A DNA stretch of 64,000 bases from a virus (Duplodnaviria > Heunggongvirae > Uroviricota > Caudoviricetes), in the IMG/VR virus record IMGVR_UViG_3300037418_002962, positions 154,650 through 218,649 of that record; one strand, given 5' to 3'. The notes under the pieces were generated by a model, which was not told the DNA's origin, made no database searches, and saw only the letters and a program-made list of their open reading frames with translations. Positions 1-64,000 of the stretch are shown piece after piece. How positions within the stretch are numbered: position 1 is the stretch's first letter; each line of letters begins with the position of its first letter. A program made the position numbers and the translations under genes.

Positions 1-384
1 CTTACCATAAGCGAGGGTTGAAAGCAACTCAGTACTAAATTTATCATAATTTTGCATTAGTTTCAATCTTAAACACCAAAACATAACAAAATTCTTTGTT
101 GGTCCTATAGAACCTTCATGCCAATCTTTACGAGTAAAATTAACATATTTTTTAGCGATCATTTTTGCAGTCATTGGAGATTTTGCATCGATGATTAATT
201 TTTGAATTTCTGGATTATTTGGAAATCTACAAGCCTGATAAAGAGCCTCAGAAGTTCTAATTTCAATTCCATTAACTTCTAAGGGGAATGGAGCAAAATT
301 AGATAGACCACCAAATTTTTCTTTGGTTTTCCAGAAAACAGCACATTCATTGACATTATAATGTTGGATTAAGTTGCAGGCCAA
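1..384 (-). CDS. NADAR (YbiA-like) family protein, 3' end outside window
   Basis: Not in ORF track. Manual translation from TTG at 384 (after GGAGAGG) gives ...VFWKTKEKFGGLSNFAPFPLEVNGIEIRTSEALYQACRF...AKMIAK...RKDW...VMFWCLRLKLMQN, typical NADAR motifs; open to position 1. Confidence 0.85.
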   Translation of the reverse strand, partial: MACNLIQHYNVNECAVFWKTKEKFGGLSNFAPFPLEVNGIEIRTSEALYQACRFPNNPEIQKLIIDAKSPMTAKMIAKKYVNFTRKDWHEGSIGPTKNFVMFWCLRLKLMQNYDKFSTELLSTLAYGK

Positions 385-683
385 TATACCTCTCCAGTTT
401 TATTATTCATTTCTCCAGGACATTGACATTTTACACATTTAACAGCAGTAAAGTGTTCGCTACTAAATTGAGAATCAATTTTGGCATTCCAAATATGTTC
501 ACAGTCATCCCAATTATTTCCATTTAATGAATATCTTTTATTGCCTATTCCTATAATTTTTTCAATAATCTCATTATCAATTTCTTTCTGAACTTCTTCC
601 CAGAGGACATCACTAGAAAGAACTAGCATCAGTTCTTCATCAACAACAATATCTCCATTTGTATATAATCTCTTTTCAGTCAT
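369..683 (-). CDS. hypothetical protein (C-terminal CxxCxC)
   Basis: 104-aa ORF, tightly packed with overlapping start/stop. Confidence 0.6.
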   Translation of the reverse strand: MTEKRLYTNGDIVVDEELMLVLSSDVLWEEVQKEIDNEIIEKIIGIGNKRYSLNGNNWDDCEHIWNAKIDSQFSSEHFTAVKCVKCQCPGEMNNKTGEVYWPAT

Positions 684-991
684 TCAGAATACCTCAAATT
701 AAAATTTTCATTAATTGCCTCTTTTTGCCAAAAATCTATTCCTTCAGCTAAATTATTGCAAATATTCAATAAATTTCTAGAAACAAGTGCTTCTATAAAT
801 TCTGGATATTCTTCTAATATTTGTTCAATTGTCTTTTGAATTTGTTCGTTAGTATAAGCCCAACCCTTTCCAGGAAATAGATTTGTATTTATAATATTAT
901 GTAAACCATGATACAATATTTCTTTTGTATATTCTTTCATAGAAATATTTGATATTCTAGGAATGGCTTCAAGTTTATTCATAATCTTCAT
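680..991 (-). CDS. hypothetical protein
   Basis: 103-aa ORF in operon-like packing. Confidence 0.55.
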   Translation of the reverse strand: MKIMNKLEAIPRISNISMKEYTKEILYHGLHNIINTNLFPGKGWAYTNEQIQKTIEQILEEYPEFIEALVSRNLLNICNNLAEGIDFWQKEAINENFNLRYSE

Positions 992-1599
992 CCTTTTCCA
1001 ATCTTTTTCTAGTATTAAAAGGAATTCTAATAAGCTTTGTGTCTCCTACATGGTCCTTTTTCCAGATAAACCATGCATAGGCTGTTGCAGAAGCACCTTT
1101 TTTATCAACTCTTCCTTTAAACATTGGTAATCTGCCAATAAATGGAGCAAAAATTGAGATTTGATTTTCTTCAAAGAAAGGTTCTCTCTTAGCACTTTCC
1201 ATCCATGTTACTCGACACAGAACAGCAACGCCAACCTTAGCAATCTGTAAAGCCTTTGAAACAAATTCTTCTGCTCTATTAAATGGCGGATTAGTAATAA
1301 TCCAATCAATATCATAATCAATTGAAGTATTTGTTTCTAAAAAGTCATGAACTTTACCATATCCATAATCGAAAATATCAGTAGAAAGAACTTTTCTGAA
1401 ATATTCCCCCAATGCTCTTGACATATGGCCTTCACCACAAGCAGGTTCCCATACATTTTTTGAGGATAGCTCATCTTTACTTAGAACTACTTCACATAAT
1501 GCTCTTGTTCCCCCATAAAGGAGTAGGAAAATAATCTAGGCTATCTTTAGGCTCTACTCTTCTATTCATTACTGCTGTTGAATTTGTTGGTCTACTCAT
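975..1599 (-). pseudogene. SAM-dependent DNA amino-methyltransferase with a +1 frameshift
   Basis: ATG at 1599 gives MSRPTN...DYFPTPLWG. Removing one G from the G5 run (plus-strand C 1510-1514) continues as TRALCEVVL...VWEPACGEGHMSRAL (motif I) into the ITNPPF (motif IV) ORF 975..1424. Total length is 625 nt = 3n+1. Confidence 0.8.
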
Positions 1600-1844
1600 T
1601 TATATTCCTTTTTCTCTATTTTATCAGATAATTGTGCTCTATCATATGCACCATAAAGATAAAACGGGCCTAAACAAATTATCATTATTAATGCTCCAAC
1701 TACCCCAAAAAGAATATTTCCTCTACCAATTCCTGTAAAAAATCCCATAATAATTAAGATAATCATTGCGATTGTTCCAGGATGTTCTCCTAAATGAGGC
1801 AAATATCCCATTCCTCTAAAACATTGTATAATTATTCTTTTCAT
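1596..1844 (-). CDS. small membrane protein
   Basis: 82 aa with two hydrophobic segments. Confidence 0.6.
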   Translation of the reverse strand: MKRIIIQCFRGMGYLPHLGEHPGTIAMIILIIMGFFTGIGRGNILFGVVGALIMIICLGPFYLYGAYDRAQLSDKIEKKEYK

Positions 1845-2183
1845 TTAATAACAATTCCTATCATTAAAATATTCTTCGTTTGCATCTTTTCGGATTTTAT
1901 TTCCTTGTTTAACACCCCATTCTTCATAAGATAAATCTTCTTCGGATAAATCTCTAAATGCATACATAGAATTCATTTTTACTTGTTCATTATATGCTTT
2001 AATAATTTCTTCAACAGCTTCAAATTCTAATTTCATGAATTCAAATGGAGTTAAAGGAACTCTCTGCATCTGAGCTTGTTCTAGAGTTGCATAGTATTGG
2101 GAGAATTTTTGTCTAGCTTTATTTAAAGGACTTCTATTATCTCTTAATACTTCGTTCAAATGCTTTTGATCTCGGAATTCCAT
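1845..2183 (-). CDS. hypothetical protein
   Basis: 112-aa ORF abutting neighbours. Confidence 0.55.
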   Translation of the reverse strand: MEFRDQKHLNEVLRDNRSPLNKARQKFSQYYATLEQAQMQRVPLTPFEFMKLEFEAVEEIIKAYNEQVKMNSMYAFRDLSEEDLSYEEWGVKQGNKIRKDANEEYFNDRNCY

Positions 2184-2773
2184 TAAATATAATCCTCGAT
2201 TAATTCCATAAATTCTTCTTCCGAGATAACCTTTACACCTTTGGTTCTGGCATCACCAGCTTTCTTTGAATCAATATTGGAGCCATTAACCAAGAAATCA
2301 GTATTTCCACTAACTGTACTTGCTACATGCATACCAATAGATTCACAGATATCCTTAGCTTCTGTTCTGGTCATTCTCTCCATTTTTCCGGTAAATACAA
2401 TAGTCTTACCTCCTAATGGAGTATCATACATGTCTTCTCTTTGATATAGATCGTTGGTCTTTCCTCCAAGAACTTCCATAACTCCATCAGTATATTTCCA
2501 TCCCCACCAAGTTCCTCTATTATCCCCTTCATGGTCTGAGAGAATTACTTTACCATTTGCTTTATACTTGGTTAGAATTTCTTGTAGTTTTTCATCATAC
2601 ATAAATTGTCCCATCCATTCCATATGGTCAGGATTGAACTGAAATCTTCCCTCATAAAGAATTTCTTCTTTCTCATACCAATATTCTTCTGCCATTGGTA
2701 ATGCCCAAATTTCATCAATTGCTTCTATTGGAACTTCTAATGTATTTACGTCTAAACTAATTTGCCAACTCAT
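2183..2773 (-). CDS. protein with C-terminal BRCT domain (LigA-type)
   Basis: GKTIVFTGKMERMTRTEAKDICESIGMHVASTVSGNTDFLVNG...KA...GVKVISEEEF matches the LigA BRCT pattern; probable start MSWQ at 2773 after an AGGAG RBS. Confidence 0.8.
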   Translation of the reverse strand: MSWQISLDVNTLEVPIEAIDEIWALPMAEEYWYEKEEILYEGRFQFNPDHMEWMGQFMYDEKLQEILTKYKANGKVILSDHEGDNRGTWWGWKYTDGVMEVLGGKTNDLYQREDMYDTPLGGKTIVFTGKMERMTRTEAKDICESIGMHVASTVSGNTDFLVNGSNIDSKKAGDARTKGVKVISEEEFMELIEDYI

Positions 2774-2803
2774 AATATAAATTCTCCTTTTCAAATAAAA
2801 TAA

Positions 2804-2811
2804 TATAAATA
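2804..2811 (+). promoter_or_regulatory. T4-type late promoter
   Basis: TATAAATA just upstream of RNA leader copy 1. Confidence 0.7.
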
Positions 2812-2818
2812 ATAAAAT

Positions 2819-2877
2819 AGGAAGTAATCAAGCATCTGGTAAATGACTTGAAACAGTGGAGGTTCTGCTGTCCTTCC
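2819..2877 (+). ncRNA. candidate structured RNA leader, copy 1
   Basis: AGGAAG-TAA-[TCAAG..CTTGA]-AACA...TGCTGT-CCTTCC, shared with 30067 and 42721. Confidence 0.65.
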
Positions 2878-2903
2878 AATAACATTATTTAGGAGGACTG
2901 TCA

Positions 2904-3815
2904 ATGTATACTTACGAAGATTTACGTAATAATTCAGAAATACTTAAAAATTATAAATCTAGAGAAGAAGTTCCTTTGCGTTGTTGTGAATGCAATATTC
3001 AATATTTTAAAACTAAACATGATATTCAAGGAAAAATCAAAAATTTTTATAGAAATTTTTGTTCAAAACAATGTTCTAATAAAAAATTTATGAAAGAAAA
3101 TTTAATACAAAAAGTTGAATGTGAAAACTGTAAAATTATTTTTGAAAAGCCTACAAGATTTATAATAGAGAATAGATTAAATTACTGCTCTGCAAAATGT
3201 ACTGGAGAATCACAAAAGACTAGTAAAATTATTATCTGTAGTTATTGTAAAAAGAAAACAGAAAAGAAAATTTCTCAATTAAATAGCAACAAAAATAATT
3301 TTTGTTCTAGAGATTGTTCTGGAAAATTTAAAAGTATAAACCAAGATATATTAATAACATGTAATTATTGCGAAACCCTATTTATTAGGAAAAAGTACAA
3401 AATGAAAAACAACGATAAAAATTATTGCTCTAAATTTTGTAGAAACCAAGTAAGAATAACTAATAAAAGACCAAAACTTGAAATTTATTTGGAAGAACAA
3501 CTTTCAATATTGTATCCAAATTTAGAAATTATTTATAATGATAGAAAAATTCTTGATGGCTTAGAACTTGATATTTTTATTCCTTCTTTAAGATTGGCTT
3601 TTGAATTAAATGGTCCTACTCATTATTTACCAATCTATGGTAACAAACAATTATTAAAAGTTAAAAACAACGATAAAATAAAAATTGATAAATGTCAAGA
3701 AAGACAAATTAGATTGTTTGTATTAAATACATCGAAACAAAATCTTGTTAATAATATAACATCAAAACCATTTTTAGATCTTGTATTTAATACAATTAAC
3801 CTACAGTATAGCTAA
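2904..3815 (+). CDS. Cys-repeat (CxxC..FCSxxC) + Vsr/DUF559-like PD-(D/E)xK endonuclease, putative free-standing homing endonuclease, copy 1
   Basis: Several CxxC/YCSxxC zinc-binding repeats followed by ELDIFIPSLRLAFELNGPTHY; opposite strand to neighbours; paralogs at 30168, 33831 and 42818. Confidence 0.75.
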   Translation: MYTYEDLRNNSEILKNYKSREEVPLRCCECNIQYFKTKHDIQGKIKNFYRNFCSKQCSNKKFMKENLIQKVECENCKIIFEKPTRFIIENRLNYCSAKCTGESQKTSKIIICSYCKKKTEKKISQLNSNKNNFCSRDCSGKFKSINQDILITCNYCETLFIRKKYKMKNNDKNYCSKFCRNQVRITNKRPKLEIYLEEQLSILYPNLEIIYNDRKILDGLELDIFIPSLRLAFELNGPTHYLPIYGNKQLLKVKNNDKIKIDKCQERQIRLFVLNTSKQNLVNNITSKPFLDLVFNTINLQYS

Positions 3816-4806
3816 ACATTGCTTTTTCTTCTACTGGAAGTTTCGTATCCGAATCTTTAAAACTATTTAAAAGTTGGGTCCATTCCCTGCTTCTATCATT
3901 CCAATTATGAACAATATCACAATAAAATTTTTGGATTTTTAATTTTTCTTGAATATATGGATTCCAATAATTTTCAATTGTCTGATCAAGAATGGAATAA
4001 AATAATTTGGCGTGTTCTTCTTTAGTCTCAATGTATTGATACATTAATGATAATGATCCAGAAGTTTCAGGAAGCGCCGCCAAATTAGGATGTACACATG
4101 CTAATCCAGCACTTTGGGCCTCGATTAATACGAGACAACTTGATTCCTGCCATGTATTTGGATAAGCAAGAATATGGTAATTTTTCAGTTCTTCTCTTAA
4201 TTCTTCATTTGTTGCAGTTTCATGTCTGAAAATATTTGGGTTATTATCCATTTTTTCAAACAATTCCTTAAAGGGCTGGTCCCTATCTTCCCATCCATAT
4301 AGCTTAAATGAAGCAAATGTATGAAGTTCAATATTATCATATTTCTCGGTTAGCTTTTCAAATACTGGAACAAGAATATCCAATCCTCTATGGGGAGTAC
4401 TCCAATATGCCAGTCTAATTTTATCTGTTGGCTTTTCATGATCTTCAATTGGAACAATTGCATTCTTCATTACAATTGTTCTTGAAGGAGGAATCTGATA
4501 TTTTTCAATATATCTTTGAGCTTGCCAATTTGAAACGAAAACTAGACGATGGAATTTTTTCCATCCGCCATTTGCAAGATGTGCCGATTCTGGATCTTCA
4601 GGTAAATCGTTAAGAATAAGAATTCTTACCTTATTTGGATTTAATTCTCTTACTCTTGATGAAATAATTTGAAATTTTTCTAGTAATTCTCTAGGCACTG
4701 AACCGTCATAAATCCTGGAAAGCATAAGCTCGCTTCCACCCATTGCCTCTTTGTTCTGATCGTTTCTTTCCATTAAATCGTAATTATTCATTATTCTCCT
4801 TTTCAA
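3796..4806 (-). CDS. glycosyltransferase (GT-B fold, GT4-like)
   Basis: AMGGSELM, STPHRGLDIL, YPNTWQESSCLVLIEAQSAG motifs. Confidence 0.85.
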   Translation of the reverse strand: MKRRIMNNYDLMERNDQNKEAMGGSELMLSRIYDGSVPRELLEKFQIISSRVRELNPNKVRILILNDLPEDPESAHLANGGWKKFHRLVFVSNWQAQRYIEKYQIPPSRTIVMKNAIVPIEDHEKPTDKIRLAYWSTPHRGLDILVPVFEKLTEKYDNIELHTFASFKLYGWEDRDQPFKELFEKMDNNPNIFRHETATNEELREELKNYHILAYPNTWQESSCLVLIEAQSAGLACVHPNLAALPETSGSLSLMYQYIETKEEHAKLFYSILDQTIENYWNPYIQEKLKIQKFYCDIVHNWNDRSREWTQLLNSFKDSDTKLPVEEKAMFSYTVG

Positions 4807-4881
4807 TTAAATGATAGTATAAGTAAAAATATAACTGCTACTATAGAGCAACCCCATACAAAAATTCTTGTGATTTTTTCG

Positions 4882-5223
4882 TTACTCATCTAAAACCTCA
4901 ATTTCGCTCATATCAAATTCAACAAATCCATCCCCGATTACCCAAAATTGGATCGGATTTACCAATTTCCTGTAAAATTTATTTTTATCTTGATTAATAT
5001 AGGTATCTATTAGATTTGATAAATCTTCATTAATCTCTGTATATAAGCTCCTATTAATTATATCAGCACAAATTAAATCTTTATTGAGAGTTGCAAGAAA
5101 AACAGAAGAATTAATTTCTTTTTTTGCCCACTCTCCATTATTTCTAATTGAAATAGATTTATTCATTAAAATTTCAATTAGTTCTTCCCTTGGATCTGGA
5201 AACCATTCAAAAAATGTAGGCAT
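4882..5223 (-). CDS. hypothetical protein
   Basis: 113-aa ORF. Confidence 0.55.
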   Translation of the reverse strand: MPTFFEWFPDPREELIEILMNKSISIRNNGEWAKKEINSSVFLATLNKDLICADIINRSLYTEINEDLSNLIDTYINQDKNKFYRKLVNPIQFWVIGDGFVEFDMSEIEVLDE

Positions 5224-5411
5224 TATTGCAAATTCTCTGCTAGGATTTCTGCAGCTTTATTAGCTTCTTCAACATTAAAATAAAAATCGAGTAAGGAAAA
5301 TGAATTTTTTTCGTCTTCTTTTGTTCTAGCTTTGACGAAATAGCCTCTATCTCCAGCAAAAACACAGGCTACATTGCCATTTTCATTTGTTACAGTTTTG
5401 AGAAGGTCCAT
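5223..5411 (-). CDS. hypothetical protein
   Basis: 62-aa ORF with AGGAG RBS, stop/start overlap. Confidence 0.55.
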   Translation of the reverse strand: MDLLKTVTNENGNVACVFAGDRGYFVKARTKEDEKNSFSLLDFYFNVEEANKAAEILAENLQ

Positions 5412-5456
5412 AATAAAATCTCCTTTAATTGGTACTCTAAACTCATATCACTATTT

Positions 5457-5939
5457 TTAACGAAAGCCAAGCTCTTTTAATTTTTCTATGGAACTTTTTG
5501 CATCGGTATGCGTTACAAAGATTCCACCCATTCTTTCCCATTTATGCTTATATTTTTCCCAATCGTCCAAAAGAACTTCTCCAGGAGAGCCATGCTTAAA
5601 TTTTTCTCTTGATTTACAACAAACTACCGGAACATCAGGAGAAATATATTTAGAAACCCATTCTTTCTTTTGTTCTGATGCATTAGCTGTTCTGGGAATT
5701 CCTGTTAGAATTGTTGGATTAAAATTCTTAACGAAATTCCAAAGTTCAAGATAATCTGGAAGTGGCTCTAAGTCAAGAAAAAATGTGCCATGATTATCAA
5801 TAATCTGCCACATTTCATTATCTTTTTCTTCAGTTCTGTCTTCTCTATCTGGAGGAATCCCAAACATCTCTACATGCTTTTTGTCAAAGTCTGCCAAAGT
5901 CCCGTCTAAATCTACCCAAATTTTTGTTGTAACTATCAT
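5457..5939 (-). CDS. 5'(3')-deoxyribonucleotidase (HAD, NT5C-like)
   Basis: WVDLDGTLADFD HAD motif I, ILTG, EQKKEW, VLLDDW. Confidence 0.85.
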   Translation of the reverse strand: MIVTTKIWVDLDGTLADFDKKHVEMFGIPPDREDRTEEKDNEMWQIIDNHGTFFLDLEPLPDYLELWNFVKNFNPTILTGIPRTANASEQKKEWVSKYISPDVPVVCCKSREKFKHGSPGEVLLDDWEKYKHKWERMGGIFVTHTDAKSSIEKLKELGFR

Positions 5940-6166
5940 TATACTTTAATTTCCCAACCATTCTTTAAGAAGGCTGCTTCCATTTTTACCAGATTTTCGT
6001 TATTTACATAGAGGCTCTGACAACCATCTTTTGTTGTCTGAACAATTTTTGCCCCTACAATATCAGGGTCCTTAAATACCTCAATTAAATCTTTTGATTT
6101 CTTTTTTACATAAGTTCTTGCTGGTACAATATTCCAGCCATCATCACTTCTTATAATTTTCTTCAT
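5939..6166 (-). CDS. hypothetical protein
   Basis: 75-aa ORF with AGGAG RBS. Confidence 0.55.
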   Translation of the reverse strand: MKKIIRSDDGWNIVPARTYVKKKSKDLIEVFKDPDIVGAKIVQTTKDGCQSLYVNNENLVKMEAAFLKNGWEIKV

Positions 6167-6384
6167 TATATTCTCCTACTAACTTAATTTTTGACATTAC
6201 TCCTTTTATTTAAAAATGTCAAGTTTAATTATTTATTGATAAAGTTTCCAGCCAACTATGGTTAGGTCTGGTTCATATTTAAAAATTTTTGTGGCATATC
6301 TATTATCATATATATTCTCTAAATCCACTATAAGACATTTTTAAATTCTCCTTGATCATTGACAAATGTAGCTAAATTTAGACA

Positions 6385-6723
6385 TTAAACTACATCTTCT
6401 TCTGTTGAGTTCAGAATTATGGTTCTTGCTGCATCAATAGCAGCCATAGCTTCTTTAGGACTCTTAAAACCACGCAAGGGCAAATATTTGTATTCAGGCG
6501 ACAATATATTGGTAGTCCACCATTCGACACCATCAATTCGTGCAGAATACCTACGGTCCTTTTTGGGAAATTGTCTTCCAAGTTCTCGAACCACAGCACA
6601 AACCTTGCCTTCACTATTCACCAAAACCCAAGTTCTGAGAATAGGTCCTTGCCATTTACCTTCGCCCAACTTTTTCTGTGAACGAAGAGTGGCACGATTA
6701 AACCTGATTTCATGACGTTCCAT
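6385..6723 (-). CDS. hypothetical protein
   Basis: 112-aa ORF. Confidence 0.55.
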   Translation of the reverse strand: MERHEIRFNRATLRSQKKLGEGKWQGPILRTWVLVNSEGKVCAVVRELGRQFPKKDRRYSARIDGVEWWTTNILSPEYKYLPLRGFKSPKEAMAAIDAARTIILNSTEEDVV

Positions 6724-6734
6724 TACGGGATTCC

Positions 6735-7052
6735 TTAATTATCCCAAGGCTCCATTTCGTAGATATCATAAGTCTCATAAAGCTTATCCTGATATTTACG
6801 AAACCACTCACGAGCCTCAGGTTCAGTTTCAAACTTCGCCTTAAATTCAATCCATTTCCAGCCGCATTCAGTTTCAGTCTTAACCAAAAGCATGGGAATC
6901 CAGTTGTCATGACCAAAACGGCTAGGAGGGGAAATCATTCCAACCACCATTTTATTCATATGTACATATGTAGTAGGATATGGTTGAGCCATTGAAGCCA
7001 AGCCAGTTATCTTAGAGCCCTTTTTAAAGTGAAACTTTTTCTTGGCAGCCAT
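6735..7052 (-). CDS. hypothetical protein
   Basis: 105-aa ORF with GGAG RBS. Confidence 0.55.
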   Translation of the reverse strand: MAAKKKFHFKKGSKITGLASMAQPYPTTYVHMNKMVVGMISPPSRFGHDNWIPMLLVKTETECGWKWIEFKAKFETEPEAREWFRKYQDKLYETYDIYEMEPWDN

Positions 7053-7105
7053 GATTCAACTCTCCAAATTCATTGGAACGAATATAGCTAATTTATATCA
7101 GGATG

Positions 7106-7837
7106 TCAAGCCTTATAATGATTTATAAGTGCCTGTCTACGTTTTTCAAAGATATCTGCCATTTCTTTATGATTAGCAAATCCTGCTTCCTTGAATATAC
7201 CATGGATATGGTTAGGGTCAATAGTCTTTACGCTTGATTCAAGGGACTGTTTCTCTGCTCCAGGATGTTGTGAGAAAACCTTATTAAAAACCTGTCCTGA
7301 AGAGTTTCCTGGATCTCTGAGAGAATGAATTTCTCCAACTCCTGCATCATAATCCTTGTGCCCACCCATGGCTCTGAAATGCAATGAACCACCCTGATCA
7401 ATATTATGAATATTACCTTGATGGTCTTTCTGGATATTGTAAGGATGATTGCCAATAATATCCCAATTCTTTGTTAGAACTGCTGCATGGTACATTTTAG
7501 CAATATGATGGGCAGTCTCTGGAGAGGTATTTCTTAATTCATGCGGATGAACTTGGTCTAATTCCGAATTCCAGGGAGTGGAAATTCCAACAGTAGAACC
7601 TTTCTTAACCAATGAAGCTTTTGGCACATTAATTCCCATATGGTCATAAATCCTGTTGGTAGCGTATTCTGCTCTGGCCTGTTCAGGATTACGATAGAAT
7701 TTGACATAATGCTTATTATTGTTTTCATCATAATGAATTCCGCCAGGATTTGAACCTAGTTGCGAATATGGTTCTGATTTCCAATGACTGATATCATTGC
7801 TAACAGATTCAATAAGATAATGGCTGAAAGATTTCAT
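7106..7837 (-). CDS. HipA/PI3-4-kinase-like protein with T4 internal-protein-like N-terminus
   Basis: GSNPGG (Gly loop), HYVK, EYATNRIY..MGINVP, NWDIIGN, NIDQGG; N-terminus MKSFSHYLIES resembles the T4 capsid-targeting sequence MKTYQEFIAE. Confidence 0.6.
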   Translation of the reverse strand: MKSFSHYLIESVSNDISHWKSEPYSQLGSNPGGIHYDENNNKHYVKFYRNPEQARAEYATNRIYDHMGINVPKASLVKKGSTVGISTPWNSELDQVHPHELRNTSPETAHHIAKMYHAAVLTKNWDIIGNHPYNIQKDHQGNIHNIDQGGSLHFRAMGGHKDYDAGVGEIHSLRDPGNSSGQVFNKVFSQHPGAEKQSLESSVKTIDPNHIHGIFKEAGFANHKEMADIFEKRRQALINHYKA

Positions 7838-7842
7838 ATTAA

Positions 7843-7879
7843 CTCCCTAAATAAATACATAATATTTATTAATTGGGGG
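7843..7879. promoter_or_regulatory. symmetric divergent late-promoter-like spacer with RBS-containing hairpin
   Basis: CTCCC..AATAAATA cataa TATTTATT..GGGGG palindrome holding the RBS of both divergent genes. Confidence 0.5.
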
Positions 7880-7883
7880 AAAT

Positions 7884-8318
7884 ATGGAAAATTGGATGTT
7901 TGAAGGGAAAGAATATATTCATGATCCTGCCAAGAAATATTTTGGATTTATATATATAATTAAGAATAATATTAACGGAATGCTTTACATTGGCAAGAAA
8001 TTATTCAGTAAAGCAGGGACCAAACAAGTAAAAGGCATTAAAAAGAAAGTTAGAAAAGAGTCTGATTGGTCCGAATATTGGGGAAGTTCTCCTAAACTTG
8101 CAGAAGATATTGAAAAATTTGGCAAAGAAAATTTCTCCAGAACTATAGTGAGACTTGTTAAGACTAGAGCAGAAGCCACATATTATGAAACTAAATTAAT
8201 ATTTGAGACTGATGCTTTGCTTAAAAAAGAATATTATAATCAATGGGTTAGCTGCAAGATAACTGAGATGCACTGCAATGGTTTCTTGAAGTTATATCAA
8301 CAATCGTATGAATCATAA
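7884..8318 (+). CDS. GIY-YIG endonuclease (DenA/Seg-like)
   Basis: FGFIYIIKN...LYIGKK, YWGSS, EKFGKENFSRTI, YYETK, YYNQW. Confidence 0.8.
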   Translation: MENWMFEGKEYIHDPAKKYFGFIYIIKNNINGMLYIGKKLFSKAGTKQVKGIKKKVRKESDWSEYWGSSPKLAEDIEKFGKENFSRTIVRLVKTRAEATYYETKLIFETDALLKKEYYNQWVSCKITEMHCNGFLKLYQQSYES

Positions 8319-8671
8319 TCCTTTACATTTACATCAGGAATCTTAATAAACTTATCTGGAAAGTTCTTACAGTCCATGAAGTAATTGTAAATCTGCTCTG
8401 CACCATCATTACTATAACAATAAATTCTGTGCTTTCTACCATTAATTTTAATATTAACACAAGGATTATGCCAACCCGCACAAAGTTGGGTATCTCTTCC
8501 TGTATAGCCCCTGATCCTTTTTAGACCAAGAAGTTTCCTGAAGAAATTTAGAATTCTTGGAGGGCCAACCCACCATTTATCTCGTACCCCTTTAGTCCAA
8601 AAAATATGAGACATAAAATCAATATCAACCATTGTGGTTCTGGTTCCAGGCATTCTAATGAAAGTGCTCAA
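8297..8671 (-). CDS. hypothetical protein
   Basis: 124-aa ORF. Confidence 0.55.
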   Translation of the reverse strand: MSTFIRMPGTRTTMVDIDFMSHIFWTKGVRDKWWVGPPRILNFFRKLLGLKRIRGYTGRDTQLCAGWHNPCVNIKINGRKHRIYCYSNDGAEQIYNYFMDCKNFPDKFIKIPDVNVKDYDSYDC

Positions 8672-8824
8672 TCTACTTTTACCTCCCTCAAATCTGAAAT
8701 AGTATGGCTAGTTGTGTTCCCGGTATTCCAGTAAACTCTAGCAAATCCATAATGTTCATTAATAGCAACTACAACACCCTGAATAAAATCGGGATAGCCA
8801 CTTAGAGTTACTTTGCTATTGAAA

Positions 8825-9058
8825 TCAATCAAAAGAAATCTCCTTAAGCCAGCCTTCTTTAATATAATCAATGATGTTATGTGCTCTGGCCGAACCTCCA
8901 GCAGGCACATCAAGCCTCTTTATAGGAATATCATCATATGGATTAACACCCAGAAGATTCCCTATTCTATAGGTAGAACCTTCTTTAAGATAATCATTAA
9001 GAATATCTCTAGTACAAATAACGGTCAAACGTCTTTCAGCATATGATTTTTCAGTCAT
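8825..9058 (-). CDS. hypothetical protein
   Basis: Probable start MTEKS at 9058 inside track ORF 8825..9244. Confidence 0.45.
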   Translation of the reverse strand: MTEKSYAERRLTVICTRDILNDYLKEGSTYRIGNLLGVNPYDDIPIKRLDVPAGGSARAHNIIDYIKEGWLKEISFD

Positions 9059-9059
9059 T

Positions 9060-9398
9060 TTAACTCCCAAGAAACATACGAAGAGTGTTGTCAGAAGCAT
9101 CAACCCAAAAATCTTCAATGAAATAATGATGCTTGTCACCAATCTTACCCATGAGCGTATCAGCAGCAATCCAGAGATCAAGCCATGTATTTCCATTGAT
9201 TGGCTGAATAAAATCTCCTGAGGGTTTGCCCCAGAAAGGATCACTATGATGCTTAAGTTCTTTCACATCTCCGTAGGGATGGGGCTGATCAAAATCAAGG
9301 TGTTCATACATTGACCAATGAGAATTTTTAAGATTATTCTTCTCAGCAGTCTCGATCACCAAATCATATTGTCTGTCAAATTCTTCATCGCCATACAT
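9060..9398 (-). CDS. hypothetical protein
   Basis: 112-aa acidic ORF. Confidence 0.6.
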   Translation of the reverse strand: MYGDEEFDRQYDLVIETAEKNNLKNSHWSMYEHLDFDQPHPYGDVKELKHHSDPFWGKPSGDFIQPINGNTWLDLWIAADTLMGKIGDKHHYFIEDFWVDASDNTLRMFLGS

Positions 9399-9401
9399 AA
9401 T

Positions 9402-9434
9402 AAAAGCTCCATATGAATTAAATCTGGAGCTTTT
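9402..9434. terminator. inverted repeat, probable terminator after nrdB
   Basis: AAAAGCTCCA-13nt-TGGAGCTTTT. Confidence 0.55.
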
Positions 9435-9466
9435 ATAAACCAGGAAAATTTTTCTGTCAATAGCCT

Positions 9467-10447
9467 TTACGGAAAAACTTCATCCCATGAACCAGTCCAG
9501 GCTGCTTTAGCGTAATCTGTAGATTGATTTTCAAAAAAGTTTACATGACTAGGAGCATTTAATAGTTCTTCCACCCATTTTAAAGGATTTTTCTTGACCT
9601 TGAAATTTGGCTTCATTCCCATGGAAATCAACCTACGATCTGCAATGTAGCGAATATATTTCTTAACCTCATCTGCAGTCAAGTTTTCAATACCTCCCAT
9701 AGCAAAGCAAAGATCCACGAATTTATCCTCAAGTTCTACCATCTTCTCGGAAATAACATAAAGTTCTGATTTAAGCTCATCTGTCCAAATTTCATGATTT
9801 TCGGAAATGTATGTCCTGAATAGCTTAATCATTGATTCAGTATGTAAAGTTTCGTCTGCAATACTCCACGATATAATCTGCGACATACCTTTCATTTTAC
9901 CATGTCTGGCAAAATTCAAAAGCATAATGAAACTTGAAAATAGCTGTAGTCCTTCTGTGAAGGCAGAAAATACCGCAATATGCTTTGCCTTATCTTCTTT
10001 TGTTTCACTCTTAGAGGAAATTTCGAGAACATAATCATGCTTGTTTTTCATTTCCTGATATTCCATGAATTCGCTATAAACTGTATCTGGCATACCTAAA
10101 GTTTCAATAAGATGACTATAAGCAGCAATATGGATAGCTTCTCTTGCAGCGAAAGACAGAAGCATCATTCTTACTTCAGGTTGCGGGAAATATGGTAGAT
10201 AATTCTTTACGTAACCACCAGCAACTGAAATATCTCCTTGCGTAAAGAACCTAAAGATATTTGTAAGGAACTGCTTCTCTTCCTTGGTTAGTTTCTTTTT
10301 CCAGTCCTTCAAATCTTCCGCCATCGGTACTTCCGTATGGAGCCAATGTGACATTTCACTTTTCAGCCATGCATCGAATGCAAATTGATAATTGAATGGC
10401 TTATAATATACACGTTCATCTGTTAGTTTTGTTTTAGTTTTACTCAT
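9467..10447 (-). CDS. nrdB: ribonucleotide reductase class Ia beta subunit
   Basis: FFTQGD, REAIH..AYS, FTEGLQLFSSF, DETLH, RYIADRRL, NFFE. Confidence 0.95.
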   Translation of the reverse strand: MSKTKTKLTDERVYYKPFNYQFAFDAWLKSEMSHWLHTEVPMAEDLKDWKKKLTKEEKQFLTNIFRFFTQGDISVAGGYVKNYLPYFPQPEVRMMLLSFAAREAIHIAAYSHLIETLGMPDTVYSEFMEYQEMKNKHDYVLEISSKSETKEDKAKHIAVFSAFTEGLQLFSSFIMLLNFARHGKMKGMSQIISWSIADETLHTESMIKLFRTYISENHEIWTDELKSELYVISEKMVELEDKFVDLCFAMGGIENLTADEVKKYIRYIADRRLISMGMKPNFKVKKNPLKWVEELLNAPSHVNFFENQSTDYAKAAWTGSWDEVFP

Positions 10448-10473
10448 AATTTTCCCTTTACTTCAAATACTTA

Positions 10474-12261
10474 TCAGCCCTCACAAGCAAGGCAACTATC
10501 ATTACCCAAATTATTCAAATCAATATTCTTGATAATTTCTCTCTCGATTTTCTTAGCAACCTTATCAGCCTTACCAAGCTTCTCTGACCTACAATAATAT
10601 AATGCCTTCAGACCACTCTTCCAGGCAAGAAAATGAATTGCATGAAGGTACTTAATGTTAACTGTTGGCCTTAGGAAGATGTTTACAGACTGCCCCTGAT
10701 CGATAAATTCCTGTCTATCAGCAGCATGACTTATGATATATCTTTGGTCGATTTCCATTGCAGTCTTGAAAATATCTCTGGTGTACTGGTCCAGGAATTC
10801 GAGATGCTGTGCAGAACCTTCATTTGAGATGATACTAGACCAAATATCATCATAATTCAAATTGGGATCTTTTTCACAAAATTCCTTAATGATTGCATCA
10901 AGATATTTATTCTTATGAAAATATGCACCAGAAAGCGTATCTTGTCTATACGCATTTGCAGGGAATGGTTCAATACTTGGAGAAGTATTGCCCATAATTA
11001 AAGAAGTAGAAGCATTAGGAGCAATTGCTTGCATATGGCTAAATCTTCTTCCGGTTCCTGCTGCATCTGGAGCTTCACCACGTTCCTTGCCAAGTTCCTT
11101 ATTCGCAATCGTAAGGTACTTATTAATATGATAAAACATCTTCATGTTCATACCCTTTGCTAGGGCTGATTCGAAAGGAACTCTCTTACTCTGCAGATAT
11201 GCATGAAATCCTAATGCACCAACACCAATGCTTCTTTCCTGACTTGCAGAGTAGATAGCTCTCTTAATTGTTTGTGGTGCAGTATCGATAAAGACTTGAA
11301 GAACATTATCAAGCATCTCTGCAATATCTTTAAGGAATAAAGGATCTTTACTCCATTCATCAAAATATTCGAGATTTACGGATGATAAACAACAAACTGC
11401 AGTCCTATCTTTATCTGTTGGAAGCATAATTTCAGAACAGAGATTAGATTGTTTAATGCTTAGACCTTTATCCTTTAACCATTGTGGTAAGGCTCTGTTA
11501 CTTGTATCAATGAAATGAATATAAGGTTCACCTGTGGTCATACGCATTTCTAGAAGTTTAATCCAGAGTTCTTTTGCAGAAACTACTTCTGTTACTTCTT
11601 TTGATGCAGGATCGATTAATTCCCAATCATCATTTGCAGTAGGATCTGCCATGCATTTTTCAATAATTTCCATGAATGAATCTGGAATATTTACCCCATT
11701 ATGAAGATTTGGGCATCTTACTCTTGGATCTCCTGTTGGCTTCTTCATTTCTAGGAAAGGAATGATATCAGGATGAGACATATCTAGATAAACTGCATAG
11801 GACCCCCTACGGGTACTCCCTTGACGATATGCCAGACAGGACGCATCATAAATCTTGAGATGTGGCATGATTCCTGTTGATTTTTCATCTGCTCCACGAA
11901 TACCTAGGCCAATACCGACCCCACCACCCATCATCGAAAGCCAATTACATTCTGATAATGTATCTACAAGACCTTCTGAAGAATCTGGCATATAAGGGAG
12001 GAAACAGGAAATTGGAAGTCCCTTTTTGGTTCTTCCATAGGCTAGAACAGGAGTAGCATAGGATAGCCAATGTTTTGAGGCATAATCATAAAGTCGTTGA
12101 GCATGTTCTAGATTGCTTCCGAAAGTCTTGGATACATATGCTAGTCTTTTTTGTGGAGTATCTTCTTCGGGTCTTAAGTAAGATTCTTTTAGTCTTTTTA
12201 GTCCTAGTTCGTTAAATAATTTATCTCTATCTAAATCAATATTAATACCCAAATACTCCAT
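10474..12261 (-). CDS. nrdA: ribonucleotide reductase class Ia alpha subunit (no ATP cone seen)
   Basis: ATPVL, PISCF, QSNLCSEI, CCLSS, APNASTS, C-terminal CLACEG. Confidence 0.95.
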   Translation of the reverse strand: MEYLGINIDLDRDKLFNELGLKRLKESYLRPEEDTPQKRLAYVSKTFGSNLEHAQRLYDYASKHWLSYATPVLAYGRTKKGLPISCFLPYMPDSSEGLVDTLSECNWLSMMGGGVGIGLGIRGADEKSTGIMPHLKIYDASCLAYRQGSTRRGSYAVYLDMSHPDIIPFLEMKKPTGDPRVRCPNLHNGVNIPDSFMEIIEKCMADPTANDDWELIDPASKEVTEVVSAKELWIKLLEMRMTTGEPYIHFIDTSNRALPQWLKDKGLSIKQSNLCSEIMLPTDKDRTAVCCLSSVNLEYFDEWSKDPLFLKDIAEMLDNVLQVFIDTAPQTIKRAIYSASQERSIGVGALGFHAYLQSKRVPFESALAKGMNMKMFYHINKYLTIANKELGKERGEAPDAAGTGRRFSHMQAIAPNASTSLIMGNTSPSIEPFPANAYRQDTLSGAYFHKNKYLDAIIKEFCEKDPNLNYDDIWSSIISNEGSAQHLEFLDQYTRDIFKTAMEIDQRYIISHAADRQEFIDQGQSVNIFLRPTVNIKYLHAIHFLAWKSGLKALYYCRSEKLGKADKVAKKIEREIIKNIDLNNLGNDSCLACEG

Positions 12262-12308
12262 CTTTACTCCTTTATTATTACTCTTATTTTATTTGCTGTT
12301 TGAGGAAA

Positions 12309-12809
12309 TTATTCCTCGATATGATTAGGAAAGTATTTATTCAAAGCCTTTGAAGTCATATCTGCAATGAATACAATATCATTAAATTCTGAATTTTTTG
12401 CCTCTATAAGCCATTGATTCCAATTCATAATTGAACCACATAAATCAATAGATGCACCCAACATTCCTTGAGGTAAAAAATATTTTGCCTGCCGTTTAGA
12501 CATTCCTAACTCAAGAGCTTTGTTATAAGCTTTTAAGGAATTCTGCCAAAGATCCATTTGTAGCATAAACCATTCTTCATCTTCAATATTATTATATTCG
12601 TATTCTAGTTCATCTGATAACATTCTAGTCCAATGGAAATTTTCGGAAAAATTTAAAATTTCTTCTGTAATTCCAAAGGTTGTAATAATTTCTAAAGTAG
12701 CATGAACCATTCCTGCATCAACGTATCTATTTTCAATTAACTCTTCAGGAGTTTTTACATATGGATCATAAATTGGCTGAGTTATAGAAATTATTTTTAC
12801 TTCAGGCAT
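12309..12809 (-). CDS. ThyX-like protein lacking the catalytic RHRxxS motif
   Basis: VKIISITQP..TPEELI, ATLEI.T..GIT, S.KAYNKALELGMSKRQAKYFLPQG follow the ThyX scaffold, but key Arg/His/Ser residues are absent. Confidence 0.5.
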   Translation of the reverse strand: MPEVKIISITQPIYDPYVKTPEELIENRYVDAGMVHATLEIITTFGITEEILNFSENFHWTRMLSDELEYEYNNIEDEEWFMLQMDLWQNSLKAYNKALELGMSKRQAKYFLPQGMLGASIDLCGSIMNWNQWLIEAKNSEFNDIVFIADMTSKALNKYFPNHIEE

Positions 12810-13068
12810 TCTTTTTCTCCTTTACATCAATTACTTTCCTGAATCTTGTCTTAAACAAAGAATCTGTAAGTATATACAAATGCCCATCTTTTTGTCTAAT
12901 GATCCATTCCTTATCATTTAATTCTCTTTGGAATACAGTGGAAAAGAATATATACTTATCATCAATTTTATGAATTTGATAATATTCACTTTCAGGAAGT
13001 TTTTTGTTTTTTCTAAATTGGATAGCATCAACAATAACTGCTGGCTGGATCACTTCATACTTAGCCAT
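12802..13068 (-). CDS. hypothetical protein
   Basis: VDAIQF...WII...G.LY......FK.RF, a common small phage protein pattern. Confidence 0.6.
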   Translation of the reverse strand: MAKYEVIQPAVIVDAIQFRKNKKLPESEYYQIHKIDDKYIFFSTVFQRELNDKEWIIRQKDGHLYILTDSLFKTRFRKVIDVKEKKNA

Positions 13069-13513
13069 TAATGGATTCCTCTACAACAGGACTCCAAATA
13101 AATTTCATAGTAAAATAAATGTCTTTTGCCAGTACCTTATCAACAGGAAGATTAGAAAGATACTCATTTAAATACAGCCCACCAATTTGTTTATCAGTTT
13201 GTATATCAACTTTAAATCCATTCTTTATACCCCATTGGGCGATCTTTTCATGAATTGGGAAAAATTCTAGAGGAATAAGATATTCATATTCACCTTCAAG
13301 TGCTACTCTTTTCATTTCACTATGAATATTATTCAGAAATTTATTCCATAAGATATGATTTCTTCTAAGAATTTTCTGATCTTCTTCTTGAGCTTTCTTC
13401 ATAGTGTTTTTAAGCTTTAATGATTGTCCAATAAAGCTCATTCTTTGAATTTTTTTACAGAAAAGTTCTTTTGCTCCATTAAAATTTGGAAAACTAGAGT
13501 CAATCAAATTCAT
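13061..13513 (-). CDS. hypothetical protein
   Basis: 150-aa ORF, weakly similar to next ORF (KIAQW/KIAEW). Confidence 0.55.
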   Translation of the reverse strand: MNLIDSSFPNFNGAKELFCKKIQRMSFIGQSLKLKNTMKKAQEEDQKILRRNHILWNKFLNNIHSEMKRVALEGEYEYLIPLEFFPIHEKIAQWGIKNGFKVDIQTDKQIGGLYLNEYLSNLPVDKVLAKDIYFTMKFIWSPVVEESING

Positions 13514-13540
13514 AATATAAATTTCTCCTTATATTGGAAA

Positions 13541-13870
13541 TTACCAAGAAATCATCATCAAGCGAATCTCGCTTGATTTTAAATCCTTGTTTTTAAATGA
13601 TTTTAAGGTATCTACCTTACGTGCAGATGCAAGAAATTTTAAATCGTTCTTCTCACACCATTCAGCAATCTTATCAGAAATTTCCCAATTGTCAACAGGA
13701 ACTTGATAACTTTTTAGATTTTTCTTTGCGGTTTCTTCAAGTTTGGGAACAATAGTTTCTGTAAATTTTTTAAATAACTCTTTTTTCTGGTTCTTGTCAA
13801 GAGTTGCTTTCTTTTCTTTTTTATCTTCTGGAGTTGTTAGAGATTTTAGTTTATGGGATAATTTATTCAT
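13541..13870 (-). CDS. hypothetical protein
   Basis: 109-aa ORF. Confidence 0.55.
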   Translation of the reverse strand: MNKLSHKLKSLTTPEDKKEKKATLDKNQKKELFKKFTETIVPKLEETAKKNLKSYQVPVDNWEISDKIAEWCEKNDLKFLASARKVDTLKSFKNKDLKSSEIRLMMISW

Positions 13871-14888
13871 TGACTTTCCTCCATTCTGATAATCTTGCTT
13901 TGGCTCTTAATCCATGATAAATATTATCATTAATGGTTTTAAGAATATCTTTTGGAGATTTTCCGTTTAATACCATTTTGTTGATGTCTTTTCCATTTGT
14001 ATCTTCAGGCCAGATACAGATTTCAAATCCATCATCTATATATTTATTCATACGTTGAATTATTTGTTTGCTTCTACATTCATTGTCAAATATCATAACA
14101 GGCTTATATTCATCTGTTACAAGATCTGCCCCAACCATTGCAATAGAGTTAGGAATAAATGTAGCATCCAATGGACCTTCCAGACAATAAACTCGCTTAC
14201 TCCAGTCAACAGAATCCATATTGAATATTTTTGGGCAATCTTCATTAAGCATAATTGTAATGTATCTTAGACTCGTATCATGAAATGCTCTACCAGAGAA
14301 ACCAAACATTTTCTTATTTTTGTCCAATAATGGTATAATTAGCCTTGGTTCGTCATGTTTATCCGATAATTTTTCTGGAATCATACTATTTACCCATTTG
14401 GCAAATTTGGGAGCATAATACAATTTTGCATGATATTCATTCGGAATCATCCTATCAATAACATATTGTTTGGCAGGATGATCCCATGCTAGTTGAGAGA
14501 TTTTTTTCAGTTTTTTTAAGTTCTCATCTGTATTAAAAACAGGTAATTTAAACTTAAATTTGTCTGGAAGCTTGATTTCTTCTTTCTTCTCAATTCTTAC
14601 GTTCTTATTAATAAATATTTCTGTCTTGTATTCTTTTTGCAATTCTGGGTCAAGCATCCCAAGAACTTTTGTCATAGACATAGAAATATTGCAATTATGG
14701 CAATACATTCGGTAAGAACCGTTCTTGCCAATAAAGTATCCTCTTGTTTTATACTTATTTCTCTGAGAATCACCACATACAAAACATCTAAATGTGGCAG
14801 TATAAGGACTAGATTTGAGAACCTTGAATTTTTCTAAGCGTGGAGAAATCAACCCTATATATTTAATATCAATCCATTCAGACATCAA
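13863..14888 (-). CDS. gp61: DNA primase (T4 gp61-like)
   Basis: FRCFVCGDS..NKYKTRG, YCHNC zinc ribbon, EGPLDA, FDNE, KDINKM TOPRIM motifs. Confidence 0.92.
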   Translation of the reverse strand: MMSEWIDIKYIGLISPRLEKFKVLKSSPYTATFRCFVCGDSQRNKYKTRGYFIGKNGSYRMYCHNCNISMSMTKVLGMLDPELQKEYKTEIFINKNVRIEKKEEIKLPDKFKFKLPVFNTDENLKKLKKISQLAWDHPAKQYVIDRMIPNEYHAKLYYAPKFAKWVNSMIPEKLSDKHDEPRLIIPLLDKNKKMFGFSGRAFHDTSLRYITIMLNEDCPKIFNMDSVDWSKRVYCLEGPLDATFIPNSIAMVGADLVTDEYKPVMIFDNECRSKQIIQRMNKYIDDGFEICIWPEDTNGKDINKMVLNGKSPKDILKTINDNIYHGLRAKARLSEWRKVNE

Positions 14889-14955
14889 TAGCCATAATCA
14901 TGTTACCTCCTTTGAAGGGAGATAACCTATTAGAAAATTTAGTGAATGTCAAGTA

Positions 14956-15288
14956 TTAAATAGAAAATAGGATTGACCAAGGAATTGCAACTTTGGCGAT
15001 GGCAGCTAAGAGGCCCATTGCTAGTCCAATTGTTAGCCATCTCCATTTTTCAATTACCTTCAATCTGTCATCCAGATCCTTAATTTTACTAGAAATCTCT
15101 AAATTATCTCTATCATTATTATCTAGTTTTAGACTTTGTAACGATAACATTTTCTCTAGTGCATTAGTTACATTGGTAAGTTTATCGATAGTACCATCAA
15201 ATTTATCAAATATAATTGAAAATTGATCTATTTCACTTTCAATGACTGCAACTCTGGTTTCTAGATTTAGATTTTCTCTCTTCTCCAA
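14956..15288 (-). CDS. coiled-coil protein with C-terminal transmembrane helix
   Basis: Heptad region then EKWRWLTIGLAMGLLAAI. Confidence 0.6.
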   Translation of the reverse strand: MEKRENLNLETRVAVIESEIDQFSIIFDKFDGTIDKLTNVTNALEKMLSLQSLKLDNNDRDNLEISSKIKDLDDRLKVIEKWRWLTIGLAMGLLAAIAKVAIPWSILFSI

Positions 15289-15289
15289 T

Positions 15290-15862
15290 TTAGCAGCCTC
15301 CTTTTATTCGATTAATCATTCTAGTAATTTTTTCCTCCTGATATTTATTTTTCTTCTTATATGGTGTATTTGGAGGAACGCCCGGTTCTCCAGAAGGACC
15401 AACACCGATACCAGCAACGTTTCCACCACCAACAGAATTTGTTGGTGCATCTTCTAAAATATTATTTACAATTTTGTAGTAATATTCCATTCTCTTTTCA
15501 AGAAATAAAATATTGTCTGGATCTTCTACGGTTTCTTTTAATAGGAAAAAGCTTCCTGTAAGCGCCCCAAAAGAAATAGGGCTGTTAATGTTGTTATCGA
15601 ATGGAGGATTTTGTAATTGATTTAAAGGAGCTAAAGCTACATTATATTGTGGAATTTTTCCGATAATTTTTTTAAGATTTAAACAAATCAGATCAAACTT
15701 ACCAAATATCTGCTTTTCTGTAGATGTCAGAATATTTTGCTTTTTTAAAACATTTCCATCTTTATCAATGATACCATACTTATATGCAGGCCATGCATTA
15801 AAAGGAGTTCTAAGCCTACTCAAAATATTATAGGCCATAAAATTATCTAGTTGTTGATTCAT
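15290..15862 (-). CDS. conserved T4-like hypothetical protein
   Basis: TPFNAWPAYKYGIIDKDGNVLKK and EDAPTNSVGGGNVAG patterns typical of T4-like phage proteins. Confidence 0.65.
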   Translation of the reverse strand: MNQQLDNFMAYNILSRLRTPFNAWPAYKYGIIDKDGNVLKKQNILTSTEKQIFGKFDLICLNLKKIIGKIPQYNVALAPLNQLQNPPFDNNINSPISFGALTGSFFLLKETVEDPDNILFLEKRMEYYYKIVNNILEDAPTNSVGGGNVAGIGVGPSGEPGVPPNTPYKKKNKYQEEKITRMINRIKGGC

Positions 15863-15901
15863 TTAGAAATACCCAATTTGTAGTAGTTACACTACAATTA
15901 T

Positions 15902-16285
15902 TTATATTTTTCTAAGTCTATCAACTAGTTTACTATCCATAGCAATTTCATCTGTATAGATAGGAGCTTCTTCTACATTAGTAACTTTTTCTGGTAGAGT
16001 ATTTAAAAGAACTAAGAATGGTTTTAAATATGGCAGTAAATCTTTTAATTTGAAAAAAAGAATTTTTGTACAAGGAACTACACCAAATACATTATAAAGA
16101 ACTATAAGATGATTCAAAAGTAATTGTTCTTTTATCTCACCAGTTTCAATGTATTTATTTAATAGTCTACGAATATATTTTATTCTTTTGAGATCTTCAA
16201 GAAACTCTTCAGTGTCAATGCACTGTGGATTATCATAATACTTTGCTGCATACAATAAAAAATTTTTTTCACTCAATACATTCAT
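15902..16285 (-). CDS. conserved T4-like hypothetical protein
   Basis: NFLLYAAKYYDNPQC..EEFLEDLKRIKYI..LLNHLIVLYNVFG. Confidence 0.7.
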   Translation of the reverse strand: MNVLSEKNFLLYAAKYYDNPQCIDTEEFLEDLKRIKYIRRLLNKYIETGEIKEQLLLNHLIVLYNVFGVVPCTKILFFKLKDLLPYLKPFLVLLNTLPEKVTNVEEAPIYTDEIAMDSKLVDRLRKI

Positions 16286-16302
16286 ATTTTACTCATTTAT
16301 TA

Positions 16303-16575
16303 TTAAAAACTACTTAACGCTACTCTCTTAATTGTATTATTTGCTACAGTAATATAAAGATAATTACTATCATAGTATACTAATCCTTGCGTAGAATTTG
16401 TAGTACCATTTGTAAAAGATTTTTGTGTTATCATACTATTTGCTAAAGTAGCAACACTAATAGAATAAGAAGAGTTTGAAGCATCTGTAGGATTTAATAC
16501 GATATATAAAATATCCGTTAAAGATGCTCCATTAGCTTCTGGTAATTCAGTTAATAGTGATGCTCTATCTGCCAA
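16303..16575 (-). CDS. small probable virion protein
   Basis: 90 aa, TTG start, YDSNYLYITVANNTIKRVALSSF tail-like C-terminus. Confidence 0.5.
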   Translation of the reverse strand: MADRASLLTELPEANGASLTDILYIVLNPTDASNSSYSISVATLANSMITQKSFTNGTTNSTQGLVYYDSNYLYITVANNTIKRVALSSF

Positions 16576-16581
16576 AACTAA

Positions 16582-17430
16582 TTATCCAGGAAGAATAGTT
16601 GTATTAGCTGAAGTTCCAGTTGTAGAACCCATTGCTACAAGAGTTTCATATTCAACTCTACCAACTCTACCACCAAGAACTGCCTGAATATTAGCAGCAC
16701 CAACAGTTACAACAATAGTTGCTCCAGACCCTGCAGATGAACCACCAGTAGAGTTAGCAACTGCTTTTACAGTATTAGTATTGTTTGAGAACCCCTTACC
16801 AAGAGTCAACATAGTTAATGAAACAATACCTCCTGTTGAATTAGTAACTGGATTTGCTGTCGCGTTAACAACACCATTTGAGAATGTCCATACATCAGTA
16901 TTATTATAACCAGTTCCGCCTACAGAAGCAGTTGCAGAGGCAATTCCATTGCCTGTTGAACCACCAGTGGAGTTGACAACCGATGCACCAGCCCCAGCAG
17001 TATTAGTAAATAACTTTGAAGTAGTGCCAATAGTAATAGAAACAATTCCTCCAATAGAATTTGTAACTGGAGTTCCTACAGCATTAATTGTTGAGTTGCC
17101 AAATTTTACAATATCTGTGTTGGTAAAAGAAACACCACCAGCAACAACAGTTGCACCAATTACTGGTCCTGTTCCCTGCTTTCTAATCTGCCAACCAGAA
17201 TGACCAACTTTTTTTCCTTCTCCCTGAGTATTGGCAATTTGTGCTGGAGTTACGCCAAATTGACCATCTATTTCTTTCATAACATTAGTACCATGTGAAT
17301 CTGTCCAGGCTCCAGGAGTAACGTTACCATAAAAATTGGTCTGGTTTGTAGAATTTGCAGTTTTTCTAACGTTTGTAACGCCCCAAAGAACTGAATTTGC
17401 TGCATTATTTACTGACTTTCCCCACTGCAT
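16582..17430 (-). CDS. probable virion structural protein with internal tandem repeat
   Basis: Gly/Thr/Asn-rich; GGVSFTNTDIVKFGN..PVTNSIGGIVSITI repeated as GGTGYNNTDVWTFSN..PVTNSTGGIVSLTM; ends GGRVGRVEYETLVAM. Confidence 0.6.
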   Translation of the reverse strand: MQWGKSVNNAANSVLWGVTNVRKTANSTNQTNFYGNVTPGAWTDSHGTNVMKEIDGQFGVTPAQIANTQGEGKKVGHSGWQIRKQGTGPVIGATVVAGGVSFTNTDIVKFGNSTINAVGTPVTNSIGGIVSITIGTTSKLFTNTAGAGASVVNSTGGSTGNGIASATASVGGTGYNNTDVWTFSNGVVNATANPVTNSTGGIVSLTMLTLGKGFSNNTNTVKAVANSTGGSSAGSGATIVVTVGAANIQAVLGGRVGRVEYETLVAMGSTTGTSANTTILPG

Positions 17431-17463
17431 ATCTTTTTCCTCTTCTTTATTTAAATATCTTTA

Positions 17464-18501
17464 TTATTTATCTGTAATTGATTTCTTAAAGTTATCATAT
17501 GATTCACAAGCAAATTTCTGCAAAGAAGCTCGATCAATTGCAGAACTATTCTTATATTTACTGATAAAATTACTTGCTTCTTGTTCTGAAATTACAATTT
17601 TTTCTCCTGATTTAAATGAAATATCTGTTCCTTCTTTAATTTGAAGAATAAGATGAACACTTTCTTTTAAATTATCTTCATTGTCTGGATCTTCTTTTGG
17701 AATAATATCTTGCTTATCTTTAATTTTTCTCCAAATTGGTTTCCCAGATGGAGTTTTGGCAAGAATTACTCTTTTATCAGCAGTAGATACATCTTCATTC
17801 ATTTTCTTTTTGTTTGCATTAATTTTGACTCTTCTAAATAAAGACCCATCTTTATTGCTGCTGTTCTTTTCCTTGCCATATACATCTCTATATTCTTTAC
17901 GATTTTTTTCTAATATAATTAATTCACTTTCAGAAATCTTTTCAATTCCATGAGAGAACATTACATCAATATCGTTATCATAATCACCTGGAATTGCTGT
18001 TCCTAGTCCAAATTTTTCATGAATAATTTCTACAGCTTCTTTGATGGTAATTCCCTTATTTGCATTGGAAGTTGATGACATTCCAGTATTTGTTGGTTTT
18101 ACCTTAGGAGTTGTTAATGTTGTGGTTGGTTTTGTTTTTACATTTTTTACTGGATTAGAAGTAGCAGTATTATTTTTGATAGTAATGCCCGAATCTGTAT
18201 TGCTTTCCTTTAGAGGCTTCCCTTCATGAGCATGTTTCTCAAAATCTTTCTTTCCATACTTTTTCATGCCAATTGCAGCAGTAACTGCCTTTGGATCTCT
18301 TACTCCTTTGGCTTTCAACTTACCTTCTAATTTATCAAATCCTATATATTTTTCGTCAACATCGAATAGCTCAACTAATTGAGCAACTTCCTTTTCAGTA
18401 AGAGGATAAAAAATATTCTCTTCCTTCTGCTTTACTGTGTCTTCGTGAACCTTATTTACAGCATCCAATAAAGAAGCAGTAATAGTCATTGATGTTTTCA
18501 T
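17464..18501 (-). CDS. probable prohead core / internal head protein
   Basis: Low complexity, several LKES/IKEA gp21-type cleavage-like sites, KLKAKGVRDPKAVTAAIGMKKYGK motif. Confidence 0.5.
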   Translation of the reverse strand: MKTSMTITASLLDAVNKVHEDTVKQKEENIFYPLTEKEVAQLVELFDVDEKYIGFDKLEGKLKAKGVRDPKAVTAAIGMKKYGKKDFEKHAHEGKPLKESNTDSGITIKNNTATSNPVKNVKTKPTTTLTTPKVKPTNTGMSSTSNANKGITIKEAVEIIHEKFGLGTAIPGDYDNDIDVMFSHGIEKISESELIILEKNRKEYRDVYGKEKNSSNKDGSLFRRVKINANKKKMNEDVSTADKRVILAKTPSGKPIWRKIKDKQDIIPKEDPDNEDNLKESVHLILQIKEGTDISFKSGEKIVISEQEASNFISKYKNSSAIDRASLQKFACESYDNFKKSITDK

Positions 18502-18532
18502 AAAAATCTCCCTAAGTCCTTTGTATTATTTA

Positions 18533-19003
18533 TTAGTCTAATATTTTTACTTGAATTTGATTACGTAATCTTCTAGTAATTCCAAAGCCATTTCTTGGAG
18601 TTAAAAGTAATTTATCGGAAATCTTTCCTGGAACTCCATAATCAGTTGGTTTTAGATTTTTCTCATACGCAAAAAACTCGCTAATCTGCCCATTATTGAT
18701 TAGCGAGTTTAAATTTGAAAATGTTTTTGATTGGTCTAATTCAGTTATTAGACATTTGAATACTGATTCAAGAATATTAAAAGGAACAGAATATTTTTCT
18801 GCCTTGTATTCTAAGGATTTCTTCTCAGTTTCTGTTAGCTGATAATCTAATGATTTATTAGCATTTAAAATGCTTTTTATAAGATTATAATCATCAGGAA
18901 GATAATTTACATTTAGGCTGGTGTCAGGAGGATTGACAACCACCTTAGATTTCTTTTGAGGTCCCTTTACAGGTTTCTTATCGTCTTTTTTATTAGCGGC
19001 CAT
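18533..19003 (-). CDS. hypothetical late protein
   Basis: 156-aa ORF; minus-strand TATAAATA at 19036-19043. Confidence 0.55.
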   Translation of the reverse strand: MAANKKDDKKPVKGPQKKSKVVVNPPDTSLNVNYLPDDYNLIKSILNANKSLDYQLTETEKKSLEYKAEKYSVPFNILESVFKCLITELDQSKTFSNLNSLINNGQISEFFAYEKNLKPTDYGVPGKISDKLLLTPRNGFGITRRLRNQIQVKILD

Positions 19004-19053
19004 TATTTATAAATCCTACTGTTTAAATCTAGTAGTATTTATAATTATTTAAA

Positions 19054-20118
19054 TCAATGATATATCTTACCTAGCTTATATGAGCCTTGAATATTTGAAA
19101 GTGGGCTATCTCTTCTTTTAACGTTAAGAGTTCCTAGGTGGATTTCATTACCTTCATGAGTAATTCCATTAAAATGGACACTGGTTCCACTATGAACAGG
19201 AATAATTGTCTTTACAGCACTCATAATTTTCTTATGAATTTTTACAGGATCTGAAATTTTTACAGTATCTCTTTCTGGATTATATCGCGCACGATAATGA
19301 GTATAAGTATGTTCCCTGTCAACCGTGGATAGATTTGAGATTGTTTTCCTTAATCGTTTCTGATGGTTTTCATGAGTCTCGTTTTCTGCTCTCTTCAGTC
19401 CTCTATGATAGATTTTGGTTATTTTTGTTGTGGCCTTGACACTTTCATCTTGGATCTTCTGAGAGATTTCTGAATCTTTAGGAAGAGACTTGAATATGGC
19501 TCTGGCTTTGTCTCTGCTTGGTTCCTTGATTATCTTGTGAATTTTTTCGTTAGATTTATTTGATATTTCCTGTAATGTACCATTATGGTCATTAATATGT
19601 TTCTCTAGATTTTTAAGTCCTGGTCCAGACTCTGTAGGAATTCTAGAAGAATATTTCAGAGAGATGCCATGATGATTTACCTGTCCATTTTTTGGATGAT
19701 GAGTAATAACAATATCTGCATTACTCTTGGAGGATTTATCTTCTGTTCCATAATTATCCATCAATTTCTTATAATCTGTTGGATTTGATGCCCATGCCAC
19801 AGATGTTTCATGATGGTTTATATGGTATTTCTCTTTGTGCTCAATTCCTTGATGGCCTGAATCATGAAGAGTTTTTAAAATCTGTTGAGCAGTCTTTTCT
19901 GCTCCATGATTTATTTTATGATATTCATCTGGAGGAATTTTGCTTTTCAATTCATCATGGACTTCTTTAGGAGTCTTATTATTTTCTCTAAAGATATTGG
20001 GGAAATGTCCTTCTGGATGCATGTGTCTCGCAACCATAATTTCGAACAATTTCCCCTTAGGATCTCGTAATGAATGACTTGATGCTTCTGTTATTAAAAA
20101 TTGGTTAAATTCTAACAA
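19054..20118 (-). CDS. PD-(D/E)xK-like nuclease with internal-protein-like N-terminus
   Basis: KGKLFE...ADIV...GISLKY pattern; N-terminus MLEFNQFLITEA. Confidence 0.5.
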   Translation of the reverse strand: MLEFNQFLITEASSHSLRDPKGKLFEIMVARHMHPEGHFPNIFRENNKTPKEVHDELKSKIPPDEYHKINHGAEKTAQQILKTLHDSGHQGIEHKEKYHINHHETSVAWASNPTDYKKLMDNYGTEDKSSKSNADIVITHHPKNGQVNHHGISLKYSSRIPTESGPGLKNLEKHINDHNGTLQEISNKSNEKIHKIIKEPSRDKARAIFKSLPKDSEISQKIQDESVKATTKITKIYHRGLKRAENETHENHQKRLRKTISNLSTVDREHTYTHYRARYNPERDTVKISDPVKIHKKIMSAVKTIIPVHSGTSVHFNGITHEGNEIHLGTLNVKRRDSPLSNIQGSYKLGKIYH

Positions 20119-20130
20119 TTTTATCCTTAA

Positions 20131-20565
20131 TTAATTTAGGCTTCTGTTAAGCCTTTCTTCAAAATTCTTACCTGTTCCATCAATAGTATATACTAGCTTA
20201 TTTATGTTAAACTCACTTATACAGGTCATACATCCATCACAGGGCTTGCTGTTTCCCCATACAAACTTACCTGCATCCCTGTCCTTTTTAACCCTTAGAA
20301 CATAAAGCGTAGATCTAGACAAATCATCAAGAGAAATATTCTTGATTGCTCTGCAAATGGCACAAGTTTCGGCATGTAGATATATAGCAGCAGGATTTTT
20401 GGCAAATCTCAACTGAAATGGACTAGTTTTAATCTTGTTCGTGCCTACAGAAATAATATTATTCTTAAGAACAATTGCTGCAGAGTGCTTAGAACTACGC
20501 ACAGGCTCAACATCCTCTGCTATCTTTTCCAAGATAGCAAGGTACTTCATATGATTAACAGCCAT
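20131..20565 (-). CDS. zinc-dependent cytidine/deoxycytidylate deaminase family protein
   Basis: HAE...KPCDGC zinc motif. Confidence 0.85.
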   Translation of the reverse strand: MAVNHMKYLAILEKIAEDVEPVRSSKHSAAIVLKNNIISVGTNKIKTSPFQLRFAKNPAAIYLHAETCAICRAIKNISLDDLSRSTLYVLRVKKDRDAGKFVWGNSKPCDGCMTCISEFNINKLVYTIDGTGKNFEERLNRSLN

Positions 20566-20597
20566 TTTAATCTCTTGTTAGGTCCAATAAAATTATG

Positions 20598-20984
20598 CTA
20601 ATATTTTTTTAGGAGAAAGTCAAGAAACCCAACAAATCTTTTTTCATCTTTTTCTGGGTCAGAAGAACCACACCATTTATCATGAATATTTTGAAGAGTT
20701 GCTAGATCGTTGAATTCTTCATCACAATATCTTATTGATTTGTTTTCACTGTCTTTTACATCAATATATTTATCCTTGATTATAGCAACAAATCCTGATC
20801 TGTTTTCGCAATTTTTCTTAATCTGTGCAATAGTTTCATCATTTAAACTTGCACCAATTACACAATGGCTTCCATCTGGATAAATATATCGGCAATCACA
20901 ATATCCTCTTTGCGCGCCAAGGGATTTTTCATCATAAGCCTTCTTACCTGCATTAATAATTTCTTTAATAGTAATAGTCTGCAT
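20598..20984 (-). CDS. hypothetical protein
   Basis: CRY..PDGSHCVIG, LQNIHD pattern. Confidence 0.55.
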   Translation of the reverse strand: MQTITIKEIINAGKKAYDEKSLGAQRGYCDCRYIYPDGSHCVIGASLNDETIAQIKKNCENRSGFVAIIKDKYIDVKDSENKSIRYCDEEFNDLATLQNIHDKWCGSSDPEKDEKRFVGFLDFLLKKY

Positions 20985-21343
20985 TACAAATTAATTCCTT
21001 CTTGTTTAAATTTCCATGTAGGTCTTGCAACCACATGCTCACATTCATCATCCATTTTTTCTATATGATAATCACAAATTCCATATTCCAATTCTTCATC
21101 AGAAAAAAGATAATGTGAACAATCCTTGTGAGAACAACGAGTCATTTTCTCCCTCAAACAATTTCTGGAATTTCAGAGTTACGAATCCATTTCTTGTCAT
21201 TGAAATAATCATTGGCAAACACATTTGATTCGTGCTCAATGACACAAGTGAATTTCTCATTATATAACCAAACAGTGTCCCCAAGATTATATTTAACCTT
21301 GGGTTCCCATGTGTTAGGATGTTTCAGAGCCATGACGAATCCT

Positions 21344-22696
21344 TTATGAAAATTTACCTTTTTTGGTCTCTGATTCTGAAGAAATGGCTTGTGAAGCTAT
21401 CCCTTCTTGGGCAGAACCATCAACATCATATAACCTCATTTTCTGCCTGTCAATACCTACCATAAACTTTGGCATTTTGTTCAGATCATCGTATCGAGAT
21501 TTCAACTGTTTTATCAAAATTTGTCCCAATTTATATAATTCATCGTTTGTAATCAAGGCTAAATAGAAATCCAATGTCTGAGGAATACCAAATGATTCAG
21601 CAGTTTTTTCCATTCCGAAATCAGAATCTACCGACCCTTCACGATTTGTCTGCACTGCAGTCCATACTGGCACATCGAATTCAATTCCTAGTGCTCTTAG
21701 TTCTTCTGCAACAGATTTAAGGTACTGATAATTATCTGTGCTTGCTCTTTTATATCTTGAAGATGCACAAATGTTAAGATAATCAATAATGATAATATCA
21801 GGAACGAAATTTTGCTTTAACTTTAATTCATTAATGAGATGTCTGAAGTTAGCTGCTGAAGCTGTTCCTGTAGGATATTCTTTGGTTTTTAATTTTCCAG
21901 GAAGCTTATCTTTAATTCTGCCAATTTTTTTCTTAAATGATTCCAGAGGTAAAATTCCCAGATCTTCAATATTCACATCAAGAAGATTGGCGTCAATTCT
22001 CTCCATTACTTTCTTTTCAGAAAGCTCCATGGTAATATAGAGAACATTTTTTCCAGATGCATAATACGAAGCTGCTAGATGGCATAAGAAAAGACTTTTA
22101 CCAGCACCAGTACCACCAATAACAGCATTAAGAGTTTTCTTTTCTACTCCACCTTTAGTTGCTCTATTTAACAGATCAATATCAAAAGGAATTTTATCAG
22201 TTTTTTCATGATAGCTTTTATATCTATCCATGAAATCATCTGTATAATCATGCCCGATAGAACTATCAAAGGAAACAGCCAGAGCATCTGTTAAAATTTG
22301 AGGGATAGAAGCTTTTTCCAGTTTCCCTTTTTTGTCATCAAGAATATTAATTGATTCCATAATGCCAAGGTAAATTGCCCTGTCCTTGCACCATGTTTCT
22401 GTTTGATTAAGAAGAAACTCTAAATCAGTTTCTTCATCAATGCTAATCTCATCAATTAATTCATTGAGATTTTTAAAGGATTCTTCTGTAATACCATCTG
22501 AAAGATTTTCAGCCTCGATATACAGAGCTTCCTTTGTTGGTGTTTTATTGTAATTATCGATATATTCTTTAATTATACGAAAAAGCGTTTTTTCTGATTG
22601 GATCTGGAAATATTCTTCCTTGATATAAGGAATGGCTTTTCTGGTAAATTCTACGTTCAATACTAAATGCGAAAGAATAACTTGCTCTAAACTCAT
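21344..22696 (-). CDS. gp41: replicative DNA helicase (T4 gp41-like)
   Basis: GTGAGKS Walker A, IIIDYL, TAVQTNR, AESFG, MVGIDRQKMRLYD. Confidence 0.95.
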   Translation of the reverse strand: MSLEQVILSHLVLNVEFTRKAIPYIKEEYFQIQSEKTLFRIIKEYIDNYNKTPTKEALYIEAENLSDGITEESFKNLNELIDEISIDEETDLEFLLNQTETWCKDRAIYLGIMESINILDDKKGKLEKASIPQILTDALAVSFDSSIGHDYTDDFMDRYKSYHEKTDKIPFDIDLLNRATKGGVEKKTLNAVIGGTGAGKSLFLCHLAASYYASGKNVLYITMELSEKKVMERIDANLLDVNIEDLGILPLESFKKKIGRIKDKLPGKLKTKEYPTGTASAANFRHLINELKLKQNFVPDIIIIDYLNICASSRYKRASTDNYQYLKSVAEELRALGIEFDVPVWTAVQTNREGSVDSDFGMEKTAESFGIPQTLDFYLALITNDELYKLGQILIKQLKSRYDDLNKMPKFMVGIDRQKMRLYDVDGSAQEGIASQAISSESETKKGKFS

Positions 22697-22776
22697 ATTG
22701 CTCCTTAAATATTTTTGATTATTTATAGCATACCATAAAATTCATAAATAATCAAGAAAAGAAATTATAGGTAAAA

Positions 22777-23502
22777 ATGAAAAGTCTTAAAGAAACGTTA
22801 CAATTAGGTCTAGAGTATCACGATACATTAAATCCAAAGTTATGGGATCTAAATACAAATAAATTAAAGCCAGAGATAAGAGGGCATTTACTTGCAATTG
22901 CTAATGCATGGGCAGCATTTACTAAAATTCCCCAAGATGCAATTGTTGATGTTGTTATATCGGGTGGAAATGCAAATTACAATTATTCCCCTTTATCAGA
23001 TATTGATGTTCATTTACGCTGTAATTTCACGAAGATGTCTGTTGTAGATCCAGAAATCATGAAAGATTATATTTTCTCCAAAATGACTTTATGGAGCATT
23101 AAACATCCTATAGTAATATCTGGATATCCTGTCCAACTATTTGCCCAAGATATTAGCGATCCTGAACAAACTCCAATTAACCAGGGAGTTTATTCATTAA
23201 CCAAAAATGAGTGGGAAATTATGCCAAATAAACTTAGCATCGATTATGATAACGATAAGATGCTGAAAGATAAAGTTAACTATTATGCCAAATTAATTGA
23301 CCATTTAATAGATTCTGATGCCTCTGTTGATGTTATCAAGAAACTAAGAGATAAATTAAGTAATATGAGAGCAGAATCATTGCATAAATCTGGAGAATTT
23401 TCGATAGGTAATTTAATTTATAAAAGTTTAAGAAATAGTGGTTATTTACAAAAACTTTCAAATTTTGCTAATGGAAAAGAAGATAAAGAATTATCTCTCT
23501 AG
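22777..23502 (+). CDS. DNA polymerase beta-superfamily nucleotidyltransferase
   Basis: ISGGNANYNYSPLSDIDVH (GS..DxD), GEFSIGNLIYK; upstream CATAAATA late-promoter-like site. Confidence 0.75.
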   Translation: MKSLKETLQLGLEYHDTLNPKLWDLNTNKLKPEIRGHLLAIANAWAAFTKIPQDAIVDVVISGGNANYNYSPLSDIDVHLRCNFTKMSVVDPEIMKDYIFSKMTLWSIKHPIVISGYPVQLFAQDISDPEQTPINQGVYSLTKNEWEIMPNKLSIDYDNDKMLKDKVNYYAKLIDHLIDSDASVDVIKKLRDKLSNMRAESLHKSGEFSIGNLIYKSLRNSGYLQKLSNFANGKEDKELSL

Positions 23503-23506
23503 ATTA

Positions 23507-23767
23507 TTAATCTACAATCTCTGTCTCAACAACTTCTACTGAATCAAACGAAATTCCCATTTCATCTGGCATACCATAACCCTCAATAAAATTAGTTCCA
23601 TCAGTGATCCCCCGAACATAAAGTTGTGCTAGGTGTTCGTAGTGCTCTTCAATAGTATCAAATTCAAAGAAGTTAGCATTAAAGTCTTCCATAAATACAT
23701 TATCAAATTTATCTTCATCCAGAGTAATTTCTACTTCTGTAACCACTCTGATAATACGTGTTGTCAT
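23507..23767 (-). CDS. hypothetical protein
   Basis: 86-aa acidic ORF. Confidence 0.55.
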   Translation of the reverse strand: MTTRIIRVVTEVEITLDEDKFDNVFMEDFNANFFEFDTIEEHYEHLAQLYVRGITDGTNFIEGYGMPDEMGISFDSVEVVETEIVD

Positions 23768-24156
23768 TTCTTCTCTCCATATTTGTAATTCATATCTGCT
23801 TTATAGGTCAATGTAATTGGAATTTTACCTTCATCTGTGTACCAAATCGTTTTCCCTCTTCTAGTCATATATTCAATCTCAAAGGCAGTTCCTTTCGATT
23901 TGGTCCAGCCATCTGCCATCACAACAATAAGTCCTAAGGCAGAATCGAGCATTGGAATTTGAGCCTGAACCCATAAATCAACGTCAAGAGGATCTATATC
24001 ACCATAAATTGCAATTGGGTGACAATGAACAATCGGAGAGAAAACAGGAATCTTCTCCTTAACATAGAGAGAAGATTCCTTTGCTGCCATTTGATAAGCA
24101 GCAGTTATTCCATCCTTATATAGAGTGTAGGGAGTTGCGAGATACCAATAACTCAA
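23764..24156 (-). CDS. DUF1937-like (nucleoside deoxyribosyltransferase-fold) protein
   Basis: YLATPYT, FSPIVHCH, GWTKSKGTAFEI. Confidence 0.7.
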   Translation of the reverse strand: MSYWYLATPYTLYKDGITAAYQMAAKESSLYVKEKIPVFSPIVHCHPIAIYGDIDPLDVDLWVQAQIPMLDSALGLIVVMADGWTKSKGTAFEIEYMTRRGKTIWYTDEGKIPITLTYKADMNYKYGEKK

Positions 24157-25275
24157 TTACTCTTCCCCGTCATCTTCATCGTCATCAATCATCATTTCTT
24201 CATCATCAGAATTTCCAAGGATGGACCCATTTACAAGCATATACTTATTACGAATGAAATCCTTGAATTTTTGATCTGCAAGAATTGGTGCCCAAAATGC
24301 TTCATTATTAAGTTGTCTCTCTCTGAAGCTTTTTTCTGATACTTCTCCTGTTTCCATATTCACAGAAGCATACCAGCCTTTCTTTGGCTTCACCACATGG
24401 CCTGAGGCTAATGCTTCATCAAGTAGACCTGAATAAACATCCAATCCTGCACCAGTTCTCCAGACTTTGATAGGAATCTTTATTCCTTCTTTTACGCTTC
24501 TAGATTTTTCAATTTTAATTTTATAATTAAATGCAACAACTTCTTTCTCTTCTACACCAGTACCTTTTTCGGATTCTCTAGTAATTACAAGAATATTACT
24601 AGCAGCAAAAAAAGGGCCTTGGCCGCTCGAAACAATTTCTTTGGAATATTTCTCCATTGTTTTATAAGTATGATTAATGGCTACAAGAGGAATCTTTCTC
24701 TTTGCAAGCATTGGAGTGATAGTTCTAAAAACACTTTTCATTTTTTTCTGTCTTCTTCCTACATCTTCTGCAATATGCTCTTCTTCTGCATTTGCGACCT
24801 CGGTAAGAGAAGCCACATTACCAATAGAATCAATAAAAATGAAAACTTTATCGTTTCTTTTAATAATTTTAATATGCTTAACAAGTTCTGAATGTAATTC
24901 TTCTAAATTTTCAATTGGAACATGAAGAACTCTTTCTGGGTCGATCCCTACAGAAATAAAATAATCTTTGCCATGAGTTCCGAATTCATTATCACAAAAT
25001 AGCAAAAATGCTTCTGGATATTTATCTAAATATCTCTTTGCTAAAATAAGTCCAAACAATGTTTTAAAATGTCTTGACTGTCCGGCAATAATTGTTTGTT
25101 CGTCTTCTGCAAATCCTATATCCAGATCTCCAGAAAATGCAACATTAAACATTGGAATTTCTGTATCTACAGTTAATTTCCCACCTTTGAATAATTCTGA
25201 TTGACTAAGAACAGCAGTTTCCCCAATACTTGAGTTCTTTGCCATACTTGCCATTAGTTCATTTTTAAATGCCAT
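24157..25275 (-). CDS. uvsX: UvsX RecA-like recombinase
   Basis: AGQSRHFKT variant Walker A, DNEFG, IDSIGN, INHTY, YSGLLD.A..SGHV.KP..GWY. Confidence 0.92.
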   Translation of the reverse strand: MAFKNELMASMAKNSSIGETAVLSQSELFKGGKLTVDTEIPMFNVAFSGDLDIGFAEDEQTIIAGQSRHFKTLFGLILAKRYLDKYPEAFLLFCDNEFGTHGKDYFISVGIDPERVLHVPIENLEELHSELVKHIKIIKRNDKVFIFIDSIGNVASLTEVANAEEEHIAEDVGRRQKKMKSVFRTITPMLAKRKIPLVAINHTYKTMEKYSKEIVSSGQGPFFAASNILVITRESEKGTGVEEKEVVAFNYKIKIEKSRSVKEGIKIPIKVWRTGAGLDVYSGLLDEALASGHVVKPKKGWYASVNMETGEVSEKSFRERQLNNEAFWAPILADQKFKDFIRNKYMLVNGSILGNSDDEEMMIDDDEDDGEE

Positions 25276-25291
25276 TTATACTCCTTTAAAA

Positions 25292-25549
25292 TTACTCTAT
25301 AAACTCGTTATCGTCAATATCCCATGCGCTTCCTGGTTCAATCTTAGCTGGAATTTCCATTCCGTCAGAAAGTCTATTTAAGAAGAATAATGAGATATTA
25401 TATCCGCCATAAAAATTAGAGAGATTTGCCAGTGTCCATCCTAATGCACTCAGGATTACTAGAACAGCCATTGCAAACCAATGAATGGCTGTAGCTAGTA
25501 TTCCAATAATAATTGCAATCAATGCAATAATAGGTGCAAAAATCTTCAT
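25292..25549 (-). CDS. small membrane protein
   Basis: Hydrophobic N-terminal half. Confidence 0.55.
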   Translation of the reverse strand: MKIFAPIIALIAIIIGILATAIHWFAMAVLVILSALGWTLANLSNFYGGYNISLFFLNRLSDGMEIPAKIEPGSAWDIDDNEFIE

Positions 25550-25788
25550 GGGATTTCCCTGACTAATTCAGCTTTATCTACTCTGAATATTATGATATTT
25601 GTTTCTTTATCTTCTCCAGCCAGAGTCACTGTTGCATAAGAATGATCTTTACTTTTCGTGAATCTTCTAATAAATCCTGATCTGAAGTTTCCTTTTCTTT
25701 TTGACCACCATTTTATATGGTCTCCAAGATGTAATATGTTGTGATTTTTATCTGCAAAAAAATTTGATTGATATTTATTTCTAATCAT
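25546..25788 (-). CDS. hypothetical protein
   Basis: 80-aa ORF, overlapping start/stop. Confidence 0.5.
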   Translation of the reverse strand: MIRNKYQSNFFADKNHNILHLGDHIKWWSKRKGNFRSGFIRRFTKSKDHSYATVTLAGEDKETNIIIFRVDKAELVREIP

Positions 25789-26049
25789 TTATTGGATTTT
25801 TACCGATGGAATTGACCAAAGATTTACTTTGTACTTAACAACTGCAGGATTTGTTTCTGCCTGATGTCTTCTAGTGAAGGGAGCAATTACCACTCTTTCT
25901 GTATTTGGATGCCTTTTTGTTGAATGTGGTCTGATATCAACAACTCTACCAAATCTCATTTCCTTCCATCTAGGAGATAGCCAAGAAACTATACTTCCCT
26001 TTGTGAATACAACATCATGATTTACAACTAATTTTTCCATTCTTAACAC
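25789..26049 (-). CDS. hypothetical protein
   Basis: 86-aa ORF. Confidence 0.5.
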   Translation of the reverse strand: MLRMEKLVVNHDVVFTKGSIVSWLSPRWKEMRFGRVVDIRPHSTKRHPNTERVVIAPFTRRHQAETNPAVVKYKVNLWSIPSVKIQ

Positions 26050-26267
26050 CTTACCATTGTATTTGATAAATCAAACTGTCCATGAGTTTCGTTTAATAAT
26101 TGCTGATGATTTGCGTTTCCCATTGAAGGATCAATTTCATGAATGAAAACAAGGTTCAGATGCTTCTTTACTTTATCTACCTGTTCTTCATCCAACCAGC
26201 TACCTTCATCTAAAGTAGCAATTTCAAAAAATCCCTGAAGCCAATAACAAAAATCTCTACTAGTCAT
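26043..26267 (-). CDS. conserved phage hypothetical protein
   Basis: MTSRDFCYWLQGFFEI...KHLNLVF pattern. Confidence 0.65.
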   Translation of the reverse strand: MTSRDFCYWLQGFFEIATLDEGSWLDEEQVDKVKKHLNLVFIHEIDPSMGNANHQQLLNETHGQFDLSNTMVRC

Positions 26268-26302
26268 ATTTCTTTACTCCTATAATATATATTTGTCAAG
26301 TA

Positions 26303-27400
26303 TTAATTAAACCATTTACTTAAATCAGATTTCTTTTCACATTTCCAGCCAATAGCATCCGTGATAGACCTAATTGGTTTCAGGAACCCCTTTTCAAGTA
26401 AAGCATATTTATCAATGTAATCGTCAAGTTTTAGCTCTTTTGGAATATTTCTTCCAGGAAATGAAATAATAGTGGAAAATATTGGATTAGGGTCAGTCAG
26501 ATAAACGAACTTAATCTTATCCCCATCATTAATTTCTGGATATTTATCATCAATTCCTCTTGACTTCAAGAGAGCATTGTAAATCAGAGATCCTTTTACT
26601 TGTGCTGGAGTTCCTTTTGAATATATGGTCTCTGAGTTCCCATATTTCTTCATACCATTTATGCCTTTAGGAAAAGCAATTTCATTAATAGGGAAAACCT
26701 TTGTCTTAAATTCCTCAACGAAATCAATAAGATCCTTTTCTTCCTTATTCATAATGATATTTACAGCTTCTTTAATACCTTTCCTATAAGCTGCTGGTGT
26801 AGAAGACCTTTGAGATTCCAATCCCTTAATAATCAATTTTGGTGTAGGATATCGTAAGCCTTCCTTATCGAATACATTAAGAGCATAATGTTTTTTCCCT
26901 GTCCATATCCCTTTATTTGCAACTATATCTCTGCCCATCTTGATTTTCTTTTCAAAATAGCCTGTATAATCTGAAAATTCGTCAAAAGACTTGGCGATTA
27001 CTTTATCAAGTTTCTGATCACAAAGATTACAAATGAACTCAACAATCTCTTCGTCTGGTGTTCCTTCTGGGAAAATCTTTTCAATCAAAGGATTGAGAGT
27101 TAGCAAATTAGAATCAGTATCAATACCAATGATATACTCAAAATCTACTGTTCCAATTGCTTTATTTAAATATTCGTTAAGGTCTTTCTGGACCCATTGA
27201 ATAGCAACCTGTCCTGTCTTGGTAATCGATTCTCCAAGTCTGATATCAACCCAACGCATATAGGCATTCGTTAAGGCACCAAAAAGAGAGTTAGCAAGAA
27301 TTTTACTTGACTGCCTCTGAACACCAAATTTTGATACTTCATTGTAAATTTTTAAATATAAAGCCTCTAATTCATCATCAGATAATATACTATAATCCAT
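26303..27400 (-). CDS. gp43: family B DNA polymerase, C-terminal subunit (gp43B)
   Basis: KILANSLFG (motif B), IDTDS (motif C), KKHYAL, KGLESQRSSTP. Confidence 0.92.
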   Translation of the reverse strand: MDYSILSDDELEALYLKIYNEVSKFGVQRQSSKILANSLFGALTNAYMRWVDIRLGESITKTGQVAIQWVQKDLNEYLNKAIGTVDFEYIIGIDTDSNLLTLNPLIEKIFPEGTPDEEIVEFICNLCDQKLDKVIAKSFDEFSDYTGYFEKKIKMGRDIVANKGIWTGKKHYALNVFDKEGLRYPTPKLIIKGLESQRSSTPAAYRKGIKEAVNIIMNKEEKDLIDFVEEFKTKVFPINEIAFPKGINGMKKYGNSETIYSKGTPAQVKGSLIYNALLKSRGIDDKYPEINDGDKIKFVYLTDPNPIFSTIISFPGRNIPKELKLDDYIDKYALLEKGFLKPIRSITDAIGWKCEKKSDLSKWFN

Positions 27401-28905
27401 TAAAACCTTTCTTCTCTAATTTTCAATCCTCTTTTTTTCATTTCTTGTTCGATAAGGAGTAATTCTTTTTCTTTTATCTTCTTTTCTGCATCAGCAGAGT
27501 TTTTCAATTGCATTACTTCCTTAATAACTTCTGGAATAAATCCAGATCCATCCTTTTTGTAAGTATAGCCATTGGCAGTTACACATACATCATTTTCTTC
27601 AAGGAATTGTCTAATTTGTTCATCATTGAGAATCCCTGCAAGGCAAGAATCGACATCAACACCAGAAACAAATTCAAAGAGTTTTTCAGGAGAAATATTA
27701 TACTGAATAATTAAGCTTGGGTAAAGGCTCGATACGTCATAAGTAACAACCCATTTATACATCCCTTCCTTAACTTCTTTTACATATCCTCCAGCAAAAG
27801 TATCATCCCGAGCCTCAAATTTTTTGGGAGGAACACAAATATTTCTATCCATCAGATAACGATGAATGATCATATCCCAAATTCTAACAGTACCCAGAAG
27901 ATCCGCAAAATTGCATTTAGCATAATAAGTAACCATTATGCAAAGAGAAATAAATTGCCTTTTTTCTTCTAGCCTATCAACTAGTTCAGTATCCAGAATG
28001 TTATAATCAACAAATTTTTGATAATCTTTTTCTTCCAACTCATCAAGAGTTTCATATTCAGAATAATTTAGCTTGCCAGTATCCAGTTCATAATTGGCAA
28101 CATGCTCTAGAGAATAATCTTCTTGTGGAGTATGGGAAAATTTCTTATACAAATCTTGATAATCAAGTTGTGCCCTGCCATAAATCAATTTTTCAATTCT
28201 TGTACGCCCTGTTTTATCAGTCTTTTCAACATCCTCTACAATTCCCCATGGAGACAGAGAATTAGCAGCAGATTCCCCAAGAACTCGTTTTAATCTATTA
28301 TGAATATACGTAATATCGAATTGATTCGAATTCCATCCGGTAATAATATCAAGATCGCATTCAGGAGACTTCCAGAATTCTAGGAATTTCCATAGCATAT
28401 CTCTTTCATCTTTACAATGAAAGAAAGTAACATTTGATTTTTTTGGGATGTATTTTTTATAACCAAAAGTATAGGCATGACCATTTTTTCTAATGGTGAT
28501 TAGAGTTATCTCTTTTTCTGCAGTTACAGCTTTTGCGTATGGTCCTTCTCCCTTTCGAGTTTCAATATCGATGGTTCCTCTACTAATAATAGATTCATCG
28601 TATTGAATTTTTCCGGGAAATTCATCATAGATATAAAGATAATTATATTGATTTAATCCATGAATTTCGTAATTCTCAACGTCTCCATATTCTTGAATGA
28701 ATTTAGAAGCCTCTGACATTTTGTCAAAGTATCTTTTAATGAAATGCTTGCCATGAATATTTCTATGAGTTCCTTCCTGTCCTAATGGAACAGGAACAAA
28801 GAGATAGGGATTATAATATTCCTTTAATTCAAATCTCTTACCGTCTTCATAACCCCTTATTAATAAGTAGTTTCTATTTCTTTCTACGCTTGTATAAAAC
28901 CTCAT
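27400..28905 (-). CDS. gp43: family B DNA polymerase, N-terminal exonuclease/palm subunit (gp43A)
   Basis: DIET, TGWNSNQFDITY, YNILD exonuclease motifs; GGYV, DVSSLYPS motif A. Confidence 0.92.
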   Translation of the reverse strand: MRFYTSVERNRNYLLIRGYEDGKRFELKEYYNPYLFVPVPLGQEGTHRNIHGKHFIKRYFDKMSEASKFIQEYGDVENYEIHGLNQYNYLYIYDEFPGKIQYDESIISRGTIDIETRKGEGPYAKAVTAEKEITLITIRKNGHAYTFGYKKYIPKKSNVTFFHCKDERDMLWKFLEFWKSPECDLDIITGWNSNQFDITYIHNRLKRVLGESAANSLSPWGIVEDVEKTDKTGRTRIEKLIYGRAQLDYQDLYKKFSHTPQEDYSLEHVANYELDTGKLNYSEYETLDELEEKDYQKFVDYNILDTELVDRLEEKRQFISLCIMVTYYAKCNFADLLGTVRIWDMIIHRYLMDRNICVPPKKFEARDDTFAGGYVKEVKEGMYKWVVTYDVSSLYPSLIIQYNISPEKLFEFVSGVDVDSCLAGILNDEQIRQFLEENDVCVTANGYTYKKDGSGFIPEVIKEVMQLKNSADAEKKIKEKELLLIEQEMKKRGLKIREERF

Positions 28906-29065
28906 TAAACCTCTTTATTTTATATATTTTAAAATTATTTCCAGATCTGACATATACAATTTATTGCCAGATCTATCAATAATCATTTCATCAATATATT
29001 TACTTTTCTTTTTAAGAATCTCCCTTATATTACGGGATATATTGTTTGTTTTTGGTCTATTTTTA

Positions 29066-29791
29066 CTACCCTTGGGACGAGCCATTTAGTACCTTCAATG
29101 CATCATTAGTTATTTGCTTTCTTAATGCTAATCCGTAAGTTCCGCCATTAATATGTCTAGTGATACTTTCAATATCACCATTATCTGCAAAAGCATTTAA
29201 AGAATACTTATACCAAAACCATCCAGCAACGTCAACTGCTCCCGAATAATTCTCCAAATAATTAATTACATCATTAACAGATTTATTGAGATATTTGCCA
29301 TAGGCTTCATAATTATCTTTAAAGGTTAACTGAATACAGCCTCTTCCTCTAAATTTCCATCCATCACCAGATGCTTCATCGCCATTTCCATAGCGATTTG
29401 CATATACACGATTAGCGATTTTTTGGGGTTGGTTGGCATAATTATATTCTTCACCAGGAAGAAAATGAGTAGGGAATGTACTTCTTAATCCTTTTGCTGA
29501 ATAGTTTAGATTTTCTTCCATTACTTGAAAAAACTCTGATTCTTCTCCTACTTGCCCAAGAAAATAAGAAATTCTTTTTGGAGTATTGATACCATATTTA
29601 ATAAAGGTATTATTTAAAGGTCCAATGAAATTATAAAGAATTCCTGATTTCGTATTTGGAAAAATTCTAGTAAGTTGGTCTAAAGAAATCAATGAAACCG
29701 AAGAAGTCTCTTTAATAATTGGGGTAGTACTTTGAACATTACTATCAGACATGAAAACACTTTTAAACCAGTTAATAATATTATCAAACAT
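29066..29791 (-). CDS. glycoside hydrolase family 19 endolysin
   Basis: FLGQVGEES, ENLNYS, ANRVYANRYGNG, FRGRGCIQLT.K.NY, ITRHINGG. Confidence 0.9.
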   Translation of the reverse strand: MFDNIINWFKSVFMSDSNVQSTTPIIKETSSVSLISLDQLTRIFPNTKSGILYNFIGPLNNTFIKYGINTPKRISYFLGQVGEESEFFQVMEENLNYSAKGLRSTFPTHFLPGEEYNYANQPQKIANRVYANRYGNGDEASGDGWKFRGRGCIQLTFKDNYEAYGKYLNKSVNDVINYLENYSGAVDVAGWFWYKYSLNAFADNGDIESITRHINGGTYGLALRKQITNDALKVLNGSSQG

Positions 29792-30032
29792 CAGTTACCA
29801 GTTCAGAAGAATTCTTTTTCTTTGGATTCCCCCAGATAGAATTAGTTCTTACTCTGATGAACTTTTTATTTCTTTCCATTGTATTTGGATTTGCAATAGT
29901 AATCCAAGGATTCTTGCCCTTCTTCCAGGCATCAAAGATAAACATATGTCTATCTGCATCTGAGCGTTCCCTACGAATCATCTTTGTAACTTTCCACGAA
30001 ACGCTATCTCTTTCGCCTTTTGAAACTTTCAT
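29784..30032 (-). CDS. conserved T4-like small basic protein
   Basis: SKGER...AWKKGKNP.ITIANPN..E.NK.FIRV...WG.P. Confidence 0.65.
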   Translation of the reverse strand: MKVSKGERDSVSWKVTKMIRRERSDADRHMFIFDAWKKGKNPWITIANPNTMERNKKFIRVRTNSIWGNPKKKNSSELVTDV

Positions 30033-30054
30033 AATTAAATCAATCCTTTCATAT

Positions 30055-30062
30055 TATAAATA
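30055..30062 (+). promoter_or_regulatory. T4-type late promoter
   Basis: TATAAATA upstream of RNA leader copy 2. Confidence 0.7.
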
Positions 30063-30066
30063 AAAC

Positions 30067-30134
30067 AGGAAGTAATTGAGAAGTCGGAAGCTATCTCAAA
30101 ACACTCACGAGGAAACTTGTGTTGCTGTCCTTCC
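30067..30134 (+). ncRNA. candidate structured RNA leader, copy 2
   Basis: AGGAAG-TAA-[TTGAGA..TCTCAA]-AACA-[CACGAG GAAA CTTGTG]-TGCTGT-CCTTCC. Confidence 0.65.
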
Positions 30135-30167
30135 ATAAAATATATTTATGAGAGGAAATATAACCAT

Positions 30168-30854
30168 ATGAATACTTATTTGTCAATATCTAAAAATCCA
30201 GAAATATTATATAACTTTAAAGCAATGGAATATATTAATTTAACATGTAATAATTGCTTTAAGTTCTATTCGAAAACCAAACATGATATAATAAAAGCTC
30301 TTAAAAATAATTCTAAATATAATTATTGTTCTAAATTTTGTTTCCGAACTTCAAATAATAGAATTAAGAAGAAGCTAAGTGTTGTTTGTGAAAATTGTGG
30401 TATAAAATTTCAAAAAACAAATACTAATATATTAAGAACAAAAAAACATTTTCATAATAAAAAATGTTGGAGCGAATATTTTAATAAAATAAATGGTAAA
30501 AATAAATCTAGATCTAAATTAGAATTCTGGATAGAAAAACAATTAAATGATTTATATCCAGAGTTAATTATAGAATATAACTCACGAAAAATTATAAAAG
30601 GTGAATTGGATATTTTTATACCTTCTCTCAATTTAGCTTTTGAATTAAACTGTCCAACTCATTATAAATTAATTTATAAAGGTCAAAATCTTAAAAGAAC
30701 TCAGGATAAAGATAAACTAAAAATAATAGAATGTGAAAATAAAAATATTACCTTGTTTCCTATAGATATTTCTGTTCCAGATCATTTTGATCCAAATAAA
30801 TCAAAGAAATTTTTAGATTTTATAACAGAAAAAATTACCAGTACTCCCTTATAA
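30168..30854 (+). CDS. Cys-repeat + Vsr-like endonuclease, copy 2
   Basis: Start MNTY at 30168 by alignment with paralogs; ELDIFIPSLNLAFELNCPTHY (C in place of the conserved G). Confidence 0.7.
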   Translation: MNTYLSISKNPEILYNFKAMEYINLTCNNCFKFYSKTKHDIIKALKNNSKYNYCSKFCFRTSNNRIKKKLSVVCENCGIKFQKTNTNILRTKKHFHNKKCWSEYFNKINGKNKSRSKLEFWIEKQLNDLYPELIIEYNSRKIIKGELDIFIPSLNLAFELNCPTHYKLIYKGQNLKRTQDKDKLKIIECENKNITLFPIDISVPDHFDPNKSKKFLDFITEKITSTPL

Positions 30855-30964
30855 AATCATAAAATTCAAATATAGATTCAACAACTGCCCAATATATTTT
30901 CATTCCTAAAACAAGAATGAAAATTGGAAGTCCAGAGAGAATTATAAATCCTCTCCTTAATCCG

Positions 30965-31213
30965 TTATGCTCCACTGGCAACCTTGGCCTTAACTCGTGG
31001 CTGTCTTGGAGCAAAATGCTCTGCAGCCTCCAGGAAACCCATCTTTTTCATTTCCATATGATTGAACCTCACATTCAGAGGAACAATCCTTCCAAAGACA
31101 GCCATGGACCGTTCGTTCCATTCTGTCATATCCAGGGGAGTATCCTTCTTTCCAAGGTTCATTGGGAAATAATAAGTGGTCTCTTCTGCCTTATTCATAA
31201 TAAAATACCTCAT
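30965..31213 (-). CDS. hypothetical protein
   Basis: 82-aa ORF with GAGG RBS. Confidence 0.5.
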   Translation of the reverse strand: MRYFIMNKAEETTYYFPMNLGKKDTPLDMTEWNERSMAVFGRIVPLNVRFNHMEMKKMGFLEAAEHFAPRQPRVKAKVASGA

Positions 31214-31233
31214 TGTTAGGTGTTATAATATAG

Positions 31234-31842
31234 TTATGCAACATTACGAAGATCAGCAAGACTGATAATCTGTGCATGAACTTTTGGTTTTAGATTATCC
31301 TCTATGGCCTGATCTAGGAAATACTTCTGTCTAGAAGTTTCCTGGATCTCAAGAACCCTATCAATCAGTTCAAGAACATTAGGTTCTGGAACGATAATTT
31401 TCTGAGTTTTGAATAGAGGTTCAGCAAAGTGAGCAAAATCTTCAATCGATTTTGGTCCTGCTGCAAGATCATTAAACCTCATTTTCGGTTCTGCGTCAAT
31501 AGGTTTAAATGAAATTCTTTCGTTAAAATTAAATAATGAATAACAGTAAAGCTGGCTGGCTAGCTGTGCTCTTAGCACAGGAAATCTATGAATGTCATTA
31601 AGACCAGTCATAAATTTCATATACTCAAATGAAATGCAATCAGTCATTCCATATATTTTCAAATCTGGATGCTTTATAGCTATTTGCATCCTTCCTTGAT
31701 GGAGATCTTGCGATGCGGAAAGACACCATCCTTCTCTTTGCAGAGTGTAAGTGTCCGTTTCCCAACCTGCCCAATATAGCTTTAGTGGTCTTGATAAGAG
31801 AGGATCTACCGTATAATTTGGAGAATAGCTATCAAATGCCAC
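31234..31842 (-). CDS. hypothetical protein
   Basis: 202-aa ORF, GTG start. Confidence 0.6.
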   Translation of the reverse strand: MAFDSYSPNYTVDPLLSRPLKLYWAGWETDTYTLQREGWCLSASQDLHQGRMQIAIKHPDLKIYGMTDCISFEYMKFMTGLNDIHRFPVLRAQLASQLYCYSLFNFNERISFKPIDAEPKMRFNDLAAGPKSIEDFAHFAEPLFKTQKIIVPEPNVLELIDRVLEIQETSRQKYFLDQAIEDNLKPKVHAQIISLADLRNVA

Positions 31843-31844
31843 GA

Positions 31845-32024
31845 TTATACAGTATGACCAATATCTCTTAGAAGAGCATCATACTCTAACTTGGCATTGT
31901 CCAACATACGCTCAATCTTAGCAATCTCACGTAATTTGGCGATGATTTGCTTCTTAGCAGAATCTGCCTGTTCTGCAGCAATTTCCTGACGAGCCTGCTT
32001 CTCTACTTCTTTAACATCAAACAT
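31845..32024 (-). CDS. small coiled-coil protein
   Basis: Not in track; MFDVKEVEKQARQEIAAEQ...DIGHTV (59 aa) with AGGAG RBS. Confidence 0.6.
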   Translation of the reverse strand: MFDVKEVEKQARQEIAAEQADSAKKQIIAKLREIAKIERMLDNAKLEYDALLRDIGHTV

Positions 32025-32028
32025 TATG

Positions 32029-32196
32029 TTATCTCCTTGTAATTGTTATCTTGAATGGAAAAATCTTGTGCCAGAAAGGCTTTGCAATACGCAAGACTGC
32101 TTTATGAGTCTCTACAGCTTCCCTAAATCGTTCAAGTTGCAATTCCTTGATGGCTTGCTGTTGAACTTCTTCTAAATCAAAAACGGTTTCATCCAT
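32029..32196 (-). CDS. small protein, paralog-like to the downstream ORF
   Basis: Not in track; MDETVFDLEEVQQQAIKELQ...KITITRR (55 aa). Confidence 0.55.
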   Translation of the reverse strand: MDETVFDLEEVQQQAIKELQLERFREAVETHKAVLRIAKPFWHKIFPFKITITRR

Positions 32197-32220
32197 TGTT
32201 CTTATCTTTCTCTAAATCCA

Positions 32221-32370
32221 GGGGAGGAATGGGGAAGGTCACTTGTCTAGGAAGTTAAACCTTCATCCCGTGCGAAACGCTTGTTACCTCTGAACGCCTC
32301 AGAACCTAATTACTTAGGTAAGCAGCCATTCTAAATTCGCGGAAATGGCTAAGGATGTTTGTATCCTACT
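32221..32370 (-). ncRNA. candidate structured leader or ncRNA
   Basis: Run of adjacent hairpins (AGCCATT/AATGGCT; ACCTAA-GTAA-TTAGGT on minus; TCTGA/TCAGA; GAAGGT/ACCTTC) downstream of a minus-strand TTGACT; strand uncertain. Confidence 0.35.
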
Positions 32371-32402
32371 TAGAATAAAAAGTCAAGAGATTTTAAGATA
32401 AA

Positions 32403-32446
32403 AAGATAGCTCCTGAACCTTTTTTATTAGATTCAGGAGCTATCTT
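32403..32446. terminator. 15-bp inverted repeat, probable terminator
   Basis: AAGATAGCTCCTGAA-14nt-TTCAGGAGCTATCTT. Confidence 0.6.
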
Positions 32447-32465
32447 CTCTAAGAAGGATGTCCTT

Positions 32466-32903
32466 TTAGAACATCCCTGGAGGTAGCTTTATAACCAGCC
32501 TTCCGAACCGATCCACACGAGCGGCGATCTGGAGCCGCTTGTCATTCACGGCAGGAGCCACCACCTTGGCCTTGTTCTTGCTGCCCACGGGCCTTCCACG
32601 TCGCCGGGGGGCATCGACCGGAGGAACAACAGCCTGCCCACGACCACGCTTCGCAGCAACCTGTGTCTTCATCTCATCCACCTTGGGCTTGTTCTTGCTG
32701 CCTAGTGGACGGCCCCTCTTCTTAGGCTCTGGAGCAGCGGGGACAGGCTCTGCCCGAGTCCGCTTTCCAGCCACCATCGCCCGCTTCCGAGCCACTGCAT
32801 CATTTGCAGGAGCCTTTGGGGTATCGATGATAAGATCACCCTTATGCCAAGTGAACTTATCGGTATTGATGATATCACGCTTTGCCATTTTTTCATACTC
32901 CAT
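32466..32903 (-). CDS. AT-hook-containing basic DNA-binding protein
   Basis: KKRGRPLGSKNKPK, RRRGRPVGSKNKAK and KRGRG; locally GC-rich. Confidence 0.7.
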   Translation of the reverse strand: MEYEKMAKRDIINTDKFTWHKGDLIIDTPKAPANDAVARKRAMVAGKRTRAEPVPAAPEPKKRGRPLGSKNKPKVDEMKTQVAAKRGRGQAVVPPVDAPRRRGRPVGSKNKAKVVAPAVNDKRLQIAARVDRFGRLVIKLPPGMF

Positions 32904-32966
32904 GTTAAGTTTAAAATTTAAAAAGTTCGTAGAATATTGTACTCTCGCTCACACTTAAAAATTTTC

Positions 32967-33155
32967 CTAAAACATTTCGTCATGCTCCTTATCTATAAGG
33001 TTTGTGGCTTCCTGATAATCGTGTAGCATATTAACAGAATCAGGAAAAACTTGGTTAAGCCATTCAAGGCTAATCAGTAAGTTGTTTTCCATTCTGCATT
33101 CTGCAGCAAGCTTATCAGACTTAGTATAAACCACTTTTTCAAACCTTTGTTCCAC
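32967..33155 (-). CDS. hypothetical protein
   Basis: 62-aa ORF. Confidence 0.4.
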   Translation of the reverse strand: MEQRFEKVVYTKSDKLAAECRMENNLLISLEWLNQVFPDSVNMLHDYQEATNLIDKEHDEMF

Positions 33156-33311
33156 AAAATCTTGGCTCGTTTCAGGGACTTCCTTTCGCTCACCAACTTT
33201 CTATAGCGTTTATATAGTGGAATAGATAAGACTTGTCAATACCTTAAAAGGCATGGGTCTGGGACCGCGATCCAATGATAGCAGCCTGCATAAATCTTTG
33301 ATTTTGTTATG

Positions 33312-33632
33312 TTATTTTATAAGATCGGACCAACTCCAGGCAAAATCGCCTGAAGAAACTTTCGCGACCTTTAACTTTTTTTCAGAAACTTTTTGAGTTT
33401 TCTTCTTAATTGGCTTGGCAATTGGAGGTACGGAAGCCTTAACAGGCTTCTCTTTGATATGACCCTGAGTTTCATTTTCCAAACAATCAGTAGGTCCTTC
33501 ATTCTCGATATCCAGAGAGTTTTTATCCCATGTGAACTTTTTCGTAAGTTCCGGTTCTTTTTTTGAAGAGGTGGTTTCTTGTACGATAGGCTTTACCATA
33601 CAATGTAGCCTAGTGATTGTCGGTATTTTCAT
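33312..33632 (-). CDS. hypothetical Lys-rich protein
   Basis: 106-aa ORF. Confidence 0.5.
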   Translation of the reverse strand: MKIPTITRLHCMVKPIVQETTSSKKEPELTKKFTWDKNSLDIENEGPTDCLENETQGHIKEKPVKASVPPIAKPIKKKTQKVSEKKLKVAKVSSGDFAWSWSDLIK

Positions 33633-33830
33633 CTTTCATCCTGTTAGGTCTTAGGTGATTCGCTTTATGTAGCCGATTGTACTACCCCAAAATGGGTAGG
33701 TCAATATGAAATGTCATATAAATTTCATTATTTTTGTGATTTCAACGTTTGCTGAAATCTATTGATTTAATGAAATTTTGGGGATGGCTGATCTGCCGAG
33801 ATTTGAAAGCTAAGATTCATAAATACTGGT

Positions 33831-34571
33831 ATGCATACGTACCAGGAAATTTTACAAACAAAAACAATCTTAGAATCTTACAAATCAAGAGAATCAGTAC
33901 CTTTGGTTTGTAACCACTGTCATTCTGTTTATTACAAACCAAAAAACAGGATTATGGATGCCCTGAGGCATAACCTCACAAAAAATTTTTGTACAAAACA
34001 ATGTTCCAGTAAATTTAAAATTGTAGGTAAATATATGGAATGTTTGAACTGTCAAAAAGAAATCTTCAAATGTGACTATGAAACAAAGAAAACAAAAAGA
34101 AGTTTTTGCTCAAAATCCTGTGCAGGAACGTATAATAACAAACACAAAACTCATGGAACTAGAAGATCAAAATTAGAAAAATGGCTAGAGACAGAACTAA
34201 AAAGGTTATATCCAAACCTTGAAATCCATTTCAATCGTAAAGATGCGATAGACTCTGAACTAGACATTTATATTCCTTCTCTTAAGTTAGCATTTGAACT
34301 TAATGGCATCTTTCATTACGAACCGATTTATGGTAAAGAAAAATTAGAGAAAATTAGAAATAACGATAACAATAAATTTATGCTGTGCCAACTTAAAAAT
34401 ATTTCTTTATGTATTATAGATACATCAGGACAAAAATATTTCAAAGAGACAACCTCTCAAAAATATCTTGATATAATAAAAAATATAATAAAAATCAGGC
34501 ACTTAGCGGGTCATAGAGGACTCGAACCTCTGACCTATCGCTTAGAAGGCGATTGCTCTAAATCCTACTGA
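33831..34571 (+). CDS. Cys-repeat + Vsr-like endonuclease, copy 4 (no leader; C-terminus runs antisense through tRNA-Arg)
   Basis: MHTYQE..YKSRESVPLVCNHC; RSKLEKWLE; ELDIYIPSLKLAFELNGIFHY. Confidence 0.75.
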   Translation: MHTYQEILQTKTILESYKSRESVPLVCNHCHSVYYKPKNRIMDALRHNLTKNFCTKQCSSKFKIVGKYMECLNCQKEIFKCDYETKKTKRSFCSKSCAGTYNNKHKTHGTRRSKLEKWLETELKRLYPNLEIHFNRKDAIDSELDIYIPSLKLAFELNGIFHYEPIYGKEKLEKIRNNDNNKFMLCQLKNISLCIIDTSGQKYFKETTSQKYLDIIKNIIKIRHLAGHRGLEPLTYRLEGDCSKSY

Positions 34572-34582
34572 GCTAATGACCC
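34507..34582 (-). tRNA. tRNA-Arg(UCU), no encoded CCA
   Basis: GGGTCAT/ATGACCC acceptor, ATCGC-CTTCTAA-GCGAT anticodon arm, GGTTCGAGTCC T arm; followed by CTA. Confidence 0.9.
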
Positions 34583-34601
34583 GCTAAGTGCCCGAATCGC
34601 T

Positions 34602-35045
34602 TTACCAACTTTCGAAATCTATATTAGCATCTCGGAGAGATTTGTAAAGCATATAATGGTCAAATTTCAAGTACTTTTCCAAAAGCTTTGCATAAGTTGC
34701 AACAAACTTTGGTCCATGACCATGCCTTACATAATTTTCCTTGCCTTCGTATTGAGTATCAATAAGAGCATGAGCAATTTCATGCGTCAATACCCAATGA
34801 GAAAGATAATTATGACCACAAATGATATTTAATCGTTCTCCAGTTCCAGCCACGGTAATTCTATCCTTAATAGATAGCCTTGGTGGAGCAGTTCTGCCTT
34901 CATTAAACCAAATGAAGTCAATCCATGCCTGTGCTTCCTCAAATGATAATTCACCATATTTAGAAACATTCCAGGATGCAAACAACTGGTCTTCCCAATT
35001 GTAAACCTTAGACTTCTGATAATCCCTGTTAGGATCTTTGACCAT
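34602..35045 (-). CDS. SprT-like zinc metalloprotease-fold protein
   Basis: THEIAHA...HGHGPKF. Confidence 0.7.
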   Translation of the reverse strand: MVKDPNRDYQKSKVYNWEDQLFASWNVSKYGELSFEEAQAWIDFIWFNEGRTAPPRLSIKDRITVAGTGERLNIICGHNYLSHWVLTHEIAHALIDTQYEGKENYVRHGHGPKFVATYAKLLEKYLKFDHYMLYKSLRDANIDFESW

Positions 35046-35762
35046 TTAGGTAAGCCTTTTAATTACCTTGCCACCACCAACACCATGATTCAAAGATACA
35101 TTATTTGCTGCAGAAAATCCAGCAGAATTTGCATGAGAATTACGAATTTTACGAACAGTCCGTTGTGGTGTCCTGAGACGTAGGTTAAGAGCCTTATAAG
35201 CTTCCTCAACAACAGCATCCTTAACCAGAACCAACTGTCTACCAGTACGCTCAATTTCGGTATTCCTTGAAGCCTTCATTTCCTGAAGCTTCTGATTCAT
35301 ACGCTTCATAAAACCAACTGAGAATGAAGCACGAATGCCCTTCTTAATGCCATAGGCTTGCTTATCAGAAAGGTTCATTTCCAGAAGATACTTCTGGTAT
35401 TCACGTTCCAAAGAACCCTTAATGATTTCAAACAGATACTCGAAAAGTTCTGTATCCTGAGGAAGGCCAAAAACGGAATATTGTCCCTTTCCAAGATTGA
35501 ACCAAATCTTCACGTCACAATAACGTGCTAGAGTTGTGCAGATATTGTCCATAGGACCACGAGATTTTTTTCCATCCTGAACGACCCGAACAACACACTG
35601 AGTATTTTTGATCTGAACATCAGTGATTGAAAGATTGTACTGGTCCATAAGCTTTCCAGCCAATTTCATGGCCTCAACAGCTTCTGCTTCAGTACAACCA
35701 TTATCTGTAGTACGATTCAGGAGATGGAAAACTCGGACCTTAATTTTATCAATCTCAGCCAT
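35046..35762 (-). CDS. DUF2786-domain protein
   Basis: KVRVFHLL......GCTEAEA..AMKLAGKLM..YNL; SF..GF..R. Confidence 0.7.
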   Translation of the reverse strand: MAEIDKIKVRVFHLLNRTTDNGCTEAEAVEAMKLAGKLMDQYNLSITDVQIKNTQCVVRVVQDGKKSRGPMDNICTTLARYCDVKIWFNLGKGQYSVFGLPQDTELFEYLFEIIKGSLEREYQKYLLEMNLSDKQAYGIKKGIRASFSVGFMKRMNQKLQEMKASRNTEIERTGRQLVLVKDAVVEEAYKALNLRLRTPQRTVRKIRNSHANSAGFSAANNVSLNHGVGGGKVIKRLT

Positions 35763-35764
35763 TT

Positions 35765-35986
35765 TTAGATTTCCTTAGGAAAAGCGATTTTAAAATCGGT
35801 AGTGATGCGTTTCTCTGTTCCGATGAAGTGATTATATCTAAACAAATCATAAATTACAAGTGCTCCAGTAACTTCTTTTACCTTGGCAATTTCATCAGAA
35901 CGATATCTACTCTGATATTCGGCCCCAATGATAATACCTTGAACATGAAGTTTATGCATTTGGATTCTCCTTAAACCAATTCTCAA
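35765..35986 (-). CDS. hypothetical protein
   Basis: 73-aa ORF (likely starts at MHKL). Confidence 0.45.
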   Translation of the reverse strand: MRIGLRRIQMHKLHVQGIIIGAEYQSRYRSDEIAKVKEVTGALVIYDLFRYNHFIGTEKRITTDFKIAFPKEI

Positions 35987-36203
35987 ACTGTTCTGGAATA
36001 TAATCTATAGGAAGTCCGTTCTGTTCCACCTTTTCTAGATCAACTGCAAAAGCAGGATATCCCATCTTTCGCACGCTCTCACAACATGCAAGAGCTTCAT
36101 CGATATTGATAAACCCAACAGAACGATTCCATCGAAAATTAACTGTTCCACCAGTGCGAAAAATCACAATAAAAATTGTAGGTTTAGTCATAATTCCCTC
36201 CAA
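35952..36203 (-). CDS. hypothetical protein
   Basis: FRTGGTVNFRWN pattern. Confidence 0.55.
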   Translation of the reverse strand: MEGIMTKPTIFIVIFRTGGTVNFRWNRSVGFINIDEALACCESVRKMGYPAFAVDLEKVEQNGLPIDYIPEQFENWFKENPNA

Positions 36204-36310
36204 ATTTGTGTGATCATTCTAGCTACCTAGAAAGAACATGTCAATATGTATGTAAAATTTTAGCTATCTATTGACATATGAATCTGATCCTCTAAATTGA
36301 CAAGATCAAT

Positions 36311-36688
36311 ATGGAGAACCTTAACATGGCAGAATACCGCTTTCGAGATAAGTTACCGATTATTGATGTGGTTCGAACAGGAGTTCATAAGGACGGACGA
36401 TCACCACAAGCAATCGCTAAGGCTACCCATGGTCAGATAACCGAAGGCACAATTCGGAAATGGCTCTATGGCGAAACTCTAAGACCTCAATACCATAAGG
36501 TTCAAGCTGTCTTGCGGGCTGTAGGTATAGAGATCAAAGAATACTGGATTGAAACTGGAGAAATTGTCAAACCAAACAAGGCATTAGAAGAGTTTTATGT
36601 TCAGCAACATAAAAGGAACCTAGCACAACGTAGGGGGCTAAAAGTTGTGAACGAATCCCCAAAGCGTAAGAAACAAAGGAGAGCTTAA
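36311..36688 (+). CDS. helix-turn-helix (XRE-like) DNA-binding protein
   Basis: SPQAIAKATHGQITEGTIRKWLYGETLRPQ; divergent sigma70-like promoters at 36240-36300. Confidence 0.7.
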   Translation: MENLNMAEYRFRDKLPIIDVVRTGVHKDGRSPQAIAKATHGQITEGTIRKWLYGETLRPQYHKVQAVLRAVGIEIKEYWIETGEIVKPNKALEEFYVQQHKRNLAQRRGLKVVNESPKRKKQRRA

Positions 36689-36690
36689 AA

Positions 36691-37326
36691 ATGCGTGGTT
36701 CTTTGCAATATGACCCTAAAAAAGCAAAACATCAATCCAGTTTGTTCCTTGAGAAGGGTGAATTGGATGACGTTATCTATATACGTATCAGTGGCACTCT
36801 TAGAGATGGCATGACACTTAAACCAACCACCCCAGACCATCGCGAAGATGCTGATGTTAGGAAGGTAACGGTTGCCGATTGGGGGCGAGTTTTACGAGTT
36901 CCAGTTCGTAGTATCGGTGAACAACCTCCAGGTCGTACCATTGGGGCTGAATCCATTCCATGCACGAAAGAAGAAGATGGTACCGTAATCGTTCAACCCC
37001 ATAAATTTGTGAATATACATCCTCCAGAAAAACTGAGGCGTGGTACCCGCAAACCAGAACGCGAACACCAAGGAATTGCCAAAGTGACAGCCTTTCGGAC
37101 TCCTGATGGAGAGCTTCATGATACTCATGAGAAAGCAATCGATCATCTTGCCCATATCGAAAGGTTAAAAGTTTTCGATAGCTTCATTGGTATAACTATA
37201 CGTAAATTCACAGTTGATGACAAATATAATAATAATTGCATTATGGTTCTTGCAGATGGGCGAGTTCTATCATTCCTAACCACTGAGCATGGGTTATCCA
37301 TAGCTGTCAATGGAGAAGAACTATAA
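36691..37326 (+). CDS. hypothetical protein
   Basis: 211-aa ORF directly after the HTH gene. Confidence 0.55.
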   Translation: MRGSLQYDPKKAKHQSSLFLEKGELDDVIYIRISGTLRDGMTLKPTTPDHREDADVRKVTVADWGRVLRVPVRSIGEQPPGRTIGAESIPCTKEEDGTVIVQPHKFVNIHPPEKLRRGTRKPEREHQGIAKVTAFRTPDGELHDTHEKAIDHLAHIERLKVFDSFIGITIRKFTVDDKYNNNCIMVLADGRVLSFLTTEHGLSIAVNGEEL

Positions 37327-37339
37327 ACTTATCCAGTCA

Positions 37340-37367
37340 TTGACATATAAATTTAGTGGTGTAAAAT
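37340..37367 (+). promoter_or_regulatory. sigma70-type early promoter
   Basis: TTGACA-16nt-TAAAAT. Confidence 0.6.
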
Positions 37368-37444
37368 TGCCTATATCGAAATTGCCCACAATGCAAAAAG
37401 GATTTTAAAATTGGTGGCGAAAAATTTTGTAAAGGAATTTAGAA

Positions 37445-37648
37445 ATGCTGACATTTGAACAGATTATCGATAGGGCCAATCAAAGTTCTTCCAACGCACG
37501 TTATCATATCTTTGGTGAATATGGAGATGGCAGCAGAGGCTACTTTACTTCCCGTGCCAGCCTAGAACATGCAAAGTCCTTTTCACATAAAATCTCTGGA
37601 GGTATCGTTTATGATACAGACGGAAACGAGGTTTATTGTGCCTTTTAA
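37445..37648 (+). CDS. small hypothetical protein, tandem paralog A
   Basis: Ends GGIVYDTDGNEVY. Confidence 0.55.
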   Translation: MLTFEQIIDRANQSSSNARYHIFGEYGDGSRGYFTSRASLEHAKSFSHKISGGIVYDTDGNEVYCAF

Positions 37649-37826
37649 AGATGCAATTAAAACTGCCAATGAACTTCTACCAAAGGCAAATTTTCATGTC
37701 TTTTCCAATTTTAAGGAAATTACATATTTTTGTTCTCGTAAGACATTAGAGGTAGCAAAAGCTGATGCTAATGATCGTAACGGTATCGTTTATGACCGTG
37801 AAGGAAATGAAATTTATAAGGTGTGA
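37638..37826 (+). CDS. small hypothetical protein, tandem paralog B
   Basis: Probable GTG start; ends NGIVYDREGNEIY. Confidence 0.55.
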   Translation: MPFKDAIKTANELLPKANFHVFSNFKEITYFCSRKTLEVAKADANDRNGIVYDREGNEIYKV

Positions 37827-38047
37827 AAATTATGGAAATGGTTATATATATTGTAACTTATAATACAGATTATGATGATCAAATCGATGAAGTTTTCTCC
37901 AATATGGAAACTGCAAAGGCTTATGCTGAATCTAGACAAAAGCTTCCCAAAAATTTTAAATGGGAGGATTTTAAGAATGGCTCCTTTCTTGACTTAGATT
38001 GGATTTCCTATACAATTCTGAAGAAGACTGTTAAAACATCTTTGTGA
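37823..38047 (+). CDS. hypothetical protein
   Basis: IYIVTY...IDEVFS..E.AK.Y pattern. Confidence 0.55.
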   Translation: MKIMEMVIYIVTYNTDYDDQIDEVFSNMETAKAYAESRQKLPKNFKWEDFKNGSFLDLDWISYTILKKTVKTSL

Positions 38048-38057
38048 GCGAAACAAA

Positions 38058-38687
38058 ATGAAGCTTTATCATGGAACCAGTACACGTTATCTTGAAAAGA
38101 TAATGCAAGGTGGCTTGCGTCCTAGAGGCAGGAAGAAAGGTAATTGGGGGCATACGGTTGAGGGTAGTTCAGATTGTATCTATCTGACTGTTGCATATGC
38201 ACATCATTTTGCCCTCGAATCTCTTAAGGATAAGAGAGAACGTTGTGTTATTGTAGAGATTGATACAAATCTGCTCGATACTCATTGGCTTGTTCCTGAT
38301 GAGGATGCCTTGGCATTTCATAATAAGAAAGATTCTAATAAATCTCTTATTGAACTCAGTGAAGAATATAAGCATAGGCTTCTCGAATTTGCTGGAACCA
38401 AGGCATGGGAAGCATCCATAAATCTCATGGGCAATTGTGCTCATTTTGGCAGAATCCCTGAAGAAGCTATCACACGTATTGTTTCGTTCAGTAGAGAAGG
38501 TGTTTGGCTGTTTTCCGATCCTTCCATTTCTCCCTTGAATTATCAAATTATGGGAGATTATTATAGGAATTTGATTTCACATACCTTTGGTGATAAGGTA
38601 GAAGAATATAACGGATTTGGGCAAGATCCTACAAAGGCTGTGTTCAAGGATTTGAAATTGTGGAAAGGAACTCCAGGTGAAAGGTAG
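38058..38687 (+). CDS. ADP-ribosyltransferase-fold protein
   Basis: KLYHGTS...I...GL.P, CIYLT...A..FA, H.G.IP.EAI pattern of ART/Tpt1-like folds. Confidence 0.6.
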   Translation: MKLYHGTSTRYLEKIMQGGLRPRGRKKGNWGHTVEGSSDCIYLTVAYAHHFALESLKDKRERCVIVEIDTNLLDTHWLVPDEDALAFHNKKDSNKSLIELSEEYKHRLLEFAGTKAWEASINLMGNCAHFGRIPEEAITRIVSFSREGVWLFSDPSISPLNYQIMGDYYRNLISHTFGDKVEEYNGFGQDPTKAVFKDLKLWKGTPGER

Positions 38688-38849
38688 AAATCCCTTCTCA
38701 TATCTTATAAAAGATAATGTCATTGAGGTATGGCTTGGAGAACCAAAAAATCCAGAGTCAGAATATATCTGTGCTGTTGATAAGGTATGGATACCTCAGC
38801 TTATTGCAACACTTCGTCAAGGTGAACTGGAATTGAAAGGAAAGTAATA

Positions 38850-39296
38850 ATGATTAATTTTATTGAGTTTATTAATAATGGCGGCAAAATTCTATCTCTA
38901 GATAATGAAAATGTAAAAATTTATACTACTTCTGCAGAAGGAAAATTTCCAATTCATGGAGCAGTTGGCAATAACGTAGTAGCATGGGATGAAGCTGGCA
39001 ATGCTTTTGGAGTAGTTGGTTCCGATTTAAGCCTAAGAAGAATTGATGAAAAAACTTGGGAATATAATAAACAATTTCAAAATAATAATCATGAATTTGG
39101 TATTATTTTAAAAGAAACTGAAGATAGACTAGATGAAATTTTTGTAAATGCTGCATACGAAAGTGCTTCAATTTATGAAGATTATATTTCTTTATATATT
39201 GATGGCTCTGGAGGTATGATGACTGTTGAAGAAATTAAGATTTTCATCAAAAATCTGGAAAAAATTGTAAACTTTATTGAAGAAATTGGAAATTAA
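38850..39296 (+). CDS. hypothetical protein
   Basis: FPIHGAV....VAWDEAG pattern. Confidence 0.55.
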   Translation: MINFIEFINNGGKILSLDNENVKIYTTSAEGKFPIHGAVGNNVVAWDEAGNAFGVVGSDLSLRRIDEKTWEYNKQFQNNNHEFGIILKETEDRLDEIFVNAAYESASIYEDYISLYIDGSGGMMTVEEIKIFIKNLEKIVNFIEEIGN

Positions 39297-39507
39297 AATG
39301 GCAGAGAAATTGTCACATAATGCTAAAGTTATACTTGCAAGCGAATATAATAGCCGAGAAGAAGAACTTGAACATAATATAAAGATGATTGAGAAGGATA
39401 TTTTAGTCAAAGAGCAAGAGATAGATCGTCTAAAGACAGATCTCGATATTGCTAAGAAATATCTAAAATGGCATCAAGCAGTTCCAGATTCTGTAATATT
39501 TTCTTGA
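39277..39507 (+). CDS. small coiled-coil protein
   Basis: 76-aa ORF. Confidence 0.5.
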   Translation: MKKLEIKMAEKLSHNAKVILASEYNSREEELEHNIKMIEKDILVKEQEIDRLKTDLDIAKKYLKWHQAVPDSVIFS

Positions 39508-39534
39508 CATTACCTTGAAGAATTAGTATAAATA
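39504..39534 (+). promoter_or_regulatory. overlapping sigma70 and T4 late promoter for tRNA-Asn/Gln
   Basis: TTGACA-17nt-TATAAATA. Confidence 0.75.
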
Positions 39535-39550
39535 CTTGGCTGTTCTTAGC

Positions 39551-39623
39551 TCGCTTGTAGCTCAACTGGTAGAGCACTCGGCTGTTAACCGGGTGGTTGT
39601 AGGTTCGAATCCTACCGGGCGAG
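39551..39623 (+). tRNA. tRNA-Asn(GUU), no encoded CCA
   Basis: TCGCTTG/CGGGCGA acceptor, CTCGG-CTGTTAA-CCGGG, GTAGGTTCGAATCCTAC; followed by CTA. Confidence 0.9.
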
Positions 39624-39640
39624 CTAAGAACAGCCTTTAT

Positions 39641-39712
39641 TTGAGGATCGTCTAATTGGTAGGACCTGAGATTCTGGTTCTCATTATCTAGGTTCGAGTC
39701 CTAGTCCTCAAT
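39641..39712 (+). tRNA. tRNA-Gln(CUG), no encoded CCA
   Basis: TTGAGGA/TCCTCAA acceptor, TGAGA-TTCTGGT-TCTCA, CTAGGTTCGAGTCCTAG; followed by CTA. Confidence 0.85.
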
Positions 39713-40343
39713 CTACAGAATAAACTGTATCGGCATAAGATTGGCCACGGACATGATATCCTTCTGGTGCTAAAAGGTCTTTAATAAAATCATTGCCATT
39801 CTCACAAGAGATTACAGGCTTGAATTTTTTGATGGTGTTCATTGCACCTAGTAGAATGGAACTTTCGAAGCCCTCAACATCTAATTGTATAAAATCCAAA
39901 TCGTCAAGATCCAATGAATCTATAGTGATCATTGGAATTTTGCCTTTTGTATTAGTATTTACTCTGTTCATTCCTAGGTTGTCCTGAGAAACAATATCAA
40001 GACTGACCAATCCTGTAGTTTCTCCAAGACAGGCATTAAGCTTGAAAACGTTCTCTGTCTGGCAATTCAGAACGAAACAATGAAATGAAAGCGAGTAGGG
40101 TTCAAATGAATAAACCCTCTTAAACATTTCACTGAAAATCTTTGGATACATTCCGCAAGCTGCTCCAGCAGACAAACAAACATCATACTTCTTAATATAT
40201 TTTGTCCATAATTCAAGATGACTCGGAAGATTCATTAATGGTCCAGAGTAAACTCCTTCATCTTGTATAGGCCAATGAAATTCATATTCTTTATTATTAA
40301 TTATGGCCTTGCGAATTTCTAAAAGATTATCAAAATTTTCCAT
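39708..40343 (-). CDS. FkbM-family SAM methyltransferase
   Basis: SAGAACG, VYSFEP, ITIDSLDLDDLDFIQLDVEGFE..IL.GA..TI.K.KPVI..E. Confidence 0.85.
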   Translation of the reverse strand: MENFDNLLEIRKAIINNKEYEFHWPIQDEGVYSGPLMNLPSHLELWTKYIKKYDVCLSAGAACGMYPKIFSEMFKRVYSFEPYSLSFHCFVLNCQTENVFKLNACLGETTGLVSLDIVSQDNLGMNRVNTNTKGKIPMITIDSLDLDDLDFIQLDVEGFESSILLGAMNTIKKFKPVISCENGNDFIKDLLAPEGYHVRGQSYADTVYSVD

Positions 40344-40356
40344 ATAGCTCCTCGAT

Positions 40357-40364
40357 TATAAATA
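40357..40364 (+). promoter_or_regulatory. T4-type late promoter
   Basis: TATAAATA followed by hairpin ATAGGT..GGAAT-CCCC-ATTCC..ACCTAT upstream of the GIY-YIG gene. Confidence 0.65.
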
Positions 40365-40424
40365 AGTATAGGTCGCGGAATCCCCATTCCCACCTATTCT
40401 AATAACTATAAGGGAATTACCAGC

Positions 40425-41369
40425 ATGTTTTATTTATACAAAATTCAAAATACTATTAATAATAAAATTTATATTGGTCAAACTATAAATTTCAGAAATA
40501 GGATGATTAGACACAAATCCACATCAGAAAACAAAAACGAGCCTTTATATGAATCATATCTTTATAGATCTATAAGAAAACATAAATGGGAAAATTTTTC
40601 TAAAGAAATTATTGACACAGCTAAAAATCAAGAAGAAGCAAATGAAAAAGAAGAATATTATATAGAAAAATATAATAGCTATAATAATGGATATAATTGT
40701 ACTAAAGGAGGAAACTGTAGAGCAATAAAAACACAAAAAGAATTAGAACATCAAATTAAAATTCAATCTAAGAATTTTTGGAAAATTACATTTCCAAATA
40801 AAAATGTTGTAATTATTAATTCATTGGAAGATTTTTCTAGAAAAAATAATCTAGATGCTAATGGTTTAAGAAAGGTTGCCAAATCAAAAATAAAACATCA
40901 TAGAGGATTTTTATGCCAGAAATTAATAACTATTAAAGAGATTCCATTAAACGAAAAAGAAGATTTATTAATAAAAATAAATAAAATTGATAATATTACT
41001 CAAGAACAACTATTTGAAATTAGTAATGGACATTTGAGTTTTGATTTAAATTTTAAATATAAGGACAACTTATTTGATCCAAAATCTGATTTTTGGGAAA
41101 TAATTTTTCCTACAAACGAAGTTAAATATGTACTCAGTTTAGATAAATTTTGCAAAGAAAATAATCTGATTCCAGAATCGATGAGGCTAGTCAACAAAGG
41201 AGAAATAAAACATCATCATAATTATAAATGTAAAAAGTTAAATAAAACAGTATCAAGAATTAATGTGAATGATATAAAAGAAATAATATCTAACTTACAA
41301 AATAATAATGGAATAAAATTAACTGAAGAACAATTATTCTCTTATTCAAAAGGATACTTAGAGTTTTAA
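40425..41369 (+). CDS. GIY-YIG homing endonuclease with duplicated C-terminal DNA-binding module
   Basis: YLYKIQNTINNKIYIGQT, R...H, LYRSIRKH.WENF, E.YYI..YNS...GYN.T.GG; FW.I.FP...L..F...NNL...KHH repeated twice. Confidence 0.85.
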   Translation: MFYLYKIQNTINNKIYIGQTINFRNRMIRHKSTSENKNEPLYESYLYRSIRKHKWENFSKEIIDTAKNQEEANEKEEYYIEKYNSYNNGYNCTKGGNCRAIKTQKELEHQIKIQSKNFWKITFPNKNVVIINSLEDFSRKNNLDANGLRKVAKSKIKHHRGFLCQKLITIKEIPLNEKEDLLIKINKIDNITQEQLFEISNGHLSFDLNFKYKDNLFDPKSDFWEIIFPTNEVKYVLSLDKFCKENNLIPESMRLVNKGEIKHHHNYKCKKLNKTVSRINVNDIKEIISNLQNNNGIKLTEEQLFSYSKGYLEF

Positions 41370-41779
41370 TTTCCTCTTGTATATTTTGCAGTTCCGAAAT
41401 GATACTTTGAGATTAGCTCATAGTTATCCTTTTCTTTATAAGTAATAATTTTAAGCTGGCTTACTGGAACTATTGGGAACTTATCCATATTATCAATAAT
41501 TGTCAATAAATTCCAATCCTGCAAGAGTTTTGCAATAGTATTTCTACGTGCTATATCATTATCTGTAATTGTATTTGTTTTACCGTCAAGAACTAGGAGT
41601 TCCTTGAATGACATAATGGCATACCTTCCCCTTTTATGGAGAATATGACATGACTGATATAATTTATTGTTATCTTTTGACGAAACACCAATTCTTGTTA
41701 ATGTTTCTGTAATTGAAAGGAAACTACCTGGACTTGGAAGACTTACTTCAATTCCTAATCCCTCAAAAATATCTTCCAT
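41366..41779 (-). CDS. regA: RegA translational repressor
   Basis: FLSITETLTRIG, LYQSCHILHKRGRYAIMSFKEL..LDGK, RRNTIAKLL.DW. Confidence 0.95.
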   Translation of the reverse strand: MEDIFEGLGIEVSLPSPGSFLSITETLTRIGVSSKDNNKLYQSCHILHKRGRYAIMSFKELLVLDGKTNTITDNDIARRNTIAKLLQDWNLLTIIDNMDKFPIVPVSQLKIITYKEKDNYELISKYHFGTAKYTRGN

Positions 41780-41823
41780 AATAACCTCACTGAAAATCTT
41801 ATCTCAATGAAATTATTTATAAA

Positions 41824-42204
41824 TTAGCCTCCCTTGAAGAATGATTGCTTTATTTCTTCAATTTGTTCTTTATTAAGAAGCTTAAAATATCCTTTTGCAC
41901 GTTCCTGATTACATTTATAGTATTCCTGGATAATTTTAATATCCTCAATTATTTCTGGCTTATGCCACTTGGCAAATCTTTTCCCTTTTCTTATGGATAG
42001 CCTGAGATAATCATATTGCATTTTTTTTGGGAGATCTGGATATAAATTCATCTCGTTTGCATATAGAGATGTGTCCAAGTGGTAGCTTAGGGATTTATTG
42101 ACTAGGAAGGGATTATAATCAGATTCAGGATGATCCTGCAGAAGGTCCTGTTTCGTATAGCTGATCGATGTGACAAAATCAAAAGGATTTTTCTTATCGG
42201 TCAT
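41824..42204 (-). CDS. gp62: clamp loader small subunit (gp62-like)
   Basis: NPFDFV.SI, YNPFLVNKSLS, NEMN, MQYDYL..SIRK.KRF.KW; start MTDK. Confidence 0.88.
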   Translation of the reverse strand: MTDKKNPFDFVTSISYTKQDLLQDHPESDYNPFLVNKSLSYHLDTSLYANEMNLYPDLPKKMQYDYLRLSIRKGKRFAKWHKPEIIEDIKIIQEYYKCNQERAKGYFKLLNKEQIEEIKQSFFKGG

Positions 42205-42424
42205 AATAATACCCTGATTTATATTTGTAATATTTCCCTTTTGGACCACAAAGACCATCCGGGATTCTTCTTAATTCTGCACAGGTTTTGTAATAATTAC
42301 TTTTCTTTTCACCAGTAACTAAATCTACAGCATCCTGATTGATTGTATTTACGTTAGTGCAAACTGCTGCTGTTACAGTGAGTTTATAATACATACAGTC
42401 TTTACAGATTTTTGGAGTTTCCAT
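42194..42424 (-). CDS. small Cys-rich hypothetical protein
   Basis: CKDC, DLVTG, CGPKGKYY. Confidence 0.55.
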   Translation of the reverse strand: METPKICKDCMYYKLTVTAAVCTNVNTINQDAVDLVTGEKKSNYYKTCAELRRIPDGLCGPKGKYYKYKSGYYYDR

Positions 42425-42454
42425 TATTTTTTCCTCAAACTTTACAAAATTTCA

Positions 42455-42688
42455 TTATTTGAACTCAATAAAAATCCTATTTGGACCTAACAAAAACCAA
42501 TCCTTATCATCTGCACTGTATTCAACACGCTCATGTTTAATTTCATAATGCGTAATGGAAGGATCTTCATTCTGATATCGTTCCAATTCATGTTTAAAAT
42601 ATGCTTTAGTTTCTTCTTCAATTTCCTTCTCAGAAAATCCCATAACTCTGAAATCATCCCAAAGGGTTGTTATATCATTTTTAATCAT
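42455..42688 (-). CDS. hypothetical protein
   Basis: 77-aa ORF. Confidence 0.5.
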   Translation of the reverse strand: MIKNDITTLWDDFRVMGFSEKEIEEETKAYFKHELERYQNEDPSITHYEIKHERVEYSADDKDWFLLGPNRIFIEFK

Positions 42689-42707
42689 ATTAAATTTATT
42701 CTTTCAT

Positions 42708-42715
42708 TATAAATA
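42708..42715 (+). promoter_or_regulatory. T4-type late promoter
   Basis: TATAAATA upstream of leader copy 3; perfect inverted copy at 42797-42804. Confidence 0.7.
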
Positions 42716-42720
42716 GTTAA

Positions 42721-42785
42721 AGGAAGTAATTTATGGAGGTACGAACTCACATAAAAACAAAAGAGGAAACTCTGCTGTCCTTCCT
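42721..42785 (+). ncRNA. candidate structured RNA leader, copy 3
   Basis: AGGAAG-TAA-[TTTATG..CATAAA]-AACA-[GAG GAAA CTC]-TGCTGT-CCTTCCT. Confidence 0.65.
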
Positions 42786-42817
42786 ATAACATAAACTATT
42801 TATAGAGGAAAGACAAT

Positions 42818-43627
42818 ATGCACACTTACGAAATATTAAAAAATAATCCAGAATTATTGAATGGCTATAAATCGAGAGAAAAATTACCAATGATTTGTAG
42901 CCATTGCAATAAAGAATATTTTAAGCTTAAATATTCTATTAATGATGCAATTAAACAAGGAATAGATAAAAATTTCTGTTCAAGAAGTTGTCATAAGATT
43001 AGCATATCAACAAAAGAACAAACTACTTGTGGAAATTGTTTTAAAAACATATTTGTTAAAAAATCTTATATACTGAAACGAAACATCTTTTTTTGTTCTA
43101 AACATTGTTCTGCATTTTACTATGGCAAAATAATTTCAACGAAAATAAAAATAAAATGTACTAAATGTAGTAAAATATTTGAGAGATGTGAATCTGTTAT
43201 TTCAAAGCAAGAGAATAATTTTTGCTCTGTTAATTGTTTTCATAAGACTCATTTTGGTAGTAGGTCTAAATTAGAAAAATGGCTTGAAGAAAAATTAACT
43301 ATTTTATATCCAGACTTAAAAATAAAATATAATAATCGTCAAATAATTTCATATGAGCTAGATATCTATATACCTTCTCTAAAATTAGCATTTGAATTGA
43401 ACGGTCCAACTCACTACAAGAAAATTTATAAGAATAGAAGTTTGGAAGAAATACAAAGAAGAGATAAAATTAAAGTTGAAGAATGTCACAAAAAGGAGAT
43501 TGAGTTGCATGTAATAGACGTTAGTGCTCAAAAAGTAGTCAATGATATAACATCCATCCCGTTTTTATCATTCATTATAGAAAAGATAAATCTATCATAC
43601 ATTCAACAAAAAAGGCTACTAAATTAA
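42818..43627 (+). CDS. Cys-repeat + Vsr-like endonuclease, copy 3
   Basis: MHTYE..YKSREKLPMICSHC; RSKLEKWLE; ELDIYIPSLKLAFELNGPTHY; overlaps the 3' end of gp44. Confidence 0.75.
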   Translation: MHTYEILKNNPELLNGYKSREKLPMICSHCNKEYFKLKYSINDAIKQGIDKNFCSRSCHKISISTKEQTTCGNCFKNIFVKKSYILKRNIFFCSKHCSAFYYGKIISTKIKIKCTKCSKIFERCESVISKQENNFCSVNCFHKTHFGSRSKLEKWLEEKLTILYPDLKIKYNNRQIISYELDIYIPSLKLAFELNGPTHYKKIYKNRSLEEIQRRDKIKVEECHKKEIELHVIDVSAQKVVNDITSIPFLSFIIEKINLSYIQQKRLLN

Positions 43628-44504
43628 TTTCTTTGTCTACACATCTTGAGTTCATCTCTTGATATTTGGCAATCAAAAGAACAAGCTGAGGAATTGAATC
43701 AGACTTCAAGAAATTATCTGCATCATCATAAATCTGTCTGAAAATACTTACAGGATCTAATGTTTCCTCTGCACACCATTTACGGATTTCATTGAAGTTA
43801 TTTTCTTTCAAAAATCCAAATAAAATATCGACAGAAACATTTCTCAGATTAGCAAGAACTCCAGAATCAATCTTTCCCTTGACCGAATAATTCTGAAGTT
43901 CACCAATAATCCTTCTCCAGTCTGGAAAGAATTTAGTAATTAATGCTCCTACAACCTTATTATCAAAAGGAATTTCATTATCATTGAGAATTGTCTTTGC
44001 TCGCTTATAAAATTCCATTGCAAGCTGTTCCCGTTCTTCTACTGGAATTTTAAATTCGATTGTCGGGCATCTAGAATGAATTGCCTCTGACAATTTTTCA
44101 GGATGATTACAGGTCAAGATGAACGAAGTATTTCCAGAAAATTCTTCGATAACCCCTCTTAGAGCATCCTGGAAACCATGAGATAGCTTATCAGCTTCAT
44201 CAAGAATTACGTACTTTCTTCCACCATAAAATGATACCGAAGAAGCAAATTGCTGAATCTCATTTCTGAGAACATCAATCCCTTCATTTGAAGCATTAAG
44301 GAAAAGATATTCAGAACCCATTTCCTCAATCATTGCCAGTGCAACAGTAGTTTTTCCAATTCCTGAAGTTCCTGATAGAAGCATATGTGGGGCAGACTTA
44401 TTTTCTACATGGTTTTTGAAGGTTTCCTTTAATCCTTTTGGAAGAATACAATCATCAATTGTTTTAGGTCTGTAACGTTCTGCCCAGATATATTTCTTTT
44501 TCAT
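43575..44504 (-). CDS. gp44: clamp loader large subunit (gp44-like)
   Basis: WAERYRP, GTSGIGKTT, ILDEAD, FILTCN, IHSRC, FPDWRR. Confidence 0.95.
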   Translation of the reverse strand: MKKKYIWAERYRPKTIDDCILPKGLKETFKNHVENKSAPHMLLSGTSGIGKTTVALAMIEEMGSEYLFLNASNEGIDVLRNEIQQFASSVSFYGGRKYVILDEADKLSHGFQDALRGVIEEFSGNTSFILTCNHPEKLSEAIHSRCPTIEFKIPVEEREQLAMEFYKRAKTILNDNEIPFDNKVVGALITKFFPDWRRIIGELQNYSVKGKIDSGVLANLRNVSVDILFGFLKENNFNEIRKWCAEETLDPVSIFRQIYDDADNFLKSDSIPQLVLLIAKYQEMNSRCVDKEINLVAFFVECMIDLSFL

Positions 44505-44932
44505 TTAATCTCCTGTAAATTTTCTTCTGTCCAGCCAAAATATTTCAAGGTTGAAGCTCTAATAACTGGATCTTCTATTGAGTTTATAGTTCTTTTAGTA
44601 TCAAGTCTATACTCTCTAGCAGAATCTATCACATTTTGCATCATTTCTTTTATTTTGGGACTAATTTCGTATTTCACTATAATTTTCTATACCTATACTG
44701 CGGAAATAAAGATATGCATATTCCTCAACCATATTATAAGCTTGTAGAACAACTTCAGAAATATCTTCTTCATCCCAATAATTTTTTGGATTAGTTAAAA
44801 CTATACAGATAGCATCTTCAATTGTCAATTTAAACACTTCCCATACATAGATAGAAAAAGAAAATAATTTAAATAATGGTCACATGTATAATGTTGCAAA
44901 CGGGAAAAGAAAACAATATAAAGTTAAATTAT

Positions 44933-45184
44933 TTAATCCAATTTAGTACCAGTAATTGTTTCATATTTTTCCATAAATTCATGCATTTCTTCAATTTCTT
45001 TTGTAATATTCTGTAGATGGAATGCTTTCGCCACTTTTCTTAAGGTTCTTTTATCAATTTGATATTTTTCAGAAGCTAAAGAAATAGCTTCCTTTATATA
45101 TTCTCTTTCTCCTTCCATTCTTGTCTTAGAATTTGAAATTTCCTGTAAAACTTTTTGTAATTCTTTCTTGTCTTCTTCAATCAT
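44933..45184 (-). CDS. dsbA: T4 DsbA-like dsDNA-binding protein
   Basis: EISNSKTRMEGEREYIKEA......YQIDKRTLRKVAKAFH pattern. Confidence 0.65.
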   Translation of the reverse strand: MIEEDKKELQKVLQEISNSKTRMEGEREYIKEAISLASEKYQIDKRTLRKVAKAFHLQNITKEIEEMHEFMEKYETITGTKLD

Positions 45185-45386
45185 TATTATTCCTCTTCAA
45201 TTCTTGTTCATAAGCTTCAATAAGCTGCTTTGTTAAATATACAGGATCAAATCCTGCTTCGTCAAGATATTCGTGTTTATTAACGATATATTCAATTGCT
45301 GAATCGATGTATTCGTTTGGATTTTCAACCAAATCTTTCGTAATCGCAACATTCAATAAATCATTATTTAATACGTAACTACTCAT
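45177..45386 (-). CDS. hypothetical protein
   Basis: 69-aa ORF with AGGAG RBS. Confidence 0.5.
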   Translation of the reverse strand: MSSYVLNNDLLNVAITKDLVENPNEYIDSAIEYIVNKHEYLDEAGFDPVYLTKQLIEAYEQELKRNNND

Positions 45387-45407
45387 AATATTCCTCCTTG
45401 TGGGAAA

Positions 45408-45668
45408 TTATGCAACCATTCTTTCTTCTTCTACTGGTTCCTTGATAACAACTGTTGCTGCTGCACCATTATCATTTGAAATTGGTTTTGGAGTTGGCAT
45501 TTCTGTTACAACAATATTCTGAGAACCCCATATAATAAATGTTTGTTCCTCCCCAATATCAAGAACTGTTCTACTTACCCAATCATCGCTAGAACCATCC
45601 ATAATTCCAACTATGATTTTATGCGATGATCCTTGTTCCTCGTTTCTAATTGTTACTTTTGTTGTCAT
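45408..45668 (-). CDS. hypothetical protein
   Basis: 86-aa ORF. Confidence 0.55.
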   Translation of the reverse strand: MTTKVTIRNEEQGSSHKIIVGIMDGSSDDWVSRTVLDIGEEQTFIIWGSQNIVVTEMPTPKPISNDNGAAATVVIKEPVEEERMVA

Positions 45669-46372
45669 TATATTACCTCATTTTCTTTATTATACGTTAA
45701 CAGACTAAACTGTTTGAAATAACGATTCTTTTTCCTTTCTGGAATTGGAAAAGTTGCAAATGCAGTTAGAGAATTTCCAAGATCTGGTTCAAAAAATCTT
45801 ACAGTTGGTACATCATAAAGATGAAAAAATGCTTCAAAATCATAAAGCTCTTCTTCATCAAAAGCATTACATACAACAAAATAAAGATCATCAGTATCAA
45901 TATGATGTTTTGCAAGTTCTGCACCAAGCTTTAGTGCAACATGAGAATTTTGAACAACCTGCTGCTCTTGAGAAATATCTGTTCTGACAAAGAAATAAAC
46001 ATATTCCTTACCTGGAGGAAGAGCATCCGCGACTGCATATGCCTGGATTTCACAAAGAATATCCTGAAACCACTCCCTCTCTTTCGTGCCTTCTAGGCAG
46101 GACAGAAGCTGATTTTCAGAACTATCATATGCTTCAAAGGTTTCGTCAATAGCAAAACGCAATCCTTGCCATACATTATTCCCATTGTTCAAAAGCTTAA
46201 TTTCCTGAGTAATAGGAGAAAATGCACTCTGAACGATCAGACTAGCAAGTTCAAAACGATCATGCTCAGTCACTGCAGCCATTGCACGCATGATAGCAAA
46301 CTGCAAATGATGTGCCCGAGTATCGCTCTTGGAATGGGCAAGTACCTTCATAACACTACGAAAATCCTTCAT
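45668..46372 (-). CDS. protein with C-terminal peptidyl-tRNA hydrolase 2-like domain
   Basis: YFFVRTDIS...QVVQNSHVA, VVC...EEEL, FFEPDLGNSLTAFAT. Confidence 0.55.
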   Translation of the reverse strand: MKDFRSVMKVLAHSKSDTRAHHLQFAIMRAMAAVTEHDRFELASLIVQSAFSPITQEIKLLNNGNNVWQGLRFAIDETFEAYDSSENQLLSCLEGTKEREWFQDILCEIQAYAVADALPPGKEYVYFFVRTDISQEQQVVQNSHVALKLGAELAKHHIDTDDLYFVVCNAFDEEELYDFEAFFHLYDVPTVRFFEPDLGNSLTAFATFPIPERKKNRYFKQFSLLTYNKENEVI

Positions 46373-46387
46373 AACAAATTACTCCTT

Positions 46388-47047
46388 TTAGTTAAATCTG
46401 GAAAGTTTTTCCTGAAAAGCTACAAAATATTGAATTTCATCATTAGAAAAGCAAGAAATTCCATCTTCATGAATTCTTACTTTATAATTTCCTCTAGTCA
46501 TTTTTAAATCATCTTTATTATAGACTACAAGGAAATTTTCTGATGTCTCTCCGATTACACATGAATAGCTATCCGATGTCAAGTTGTTTTTTGAATTAAA
46601 TGTATGAACAGAAATCTTTCCTTCACTGCCTGAAAAGGCAATTTCTGTTGCTCTAAGAACTCCAATTGCCTTGAAGGTTCTATTAACATTTTCATCTGAA
46701 ATGTCAAATTCAATATTAGAATGAGGCATTTTAATTTCTTTGTTTTTTGGAACAACTAGACATGATGGTTCAGCAAAGAAATAATTAACAGATTCATTTC
46801 CAGATGAAATCTTTACAAACTTGCTTTCAAATTCTAGATCTGGATCATCAAAAAGGGAGACAACAGAAAGAAACTTTGAAAGATCTGCAATCGCCATTCT
46901 TTCAAAGTCACAATCTACTTTTGCAATCACGAAAAGGGAGGAAGCCTTATTAATTGTTCTTAAAATATTTCCAGGCTCGATAAGAATATTTGGATTAATT
47001 GTATTGAAATTCTTTAATACTTCAAATGCTTTAGGTGTTAGTTTCAT
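46388..47047 (-). CDS. gp45: sliding clamp (gp45-like)
   Basis: MKLT....VLKNFNTINPNI, IADLSKFLSV, Y.FAEPS. Confidence 0.9.
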   Translation of the reverse strand: MKLTPKAFEVLKNFNTINPNILIEPGNILRTINKASSLFVIAKVDCDFERMAIADLSKFLSVVSLFDDPDLEFESKFVKISSGNESVNYFFAEPSCLVVPKNKEIKMPHSNIEFDISDENVNRTFKAIGVLRATEIAFSGSEGKISVHTFNSKNNLTSDSYSCVIGETSENFLVVYNKDDLKMTRGNYKVRIHEDGISCFSNDEIQYFVAFQEKLSRFN

Positions 47048-47273
47048 TATTTTCCTTTTCTACATTATCCCAAAAAGTATTCATTCCAAAAAATGCATTC
47101 TCTCTTGAAATTTTCAGATATTGAAATTCTTCATAGATACAATGTATAAGAGCCATTAGAAAAACTTGTCTTTGTTCTGGAATTTTGCCAAATCCAACTT
47201 CTTCCATGACATCAACAAGATTATCAATATTTCCTTTTACTGTTAAAATATTATTCCAAAAATCATCATCCAT
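47031..47273 (-). CDS. hypothetical protein
   Basis: 80-aa ORF. Confidence 0.5.
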   Translation of the reverse strand: MDDDFWNNILTVKGNIDNLVDVMEEVGFGKIPEQRQVFLMALIHCIYEEFQYLKISRENAFFGMNTFWDNVEKENNETNT

Positions 47274-47706
47274 TAATCATCTCCTTTACTGTCTTTGATG
47301 CCATGGCGGGATTGAGAGCAGTCCCATATTTAGACTTAAGCTTTCCCATAATCATTCCCATATCCTTAATATTAAGTTCTTTTCCTGGAAATGACTCTTT
47401 AATAAAAGAGATAATTTCTTCCTCAGTAATTTCTACAGGAAGATATTTCTTTAGGATGGAAATTTCAGCTTCTTGACTGCTTATATCACGTTTCATGCCA
47501 GAAAGCAAGGTGATATTTTCTTCAAGATTTTTAATGAACTTGCGAATTACCTTAATGGCATCTTCATCAACTGCAGGACGATTACCATCATTTTTTGCTG
47601 AGATATTAATTTCGCCCAGAAGGGCAGAAAGAATTCCTCTTAGATTTGAATCCTTATTGCGAAGCGCATTGTTGAATTCTGTTTCAATATTTTGCAGAAT
47701 TGTCAT
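47266..47706 (-). CDS. GatB/YqeY-domain protein
   Basis: E.SILKKYLP.....EEI, KDMGMIMGKLK..YG. Confidence 0.8.
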   Translation of the reverse strand: MTILQNIETEFNNALRNKDSNLRGILSALLGEINISAKNDGNRPAVDEDAIKVIRKFIKNLEENITLLSGMKRDISSQEAEISILKKYLPVEITEEEIISFIKESFPGKELNIKDMGMIMGKLKSKYGTALNPAMASKTVKEMING

Positions 47707-48041
47707 TTATTATAATCCTCTTCATTTTCATAAAATACCCAATTCTCAGAGCATAGGTCGCAGAAATTATACCAATTGGGCCATGAATGAATGTATGGTC
47801 TATCAGGAGCAGAAAGCCATGCTAAATTAAACCACCGGGAAAGTTCTTTTCCATTATATTCTCTCTTCAAATTTTCTAGAAGTTCTCCTAAAGAAATATC
47901 ATGCAAATATGGTTCCTGATATGCTCCATCTGGATATTCACAACTTCTAAGTTCTGCACCACAATTACTAAAAATTTCTAGAATATCAGGCCAGATCCTT
48001 TCACAAAGGTCCCACCAATCTTGTTCATTATTAATTGTCAT
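47703..48041 (-). CDS. hypothetical protein
   Basis: AW..APD.PYIHSWP.W...CDLCSE pattern. Confidence 0.6.
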   Translation of the reverse strand: MTINNEQDWWDLCERIWPDILEIFSNCGAELRSCEYPDGAYQEPYLHDISLGELLENLKREYNGKELSRWFNLAWLSAPDRPYIHSWPNWYNFCDLCSENWVFYENEEDYNK

Positions 48042-48067
48042 TTAATCTCCTATCCAAATATTATAAT

Positions 48068-48139
48068 TGGCTCCCGCGGCTGGACTTGAACCAATATCGC
48101 CCTGCACAATCAGGGGCTTTAATCTTAAGCTACACGGGA
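48068..48139 (-). tRNA. tRNA-like element with 6-nt anticodon loop (His-like GTG), encoded CCA
   Basis: TCCCGTG/CGCGGGA-G-CCA, D arm GCTT/AAGC, CCCTG-ATTGTG-CAGGG, TTCAAGT T loop. Confidence 0.6.
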
Positions 48140-48149
48140 TTAAAAAATT

Positions 48150-48390
48150 GGAAGGTTTTGCCAGTCCTTGGACTTCCATGCACGAATGAATCCGACATCT
48201 ATTCACCCGTTCTGGGTCACGATCCCATCTGCACCTTCCTGGAGACTATTCAGGTCTATCTCCATATTTTCTCAGATTATAATTTGCGGTATACGATCCT
48301 CACGGTTCAACCGATTATCTTCCCATGCAAATTATAATCACCAACTAGTTAACATCGCTAGGTACTTTATGCCAATCTAGAATAGCTTCA
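48150..48390 (-). ncRNA. candidate highly structured ncRNA upstream of the tRNA-like element
   Basis: No credible ORF; GGAAGGT/ACCTTCC closes a multibranch; 13-bp perfect IR at 48275-48287/48327-48339; strand assigned from context. Confidence 0.45.
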
Positions 48391-48407
48391 AGTACGAGAA
48401 AATTTCA

Positions 48408-48773
48408 CTATCCTTTCCAAACTGGCAAAACCTTAGCATTTATAGGAATAACATATTGTTTTGCCAGCAATTTAATAAAGTTGTCTACCTTCTTATCCAA
48501 ACGATTCTTGGCATTTTTTAAACACTGTTCAGGATCATTTTCAAAATATATCCATTCAAAAACCGCTTCTGGATAAACCTTCTTGATCCTATCTTCCACA
48601 TCGAATTTATTAACATGGCATAGATGAGGATCACATATAATGAAATCGTTATCCATACCTTCAAGATCACTCAATGATTGTGGGTCATCCACAATTTTCC
48701 GACCATTAGCAATGGTTTCTGCATAATGAGTCTTTCCAGAAGCTGGAAGACCAACAATCATTGTTACTTTCAT
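48408..48773 (-). CDS. small P-loop kinase (AAA_33/PNK-like)
   Basis: MIVGLPASGKTHYA, IVDD, WIYFENDPEQCLKN. Confidence 0.7.
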   Translation of the reverse strand: MKVTMIVGLPASGKTHYAETIANGRKIVDDPQSLSDLEGMDNDFIICDPHLCHVNKFDVEDRIKKVYPEAVFEWIYFENDPEQCLKNAKNRLDKKVDNFIKLLAKQYVIPINAKVLPVWKG

Positions 48774-48783
48774 AATAACTATA

Positions 48784-49143
48784 TTAGTCTGTAACTAACC
48801 CAATGTCAATAAGATAATTGAGAAGAACATCCTTTGAAATGGACTTTACACGGTAATTCGTATAATTTCCATAATATTCTGGTTCATAATCTTCTTTACT
48901 ATCAACCAGAGTAAGAAGCTTCTTATATGCAAAGTATGGCATAAGAGGAAAATATTTCTGGAGAAATTCGTCCAGGGGAGTTTCTTCAGGCTCTTCCTCA
49001 CTGCCCATATAGCTAGGCTTATCTCCCCAACAGCTACCGCCAGACATTCCACCAGTAACCCATCTCCAAGAAATAACATCTTCCCTGAGATAATATTCCT
49101 TTTTATAATCTTTCCAGATTTCTTCAAATTCAGTCTTATTCAC
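48784..49143 (-). CDS. hypothetical protein
   Basis: W.TGGMSGGSCWG...EYYGNYT pattern. Confidence 0.6.
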   Translation of the reverse strand: MNKTEFEEIWKDYKKEYYLREDVISWRWVTGGMSGGSCWGDKPSYMGSEEEPEETPLDEFLQKYFPLMPYFAYKKLLTLVDSKEDYEPEYYGNYTNYRVKSISKDVLLNYLIDIGLVTD

Positions 49144-49162
49144 AATCTATCTCCTTTTAAAT

Positions 49163-49235
49163 TGGCTGCCCCGTGGCTGGACTTGAAACCAACATCTCTC
49201 AGGATCTCTGAGCCTTTAATCTTAAATACACGGGA
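49163..49235 (-). tRNA. degenerate tRNA-like element, paralog of 48068-48139
   Basis: TCCCGTGTA..TTAAGATTAAAG, CTCAG-AGATC-CTGAG (5-nt loop), TTCAAGTCCAGCCACGGGG..CCA. Confidence 0.5.
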
Positions 49236-49247
49236 TAAAGCCTTATT

Positions 49248-49445
49248 TTATAAATCCGCCCAAGAAGCCTTCACAACCTTGAAACCCTTGTGATGGGTAC
49301 GCTTGCCAAGGGAAACGTTCTGCATACTACCAGCATGAAGCTTGTTACGCTTGCAGAAGGCATTCAGACCAAGGACAAACTCAACCTCACCATTAGGATG
49401 AGTGACATAATAGGGCTTAGGATCATGGATAACAGACGAATTCAT
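49248..49445 (-). CDS. stand-alone NUMOD1-like DNA-binding module
   Basis: YYVTHPNGEVEFVLGLNAFCKRNKLHAGSMQNVSLGKRTHHKGFKV aligns with the two C-terminal repeats of the 40425 GIY-YIG protein; start MNSS after GAAGGA. Confidence 0.65.
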   Translation of the reverse strand: MNSSVIHDPKPYYVTHPNGEVEFVLGLNAFCKRNKLHAGSMQNVSLGKRTHHKGFKVVKASWADL

Positions 49446-49703
49446 TTTTAAATATCCTTCAATAAATGGGGTTAAATTAACGAGAAGCTTTCCAGGAAAC
49501 GCTCTGGATACCAAGCTTACTCCAAAGCTGCATATCACGAGAAGCATGATCTCCATCACGATAGCGCATAGTCCATGCACACTTACCGGGAATTTTGAAC
49601 TCAACGTAGGTAATCATTTTATTCTCCAGTGGTTTCAATTAACTATTAGATATTACCGATTATGTTCCATGCTGTCAATATCTTTTGAAAAATAATTTTT
49701 TGG

Positions 49704-49895
49704 TTACGAAAGAGGCGTGCTCAAAATATATACAAAACATATAACCGATATTAGAAAAAATATCATATTTTCCAATGCTGACCATCTCTTCTTATTGATA
49801 AAATCTTCAATAGAAGATAGCCCATAAACAACCATGCCACTTCCACAAACAAAAATAAAAAATATATTTTCAATAAGCACAGAAGCTAGATACAT
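49704..49895 (-). CDS. small membrane protein
   Basis: Two hydrophobic segments. Confidence 0.5.
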   Translation of the reverse strand: MYLASVLIENIFFIFVCGSGMVVYGLSSIEDFINKKRWSALENMIFFLISVICFVYILSTPLS

Positions 49896-50323
49896 TCCTG
49901 CAACTCCAAATAAAAATTGTGGTATTTCTCAATCCTACGAATATCTTTTTCCGTAACTCCCTTGAGTCTACGAATATCGGAATTATGTCTCAAATCCTCA
50001 ATCTTAACACGAACAGAATCCATGTTAGATTTTACCTTGAACTTATATTCTTCATAGGTTTCTCCAGGAATTTTGGTAAGGCATTTAATACCATTAATAA
50101 CCCTCTCAGAAAAGCCAAGGTCTCTGAGTTCCTGATAAGTTACATCAGTATCTTCTACAAGGTCATGCCCAAGAGCGATACATTTAAGTTCCTCATCATT
50201 ACTCTTGAGATAATGCATAACCTGTGAAACGTGGAGAAAATAGGGATTTCCACCACGATCATATTGTCCTGCATGACGGTTAGCAGCAAGAACAATCATA
50301 TTGGTCAGCATTTCTTTTTTCAT
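49886..50323 (-). CDS. HD-domain hydrolase (SpoT/MESH1-like)
   Basis: HAGQYDRGGNPYFLH, ALGHDLVEDT, VKIEDLRHN. Confidence 0.85.
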   Translation of the reverse strand: MKKEMLTNMIVLAANRHAGQYDRGGNPYFLHVSQVMHYLKSNDEELKCIALGHDLVEDTDVTYQELRDLGFSERVINGIKCLTKIPGETYEEYKFKVKSNMDSVRVKIEDLRHNSDIRRLKGVTEKDIRRIEKYHNFYLELQECI

Positions 50324-50477
50324 TTACCAATCCTCTCCCGCATCAATTTCAGCCTGTATATCAGCAGCATAATCAAAACCAGCTTCATAGGCTTCTCTTA
50401 GAATTTGCCGATACTGAAGATCATAACCGCTTTTTTCAAACCAATCATTAAAATGATATTCTGAAAAAACTAACATC

Positions 50478-50759
50478 TTACAGGTTCCCTACAAAAATAT
50501 CATCTTCATCATAAATGGCTACCACATAACCACCCTTGTAACTCTCAACCTGATAAGACCACTTTTCATATTCAGTAGCCTCATCCTTATTGAGCTTCAT
50601 TGCAAGCTCATTAGCCTCAGAAGCATCCCGGAAAATAGTGGTATGGGATTCAATCAAGCCAATTCCAAGACTATTGGACTCATGGATATAACGTGGCTGC
50701 ATTTTACGATTCCTTGAAAATAAGAGAATAAGCCATCTGAGAAAACACATAAACTTCAT
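50478..50759 (-). CDS. hypothetical protein
   Basis: Similar to pattern A...N.DE...W.Y.V......Y.V.IYDED..FVG. Confidence 0.5.
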   Translation of the reverse strand: MKFMCFLRWLILLFSRNRKMQPRYIHESNSLGIGLIESHTTIFRDASEANELAMKLNKDEATEYEKWSYQVESYKGGYVVAIYDEDDIFVGNL

Positions 50760-50950
50760 CTGAAATTGAAACTATCCAATCTCCAGGATGAATTTTCATC
50801 CAATGAGACACTCCACTATGATTTGTTCTAATATGCATAGTTAGATTAGAACAAGAAATCCCATAAGGTTCCTCTGAAATTTCTTGTATCCATTCTGGAA
50901 GCTGACATTTAAGATATTCATTCTTCCATTGCCAAAATTTCTTCTGCATC

Positions 50951-51214
50951 TTACGATTCCTTAAAATCATTAAAACGATAATCGATAATATTTTGAAGAT
51001 CCTCTAAACTAAGCTTTTCCTTGACATAAAGAGTCTCTACAAGCTTGCTAAAACTTTCAGAAATTCTATCAATTTTATCTTCAAGAGAAATATTATCATT
51101 CTCTTCAAAATTATAATATTTAAAACTATTCCTAAAAATAGAAGAGATTTCAACATCTTCTACTGTTCCACCATAACTCTTAACAACCCAAGTTTTAACC
51201 GTATTCCTAGCCAT
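50951..51214 (-). CDS. hypothetical protein
   Basis: 87-aa ORF. Confidence 0.5.
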   Translation of the reverse strand: MARNTVKTWVVKSYGGTVEDVEISSIFRNSFKYYNFEENDNISLEDKIDRISESFSKLVETLYVKEKLSLEDLQNIIDYRFNDFKES

Positions 51215-51449
51215 TTCCTAGTCCCTCAAATTTCAATAAAGAAAATATACAGGTTTTTATAAGCTTGTCAAATAACAGGCTTAAAACTCTTGTCATCCCT
51301 CATCCAACAGATAGAGAAATGACCACTATTAACTTCAACAGTATTCCACCTATCCATGAATTCCATGGCTCTCTTCTTTGTTGAGAAGCTATTGGCTCCA
51401 GCCATCCAACGACCAGCAGGAATGAAAACTTTCCACATTTGTTTAATCC

Positions 51450-51878
51450 TTAGTTTAGAGTGCTAATTGCAGAAAAGATGCCAATGCCCTTAACATATAC
51501 CTTATCTTCCTTGGCATATTTCAGAATAGCTGCAGTCATATTTCGCTTTGGCAATTGATCAAAAGGAAGCTCAACAGTAACCTCTGTGCCATCCTTCATG
51601 ACACCATGGCAGTAGGAAACATCCCACATAGGAAATCCAGGATCACTCAGAAGCCTCAGGCGAGTAATCCGAGCCAACTGAGGGTCATTCCACATAACCT
51701 TCAATGACCTATCAGTCTTATGGTACTCTACACCATTGGCAAGACCATTGAACTCCTTAGTTCCGTAAATATTACGGTAGCCAACTGTATCGTTCTTAGA
51801 CATTTGAACTCTCCAAGAGTTTCTGTGTTCCAATAACCCTATTATATAGAACCCTTGAATAAAGTCAACCTTACTCAA
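51450..51878 (-). CDS. conserved phage hypothetical protein
   Basis: RITRLRLLSDPGFPMWDVSYCHG; true start probably internal MSKN. Confidence 0.55.
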   Translation of the reverse strand: MSKVDFIQGFYIIGLLEHRNSWRVQMSKNDTVGYRNIYGTKEFNGLANGVEYHKTDRSLKVMWNDPQLARITRLRLLSDPGFPMWDVSYCHGVMKDGTEVTVELPFDQLPKRNMTAAILKYAKEDKVYVKGIGIFSAISTLN

Positions 51879-52158
51879 ACAATTCCTTCATGACAGAATT
51901 GCCAAGCTCAGTGGTATAAAGAACCCATTCGTTCTTGTCATATTCTTCAGAACGATAAAGGCCCTTCTTACACAGGGAACCTACAACCCCACTCAGGCTT
52001 TTACCTGTAATACCTGAAGGCTCATGGCTATCATTAACTGCCCATGCCCAGACTCCATCACCCTTCTCTCCATAAGCATTATTATAAAGAGCCTTTAGAA
52101 CAGCATGTTCATTCTCAGTAAGGTTCTCAACAATCTGGATAACTTTTTGATTAGACAT
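51871..52158 (-). CDS. winged-helix-like small protein
   Basis: LTENEHAVLKAL...SLSGVVGSLCKKGL. Confidence 0.55.
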   Translation of the reverse strand: MSNQKVIQIVENLTENEHAVLKALYNNAYGEKGDGVWAWAVNDSHEPSGITGKSLSGVVGSLCKKGLYRSEEYDKNEWVLYTTELGNSVMKELFE

Positions 52159-52186
52159 GATAATTTCCTATTTTAGGGTTAGAATA

Positions 52187-52411
52187 TTATTGCTCGTTCC
52201 ACCAGGGAGTTCCGAGACAGGGAGTATCGTAAGGAACCGGATAATGCTCCATCTCTTCCTTGATATAATAATCGATATCAATTCGAGTTTCCTCGATAGT
52301 ATCAAAATAACCGCCCTGATGCCAGCAACCAGCTTCCCAAAAGAAGCCCTCTTCGTTAGACTGGATCGTATAACCCTTGTACTTACCGTGAGTTGCCATT
52401 TTAGACTCCAA
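52187..52411 (-). CDS. hypothetical protein
   Basis: YKGYTI...IEETRIDID pattern. Confidence 0.5.
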   Translation of the reverse strand: MESKMATHGKYKGYTIQSNEEGFFWEAGCWHQGGYFDTIEETRIDIDYYIKEEMEHYPVPYDTPCLGTPWWNEQ

Positions 52412-52435
52412 CGTCCATTCGTTTCGATAAAGAAG

Positions 52436-52463
52436 ATTATATATTATTTTTAAGGTATGTCAA
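52436..52463 (-). promoter_or_regulatory. sigma70-type promoter
   Basis: Minus strand TTGACA-16nt-TATAAT. Confidence 0.65.
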
Positions 52464-52471
52464 TAGACATG

Positions 52472-52513
52472 AAAATACCGTCAAGAACTTTTAATGATCC
52501 TTGACGGTATTTT
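52472..52513 (-). terminator. 14-bp perfect inverted repeat just 3' of tRNA-Pro
   Basis: AAAATACCGTCAAG-14nt-CTTGACGGTATTTT. Confidence 0.55.
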
Positions 52514-52518
52514 TGAAA

Positions 52519-52597
52519 TGGTCGGGGATGAAGGATTTGAACCTTCGATTTTCTGCTCCCAAAGCAGACGGATTAAACCAGACTTTCCCAATCCCCG
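52519..52597 (-). tRNA. tRNA-Pro(UGG)
   Basis: CGGGGAT/ATCCCCG-A-CCA, TCTGC-TTTGGGA-GCAGA, GAAGGTTCAAATCCTTC. Confidence 0.92.
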
Positions 52598-52794
52598 TAA
52601 GTGTTAATTATTTATGTACTTTTCTGTCTTTTGAATCAATGCAAGGACCATATCCCGGCAACCTTCATATGCTTCTGCCATTGCAATATCTGTGGTAGCT
52701 TCTAATGCTTTCTGCAAATTTCTTACATTAATCTTAAGGGCTGCAGAAATAACTTCTAATTCGTTATCTGTATAATTTTGCATTTTGTAAATCC

Positions 52795-53034
52795 TTAACC
52801 ATGGGCCAAAACAAAAATGCGATCATTACCATCAATCTTTGCCTGACTGACAAATGTTGCAGAATAACCATTAAAAATTAAAAGATTATCAGTGGCATTC
52901 TTAATAAATTCCCTATCATTTGTAATGGGAATATTTCCCAAACTCTTAGGGATATTCCCATAAAAAATGACAGGCATCTTGTCACTAGGACATTCGTTCA
53001 AAATCTTCAAAATAGCATCAGTACGAATAGACAT
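52795..53034 (-). CDS. hypothetical protein
   Basis: Probable start MSIRTD after GGAG. Confidence 0.45.
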   Translation of the reverse strand: MSIRTDAILKILNECPSDKMPVIFYGNIPKSLGNIPITNDREFIKNATDNLLIFNGYSATFVSQAKIDGNDRIFVLAHG

Positions 53035-53056
53035 AACAAGCTCTCCAAAAAGGTTG

Positions 53057-53380
53057 TCAGTCTTTATAAACACTATCAGGAAAAGTGTCAAGCCATGCTA
53101 AGTGATTATTTATAAGCTTGGAAATTTTCTTACGGGAAAGGACATTATCATTTTCCTTATCAATTGTAAGAAAAATATTTGGTCCAAAATGACCATTATA
53201 ATCAATACTGCTAAGATTTCCTGACAACTCACCAAGTTTAACGTCAAGCTGTTCATGAGTTTTAACAAATCCTGCATGAAAACTTTCTGACCGGATCAAT
53301 TTCGAGAAAGCATCAAAATCAACCTCAATACAATAAGAAGTTTGGGTAGGCTCAAAATTCTTGACATAATGCTTTTTCAT
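53057..53380 (-). CDS. hypothetical protein
   Basis: I.YNGHFGPNIFLTI pattern. Confidence 0.55.
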   Translation of the reverse strand: MKKHYVKNFEPTQTSYCIEVDFDAFSKLIRSESFHAGFVKTHEQLDVKLGELSGNLSSIDYNGHFGPNIFLTIDKENDNVLSRKKISKLINNHLAWLDTFPDSVYKD

Positions 53381-53625
53381 GATTTTAAGATTTTTTCGAT
53401 TTGGTCACGAATGCTTGCATAAATGCGTCTGGTTGCAGCATCATTATCCATGGCTTTAGGATCTGCCTGATGCTTTGCATCCGCTAACATCTCGCGTGCA
53501 GTTTCAATCTTAACATTCCAAGTTCCTGAACTGTCTGGAAACAATCTCATTTCTTTATGAGCATGAACATCCCGAGTAAGATATTCATTAGCAAGATTTT
53601 TAGTGATTTTAAGTTTTATGATCAT
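53377..53625 (-). CDS. hypothetical protein
   Basis: 82-aa ORF, overlapping start/stop. Confidence 0.5.
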   Translation of the reverse strand: MIIKLKITKNLANEYLTRDVHAHKEMRLFPDSSGTWNVKIETAREMLADAKHQADPKAMDNDAATRRIYASIRDQIEKILKS

Positions 53626-53819
53626 GATTTCACAATCTTATGAAAATCTTCCTTATAGATGTATTCGCTCCCACCACCATTGACTGGCCTGTAGTAGACA
53701 CATCCCTGTGCAATTTTCGTTACTCGAAAACGCATAGGTTTGCTGGATTCATCGATCCACCTTGCATGGTCAAATTCCATGCCAAGATATGGAACAATAG
53801 AATCTTTCATTTTGACCAC
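53622..53819 (-). CDS. hypothetical protein
   Basis: 65-aa ORF. Confidence 0.5.
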   Translation of the reverse strand: MVKMKDSIVPYLGMEFDHARWIDESSKPMRFRVTKIAQGCVYYRPVNGGGSEYIYKEDFHKIVKS

Positions 53820-53989
53820 CTATTAACAAAATCATCTCTAATCTGTACTAAATGATAAAACATGCTAACATGTTGGTCATAACCACTACCGCGATTCAGC
53901 ATATTAAACATAATACGCAACGCATCTGCACATTCTTTCAACTGCTTCACAGTCATTGTCTCAGGATTGAACGGAATAGGATTTTCCAT
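53807..53989 (-). CDS. hypothetical protein
   Basis: 60-aa ORF with GAAGGA RBS. Confidence 0.5.
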   Translation of the reverse strand: MENPIPFNPETMTVKQLKECADALRIMFNMLNRGSGYDQHVSMFYHLVQIRDDFVNRWSK

Positions 53990-54212
53990 AACAAAATTCC
54001 TTCAAGGTTAAGCTGAGATACGATACCAAGGCAAATCAATTACACTTTCACCACCAGCAGCATTCTTATAAGCCACTTCCCAACGTATGACCGTCTTCCG
54101 CCCAATCATTACCTTAGTAATCTGCCGAAGGATACGACCGTTTTTGTTACGGCCACGAACCTGGATAGTAACTTGCTGATTGCGTTCAAACATAACAAAA
54201 TTCCTTCAAGGT
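53987..54212. repeat. 22-bp exact direct repeat covering two translation starts
   Basis: CATAACAAAATTCCTTCAAGGT at 53987-54008 and 54191-54212. Confidence 0.9.
54008..54193 (-). CDS. hypothetical basic protein
   Basis: 61-aa ORF with GAAGGA RBS. Confidence 0.5.
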   Translation of the reverse strand: MFERNQQVTIQVRGRNKNGRILRQITKVMIGRKTVIRWEVAYKNAAGGESVIDLPWYRISA

Positions 54213-54272
54213 GTCTCAACAAACTTTAAGTACCTTAAAGGAATTTTTATGATATGTCAATAGTAGGGAAAA

Positions 54273-54348
54273 TGGAGCTACAGGTCAGAATTGAACTGAC
54301 AACCTACTGATTACAGGTCAGTTGCTCTACCAATTGAGCTACTGTAGC
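54273..54348 (-). tRNA. tRNA-Thr(UGU) with C33
   Basis: GCTACAG/CTGTAGC-T-CCA, ACTGA-CCTGTAA-TCAGT, GTCAGTTCAATTCTGAC. Confidence 0.88.
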
Positions 54349-54357
54349 AAACAGAAT

Positions 54358-55242
54358 TTATTTCTTACCCTTCTTACCACGATTCTTGGTTTTTTCAAGA
54401 ACCTCTGCATCTGCAGTGACAGAAACATTAAGTGCTCCAACATCTGCTAAAGAACCATCATATATATAGGTTCCAGTATGAGAAAGTTTAATCCATGGAA
54501 GCAACCAAACATGCCCACCAATCTTTCTAAGTTTCTTACAGAAAAAATAATCTTCAGAAAGATAACGCTTTGTTTCTGGATCAATGACAGTATCAAAATA
54601 CATCATGATTTCTCTGCTACCATCAAAATGTTCTGTACGAACATGGTCAGGTTTATAAGAAAGTTCTGGATAGGCTGCTGCAAATTTTTCAAAAGTAGCT
54701 CTACGAATCATCATGAAACCTGTACCAGTTTCACCAACTTCTGTTGGCTGGCCTAGCTGAATTACTCCATTACCTTCTACAGGATTGAATACGAAATCGC
54801 CAATGAATTTTGAAAGTTCATTTGGATTTTCGTCTCCATAACCTTTATCAACTGCTACCTTTACCTTTTCCCATGCAATGCACTTCTTGGGATATGGACC
54901 AGCTACCACATCATAATTGTCAACAGTTGGGTCAGGATTTTGCATAGCTAACATTGCGATTACATCGTTTGGATTAAATCCAATATCAGAATCAATAAAA
55001 ATCATATGAGTTGCATCTGATCTCATGAATTCATCACATGCATATGCCCTGGCTCTAGTAATAAGAGATTCATTAAACAGAAAATATGTGTATAATGTAA
55101 TTCCATGCTGTACACAAATCGATGCTAAATCCATGGCAGATCTAGCAAATGATCCGTAACACTGGCCCCCATACATGGGGCAACCTAGGAACAATTTTCT
55201 CTTTCTTAATTCTTCAATTGGTAACTGTATCTGAAATGTCAT
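54358..55242 (-). CDS. GT-A-fold glycosyltransferase-like protein conserved in large phages
   Basis: GCPMYGG, FNESLITRAR, THMIFIDSDIGF (DxD), GTGFMMIRR, YLSEDYFFC. Confidence 0.75.
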   Translation of the reverse strand: MTFQIQLPIEELRKRKLFLGCPMYGGQCYGSFARSAMDLASICVQHGITLYTYFLFNESLITRARAYACDEFMRSDATHMIFIDSDIGFNPNDVIAMLAMQNPDPTVDNYDVVAGPYPKKCIAWEKVKVAVDKGYGDENPNELSKFIGDFVFNPVEGNGVIQLGQPTEVGETGTGFMMIRRATFEKFAAAYPELSYKPDHVRTEHFDGSREIMMYFDTVIDPETKRYLSEDYFFCKKLRKIGGHVWLLPWIKLSHTGTYIYDGSLADVGALNVSVTADAEVLEKTKNRGKKGKK

Positions 55243-55280
55243 TTATTTTCAATTCCTTATAATAATTATGGTTAATAGAG

Positions 55281-55332
55281 ATAAATACTTAAGTCCACCA
55301 TATATTGGTGTAAACTTTACAGAGGTATTTAT
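55281..55332 (+). promoter_or_regulatory. late-promoter-like site with RBS-sequestering hairpin
   Basis: ATAAATAC (55281-88) pairs with GTATTTAT (55325-32) next to AGAGG and the ATG; inner CACCA/TGGTG stem. Confidence 0.55.
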
Positions 55333-56067
55333 ATGTTTCCATCATTTATTATATTAGAAAATACTATTAATCATGATTTTAATTCAGGAAATTATTATTG
55401 TTATTTGCTTAAAGATCCCAGAAATAAAAATATATTTTATGTTGGGAAAGGAAGAAATGCTAGAATTGTCTACCATAAGTATGAATATACTTCAAATAAT
55501 CATCACAAAAATAGTACTATCAAAAATATTTTAAATGATAGTGGAGCATTTATTGCTGAGATTATTTATACAACATCTTCAGAAAAAGAAGCTTATGAAG
55601 TGGAAGAAAAGTTAATAAAAAAATATAAAGAGCAATATAATTTAACAAATTTAGAAGAAACTCGTGGAAGTTCAATTCAAAAACCGGCCAGAGCTATTCA
55701 TCAATATAATTTATTTGGAGAATATATAAAAACTTTCCCAAGTTATTGGGAAGCCGGAAAATCATTAGATATGAATGTATTGGAACATAAAACCGGAACA
55801 CAAATTATGGAATGTTGCAGAGGGGCAGTAGCAACTTGTGGTGGTTATTATTGGTCTTATTACGATCAGCCAATTTTCAGATATCGCACCAAAACTAGAC
55901 CAATTGTTCAATGTACACTGGGAGGAAAATTTGTTAATCGTTATGTTTCTGCAGAAGAAGCAGCATTAGCTCTTCCAAACGGAAATAGACACGATATATT
56001 AAAGGCTATTAAAAGAAACGGAACCTGTAAAGGATTTAAATGGAAATATTGGGAATTTCCTAAGTAA
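55333..56067 (+). CDS. GIY-YIG (LEM-3-like) homing endonuclease with NUMOD1 repeats
   Basis: YCYLLKDPRNKNIFYVGKG..R; HQYNLFGEYIKTFPS; VQCTLGGKFVNRY.SA; GYYW/GFKW. Confidence 0.8.
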   Translation: MFPSFIILENTINHDFNSGNYYCYLLKDPRNKNIFYVGKGRNARIVYHKYEYTSNNHHKNSTIKNILNDSGAFIAEIIYTTSSEKEAYEVEEKLIKKYKEQYNLTNLEETRGSSIQKPARAIHQYNLFGEYIKTFPSYWEAGKSLDMNVLEHKTGTQIMECCRGAVATCGGYYWSYYDQPIFRYRTKTRPIVQCTLGGKFVNRYVSAEEAALALPNGNRHDILKAIKRNGTCKGFKWKYWEFPK

Positions 56068-56072
56068 AAGAA

Positions 56073-56106
56073 AAGGCTCCAGAACCTTGAAGATTACTGG
56101 AGCCTT
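56073..56106. terminator. inverted repeat between convergent genes
   Basis: AAGGCTCCAG-14nt-CTGGAGCCTT. Confidence 0.6.
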
Positions 56107-56114
56107 CACAAAAT

Positions 56115-56492
56115 TTAATGAATTTCAAGAAGTTTCGGTTTCTTCTCTTCCGGTATTACCACATCTAGAGAGATACTTAAAATACCGTTAAGTAATTTAA
56201 CTTTATCTATTACAGCATTTTCATGCAATGTAAAGGTTCTGGTAAACGATTTGTTAGTAATTCCCTGATAAGAATAATTTTTCTTTTCAGATTCTTTATG
56301 TTCACCTTTAATTTGCAGGACATTTTTTGGAAGCAATTCAACTTTCAATTCTTCCTTTGAGAAACCTGCCACAGCAAGTTCAATTGTGGATTTTGTTTCT
56401 GAATCTGCTACAATATTATATAAAGGAAAGCTATTACTTGGAAATGGTTTAAACATTTCATCAAATACTCTATCGAAATTACTAGTAGTCAT
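56115..56492 (-). CDS. small heat-shock protein (Hsp20/IbpA-like)
   Basis: FPLYNI, IELAVAGFSKEEL, GITNKSFTRTFTL, LLNGILSI.L...IPEEKKP. Confidence 0.92.
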   Translation of the reverse strand: MTTSNFDRVFDEMFKPFPSNSFPLYNIVADSETKSTIELAVAGFSKEELKVELLPKNVLQIKGEHKESEKKNYSYQGITNKSFTRTFTLHENAVIDKVKLLNGILSISLDVVIPEEKKPKLLEIH

Positions 56493-56584
56493 ATTTTATC
56501 TCCTTTTTAAGCAAGATGGTTATAACAAATTGAGCCTAATATTTTAGCACTCAGAAAACTATATAGTAATTGTTAATACAAATT

Positions 56585-56827
56585 TCAAGACCTTAATTTA
56601 AAATATTTTAAATCGCCATCATCCATTTTAATCTTAAAATTAGGCTTATCCTTATAATCGCTATGACCACACTTAGGACATTTATAACAATCAAGTACCT
56701 CCATGCTATCTTTATCGATAGTTGGAATACCATGCCAACAGTTTTCATGATATTTTGGATCAATCACAATTCCTGAAACCATTTCAGAAGTGCATCTATC
56801 ACAAATAATTTTATTATCAATAAGCAT
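56585..56827 (-). CDS. small zinc-ribbon protein
   Basis: CDRC...CPKCGHS. Confidence 0.55.
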   Translation of the reverse strand: MLIDNKIICDRCTSEMVSGIVIDPKYHENCWHGIPTIDKDSMEVLDCYKCPKCGHSDYKDKPNFKIKMDDGDLKYFKLRS

Positions 56828-56925
56828 TAATTAGCCTTTCCTAACATAAATCTTAAGATTATCTTCATAATTACACTAAACGTAAAATGCTGCTCCAAGA
56901 TAAATTAGAACATAATCTTCCCAGG

Positions 56926-57186
56926 TCATTTTAGATTTTGGATATTAAATGTTAGATAATTATCATCAGATTTATTTTCTTTTTCTAATTCCCAAAATGG
57001 ATTAATGCAATTAATTGTTCCATAAATTTTATCACCAATTATTCTATAATAAGAAGACCCAGAATGTACAAGTTCTATATTATCGCTTGTATCACCTAAA
57101 GTATATTGTTTAGTTTCTGTGTCGTATTCTATATTAAACTTTAGAATCATTGTAAATTTCTTCAAGCTTTGAAACATTATTTTCAA
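56926..57186 (-). CDS. hypothetical protein
   Basis: 86-aa ORF; start uncertain. Confidence 0.35.
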   Translation of the reverse strand: MKIMFQSLKKFTMILKFNIEYDTETKQYTLGDTSDNIELVHSGSSYYRIIGDKIYGTINCINPFWELEKENKSDDNYLTFNIQNLK

Positions 57187-57354
57187 GTTTGGTTAACAGA
57201 AATTCAAATTCTTTTAACTCTTCCTCCGAATAGTCTCTGTTTCCAAAGTTGTCCATTAATTCTTTAATTTTTGTTTCTAAATCTCTTGCTGTGGTCATTT
57301 TATAATACTCCAATCTGATTGTTTCAAGAATATCCAATTCTGTTTCTAGCTTCC

Positions 57355-57510
57355 TCAAGATCCTGGACCCAATGCTAAAATTAATCCAACATGGGCAAAA
57401 TCTCTGTTAGCAGTTTCCCATGGTTCTCCATATCTCAGAAAAGACATTGATCCATTATCTTCAATAATTACCGTGTATTTTCCATCGCCTGTAGTTACTT
57501 TAGAGGACAT
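57355..57510 (-). CDS. small hypothetical protein, possibly frameshifted near its end
   Basis: Not in track; MSSKVTTGDGKYTVIIED...LRYGEPW. Confidence 0.5.
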   Translation of the reverse strand: MSSKVTTGDGKYTVIIEDNGSMSFLRYGEPWETANRDFAHVGLILALGPGS

Positions 57511-57818
57511 TATTCAAAATCCATTTCACAACTAGAAAATCCTGCATGATAATTAAAAGGAATTGGCTTAACTTCTCTTTTAACAGCAAATTTCTCAACA
57601 TCTTTCCAATCCATGTTATTAGTAAACCAATCTAATATTTCATATAGAGATTCTTCAAATAAAGGAATAGTATCTTCATTTAAAGATCTTTCAATATCGT
57701 CACCAAATTCATCTTTATACCAATCCGCACGATTTATTGCAATCACTTCAATAGGAACGGCCCACTCTGTTCCATCTTTAAATTTAACAATTATATTTTC
57801 AAATTCACAAAATTTCAT
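57510..57818 (-). CDS. hypothetical protein
   Basis: WAVP.E.IA..RA.WY...DW..NNMDW.DV pattern. Confidence 0.6.
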   Translation of the reverse strand: MKFCEFENIIVKFKDGTEWAVPIEVIAINRADWYKDEFGDDIERSLNEDTIPLFEESLYEILDWFTNNMDWKDVEKFAVKREVKPIPFNYHAGFSSCEMDFE

Positions 57819-58096
57819 TCTGTTGTATCCTTATAATCACATTTTTCCAGCATTTTTGCTAATTTAGTTAAATTTGTAGCCCAATAAATATTGGGTATTT
57901 CTAAAATATACTCATCTAGAATCATAGAATCTCCCGGAATAATTTTATAATTAAATTCCATATCTTGATCAACAAGATATTTAATAACTTTATTTAATTG
58001 TTTGTTCCAGTAAACTCTTACAGTCAAAGAACTTGTTATAACGGATGCTCTTCTTCGTATTACAGGAGATTTTTTATTTTCTGGTTGATGTCCCAT
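57815..58096 (-). CDS. hypothetical protein
   Basis: 93-aa ORF. Confidence 0.5.
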   Translation of the reverse strand: MGHQPENKKSPVIRRRASVITSSLTVRVYWNKQLNKVIKYLVDQDMEFNYKIIPGDSMILDEYILEIPNIYWATNLTKLAKMLEKCDYKDTTE

Positions 58097-58284
58097 TATT
58101 CCTCAATTTCTTTCAACCATTTCATTTGATTTTCTAATATCTTATCAAACATATTATATTCATCTCCAGCTAATGCTAAAGCAGTCAAAACATAAGCTGT
58201 TAATACTGCTTCTGGATTATTTGAAATTTCTGCATTATCTCTCATATCCTGTGCAATTTTATTCATAAATTCTTGTACGTTCAT
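58096..58284 (-). CDS. hypothetical protein
   Basis: 62-aa ORF. Confidence 0.5.
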   Translation of the reverse strand: MNVQEFMNKIAQDMRDNAEISNNPEAVLTAYVLTALALAGDEYNMFDKILENQMKWLKEIEE

Positions 58285-58286
58285 TT

Positions 58287-59177
58287 TTATTCTCCTTTAT
58301 ACTTATCAATAACGTTTTGCATGTCTCTAAGAATTTTTTCCGCACTCTCACCAGTATTAACAACTGCTGCAAGACTTCCATAATGCATTTCTAAACAATT
58401 GATAAGAAGTTGCTTTATGAATTTTTCGTCTGGATATTGCGGTAATGTACTTGAGGCATAGATTGTCTCTAGGCTTTTCTCTTTATCATAGAAATAATTT
58501 TCAACCTGCTCTAATGTCCATTGCCCTTTACGAATAGTCTTTAACTGCTCCCGATTTCTCTGAATATCTAGATCATGCTCTACAAGAATTTGTTCTACTT
58601 CATTAATTAGACGAATCAGGTGGTAGGCATATTTTTTATCATAGCCAGTTTCTTGAATGCTCTTTGCTCTTTCTTCATTTTTAGCATTGACTTTATTACG
58701 AATTTTGCTCATCTGAGAATAAGCATAGCCTTTAAATTTATGCCAGGACCCTTTATGTAAGAACTTTCTACGATTTTCCCTGACCAATTCTCCAACTGCT
58801 GTTGAATGAAGGATACACCTTCTTGGTGTAAACAGGGAGTCAATCATATTAGGATTATTGTGCATACAAAGATCAAAGTACTTAACGATGGAATAAATTG
58901 AAAAGTCGTATTCCTTCTTTGAATCTGCAGCCTTGATATGATGCTCCTGATATTGTTCGAATCTCTGAATTTGTGTTCCGAACCCTGGAATTTCACCAGC
59001 CAAAGTTGGAAACACTAGATCCTTAGGAGGAATACAGAAGCCATAAACATCATTATCAGATGTTTCTTCTGAAACACCATAAGCCTGACTGCCCATAATT
59101 GTAAGATAATGGAGGTTATCAGGCATCCATTTTGGCGGATGTACCACGCCTTGCTTATAAAGCTTATCAAAAATCAA
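58287..59177 (-). CDS. predicted nucleotidyltransferase (RlaP/YcgL-like, pol-beta superfamily)
   Basis: GSQAYG...SD.DVYG, NNPN.IDSLF, FKGYAYSQ, YD.KYAYHLIRL. Confidence 0.8.
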   Translation of the reverse strand: MIFDKLYKQGVVHPPKWMPDNLHYLTIMGSQAYGVSEETSDNDVYGFCIPPKDLVFPTLAGEIPGFGTQIQRFEQYQEHHIKAADSKKEYDFSIYSIVKYFDLCMHNNPNMIDSLFTPRRCILHSTAVGELVRENRRKFLHKGSWHKFKGYAYSQMSKIRNKVNAKNEERAKSIQETGYDKKYAYHLIRLINEVEQILVEHDLDIQRNREQLKTIRKGQWTLEQVENYFYDKEKSLETIYASSTLPQYPDEKFIKQLLINCLEMHYGSLAAVVNTGESAEKILRDMQNVIDKYKGE

Positions 59178-59180
59178 AAT

Positions 59181-59468
59181 TTATTCTCCAAAATTAATCC
59201 TAGCTTCCCAAGACTTTCCAGCATCCTGATCAGAAATAGCCATAGCCTCTGTACATTCTGTACAATAAGCATATGACATTACTCCATCACCATCCCAGAA
59301 CTTGGTAATAGCTCTACCGTAAGTTCCATATCTTATGGTACTTCTGCAGCAACAGCAAGGTCTTTCCTTAAGAAATTTAACAATTTTGTCCTTGAATGTT
59401 CTGTCTAGAGATGAACCGAAATCGCCTTCAAAAGGATTCCATCTAAGAGCCTGTTCTAAATCGATCAT
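59181..59468 (-). CDS. Cys-rich hypothetical protein
   Basis: CCCC..., YCTEC. Confidence 0.55.
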   Translation of the reverse strand: MIDLEQALRWNPFEGDFGSSLDRTFKDKIVKFLKERPCCCCRSTIRYGTYGRAITKFWDGDGVMSYAYCTECTEAMAISDQDAGKSWEARINFGE

Positions 59469-60677
59469 TTAAATTACTTTTCTTAAAGTAATACCATATT
59501 CATCTGGAAACTTTAAAGCGGTTTCCCAATCTTCCATAGTACGAATTTCTTTTTTAGCCATTGATCCGTACATACAATTAAGAGCTAATTTATCAATTTT
59601 CTTTGTTAAAACTACTAAAGCATCTGAATCATTATTAATTTTAGCTTTTAATTTATCTTCATTATGATTATCAGAATACTGATTTCTCAATTCAGAAATT
59701 GATATAGATGGAGCTTTCATTGGCGAAACTCCAACAACATCGTCCCAATATGGAGATTTAGGATCACTTACAGTCTTAACACAGAAGCTTTTATCTTCAT
59801 TCTTTGTAATAGTAATGTTCTTGAAATCTGCATTAAGATTCCACTTAATACTGTCCCATACGTCATCACGATCAGTAATTCCTGACTGAGTTACTGTAAG
59901 GTCATTATTATTTTCTTTAGTTTCTAGGTAATTCTTCAAATGGATCATTGCATCTTTAACATTAGTGATTGCACAATTATCTATTAAATATGCTGAATAC
60001 TCATCAATCTTTGAATATTTCTCATAAAGATTCTGAACATCCTGGAAAGATGCTGACCAACCGTAATCACCTTTCTTGCAATCTCCACCATAACCTAATG
60101 CTGCAGAACCACAACCTGCCAACTGAACTCTGAGTTGTTCTACTTCATTTGAAAGTTCTTGTTGTACATCCAGAAGCTCATTATTTTCATCTTCAAGTAA
60201 TTTGTTATCTTCATTAATAGAATTGAAAAGGTCAATAAATCTATTAAGCTTTTCATCATCCCAACTTCTAAGGTCAGAAGCACTTTCAAACATAAATTCT
60301 TCCATGCGCGAATCCTTTGAAGGCATACAATTAATATCATATTCTTCAAGGAAGGTATCTTCAATATCCTTGACAATTTCTGCTGCGGCACCATCATAAT
60401 AGTGGTCAAATCCTTCGGAAAAAACTGTACTTCCATGAACATGATTATCTCTAGATGATGTATCAAGATTTACTTTAAGGGTAGATGCCTGAACAGGATT
60501 TTTTGGTTCTCCAATGGAAAATTTAAATGAATCAGTTTTACCCTGATCTCTTGGTTTAAAAAAATAATTATTATAATCAACCGTTTTCTTGTCAAAATCA
60601 AATAGATAAGAATCAAGGTTTACTTTACAGGATTCCTGTAGTTTTTTAACTAAATTAGTTTCATAAATGGTTGCCAT
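59469..60677 (-). CDS. hypothetical coiled-coil protein
   Basis: 402-aa ORF; RVQLAGCG.AA.G...GDYGWSASFQDV segment. Confidence 0.6.
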   Translation of the reverse strand: MATIYETNLVKKLQESCKVNLDSYLFDFDKKTVDYNNYFFKPRDQGKTDSFKFSIGEPKNPVQASTLKVNLDTSSRDNHVHGSTVFSEGFDHYYDGAAAEIVKDIEDTFLEEYDINCMPSKDSRMEEFMFESASDLRSWDDEKLNRFIDLFNSINEDNKLLEDENNELLDVQQELSNEVEQLRVQLAGCGSAALGYGGDCKKGDYGWSASFQDVQNLYEKYSKIDEYSAYLIDNCAITNVKDAMIHLKNYLETKENNNDLTVTQSGITDRDDVWDSIKWNLNADFKNITITKNEDKSFCVKTVSDPKSPYWDDVVGVSPMKAPSISISELRNQYSDNHNEDKLKAKINNDSDALVVLTKKIDKLALNCMYGSMAKKEIRTMEDWETALKFPDEYGITLRKVI

Positions 60678-60865
60678 TATTCTTTATCTCCATATATTTT
60701 TCTTACCATATCCTCATATTTCACATCCACAAACTTATCGCCTTCTGGACAATGGCAAATAATCAAACCAGATTTGCCTTCTACTGCTCCCTTATCTGAA
60801 CAATCTTGGCAATTAGGCATTTGCATCTCCATATCTCTTGGCCTTGAATGATGGAGGATATCCAA
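60677..60865 (-). CDS. small Cys-rich protein
   Basis: CQDC..KG......CHC..G. Confidence 0.45.
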   Translation of the reverse strand: MDILHHSRPRDMEMQMPNCQDCSDKGAVEGKSGLIICHCPEGDKFVDVKYEDMVRKIYGDKE

Positions 60866-61652
60866 TCACATAGCCCTTGGCCTTATATTCATTTTCAAAT
60901 TCTTCAACAGAAACTCTAACCCGATCCGTATCCATTCCATCAGGACCAACAATATATGCCCATTTCTTTCCCTTATCAACATTGGTTCTTTTAGGTTTTT
61001 CAGGAACTGCATGGACCTGGATATCATTATTTGCCCAGGTGAACTTATCGCTTCTTTCCAAGTTTGCAATATTATCTACAAGTGGATTTCCAGTAATTGG
61101 GCCAGCATTATTTCCTAGAAAATGATCTCTAACAACCTTTTTTAAATCAGAGCCAAAATTCCATCCATCTTCATTTTCAGCTTTTACTTCTTCAGCAAAA
61201 GTCTTTACAACCGGAACATTGCCAGTGCTCTTGAAACGAAGATATGCAATAGGAGTGTTAACATCAAACTGGAAATCTGCCACCCTTACTTCAATAAAGG
61301 TACTGATATTCTGAGCACCAAACTTATATTCCCTCTCAGCAAATCCGATTCCATTCTGGATTAAAGGAAATCTTGGCGTAACAACAGCAACTTCATCATT
61401 CTTTAACTCGACAATGCCATTGAAAATAATCTCATAATATCCTGGAAGTAAATGATAGATGCCATTAAATCTACCATAGCCATCTGTCAATGATTGCTTC
61501 TCTACCATTGCACGATTTTCTACCTGATTATTAATCATCTTAAAAGTCTTTGGTAGAACTTGGAAGACTTGTTTTACAGTAAGTCCTAGAGTTTCATCGT
61601 CAACTTCTTTCATTGATCGATATTTACTTGAAATTTCATTTAGCTTAAGCAT
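60813..61652 (-). CDS. degenerate dUTPase/dCTP-deaminase-fold protein with C-terminal extension
   Basis: LTVKQVF, YHLLPGYYEI.FN..V.L......TPR..LIQNG follows the trimeric dUTPase layout; catalytic motifs not evident. Confidence 0.45.
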   Translation of the reverse strand: MLKLNEISSKYRSMKEVDDETLGLTVKQVFQVLPKTFKMINNQVENRAMVEKQSLTDGYGRFNGIYHLLPGYYEIIFNGIVELKNDEVAVVTPRFPLIQNGIGFAEREYKFGAQNISTFIEVRVADFQFDVNTPIAYLRFKSTGNVPVVKTFAEEVKAENEDGWNFGSDLKKVVRDHFLGNNAGPITGNPLVDNIANLERSDKFTWANNDIQVHAVPEKPKRTNVDKGKKWAYIVGPDGMDTDRVRVSVEEFENEYKAKGYVIGYPPSFKAKRYGDANA

Positions 61653-61956
61653 CTGTATTTTCTCCTGTTAATTGAGTTTCTTTTTGTGGATAGAAATGTA
61701 GGAGCAATAAACAAAAGTGCATTGCTTTTAGCAGATCTTTTCTATTAAACCCTTCTTTCGAACCAAGCCTTTTAAGGTATTTTCTAGCTGAAATCTTACA
61801 AAATCCAATCACATCAGGGTCATTGATGTCATATTCACTTAAAAGCTGCTTACCATTTTTTCCATTTGCATAATGTTGACTGTAAGTACTTACAATATAA
61901 TCATAAAATTCTTTAATAATACGTTCTTCGTCAAACTCAAATTCAATTTTCTTCAT
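61645..61956 (-). CDS. conserved T4-like hypothetical protein (DUF3310-like)
   Basis: YI.STYSQHYA, KYL.R.G.KEG.NRKDLLKA.H. Confidence 0.7.
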   Translation of the reverse strand: MKKIEFEFDEERIIKEFYDYIVSTYSQHYANGKNGKQLLSEYDINDPDVIGFCKISARKYLKRLGSKEGFNRKDLLKAMHFCLLLLHFYPQKETQLTGENTDA

Positions 61957-62183
61957 TCAATCTCCTTATATTCCTCCAGACTTCTTTGAATATATTCATA
62001 ATCTTCCCATGCTTCATCAGTAATGGGAAGAATCCTTTTTGAAATTTCTGAATTAAATTTAATTATTTCATCTAGATAATCAGAAAAGTCCAGTTTATCT
62101 TGGGTTATTTTAGCAAAAAGAACATGGATTAAAAATAATTCTTTTTTATTTAAAACAAGTTGCAAACAATCTTCTTTATTCAT
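61953..62183 (-). CDS. hypothetical protein
   Basis: 76-aa ORF. Confidence 0.45.
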   Translation of the reverse strand: MNKEDCLQLVLNKKELFLIHVLFAKITQDKLDFSDYLDEIIKFNSEISKRILPITDEAWEDYEYIQRSLEEYKEIE

Positions 62184-62186
62184 TCT

Positions 62187-62642
62187 TCATTCCCTATTAT
62201 ATTGATGGTACCATTCCATTGCAAGATATACTACCATTCCTAAATTGTCATTATTCATTAATTCAGTTCTGAATTCTTTATCTATTTTATCAAAATCTGG
62301 ATTTTTCAACCATTCATTGTTTTCAATGAATCTAATATCTCCAGATCTGATACGTTCCTTCATTGCATCTGCAAATAAATCAACAAGCTCATCTGCATTC
62401 TGTAATTCAATATTTCTTAAATTCTTTTCGTTTGTATATTTAAGATATATTTTAGAACCTTCATCATCTCCATGAATAGCTTTAAGATCTCTTAGAAGTT
62501 CAGGTTCATATTTTCTGATAGTAACTGGATAAGTCTTCTTTGCCTTCTCTTCTTTTTCTTTAGAGATAGCATTAGAAAGCTTATCCATTATATTATCCCA
62601 GATAAAATGCCCCATTAATTTACTGCTGGATATGGAGAACAA
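62187..62642 (-). CDS. hypothetical protein
   Basis: Likely true start at internal MDKLS. Confidence 0.5.
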   Translation of the reverse strand: MFSISSSKLMGHFIWDNIMDKLSNAISKEKEEKAKKTYPVTIRKYEPELLRDLKAIHGDDEGSKIYLKYTNEKNLRNIELQNADELVDLFADAMKERIRSGDIRFIENNEWLKNPDFDKIDKEFRTELMNNDNLGMVVYLAMEWYHQYNRE

Positions 62643-62935
62643 GGACCTACTAACTCAAAAGAAAGAATTGCAAAGTTCTTAGCCAGAACTGCAGAAGAGA
62701 AGGCGCATGGGGTAAATTTTGAAGTAATATAGGTAATCTTTACGCACTGAGTTCTTCCAGTGTATTTTCCCGCAAAAGGGTCATATTCCTGTAGAAGAAC
62801 AATATCACCAATCTTAAAATTATATTCTGTAATATCTCTTACATCATGCTTCTTGCTTCCATCAACAATAGCCTGAAAGAATGCGGGCCAACTTTTTAAG
62901 AAATATACTGGATGTGTCTTAATATCTTCTGTCAA
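62615..62935 (-). CDS. ASCH/DUF3850-domain protein
   Basis: LKSWP.FF.AI..G.KKHDVR....NFKIGD...LQEYD...YTGR. Confidence 0.8.
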   Translation of the reverse strand: MTEDIKTHPVYFLKSWPAFFQAIVDGSKKHDVRDITEYNFKIGDIVLLQEYDPFAGKYTGRTQCVKITYITSKFTPCAFSSAVLAKNFAILSFELVGPCSPYPAVN

Positions 62936-62988
62936 TCAATTCCTCCATAATAAAAATAATTTGTACTACAAAATTACAAGAAAGTCAA

Positions 62989-63177
62989 TTAGATTTTCTT
63001 CTTAGCCTTAGGAATAGTTGCAAAGTCTTCCCTTGCTCTTTTTCTGAATTCTAAAATAATCCTACGTTCTTGAAGTACATAAGGATCTTTGCTATTTTTA
63101 GAAGCTTTCAGAGAAGCATTGATTTGTTTCTTTGCTTCTCTTACTAACTCTGCATATTTTACTTTAATATTAGCCAT
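62989..63177 (-). CDS. small basic protein
   Basis: 62-aa ORF. Confidence 0.45.
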   Translation of the reverse strand: MANIKVKYAELVREAKKQINASLKASKNSKDPYVLQERRIILEFRKRAREDFATIPKAKKKI

Positions 63178-64000
63178 TAAAGAATTTCTAAGGCAGTTCC
63201 GCAGGAACCACAGAATTTAGCAGTTGCCTTATTGACTGTACCGCACGTTGAACATTTCTGTTTATGCTTTACAGTAACTGCCTGTTTTACTTTGCCATTT
63301 GGATTTTCACCAACAAGCTTCAAGACAATTACGTTCTTAATTCCATCAGTCTTAAATGAGGATACTGTCTGAAATTTTTGAGTACTCTCAGATCCTGCAA
63401 CAGTAATTCCGTTTTCATTGAAGTCACTTGCAGAAGATGAAGCTAACTGTTCCTTGCCAACCAAGCCTCTAAAGGAATTCATAGAAACTGCATTTTGTGC
63501 TGCTGCAGAACTAGAAGAAGTTCCACCAGTTGCAGACATCATTGGAACAGAATCTGCTAATCCTTTTACCATAGCTGAATTAACACCAAGATTTTCTGAA
63601 GTATAATAAGGATATCCATTATAAGGCCAAATTTTTGGATTCCACCAACCTCTGTCATACCAATCATCATAATAAGTATGCTTGCGTCTATGAATTACTT
63701 CATCATAAACAATCTTTGGAGCAGGCTTTTCAAATTCATAACTTACTACAATAAGTCCATCCTCTGCCCCAATGCCACGGTTCTCTTCGATCTTTGAATT
63801 CCTTTGAATAAATTTTAGTTTATTCCCTTTTTCTAGATTGGAAGTCTTTACAAATCTTTCAAGGTCTAGTGAAGAGTTGGCATTAATAATTAGGCCATTC
63901 TCAACAACTTCTTTGCCATCAATTGTAATATTTACGATTGCTCTTGCTGTATTAAGATTTTTGAGATAGATAGAATATTCAGAGCCAAAAGGAACCTTAA
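63177..64000 (-). CDS. conserved large-phage protein with C-terminal zinc ribbon, 5' end outside window
   Basis: Frame stays open from the window end (KVPFGSEYSIYLKNLNTARAIVNITIDGK...) into track ORF 63177..63572, ending CSTCG...FCGSCG. Confidence 0.7.
   Translation of the reverse strand, partial: KVPFGSEYSIYLKNLNTARAIVNITIDGKEVVENGLIINANSSLDLERFVKTSNLEKGNKLKFIQRNSKIEENRGIGAEDGLIVVSYEFEKPAPKIVYDEVIHRRKHTYYDDWYDRGWWNPKIWPYNGYPYYTSENLGVNSAMVKGLADSVPMMSATGGTSSSSAAAQNAVSMNSFRGLVGKEQLASSSASDFNENGITVAGSESTQKFQTVSSFKTDGIKNVIVLKLVGENPNGKVKQAVTVKHKQKCSTCGTVNKATAKFCGSCGTALEIL

Follow-up and report, generated by a model that had tools for sequence, protein, structure and literature searches.

A covarying three-way-junction RNA of about 60 nucleotides stands in front of three paralogous nuclease genes in the DNA of a T4-like phage, and it belongs to a real RNA family, strongly supported, for which neither Rfam nor the literature searched has an entry and which accompanies selfish nucleases of many kinds rather than a single nuclease family. 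The family probably serves the homing-endonuclease genes of uncultured T4-like phages as a portable cassette for the control of translation, with an antisense brake as a probable part of it. The window, that is, the whole stretch of DNA analyzed, comprises 64,000 nucleotides (positions 154,650 to 218,649) of the 243,684-bp IMG/VR virus record IMGVR_UViG_3300037418_002962.

The three copies in the window lie on the plus strand and follow the common plan GGAAG-UAA-P2-AA-P3-CUGUC-CUUCC, the terminal strings forming helix P1 (Table 1). The pattern GGAAGTAA-N25-55-CTGTCCTTCC occurred three times in the window, on the plus strand only, and was found in none of 100 shuffles; in the whole virus record only the same three occurrences were present, and a covariance model search of the record likewise returned the window's three junctions as the only copies. 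The three-way junction was the minimum free energy (MFE) or centroid structure given by RNAfold for all three copies. P2 had the same substructure in each of them (5 to 6 bp followed by an A bulge in the 3' strand, a further 3 bp, and a loop of 5 to 7 nt), its sequence varying between the copies with the pairing kept in each. P3 is capped by GAAA in copies 2 and 3, contains G-U pairs in copy 2, and is closed by a conserved C-G pair, so that J2/3 is AA and J3/1 is CUGUC.

These features had in large part been described in a sequence-only reading of the window, which placed the shared layout at 2819-2877, 30067-30134, and 42721-42785, 4 to 7 nt after TATAAATA and 26 to 33 nt before the nuclease ATG. 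The sequences read as claimed, and the spacings measured were 7, 4, and 5 nt to the promoter box and 26, 33, and 33 nt from the 3' end of the junction to the ATGs at 2904, 30168, and 42818. The compensatory change claimed for P2, the GAAA tetraloop in P3 of copies 2 and 3, and the G-U pairing in copy 2 were likewise seen. The junction strings had been given as AACA and UGCUGU, which are in fact partly paired, and the invariance claimed for P1 and the junction bases held within this genome, but P1 covaries among the homologs.

TABLE 1 Coordinates of the three leader copies, their parts, and neighboring genes in the window
Feature	Position	Strand	Remarks
Copy 1, late promoter box TATAAATA	2804..2811	+	Exact match; 7 nt 5' of AGGAAG
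Copy 1, three-way junction	2820..2877	+	MFE fold -16.8 kcal/mol; model R1 63.5 bits, E 2e-15
Copy 1, P1	2820-2824/2873-2877
Copy 1, J1/2 UAA	2825-2827
Copy 1, P2	2828-2851
Copy 1, J2/3 AA	2852-2853
Copy 1, P3	2854-2867		Contains GGAGG, identical to SD
Copy 1, J3/1 CUGUC	2868-2872
Copy 1, anti-promoter box TATTTAGG	2886-2893	+	Minus-strand reading CCTAAATA, 6/8
Copy 1, SD AGGAGG	2891-2896	+	Overlaps anti-promoter box
Nuclease paralog 1	2904..3815	+	303 aa; Cys-repeat N-terminal part and Vsr-like EDxHD-type C-terminal nuclease domain (predicted)
Divergent neighbor of copy 1	2183..2794	-
Copy 2, late promoter box TATAAATA	30055..30062	+	4 nt 5' of AGGAAG
Copy 2, three-way junction	30068..30134	+	-18.5 kcal/mol; model R1 63.3 bits
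Copy 2, P1	30068-30072/30130-30134
Copy 2, UAA	30073-30075
Copy 2, P2	30076-30099
Copy 2, AA	30100-30101
Copy 2, P3	30102-30124
Copy 2, CUGUC	30125-30129
Copy 2, RBS copy GAGGAAA in P3	30109-30115	+	7-nt identity with own RBS region
Copy 2, anti-promoter box TATTTATG	30143-30150	+	Minus-strand reading CATAAATA, 7/8
Copy 2, SD GAGAGGAAA	30150-30158	+
Nuclease paralog 2	30168..30854	+	228 aa from ATG at 30168
Divergent neighbor of copy 2	29784..30032	-	82 aa
Copy 3, late promoter box TATAAATA	42708..42715	+	5 nt 5' of AGGAAG
Copy 3, three-way junction	42722..42784	+	-18.2 kcal/mol, z -3.1; model R1 60.8 bits
Copy 3, P1	42722-42726/42780-42784
Copy 3, UAA	42727-42729
Copy 3, P2	42730-42755
Copy 3, AA	42756-42757
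Copy 3, P3	42758-42774
Copy 3, CUGUC	42775-42779
Copy 3, RBS copy AGAGGAAA in P3	42762-42769	+	8-nt identity with own RBS region
Copy 3, anti-promoter box TATTTATA	42797-42804	+	Minus-strand reading is a perfect TATAAATA (8/8), found independently in the promoter-box listing
Copy 3, SD AGAGGAAA	42804-42811	+
Nuclease paralog 3	42818..43627	+	269 aa
Divergent neighbor of copy 3	42455..42688	-	77 aa
Fourth nuclease paralog	33831-34571		Without leader

The family beyond this genome was assembled by pattern and model searches of IMG/VR. An exact-pattern scan gave 38 hits, of which 7 proved to be genuine three-way junctions differing in P2 and P3, the rest being chance matches, two tRNAs included. 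A search of the same contigs with covariance model R1 then found more copies, in which P1 was altered to AGAGAG/CUCUCU or AGAGG/CCUCU. Two further pattern scans, with different parts left free each time, were followed by model searches; models R1 and R2 gave 59 and 28 matches, respectively, representing about 60 distinct sequences on IMG/VR contigs of uncultured T4-like phages. All three helices covary in this set. In alignment A5, 94.4% of the cells were standard pairs versus 66.3% after shuffling, both sides changed in 14 of 15 pairs, and a one-column shift of the partner lowered the pairing to 44 to 49%. The P1 pair GGAAG/CUUCC was replaced by GAGAG/CUCUC, GAAGG/CCUUC, and others, exchanging GC for AU with zero mispairs, and about 10 junction nucleotides were almost invariant over approximately 60 diverged copies. 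The covarying three-way junction originally proposed from three copies is thereby upheld.

Comparison with Rfam, which the sequence-only reading had proposed as a check, matched no family. When Rfam 15 (4227 models) was run on the window at the gathering thresholds, tRNAs alone passed; permissive searches with the copies, on either strand, gave unrelated families as the best hits, at 14 to 25 bits against thresholds of 40 to 94, and no relevant family scored on 11 homologous loci. The models covered include int-alpA, hammerhead, twister, pistol, hatchet, and riboswitches, none of which fits. The int-alpA motif (RF02996) resembles the element in being a small branched RNA in phage DNA, but the two are distinct, since the RF02996 model failed to score on the window copies (E up to 10) or on the 11 homologous loci (E up to 1). 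A blastn search with two of the copies against 50,697 phage records returned chance hits only, model R2 found no copy in five cultured relatives (Melnitz, S-SRM01, S-SKS1, Mosig, and RN05-S), and no description of the element turned up in the literature searched.

We then considered the sequences flanking the junction. The spacing between promoter box and transcript start is well known for T4 late promoters, and since TATAAATA sits 7 nt before AGGAAG in copy 1, the late start predicted there falls 1 to 3 nt before P1. Directly 5' of the RBS, every copy having the orientation seen in the window (window type) carries a box, CUAUUUAUA or a near variant, that is the exact reverse complement of the late promoter. 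Agreement with TATTTATA was 8/8 in 18 of 28 copies and 7/8 in a further 9, compared with 0.4% and 6.9%, respectively, of shuffled sequence; TATTTA was invariant in the 28 copies, and the box had been left out of the search pattern. In homolog L046 a variant promoter, AATAAATA, was paired with a matching box, TATTTATT. Because the box, read on the minus strand, is a late-promoter sequence, the leader of the gene contains a putative late promoter facing its own, at the same spacing from the junction as the forward promoter. If this minus-strand box fires in copy 1, the 5' leader of the divergent gene at 2183..2794 would contain the antisense junction.

The predicted folds allow the promoter to pair with its complement as an outer helix, with the three-way junction as its conserved apical part, and in transcripts begun further upstream this helix would make the RBS inaccessible. 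The helix was present in the MFE structures of promoter-inclusive RNAs from all three window copies and most homologs, the pairing often reaching CUCC:GGAG, and the SD was predicted to be paired in each of the three; in copy 1, the box pairs in the predicted fold of the longer RNA with 2804-2811 and the upstream CUCC. In the predicted fold of RNA beginning at the late start, the outer helix was absent. The flanks paired better with their cognate than with noncognate partners (-11.66 versus -9.74 kcal/mol; 3/20,000 permutations). The leader had been described as unlike the RBS-sequestering hairpins of T4, which is true of the conserved three-way junction on top and untrue of the promoter/anti-promoter helix, which is predicted to occlude the RBS in longer transcripts.

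A late promoter located in a hairpin of the RBS region controls the translation of I-TevI, I-TevII, I-TevIII, segB, and Aeh1 mobE (PMC2988022). The cassette shares with these genes the position of TATAAATA directly 5' of the nuclease gene (boxes at 2804, 30055, and 42708) and the predicted pairing of the RBS with promoter-containing sequence, an arm that the late transcript would lack. It differs in that a covarying junction of about 60 nt with invariant bases caps the helix, the 3' arm is the exact reverse complement of the promoter and so yields a facing promoter sequence, one hairpin copies the RBS region of the gene, and the cassette is common to many nuclease families. The window genes, moreover, are inverted relative to their neighbors and give no indication of the longer sense transcript of the T4-type arrangement.

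The hairpin that copies the RBS region is P3, whose 5' arm and loop repeat the SD and the next 3 to 5 nt. The strings shared by P3 and the RBS were GGAGG, GAGGAAA, and AGAGGAAA in the window, and other examples are GGAGCUAU, GGAGUAAG, UAGGAUGGA, GAGGUGAA, and GUGAGGUA. The longest string in common was 7.07 nt with the copy's own RBS region and 4.40 nt with those of other copies, a difference reached in 0/20,000 permutations. Ten control comparisons were made in window-type copies (the complements of the two hairpins compared with the RBS region, and P2 and P3 themselves compared with the flanks): eight were clearly null, and two, the P2 copy and the P3 copy against the upstream flank, were marginal (about 0.05, uncorrected). 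A direct repeat in P3 cannot pair with the RBS in one RNA, but its complement, on an RNA made from the facing promoter, could. The predicted energies of the antisense:RBS duplexes were not specific among the three window copies, since copies 2 and 3 both have GAGGAAA. Two other roles for this region were rejected: as an intramolecular anti-SD, the 3' arm of P3 would form about 3 bp at most, as judged by inspection, and a leader peptide (CUG-UCC as codons after the SD-like P3) has no canonical start and an inconsistent stop position.

Copies at first taken as solo turned out to have a homing endonuclease gene on the other side and on the other strand; 9 of the 10 neighbor genes tested hit GIY-YIG, EndoVII, or homing-endonuclease families. 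The gene-sense RNA of this sister class is the reverse complement of the window-type junction (5' GGAAG-GAC-[AG hairpin UU]-[hairpin]-UUA-CUUCC), and it folded better on the gene-sense strand in 21 of 24 cases. For the window-type copies, folding both strands showed P3 to be stabler on the gene-sense strand (26 versus 9) and P2 to be neutral, and the strand evidence there is mixed. In most sister-class copies, 7 to 12 nt of the gene-proximal hairpin loop are complementary to the copy's own RBS (own, 6.9, versus cross, 5.0; 0/20,000), and neither a facing promoter nor a conserved box was found in this class. One strand of the element thus always bears the anti-RBS sequence, in cis in the sister class and on the opposite strand in the window class. 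The opposing promoter is kept in the window's class alone, the class whose anti-RBS sequence sits on the opposite strand, and it is chiefly this internal consistency that argues for a real antisense RNA.

The cassette is best read as extending the T4 scheme of late promoter and RBS hairpin by a conserved junction and an RBS-matched hairpin. Its order is TATAAATA, the junction RNA of about 60 nt at or near the predicted 5' end of the transcript, the anti-promoter box, the RBS, and the nuclease gene. Following the logic of I-TevI and segB, the nuclease would be translated solely from the late-promoter transcript, in which the 5' arm of the outer helix is absent. The facing promoter would give a short antisense RNA folded as a mirror-image junction, and a hairpin loop of this RNA, complementary to the nuclease RBS, would damp translation; in the sister class, the anti-RBS loop would lie inside the nuclease mRNA and act in cis. 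We put forward only tentatively the further proposal that the junction is a two-stranded, self-addressed brake on selfish nucleases, its loops programmed by the RBS and acting as a cis pseudoknot or a trans late antisense RNA depending on the gene strand. The antisense mechanism leaves the junction bases UAA, AA, and CUGUC and the bulged A of P2 unexplained, and the conserved core of the junction may be a platform for a host or phage factor.

Cis-antisense control of selfish genes is familiar from IS10 RNA-OUT/RNA-IN and hok/sok, and an antisense RNA over a homing endonuclease gene of cyanophage S-PM2 was reportedly described by Millard et al. in 2010. The element has in common with cis-antisense systems a putative promoter that lies in the 5' leader and points toward the promoter of the gene, and a predicted structured antisense RNA with a hairpin loop complementary to the ribosome-binding region of the target. 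It departs from them in that the RBS targeted by its anti-RBS loop lies outside the overlap, beyond the antisense promoter, and in that its RNA is a predicted three-way junction with a cis form in the sister class.

Pairing in the outer helix alone would account for the box equally well. One rival is a T4-style temporal gate and nothing more, in which long transcripts have their RBS masked by the outer helix, the palindrome unavoidably yields a minus-strand promoter that goes unused, and the junction is a stable apical spacer and 5'-terminal stabilizer of the late mRNA. Such a gate fits the arrangement of I-TevI, I-TevII, I-TevIII, segB, and Aeh1 mobE (PMC2988022), an outer helix that is predicted in most copies and covaries past the shared 8-mer, and a P1 that begins at the predicted +1 or +2. 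The upstream gene was divergent in 20 of 36 copies and codirectional in 12, the box being conserved in either case, and read-through is expected at those 12, but in the window the upstream neighbors of all three copies lie on the opposite strand, so that no obvious sense read-through would form the helix there. A gate alone also fails to account for the tracking by P3 of its own RBS region beyond the SD core, for the invariant junction bases, and for a sister class that retains the junction, loses the box, and has an anti-RBS loop. We regard it as an unlikely competitor of the cassette with an antisense brake.

The genes behind the leader differ widely. The three window open reading frames are paralogs, 45 to 46% identical, with N-terminal Cys-repeat modules and a C-terminal motif, ELD...FELNGPTHY...D, of which the ELD...THY...D residues are conserved in all four paralogs of the window. 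Pfam, NCBIfam, and PDB sequence searches gave no name for the nuclease domain, and fold comparison alone provided one. An AlphaFold (AF2) model of the C-terminal 120 residues of paralog 3 (pLDDT 87.5) resembled I-Bth0305I (TM 0.59/0.69) and Vsr (TM 0.64/0.58), as well as the nuclease domains of PvuRts1I/AbaSI; the matches to 3r3p, 1vsr, 4oky, and 4par had TM values of 0.5 to 0.7, with weak Foldseek E values of 0.003 to 0.2. On the basis of the predicted model, this domain appears to be Vsr-like, of the EDxHD type, in its likeness to I-Bth0305I and related endonucleases; the N-terminal Cys-repeat modules are present in the window nuclease and not in I-Bth0305I. PHROGs labels the family as homing or HNH endonuclease, and blastn touches the Hef-like homing endonuclease of Bacillus phages AR9 and PBS1. 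Downstream of homologous leaders we found, besides the Vsr-like family of the window, several kinds of GIY-YIG genes, LEM-3-GIY-YIG plus NUMOD3, an HNH-type enzyme with repeated N-terminal modules, an EndoVII-like gene, in one case a TnpB with OrfB_IS605 and a Cas12f-like TNB domain, a small Zn-finger protein, and a decayed remnant of 11 codons.

The genome itself is that of a distant T4-like aquatic myovirus with a GC content of 31 to 38%. Its clamp loader shares about 46% identity with the corresponding proteins of Methylophilales phage Melnitz, Pelagibacter phage Mosig, and several phages of Synechococcus. Among 33 relatives of the glycosyltransferase-like neighbor (3796-4806), the nuclease, the other neighbor, and the element were all absent, and no true empty allele was found; the clamp-loader neighbor had one distant relative in this comparison.

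That unrelated nuclease genes have the same cassette means that it must move by recombination, and the element could be mainly one of DNA, a mobile promoter cassette or recombination module serving nuclease swapping, with RNA folding secondary. Inverted repeats do frame the cassette, a decayed gene lies behind an intact one (locus L051), and PeSL cassettes of promoter and stem-loop mediate shuffling in T4-type genomes (PMC2839356 and PMC4122927). PeSLs, which flank variable open reading frames and act in DNA-level shuffling (PMC4122927), are likewise short, repeated modules of promoter plus structure associated with variable genes, in many copies per genome, but they have early promoters and simple terminator stem-loops, whereas in the element a late promoter is combined with a three-way junction and with loops that match the RBS, and a U-tract terminator is missing. 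The compensatory changes and G-U pairs point, moreover, to selection on an RNA fold, the roughly 20 nt identical between copies in one genome make a poor recombination substrate, and the rules of RBS copy and complement have no rationale at the DNA level. A primarily DNA-level role is on these grounds improbable.

The sequence-only reading had also offered a riboswitch or a ribozyme, and nothing in the analysis supports either. The idea that the invariant UAA, AA, and CUGUC form a binding pocket or the active site of a self-cleaving ribozyme would suit about 10 junction nucleotides that stay nearly invariant while the helices covary, a length of about 60 nt, typical for small aptamers, and the purine-rich 5' and pyrimidine-rich 3' strands of P1, which resemble an SD/anti-SD pair. 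It is nevertheless very improbable: no Rfam riboswitch or ribozyme matched on either strand, the junction strands of 3, 2, and 5 nt are unlike those of the hammerhead, neither a terminator, a conserved switching helix, nor an expression platform was found, and both orientations to the gene are in use, which a strand-specific pocket would not tolerate.

The original proposal of a new nuclease-plus-RNA mobile system, with the RNA as a dedicated partner (scaffold, guide, or autoregulatory operator) of the Vsr-like nuclease, is hardly credible and is largely refuted by the distribution of the leader, for although the leader lies directly 5' of three of the four window paralogs and Zn-finger-like repeats in the proteins could bind nucleic acid, genes of no fewer than five unrelated nuclease families, GIY-YIG, HNH-type, EndoVII-like, and TnpB among them, have this RNA in front, the fourth paralog is leaderless, the orientation to the gene is flipped in the sister class, and the variable parts follow the RBS, not the protein.

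As a practical matter, the element gives Rfam a clean new RNA family and can flag homing-endonuclease cassettes and late promoters when metagenomic phage genomes are annotated, and the letter-by-letter match between hairpin and RBS offers a mechanism open to direct test. Few selfish elements of large phages are commoner than free-standing homing endonucleases, and the control of their potentially toxic expression is understood for only a few T4 genes; their regulation was named an open area in a 2010 review (PMC2988022). One cassette serving GIY-YIG, HNH, EndoVII-like, Vsr-like, and TnpB genes would show that this regulation is modular, traveling with the nucleases or captured by them. If the two-stranded brake were true, it would be a portable RNA regulator that coevolves, letter by letter, with any nuclease attached to it.

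The fourth Vsr-like nuclease paralog of the window differs from its three relatives, as no three-way-junction leader was found in the sequence directly 5' of it (33700-33830). Its ATG instead lies only 5 nt downstream of CATAAATA (33818-33825), and the start codon falls inside a hairpin predicted at about 33826-33847. The 3' end of the frame runs through a tRNA gene (34507-34582, minus strand). A weaker match to the nuclease C-terminal domain elsewhere in the viral genome record (G000:C1) falls within a 464-aa open frame. Since the spacer between the SD and the ATG of copy 1 repeats the junction string CUGUC, the resemblance of its SD region to P3 plus J3/1 (GGAGG-UUCUG-CUGUC) continues past the SD, interrupted by a gap of 4 nt.

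Features of the window, the viral genome record (G000:C1) and homologous leader loci in IMG/VR phage contigs (L051, L059, L089)
Feature	Location	Strand	Remark
Fourth Vsr-like nuclease paralog	window 33831-34571	+	246-aa frame
Weaker match to nuclease C-terminal domain	G000:C1:143289-143540	-	E 3e-10; outside the window
Copy 1 SD to ATG stretch	window 2891-2903		spacer GGAGGACUGUCAAUG
Window-type leader	L089:5105-5166	+	5' of TnpB-like gene
TnpB-like gene	L089:5190-6284	+	OrfB_IS605 and Cas12f1-like TNB domain; phrog_506 transposase
Intact leader (promoter, box and SD all present)	L051:1501-1567	-	in the 204-kb contig of L021
Sister-class copy	L059:1501-1560	-	flanked on both sides by TTAAGTTA
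TATAAATA box	window 3530-3537	-	within nuclease ORF 1, antisense to it

The window-type leader of L089 is followed by a TnpB-like gene in place of a homing endonuclease of the classical kind; on the opposite strand, at a distance of 1.1 kb, there is another leader, accompanied by a GIY-YIG gene. The ORF following the L051 leader has 11 codons only, and it looks as if the cassette was preserved while the endonuclease gene behind it decayed or was deleted. The 8-bp direct repeat on either side of the sister-class copy could be due to chance or be the trace of an insertion.

The late promoter box TATAAATA occurs 17 times in the whole window versus 10.3 expected, 12 times on the minus strand, which carries most of the ORFs examined there, and 5 times on the plus strand. 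Three of the five plus-strand boxes belong to nuclease leaders, and another, at 39527, lies upstream of a tRNA pair (39551-39712). The antisense box within nuclease ORF 1 may serve the downstream minus-strand gene as a late promoter, in the manner of the embedded late promoters described for the T4 seg and mob genes.

Follow-up and report, generated by a model that had tools for sequence, protein, structure and literature searches.

A 13-bp leader-trailer helix around phage tRNA genes as a likely RNase III site and candidate RNase P-independent route to mature tRNA ends

The window analyzed here is a stretch of 64,000 nucleotides and forms part of a virus record of 243,684 bp that is 97% complete. 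The phage carries T4-like replication genes (helicase, family B polymerase, UvsX, and clamp loader), whereby the helicase shows only 52% identity to its nearest cultured match. Close relatives were not found, with the helicase match of 52% as the best one and a scan with the CCA-adding enzyme leading to one distant contig. The phage nucleotidyltransferase has its closest counterparts in phages of Agrobacterium, Brevundimonas, and Caulobacter, a hint that the host is an alphaproteobacterium. The family B DNA polymerase is laid out as two adjacent ORFs (501 and 365 aa; window 26303-28905, minus strand), and an ORF at about 234000-235500 of the genome (minus strand) presumably encodes a PrkA/YeaG-type AAA serine kinase, judged by eye. 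As the tRNA gene set of the genome we used the 10 Rfam matches; the output of ARAGORN with introns and a relaxed score was mostly noise. Seven of these 10 tRNA or tRNA-like genes encode CCA and have 0-1 flanking pairs each, while three read CTA, and two of these three, tRNA-Asn and tRNA-Arg, are enclosed by a helix of leader and trailer (Table 1). A tRNA-like gene with an encoded CCA and a 6-nt anticodon loop lies at window 48068-48139 (minus strand).

Table 1. Features of the tRNA-Asn and tRNA-Arg loci, numbered from the first letter of the window.
Feature	Position	Strand	Basis or remark
Candidate promoter TTGACA, 17 nt, TATAAA(TA)	39504..39534	+	sigma-70-like and T4-late-like; start expected near 39538-39539 (predicted)
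5' arm of the tRNA-Asn extension helix (leader, -13 to -1)	39538..39550	+	sequence and folding
RNase III proximal box, leader strand CUUA (consensus CWUW), -6 to -3	39545..39548	+	consensus of PMC5141509; register test
tRNA-Asn(GUU), U1-A72, G73 at 39623, C74 at 39624	39551..39624	+	ARAGORN; Rfam 67.7 bits
Predicted cuts around tRNA-Asn	39550/39551 and 39624/39625	+	predicted
3' arm (G73, C74, trailer); UAAG at 39625-39628 is the WAWG strand of the proximal box	39623..39635	+	
tRNA-Gln(CUG), 5 nt past the Asn helix, co-transcribed, without extension, CTA instead of CCA	39641..39713	+	
5-bp hairpin after tRNA-Gln, starting at tRNA position 75	39714-39729	+	
5' arm of the tRNA-Arg helix (leader), same proximal box CUUA, G-U pair at -11	34583..34595	-	
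tRNA-Arg(UCU), G73 at 34507, C74 at 34506	34506..34582	-	ARAGORN, Rfam
Predicted cuts around tRNA-Arg	34583/34582 and 34506/34505	-	predicted
3' arm of the tRNA-Arg helix	34495..34507	-	other strand is the end of the homing-endonuclease-like ORF 33831-34571 (+)

As stated in the original prediction, the two arms at tRNA-Asn are exact reverse complements, which gives 13 Watson-Crick pairs from C-1:G73 outward and, together with the 7-bp acceptor stem (two of its pairs being G-U), a continuous helix of 20 bp. In the folding ensemble of the Asn+Gln precursor all 13 pairs have a probability of 1.0, the helix reaches z = -7.1 compared to shuffled sequences, and 13 perfect pairs in this register would arise by chance at any one of the 10 tRNA genes of the genome with a probability of about 5e-7. 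The tRNA itself is canonical by ARAGORN and Rfam RF00005, with a cloverleaf, the conserved D and T loop bases, and the anticodon GUU. The promoter that had been proposed upstream held up in part, since TTGACA (39504-39509) and TATAAA (39527-39532) are present at a spacing of 17 nt but a strict consensus scanner rejects the site because the last T is missing. TATAAA is the commonest -10 element following TTGAC[AT] and 17 nt in the source genome (7 sites), and we take TATAAATA in this promoter to be a T4-type late promoter as well. The downstream tRNA-Gln(CUG) has U73 and ends in CTA. A GIY-YIG-type homing endonuclease gene is located 700 nt from the Asn-Gln pair (window 40425-41369, plus strand), which recalls SegB of phage T4, a gene that also adjoins tRNA genes.

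The helix around tRNA-Arg comprises 10 Watson-Crick pairs, or 13 pairs if one G-U is counted, with the stop codon of ORF 35045-34602 lying 19 nt ahead of the tRNA. The homing-endonuclease-like ORF on the other strand (PHROG 559, E 2e-13) ends with codons that overlap, in antisense, the tRNA-Arg trailer and the larger part of the tRNA body. Both tRNA-Asn and tRNA-Arg are the sole genes for their anticodons in the source genome and score as canonical tRNAs. The repeat CTTAGC...GCTAAG, which had been noticed around both tRNAs, occurs twice in the window and also twice in the whole genome, at Asn and Arg only, where 0.04 occurrences are expected in the window. This identity can be explained, since CUUA is one of the four CWUW boxes of RNase III, while the remaining two bases, G-2 and C-1, are the partners of C74 and of the G73 that both tRNAs need. 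Reading the 6-mer as a phage-specific tag does not hold: unrelated sequences are found in stems elsewhere, which keep only the RNase III boxes and G-2:C74. Likewise, CTA is not peculiar to the stem, as the stemless tRNA-Gln reads CTA too, position 75 is U or A, and stems of other phages have different letters here. Outside the window, at 19217-19270 of the genome, a gutted initiator-tRNA relic follows a TATAAATA promoter and has a third stem of the same type, with U-1:A73, G-2:C74, 10 of 11 pairs, and the proximal box CUGA (3/4).

Pattern scans in which no more than the innermost 2-6 bases were fixed were run over viral contigs, metagenomes, and bacterial genomes. The flanks of the matches continue pairing to 11-17 bp with unrelated sequences, and in total at least 135 distinct leader-trailer stems were collected, at least 102 of them viral and in at least 84 viral loci; they stem from viral contigs, metagenomes, and three small bacterial genomes (two Parcubacteria or Patescibacteria). 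Among 12 cultured phages chosen irrespective of stems, the stem is present on tRNA-Asn in Aeromonas phage Aeh1 and Sinorhizobium phage Phosso and on tRNA-His in Vibrio phage KVP40. A feature restricted to Asn was rejected, as anticodon-blind scans yield Met, Pro, Arg, Ile, Phe, Trp, and Cys; counts by tRNA type are biased by the search patterns, which forced the innermost bases. Many viral tRNA-Met(CAU) and tRNA-Pro(UGG) genes have stems of near-perfect RNase III consensus (up to 14/14), and within stem-bearing clusters the neighboring tRNAs usually encode CCA and are stemless. The Aeromonas phage orthologues of tRNA-Asn in PX29, phiWae14, and 44RR2.8t keep the outer helix, whereby G73 is bulged in PX29 and 44RR2.8t and CCA is encoded inside the helix in phiWae14 and 44RR2.8t, while Ahp1 is without helix. 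These orthologues differ at the junction, and thus the stem geometry is not fixed. In phage tRNA-His genes (n = 5) U-1 is placed opposite C73, followed by a helix of 13-14 bp. A general trait of Patescibacteria was rejected as well, with a stem in only 1 of about 28 randomly drawn tRNA-Asn genes. In one Parcubacteria genome about 11 of the 43 tRNAs have leader-trailer helices, many of them mismatched near the junction and without conservation of C74, which probably represents a different, repeat-driven arrangement.

Among 1537 tRNA flanks, 94 distinct stems pass the threshold in register compared to 0-1 at shifted registers, a result that is partly built in by the search patterns, although unforced neighbors show the same register; of random leader-trailer pairings, 0.05% reach the threshold. 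Across stems, each position from -3 to -12 is paired in 91-99% of cases, with 81% at -13 and 52% at -14, from where pairing is near background. On the tRNA strand, G-U pairs outnumber A-C mismatches by 84 to 11. Since the sequences are unrelated, pairing ends at 13-14 bp, and G-U exceeds A-C, the stem is an RNA structure. G-2:C74 was found in 95 of 98 viral stems, a count biased at -1/-2 by the forced bases, and in 11 of 14 stems where the pair was not forced. A-U pairs make up 87% at -5 and 84% at -3.

The consensus for E. coli RNase III of Krinke and Wulff, as quoted in PMC4357697, is WNAGWGNNCWUNNN^NAWGNNCWCUNW. Therein, the proximal box CWUW/WAWG is located 2-5 bp and the distal box UU/AG 10-11 bp from the center of the cut, whereas the central two pairs are free (PMC5141509); the distal box is not conserved across species. 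A single set of proximal and distal box within 11 bp suffices to specify a site in vitro (PMC1540722), and the products have a 5'-phosphate, a 3'-OH, and a 2-nt 3' overhang (PMC3867540). With cuts at -1/+1 and 74/75, positions -6 to -3 of the stem become the proximal box and -12/-11 the distal box. For scoring we only considered 33 clustered stems whose bases from -4 outward were unforced by the search. In this register the fit to the consensus, which is that of E. coli, weak, and possibly not that of the host, amounted to 8.48/14, while the other ten registers (shifts of up to five pairs) gave 3.2-6.5/14. Permuted pairs gave 5.59 +/- 0.35 and none of 5000 permutations reached the observed score, whereby the permutation tests count clustered stems as independent. 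The Asn and Arg stems of the source phage each score 10/14 at the predicted register, which is their best. At never-forced positions of 59 clusters, distal-box letters occur in 144 of 236 cases compared to 81 +/- 7 after permutation (0/10,000), and the G-11:U83 wobble occurs 21 times where 4.7 +/- 1.9 are expected (0/10,000). The distal-box enrichment was replicated in the anticodon-blind stem set. Three Arg(UCU) stems fit other registers equally well or better, and two tRNA-His stems score better one base further outward, a shift that is required by the retained -1 nucleotide.

Regarding the individual elements of such a site, the helix extends 12 bp outward from the cut center in Asn and Arg and most often 13-14 bp in the family, so that the length of 11 bp is exceeded. 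Both stems carry CUUA/UAAG as proximal box and are free of a G-C antideterminant at box positions 2 and 4. The distal box AG/UU is absent from the Asn stem of the source phage (G-12/C-11) and half present in Arg (only G-U at -11). A second half-site was not found, as the acceptor stem is a regular helix for only 8 bp and has no box consensus; since one box set is sufficient in vitro, this limits the claim of a double cut and not the site itself. The idea of a dedicated processing signal gained support, and among the nucleases that had been offered the register fit singles out RNase III as the enzyme that would cleave here. A phage-encoded RNase III did not turn up: RNase III domains were found neither in the source genome (PF00636, PF14622) nor in the 28 phage records with stems that were searched, which leaves the host as the source of the enzyme in this model. 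Shielding from anticodon nucleases found no support, since the helix leaves the anticodon loop uncovered, whereas protection of the CCA end might come as an added benefit.

On the basis of these comparisons we consider it likely that the 13-bp leader-trailer helix is a site for host RNase III, whose staggered cut would free the tRNA ends without RNase P. Folding and comparison show that leader and trailer pair to a 13-bp helix stacked on the acceptor stem, and statistically this helix fits one half-site for a class 1 RNase III with its center between -2:74 and -1:73. The precursor folded in this way is presumably a poor substrate for RNase P, because two pairs at -1/-2 already slow the enzyme 13-fold (PMC9433436); continuous extensions hinder eukaryotic RNase P as well (PMC8457004). 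RNase III would bind the outer half-site and cut the leader strand between -1 and +1; provided that the acceptor stem occupies the second active site, it would also cut the trailer strand between 74 and 75, leaving a 2-nt 3' overhang. The second-strand cut is less certain, because the tRNA side is without a proximal box and regular for only 8 bp. The expected products are a 5'-phosphate at the mature 5' end, made without RNase P, and a 3'-OH end at G73-C74; alternatively, the leader strand alone might be cut and the 3' side be trimmed by exonucleases. At the Asn locus the cut would also release tRNA-Gln with a 16-nt leader for RNase P, and at the Arg locus it would lift the tRNA out of the mRNA of the ORF ending 19 nt upstream. 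A CCA-adding enzyme, for which there is a phage-encoded candidate, would then add C75-A76.

In the source genome this candidate is a gene of the CCA-adding family at genome position 47708 (385 aa; PF01743, E 9e-35; putative with respect to CCA versus poly(A) activity), whose product is 38% identical to the enzyme of Atu_ph07. Its presence and the CTA after G73 agree with a tRNA-Asn gene that does not encode CCA. A gene of this family was found in 15 of 28 stem-bearing records, a count that covers stem-bearing phages alone. Of 580 viral tRNA genes that have neither a stem nor an encoded CCA, 526 retain C74; this base is thus common in CCA-less phage tRNA genes anyway and consistent with the proposed route without proving it. 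Within 47639-49465 of the genome, the CCA-adding-family gene is followed, one gene later, by a 128-aa ORF that presumably encodes a PTH2-type peptidyl-tRNA hydrolase, as judged by eye.

Other explanations of the helix have to be weighed against this. An outer cut is the usual role of RNase III stalks (PMC4681348), and RNase III or another nuclease might cut further out here as well, upon which the leader melts and RNase P and 3' exonucleases finish the ends, as for the rRNA stalks of E. coli. The RNase III consensus is weak and the Asn stem of the source phage scores 8/14 at shifts of +3 to +5; however, the stems taken together show a sharp maximum of the fit at shift 0 (8.5 compared to 4.6-5.9 at +1 to +5), and an outer cut would push the distal box past the helix, which makes this reading unlikely. 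Cleavage could also be due to Mini-III, or to a phage double-strand RNase that escaped recognition, reading the central four pairs. Both strands at tRNA-Asn read AGC^U and thereby match the WSSW consensus of Mini-III (PMC5141509), an enzyme that makes the mature 23S rRNA ends directly, but WSSW fits Asn only and is broken by stems with G-2/U-1 or G+1. Moreover, Mini-III is indifferent to the distal box and to anything more than 5 bp away, while the stems show a strong enrichment of this box; Mini-III is an enzyme of Gram-positives and plastids, while cultured stem carriers infect Aeromonas and Sinorhizobium, and no RNase III domain was found in 29 phage records. We regard such a cutter as very unlikely.

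Little probability is likewise assigned to the helix being a lock or decoy, which RNase III binds or cuts without yielding a working tRNA, or a stored precursor that hides its 3' end from tRNA-end toxins. The helix should block RNase P, Phosso carries a second, ordinary tRNA-Asn, some stem-bearing tRNAs are atypical, and the gutted initiator tRNA of the source genome keeps a similar stem, all of which would suit a lock. In contrast, the Asn and Arg genes have no substitute in this genome and are canonical, register and C74 fit a productive end, and the G-C at proximal position 4 that would permit binding without cutting is avoided in favor of A-U (84%). Still less probable is an intrinsic terminator with the tRNA as loop. 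Both helices of the source phage precede U-rich runs, but T per 8 nt after the 94 stems is not enriched (2.4 compared to 2.2), tRNA-Gln needs read-through, and the run behind Arg belongs to a coding sequence on the other strand; a terminator scanner finds none, and neither helix forms a short-loop G+C hairpin followed by a U run. Finally, the inverted repeat might be a relic at the DNA level without RNA function, left by template switching that extended a quasi-palindrome or by the ends of a mobile element, as homing-endonuclease-like genes adjoin both tRNAs and the Asn arms are perfectly complementary. The strand asymmetry of G-U over A-C largely refutes this, and the fixed length, the position-specific box letters, and arm sequences that are unrelated between phages also speak against a relic, which we hold to be extremely improbable.

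The cleavage by host RNase III preferred here has parallels in known systems. The T7 site R1.1 and its minimal version uR1.1 (PMC1540722) share with the phage stems the 11-bp half-site, CWUW/WAWG, the AG/UU enriched across the stem family, the free central dinucleotide, and the predicted 2-nt 3' overhang, but in the phage stems a tRNA acceptor stem takes the place of the other half, and the cut is predicted precisely at the mature tRNA end. The precursor stalks of 16S and 23S rRNA, cut by RNase III in E. coli and, for pre-23S rRNA of B. subtilis, by Mini-III (PMC3867540, PMC4681348), are likewise paired flanks of a stable RNA that receive a staggered cut, whereas the predicted phage substrate is a single tRNA whose 3' product needs CCA completion. 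On rRNA stalks class 1 RNase III normally leaves extra nucleotides, while Mini-III makes mature ends directly. In phage T4 the cut precedes tRNA-Gln by a few nucleotides, the 5' end is left to RNase P, and the site is not known to be an acceptor-stem extension. According to work cited in PMC4810235, host RNase III takes part in T4 tRNA maturation and thus acts on a phage tRNA precursor, as proposed for the phage stem; the same paper (PMC4810235) suggests RNase III for tRNA processing in chloroviruses. Extended acceptor stems that serve as RNase P substrates also pair leader with trailer, over 1-2 bp in E. coli (PMC9433436, PMC10731613) and with a bulge at -1 in yeast, human, and MALAT1 mascRNA (PMC8457004). 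These substrates are short or bulged at the cut so that RNase P can act, whereas the phage stems are continuous over 13 bp and carry RNase III boxes.

A literature search, with most subscription and older papers outside its scope, yielded no description of an acceptor-stem extension that sets both tRNA ends. Judged from the sequence comparisons, the element is real and conserved and probably represents an undescribed route of tRNA maturation. We lean slightly towards the view that this route is widespread in phages and some bacteria, with host RNase III making both ends and a CCA-adding enzyme completing the 3' end. The 5' ends of essentially all leader-bearing bacterial tRNAs are ascribed to RNase P. 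If the model is true, a second route would exist to the mature 5' end and, short of two bases, to the 3' end; it would occur across many phage lineages and serve many tRNA types (Asn, Met, Pro, Arg, Ile, Trp, Cys, and others). It would give phage CCA-adding enzymes a concrete job and allow a tRNA to be cut from an mRNA or a cluster in one step. Under a shortage of RNase P or single-strand nucleases, phages might in this way keep up the production of selected tRNAs, and the 13-bp architecture would provide a design rule for tRNA expression in bacteria.
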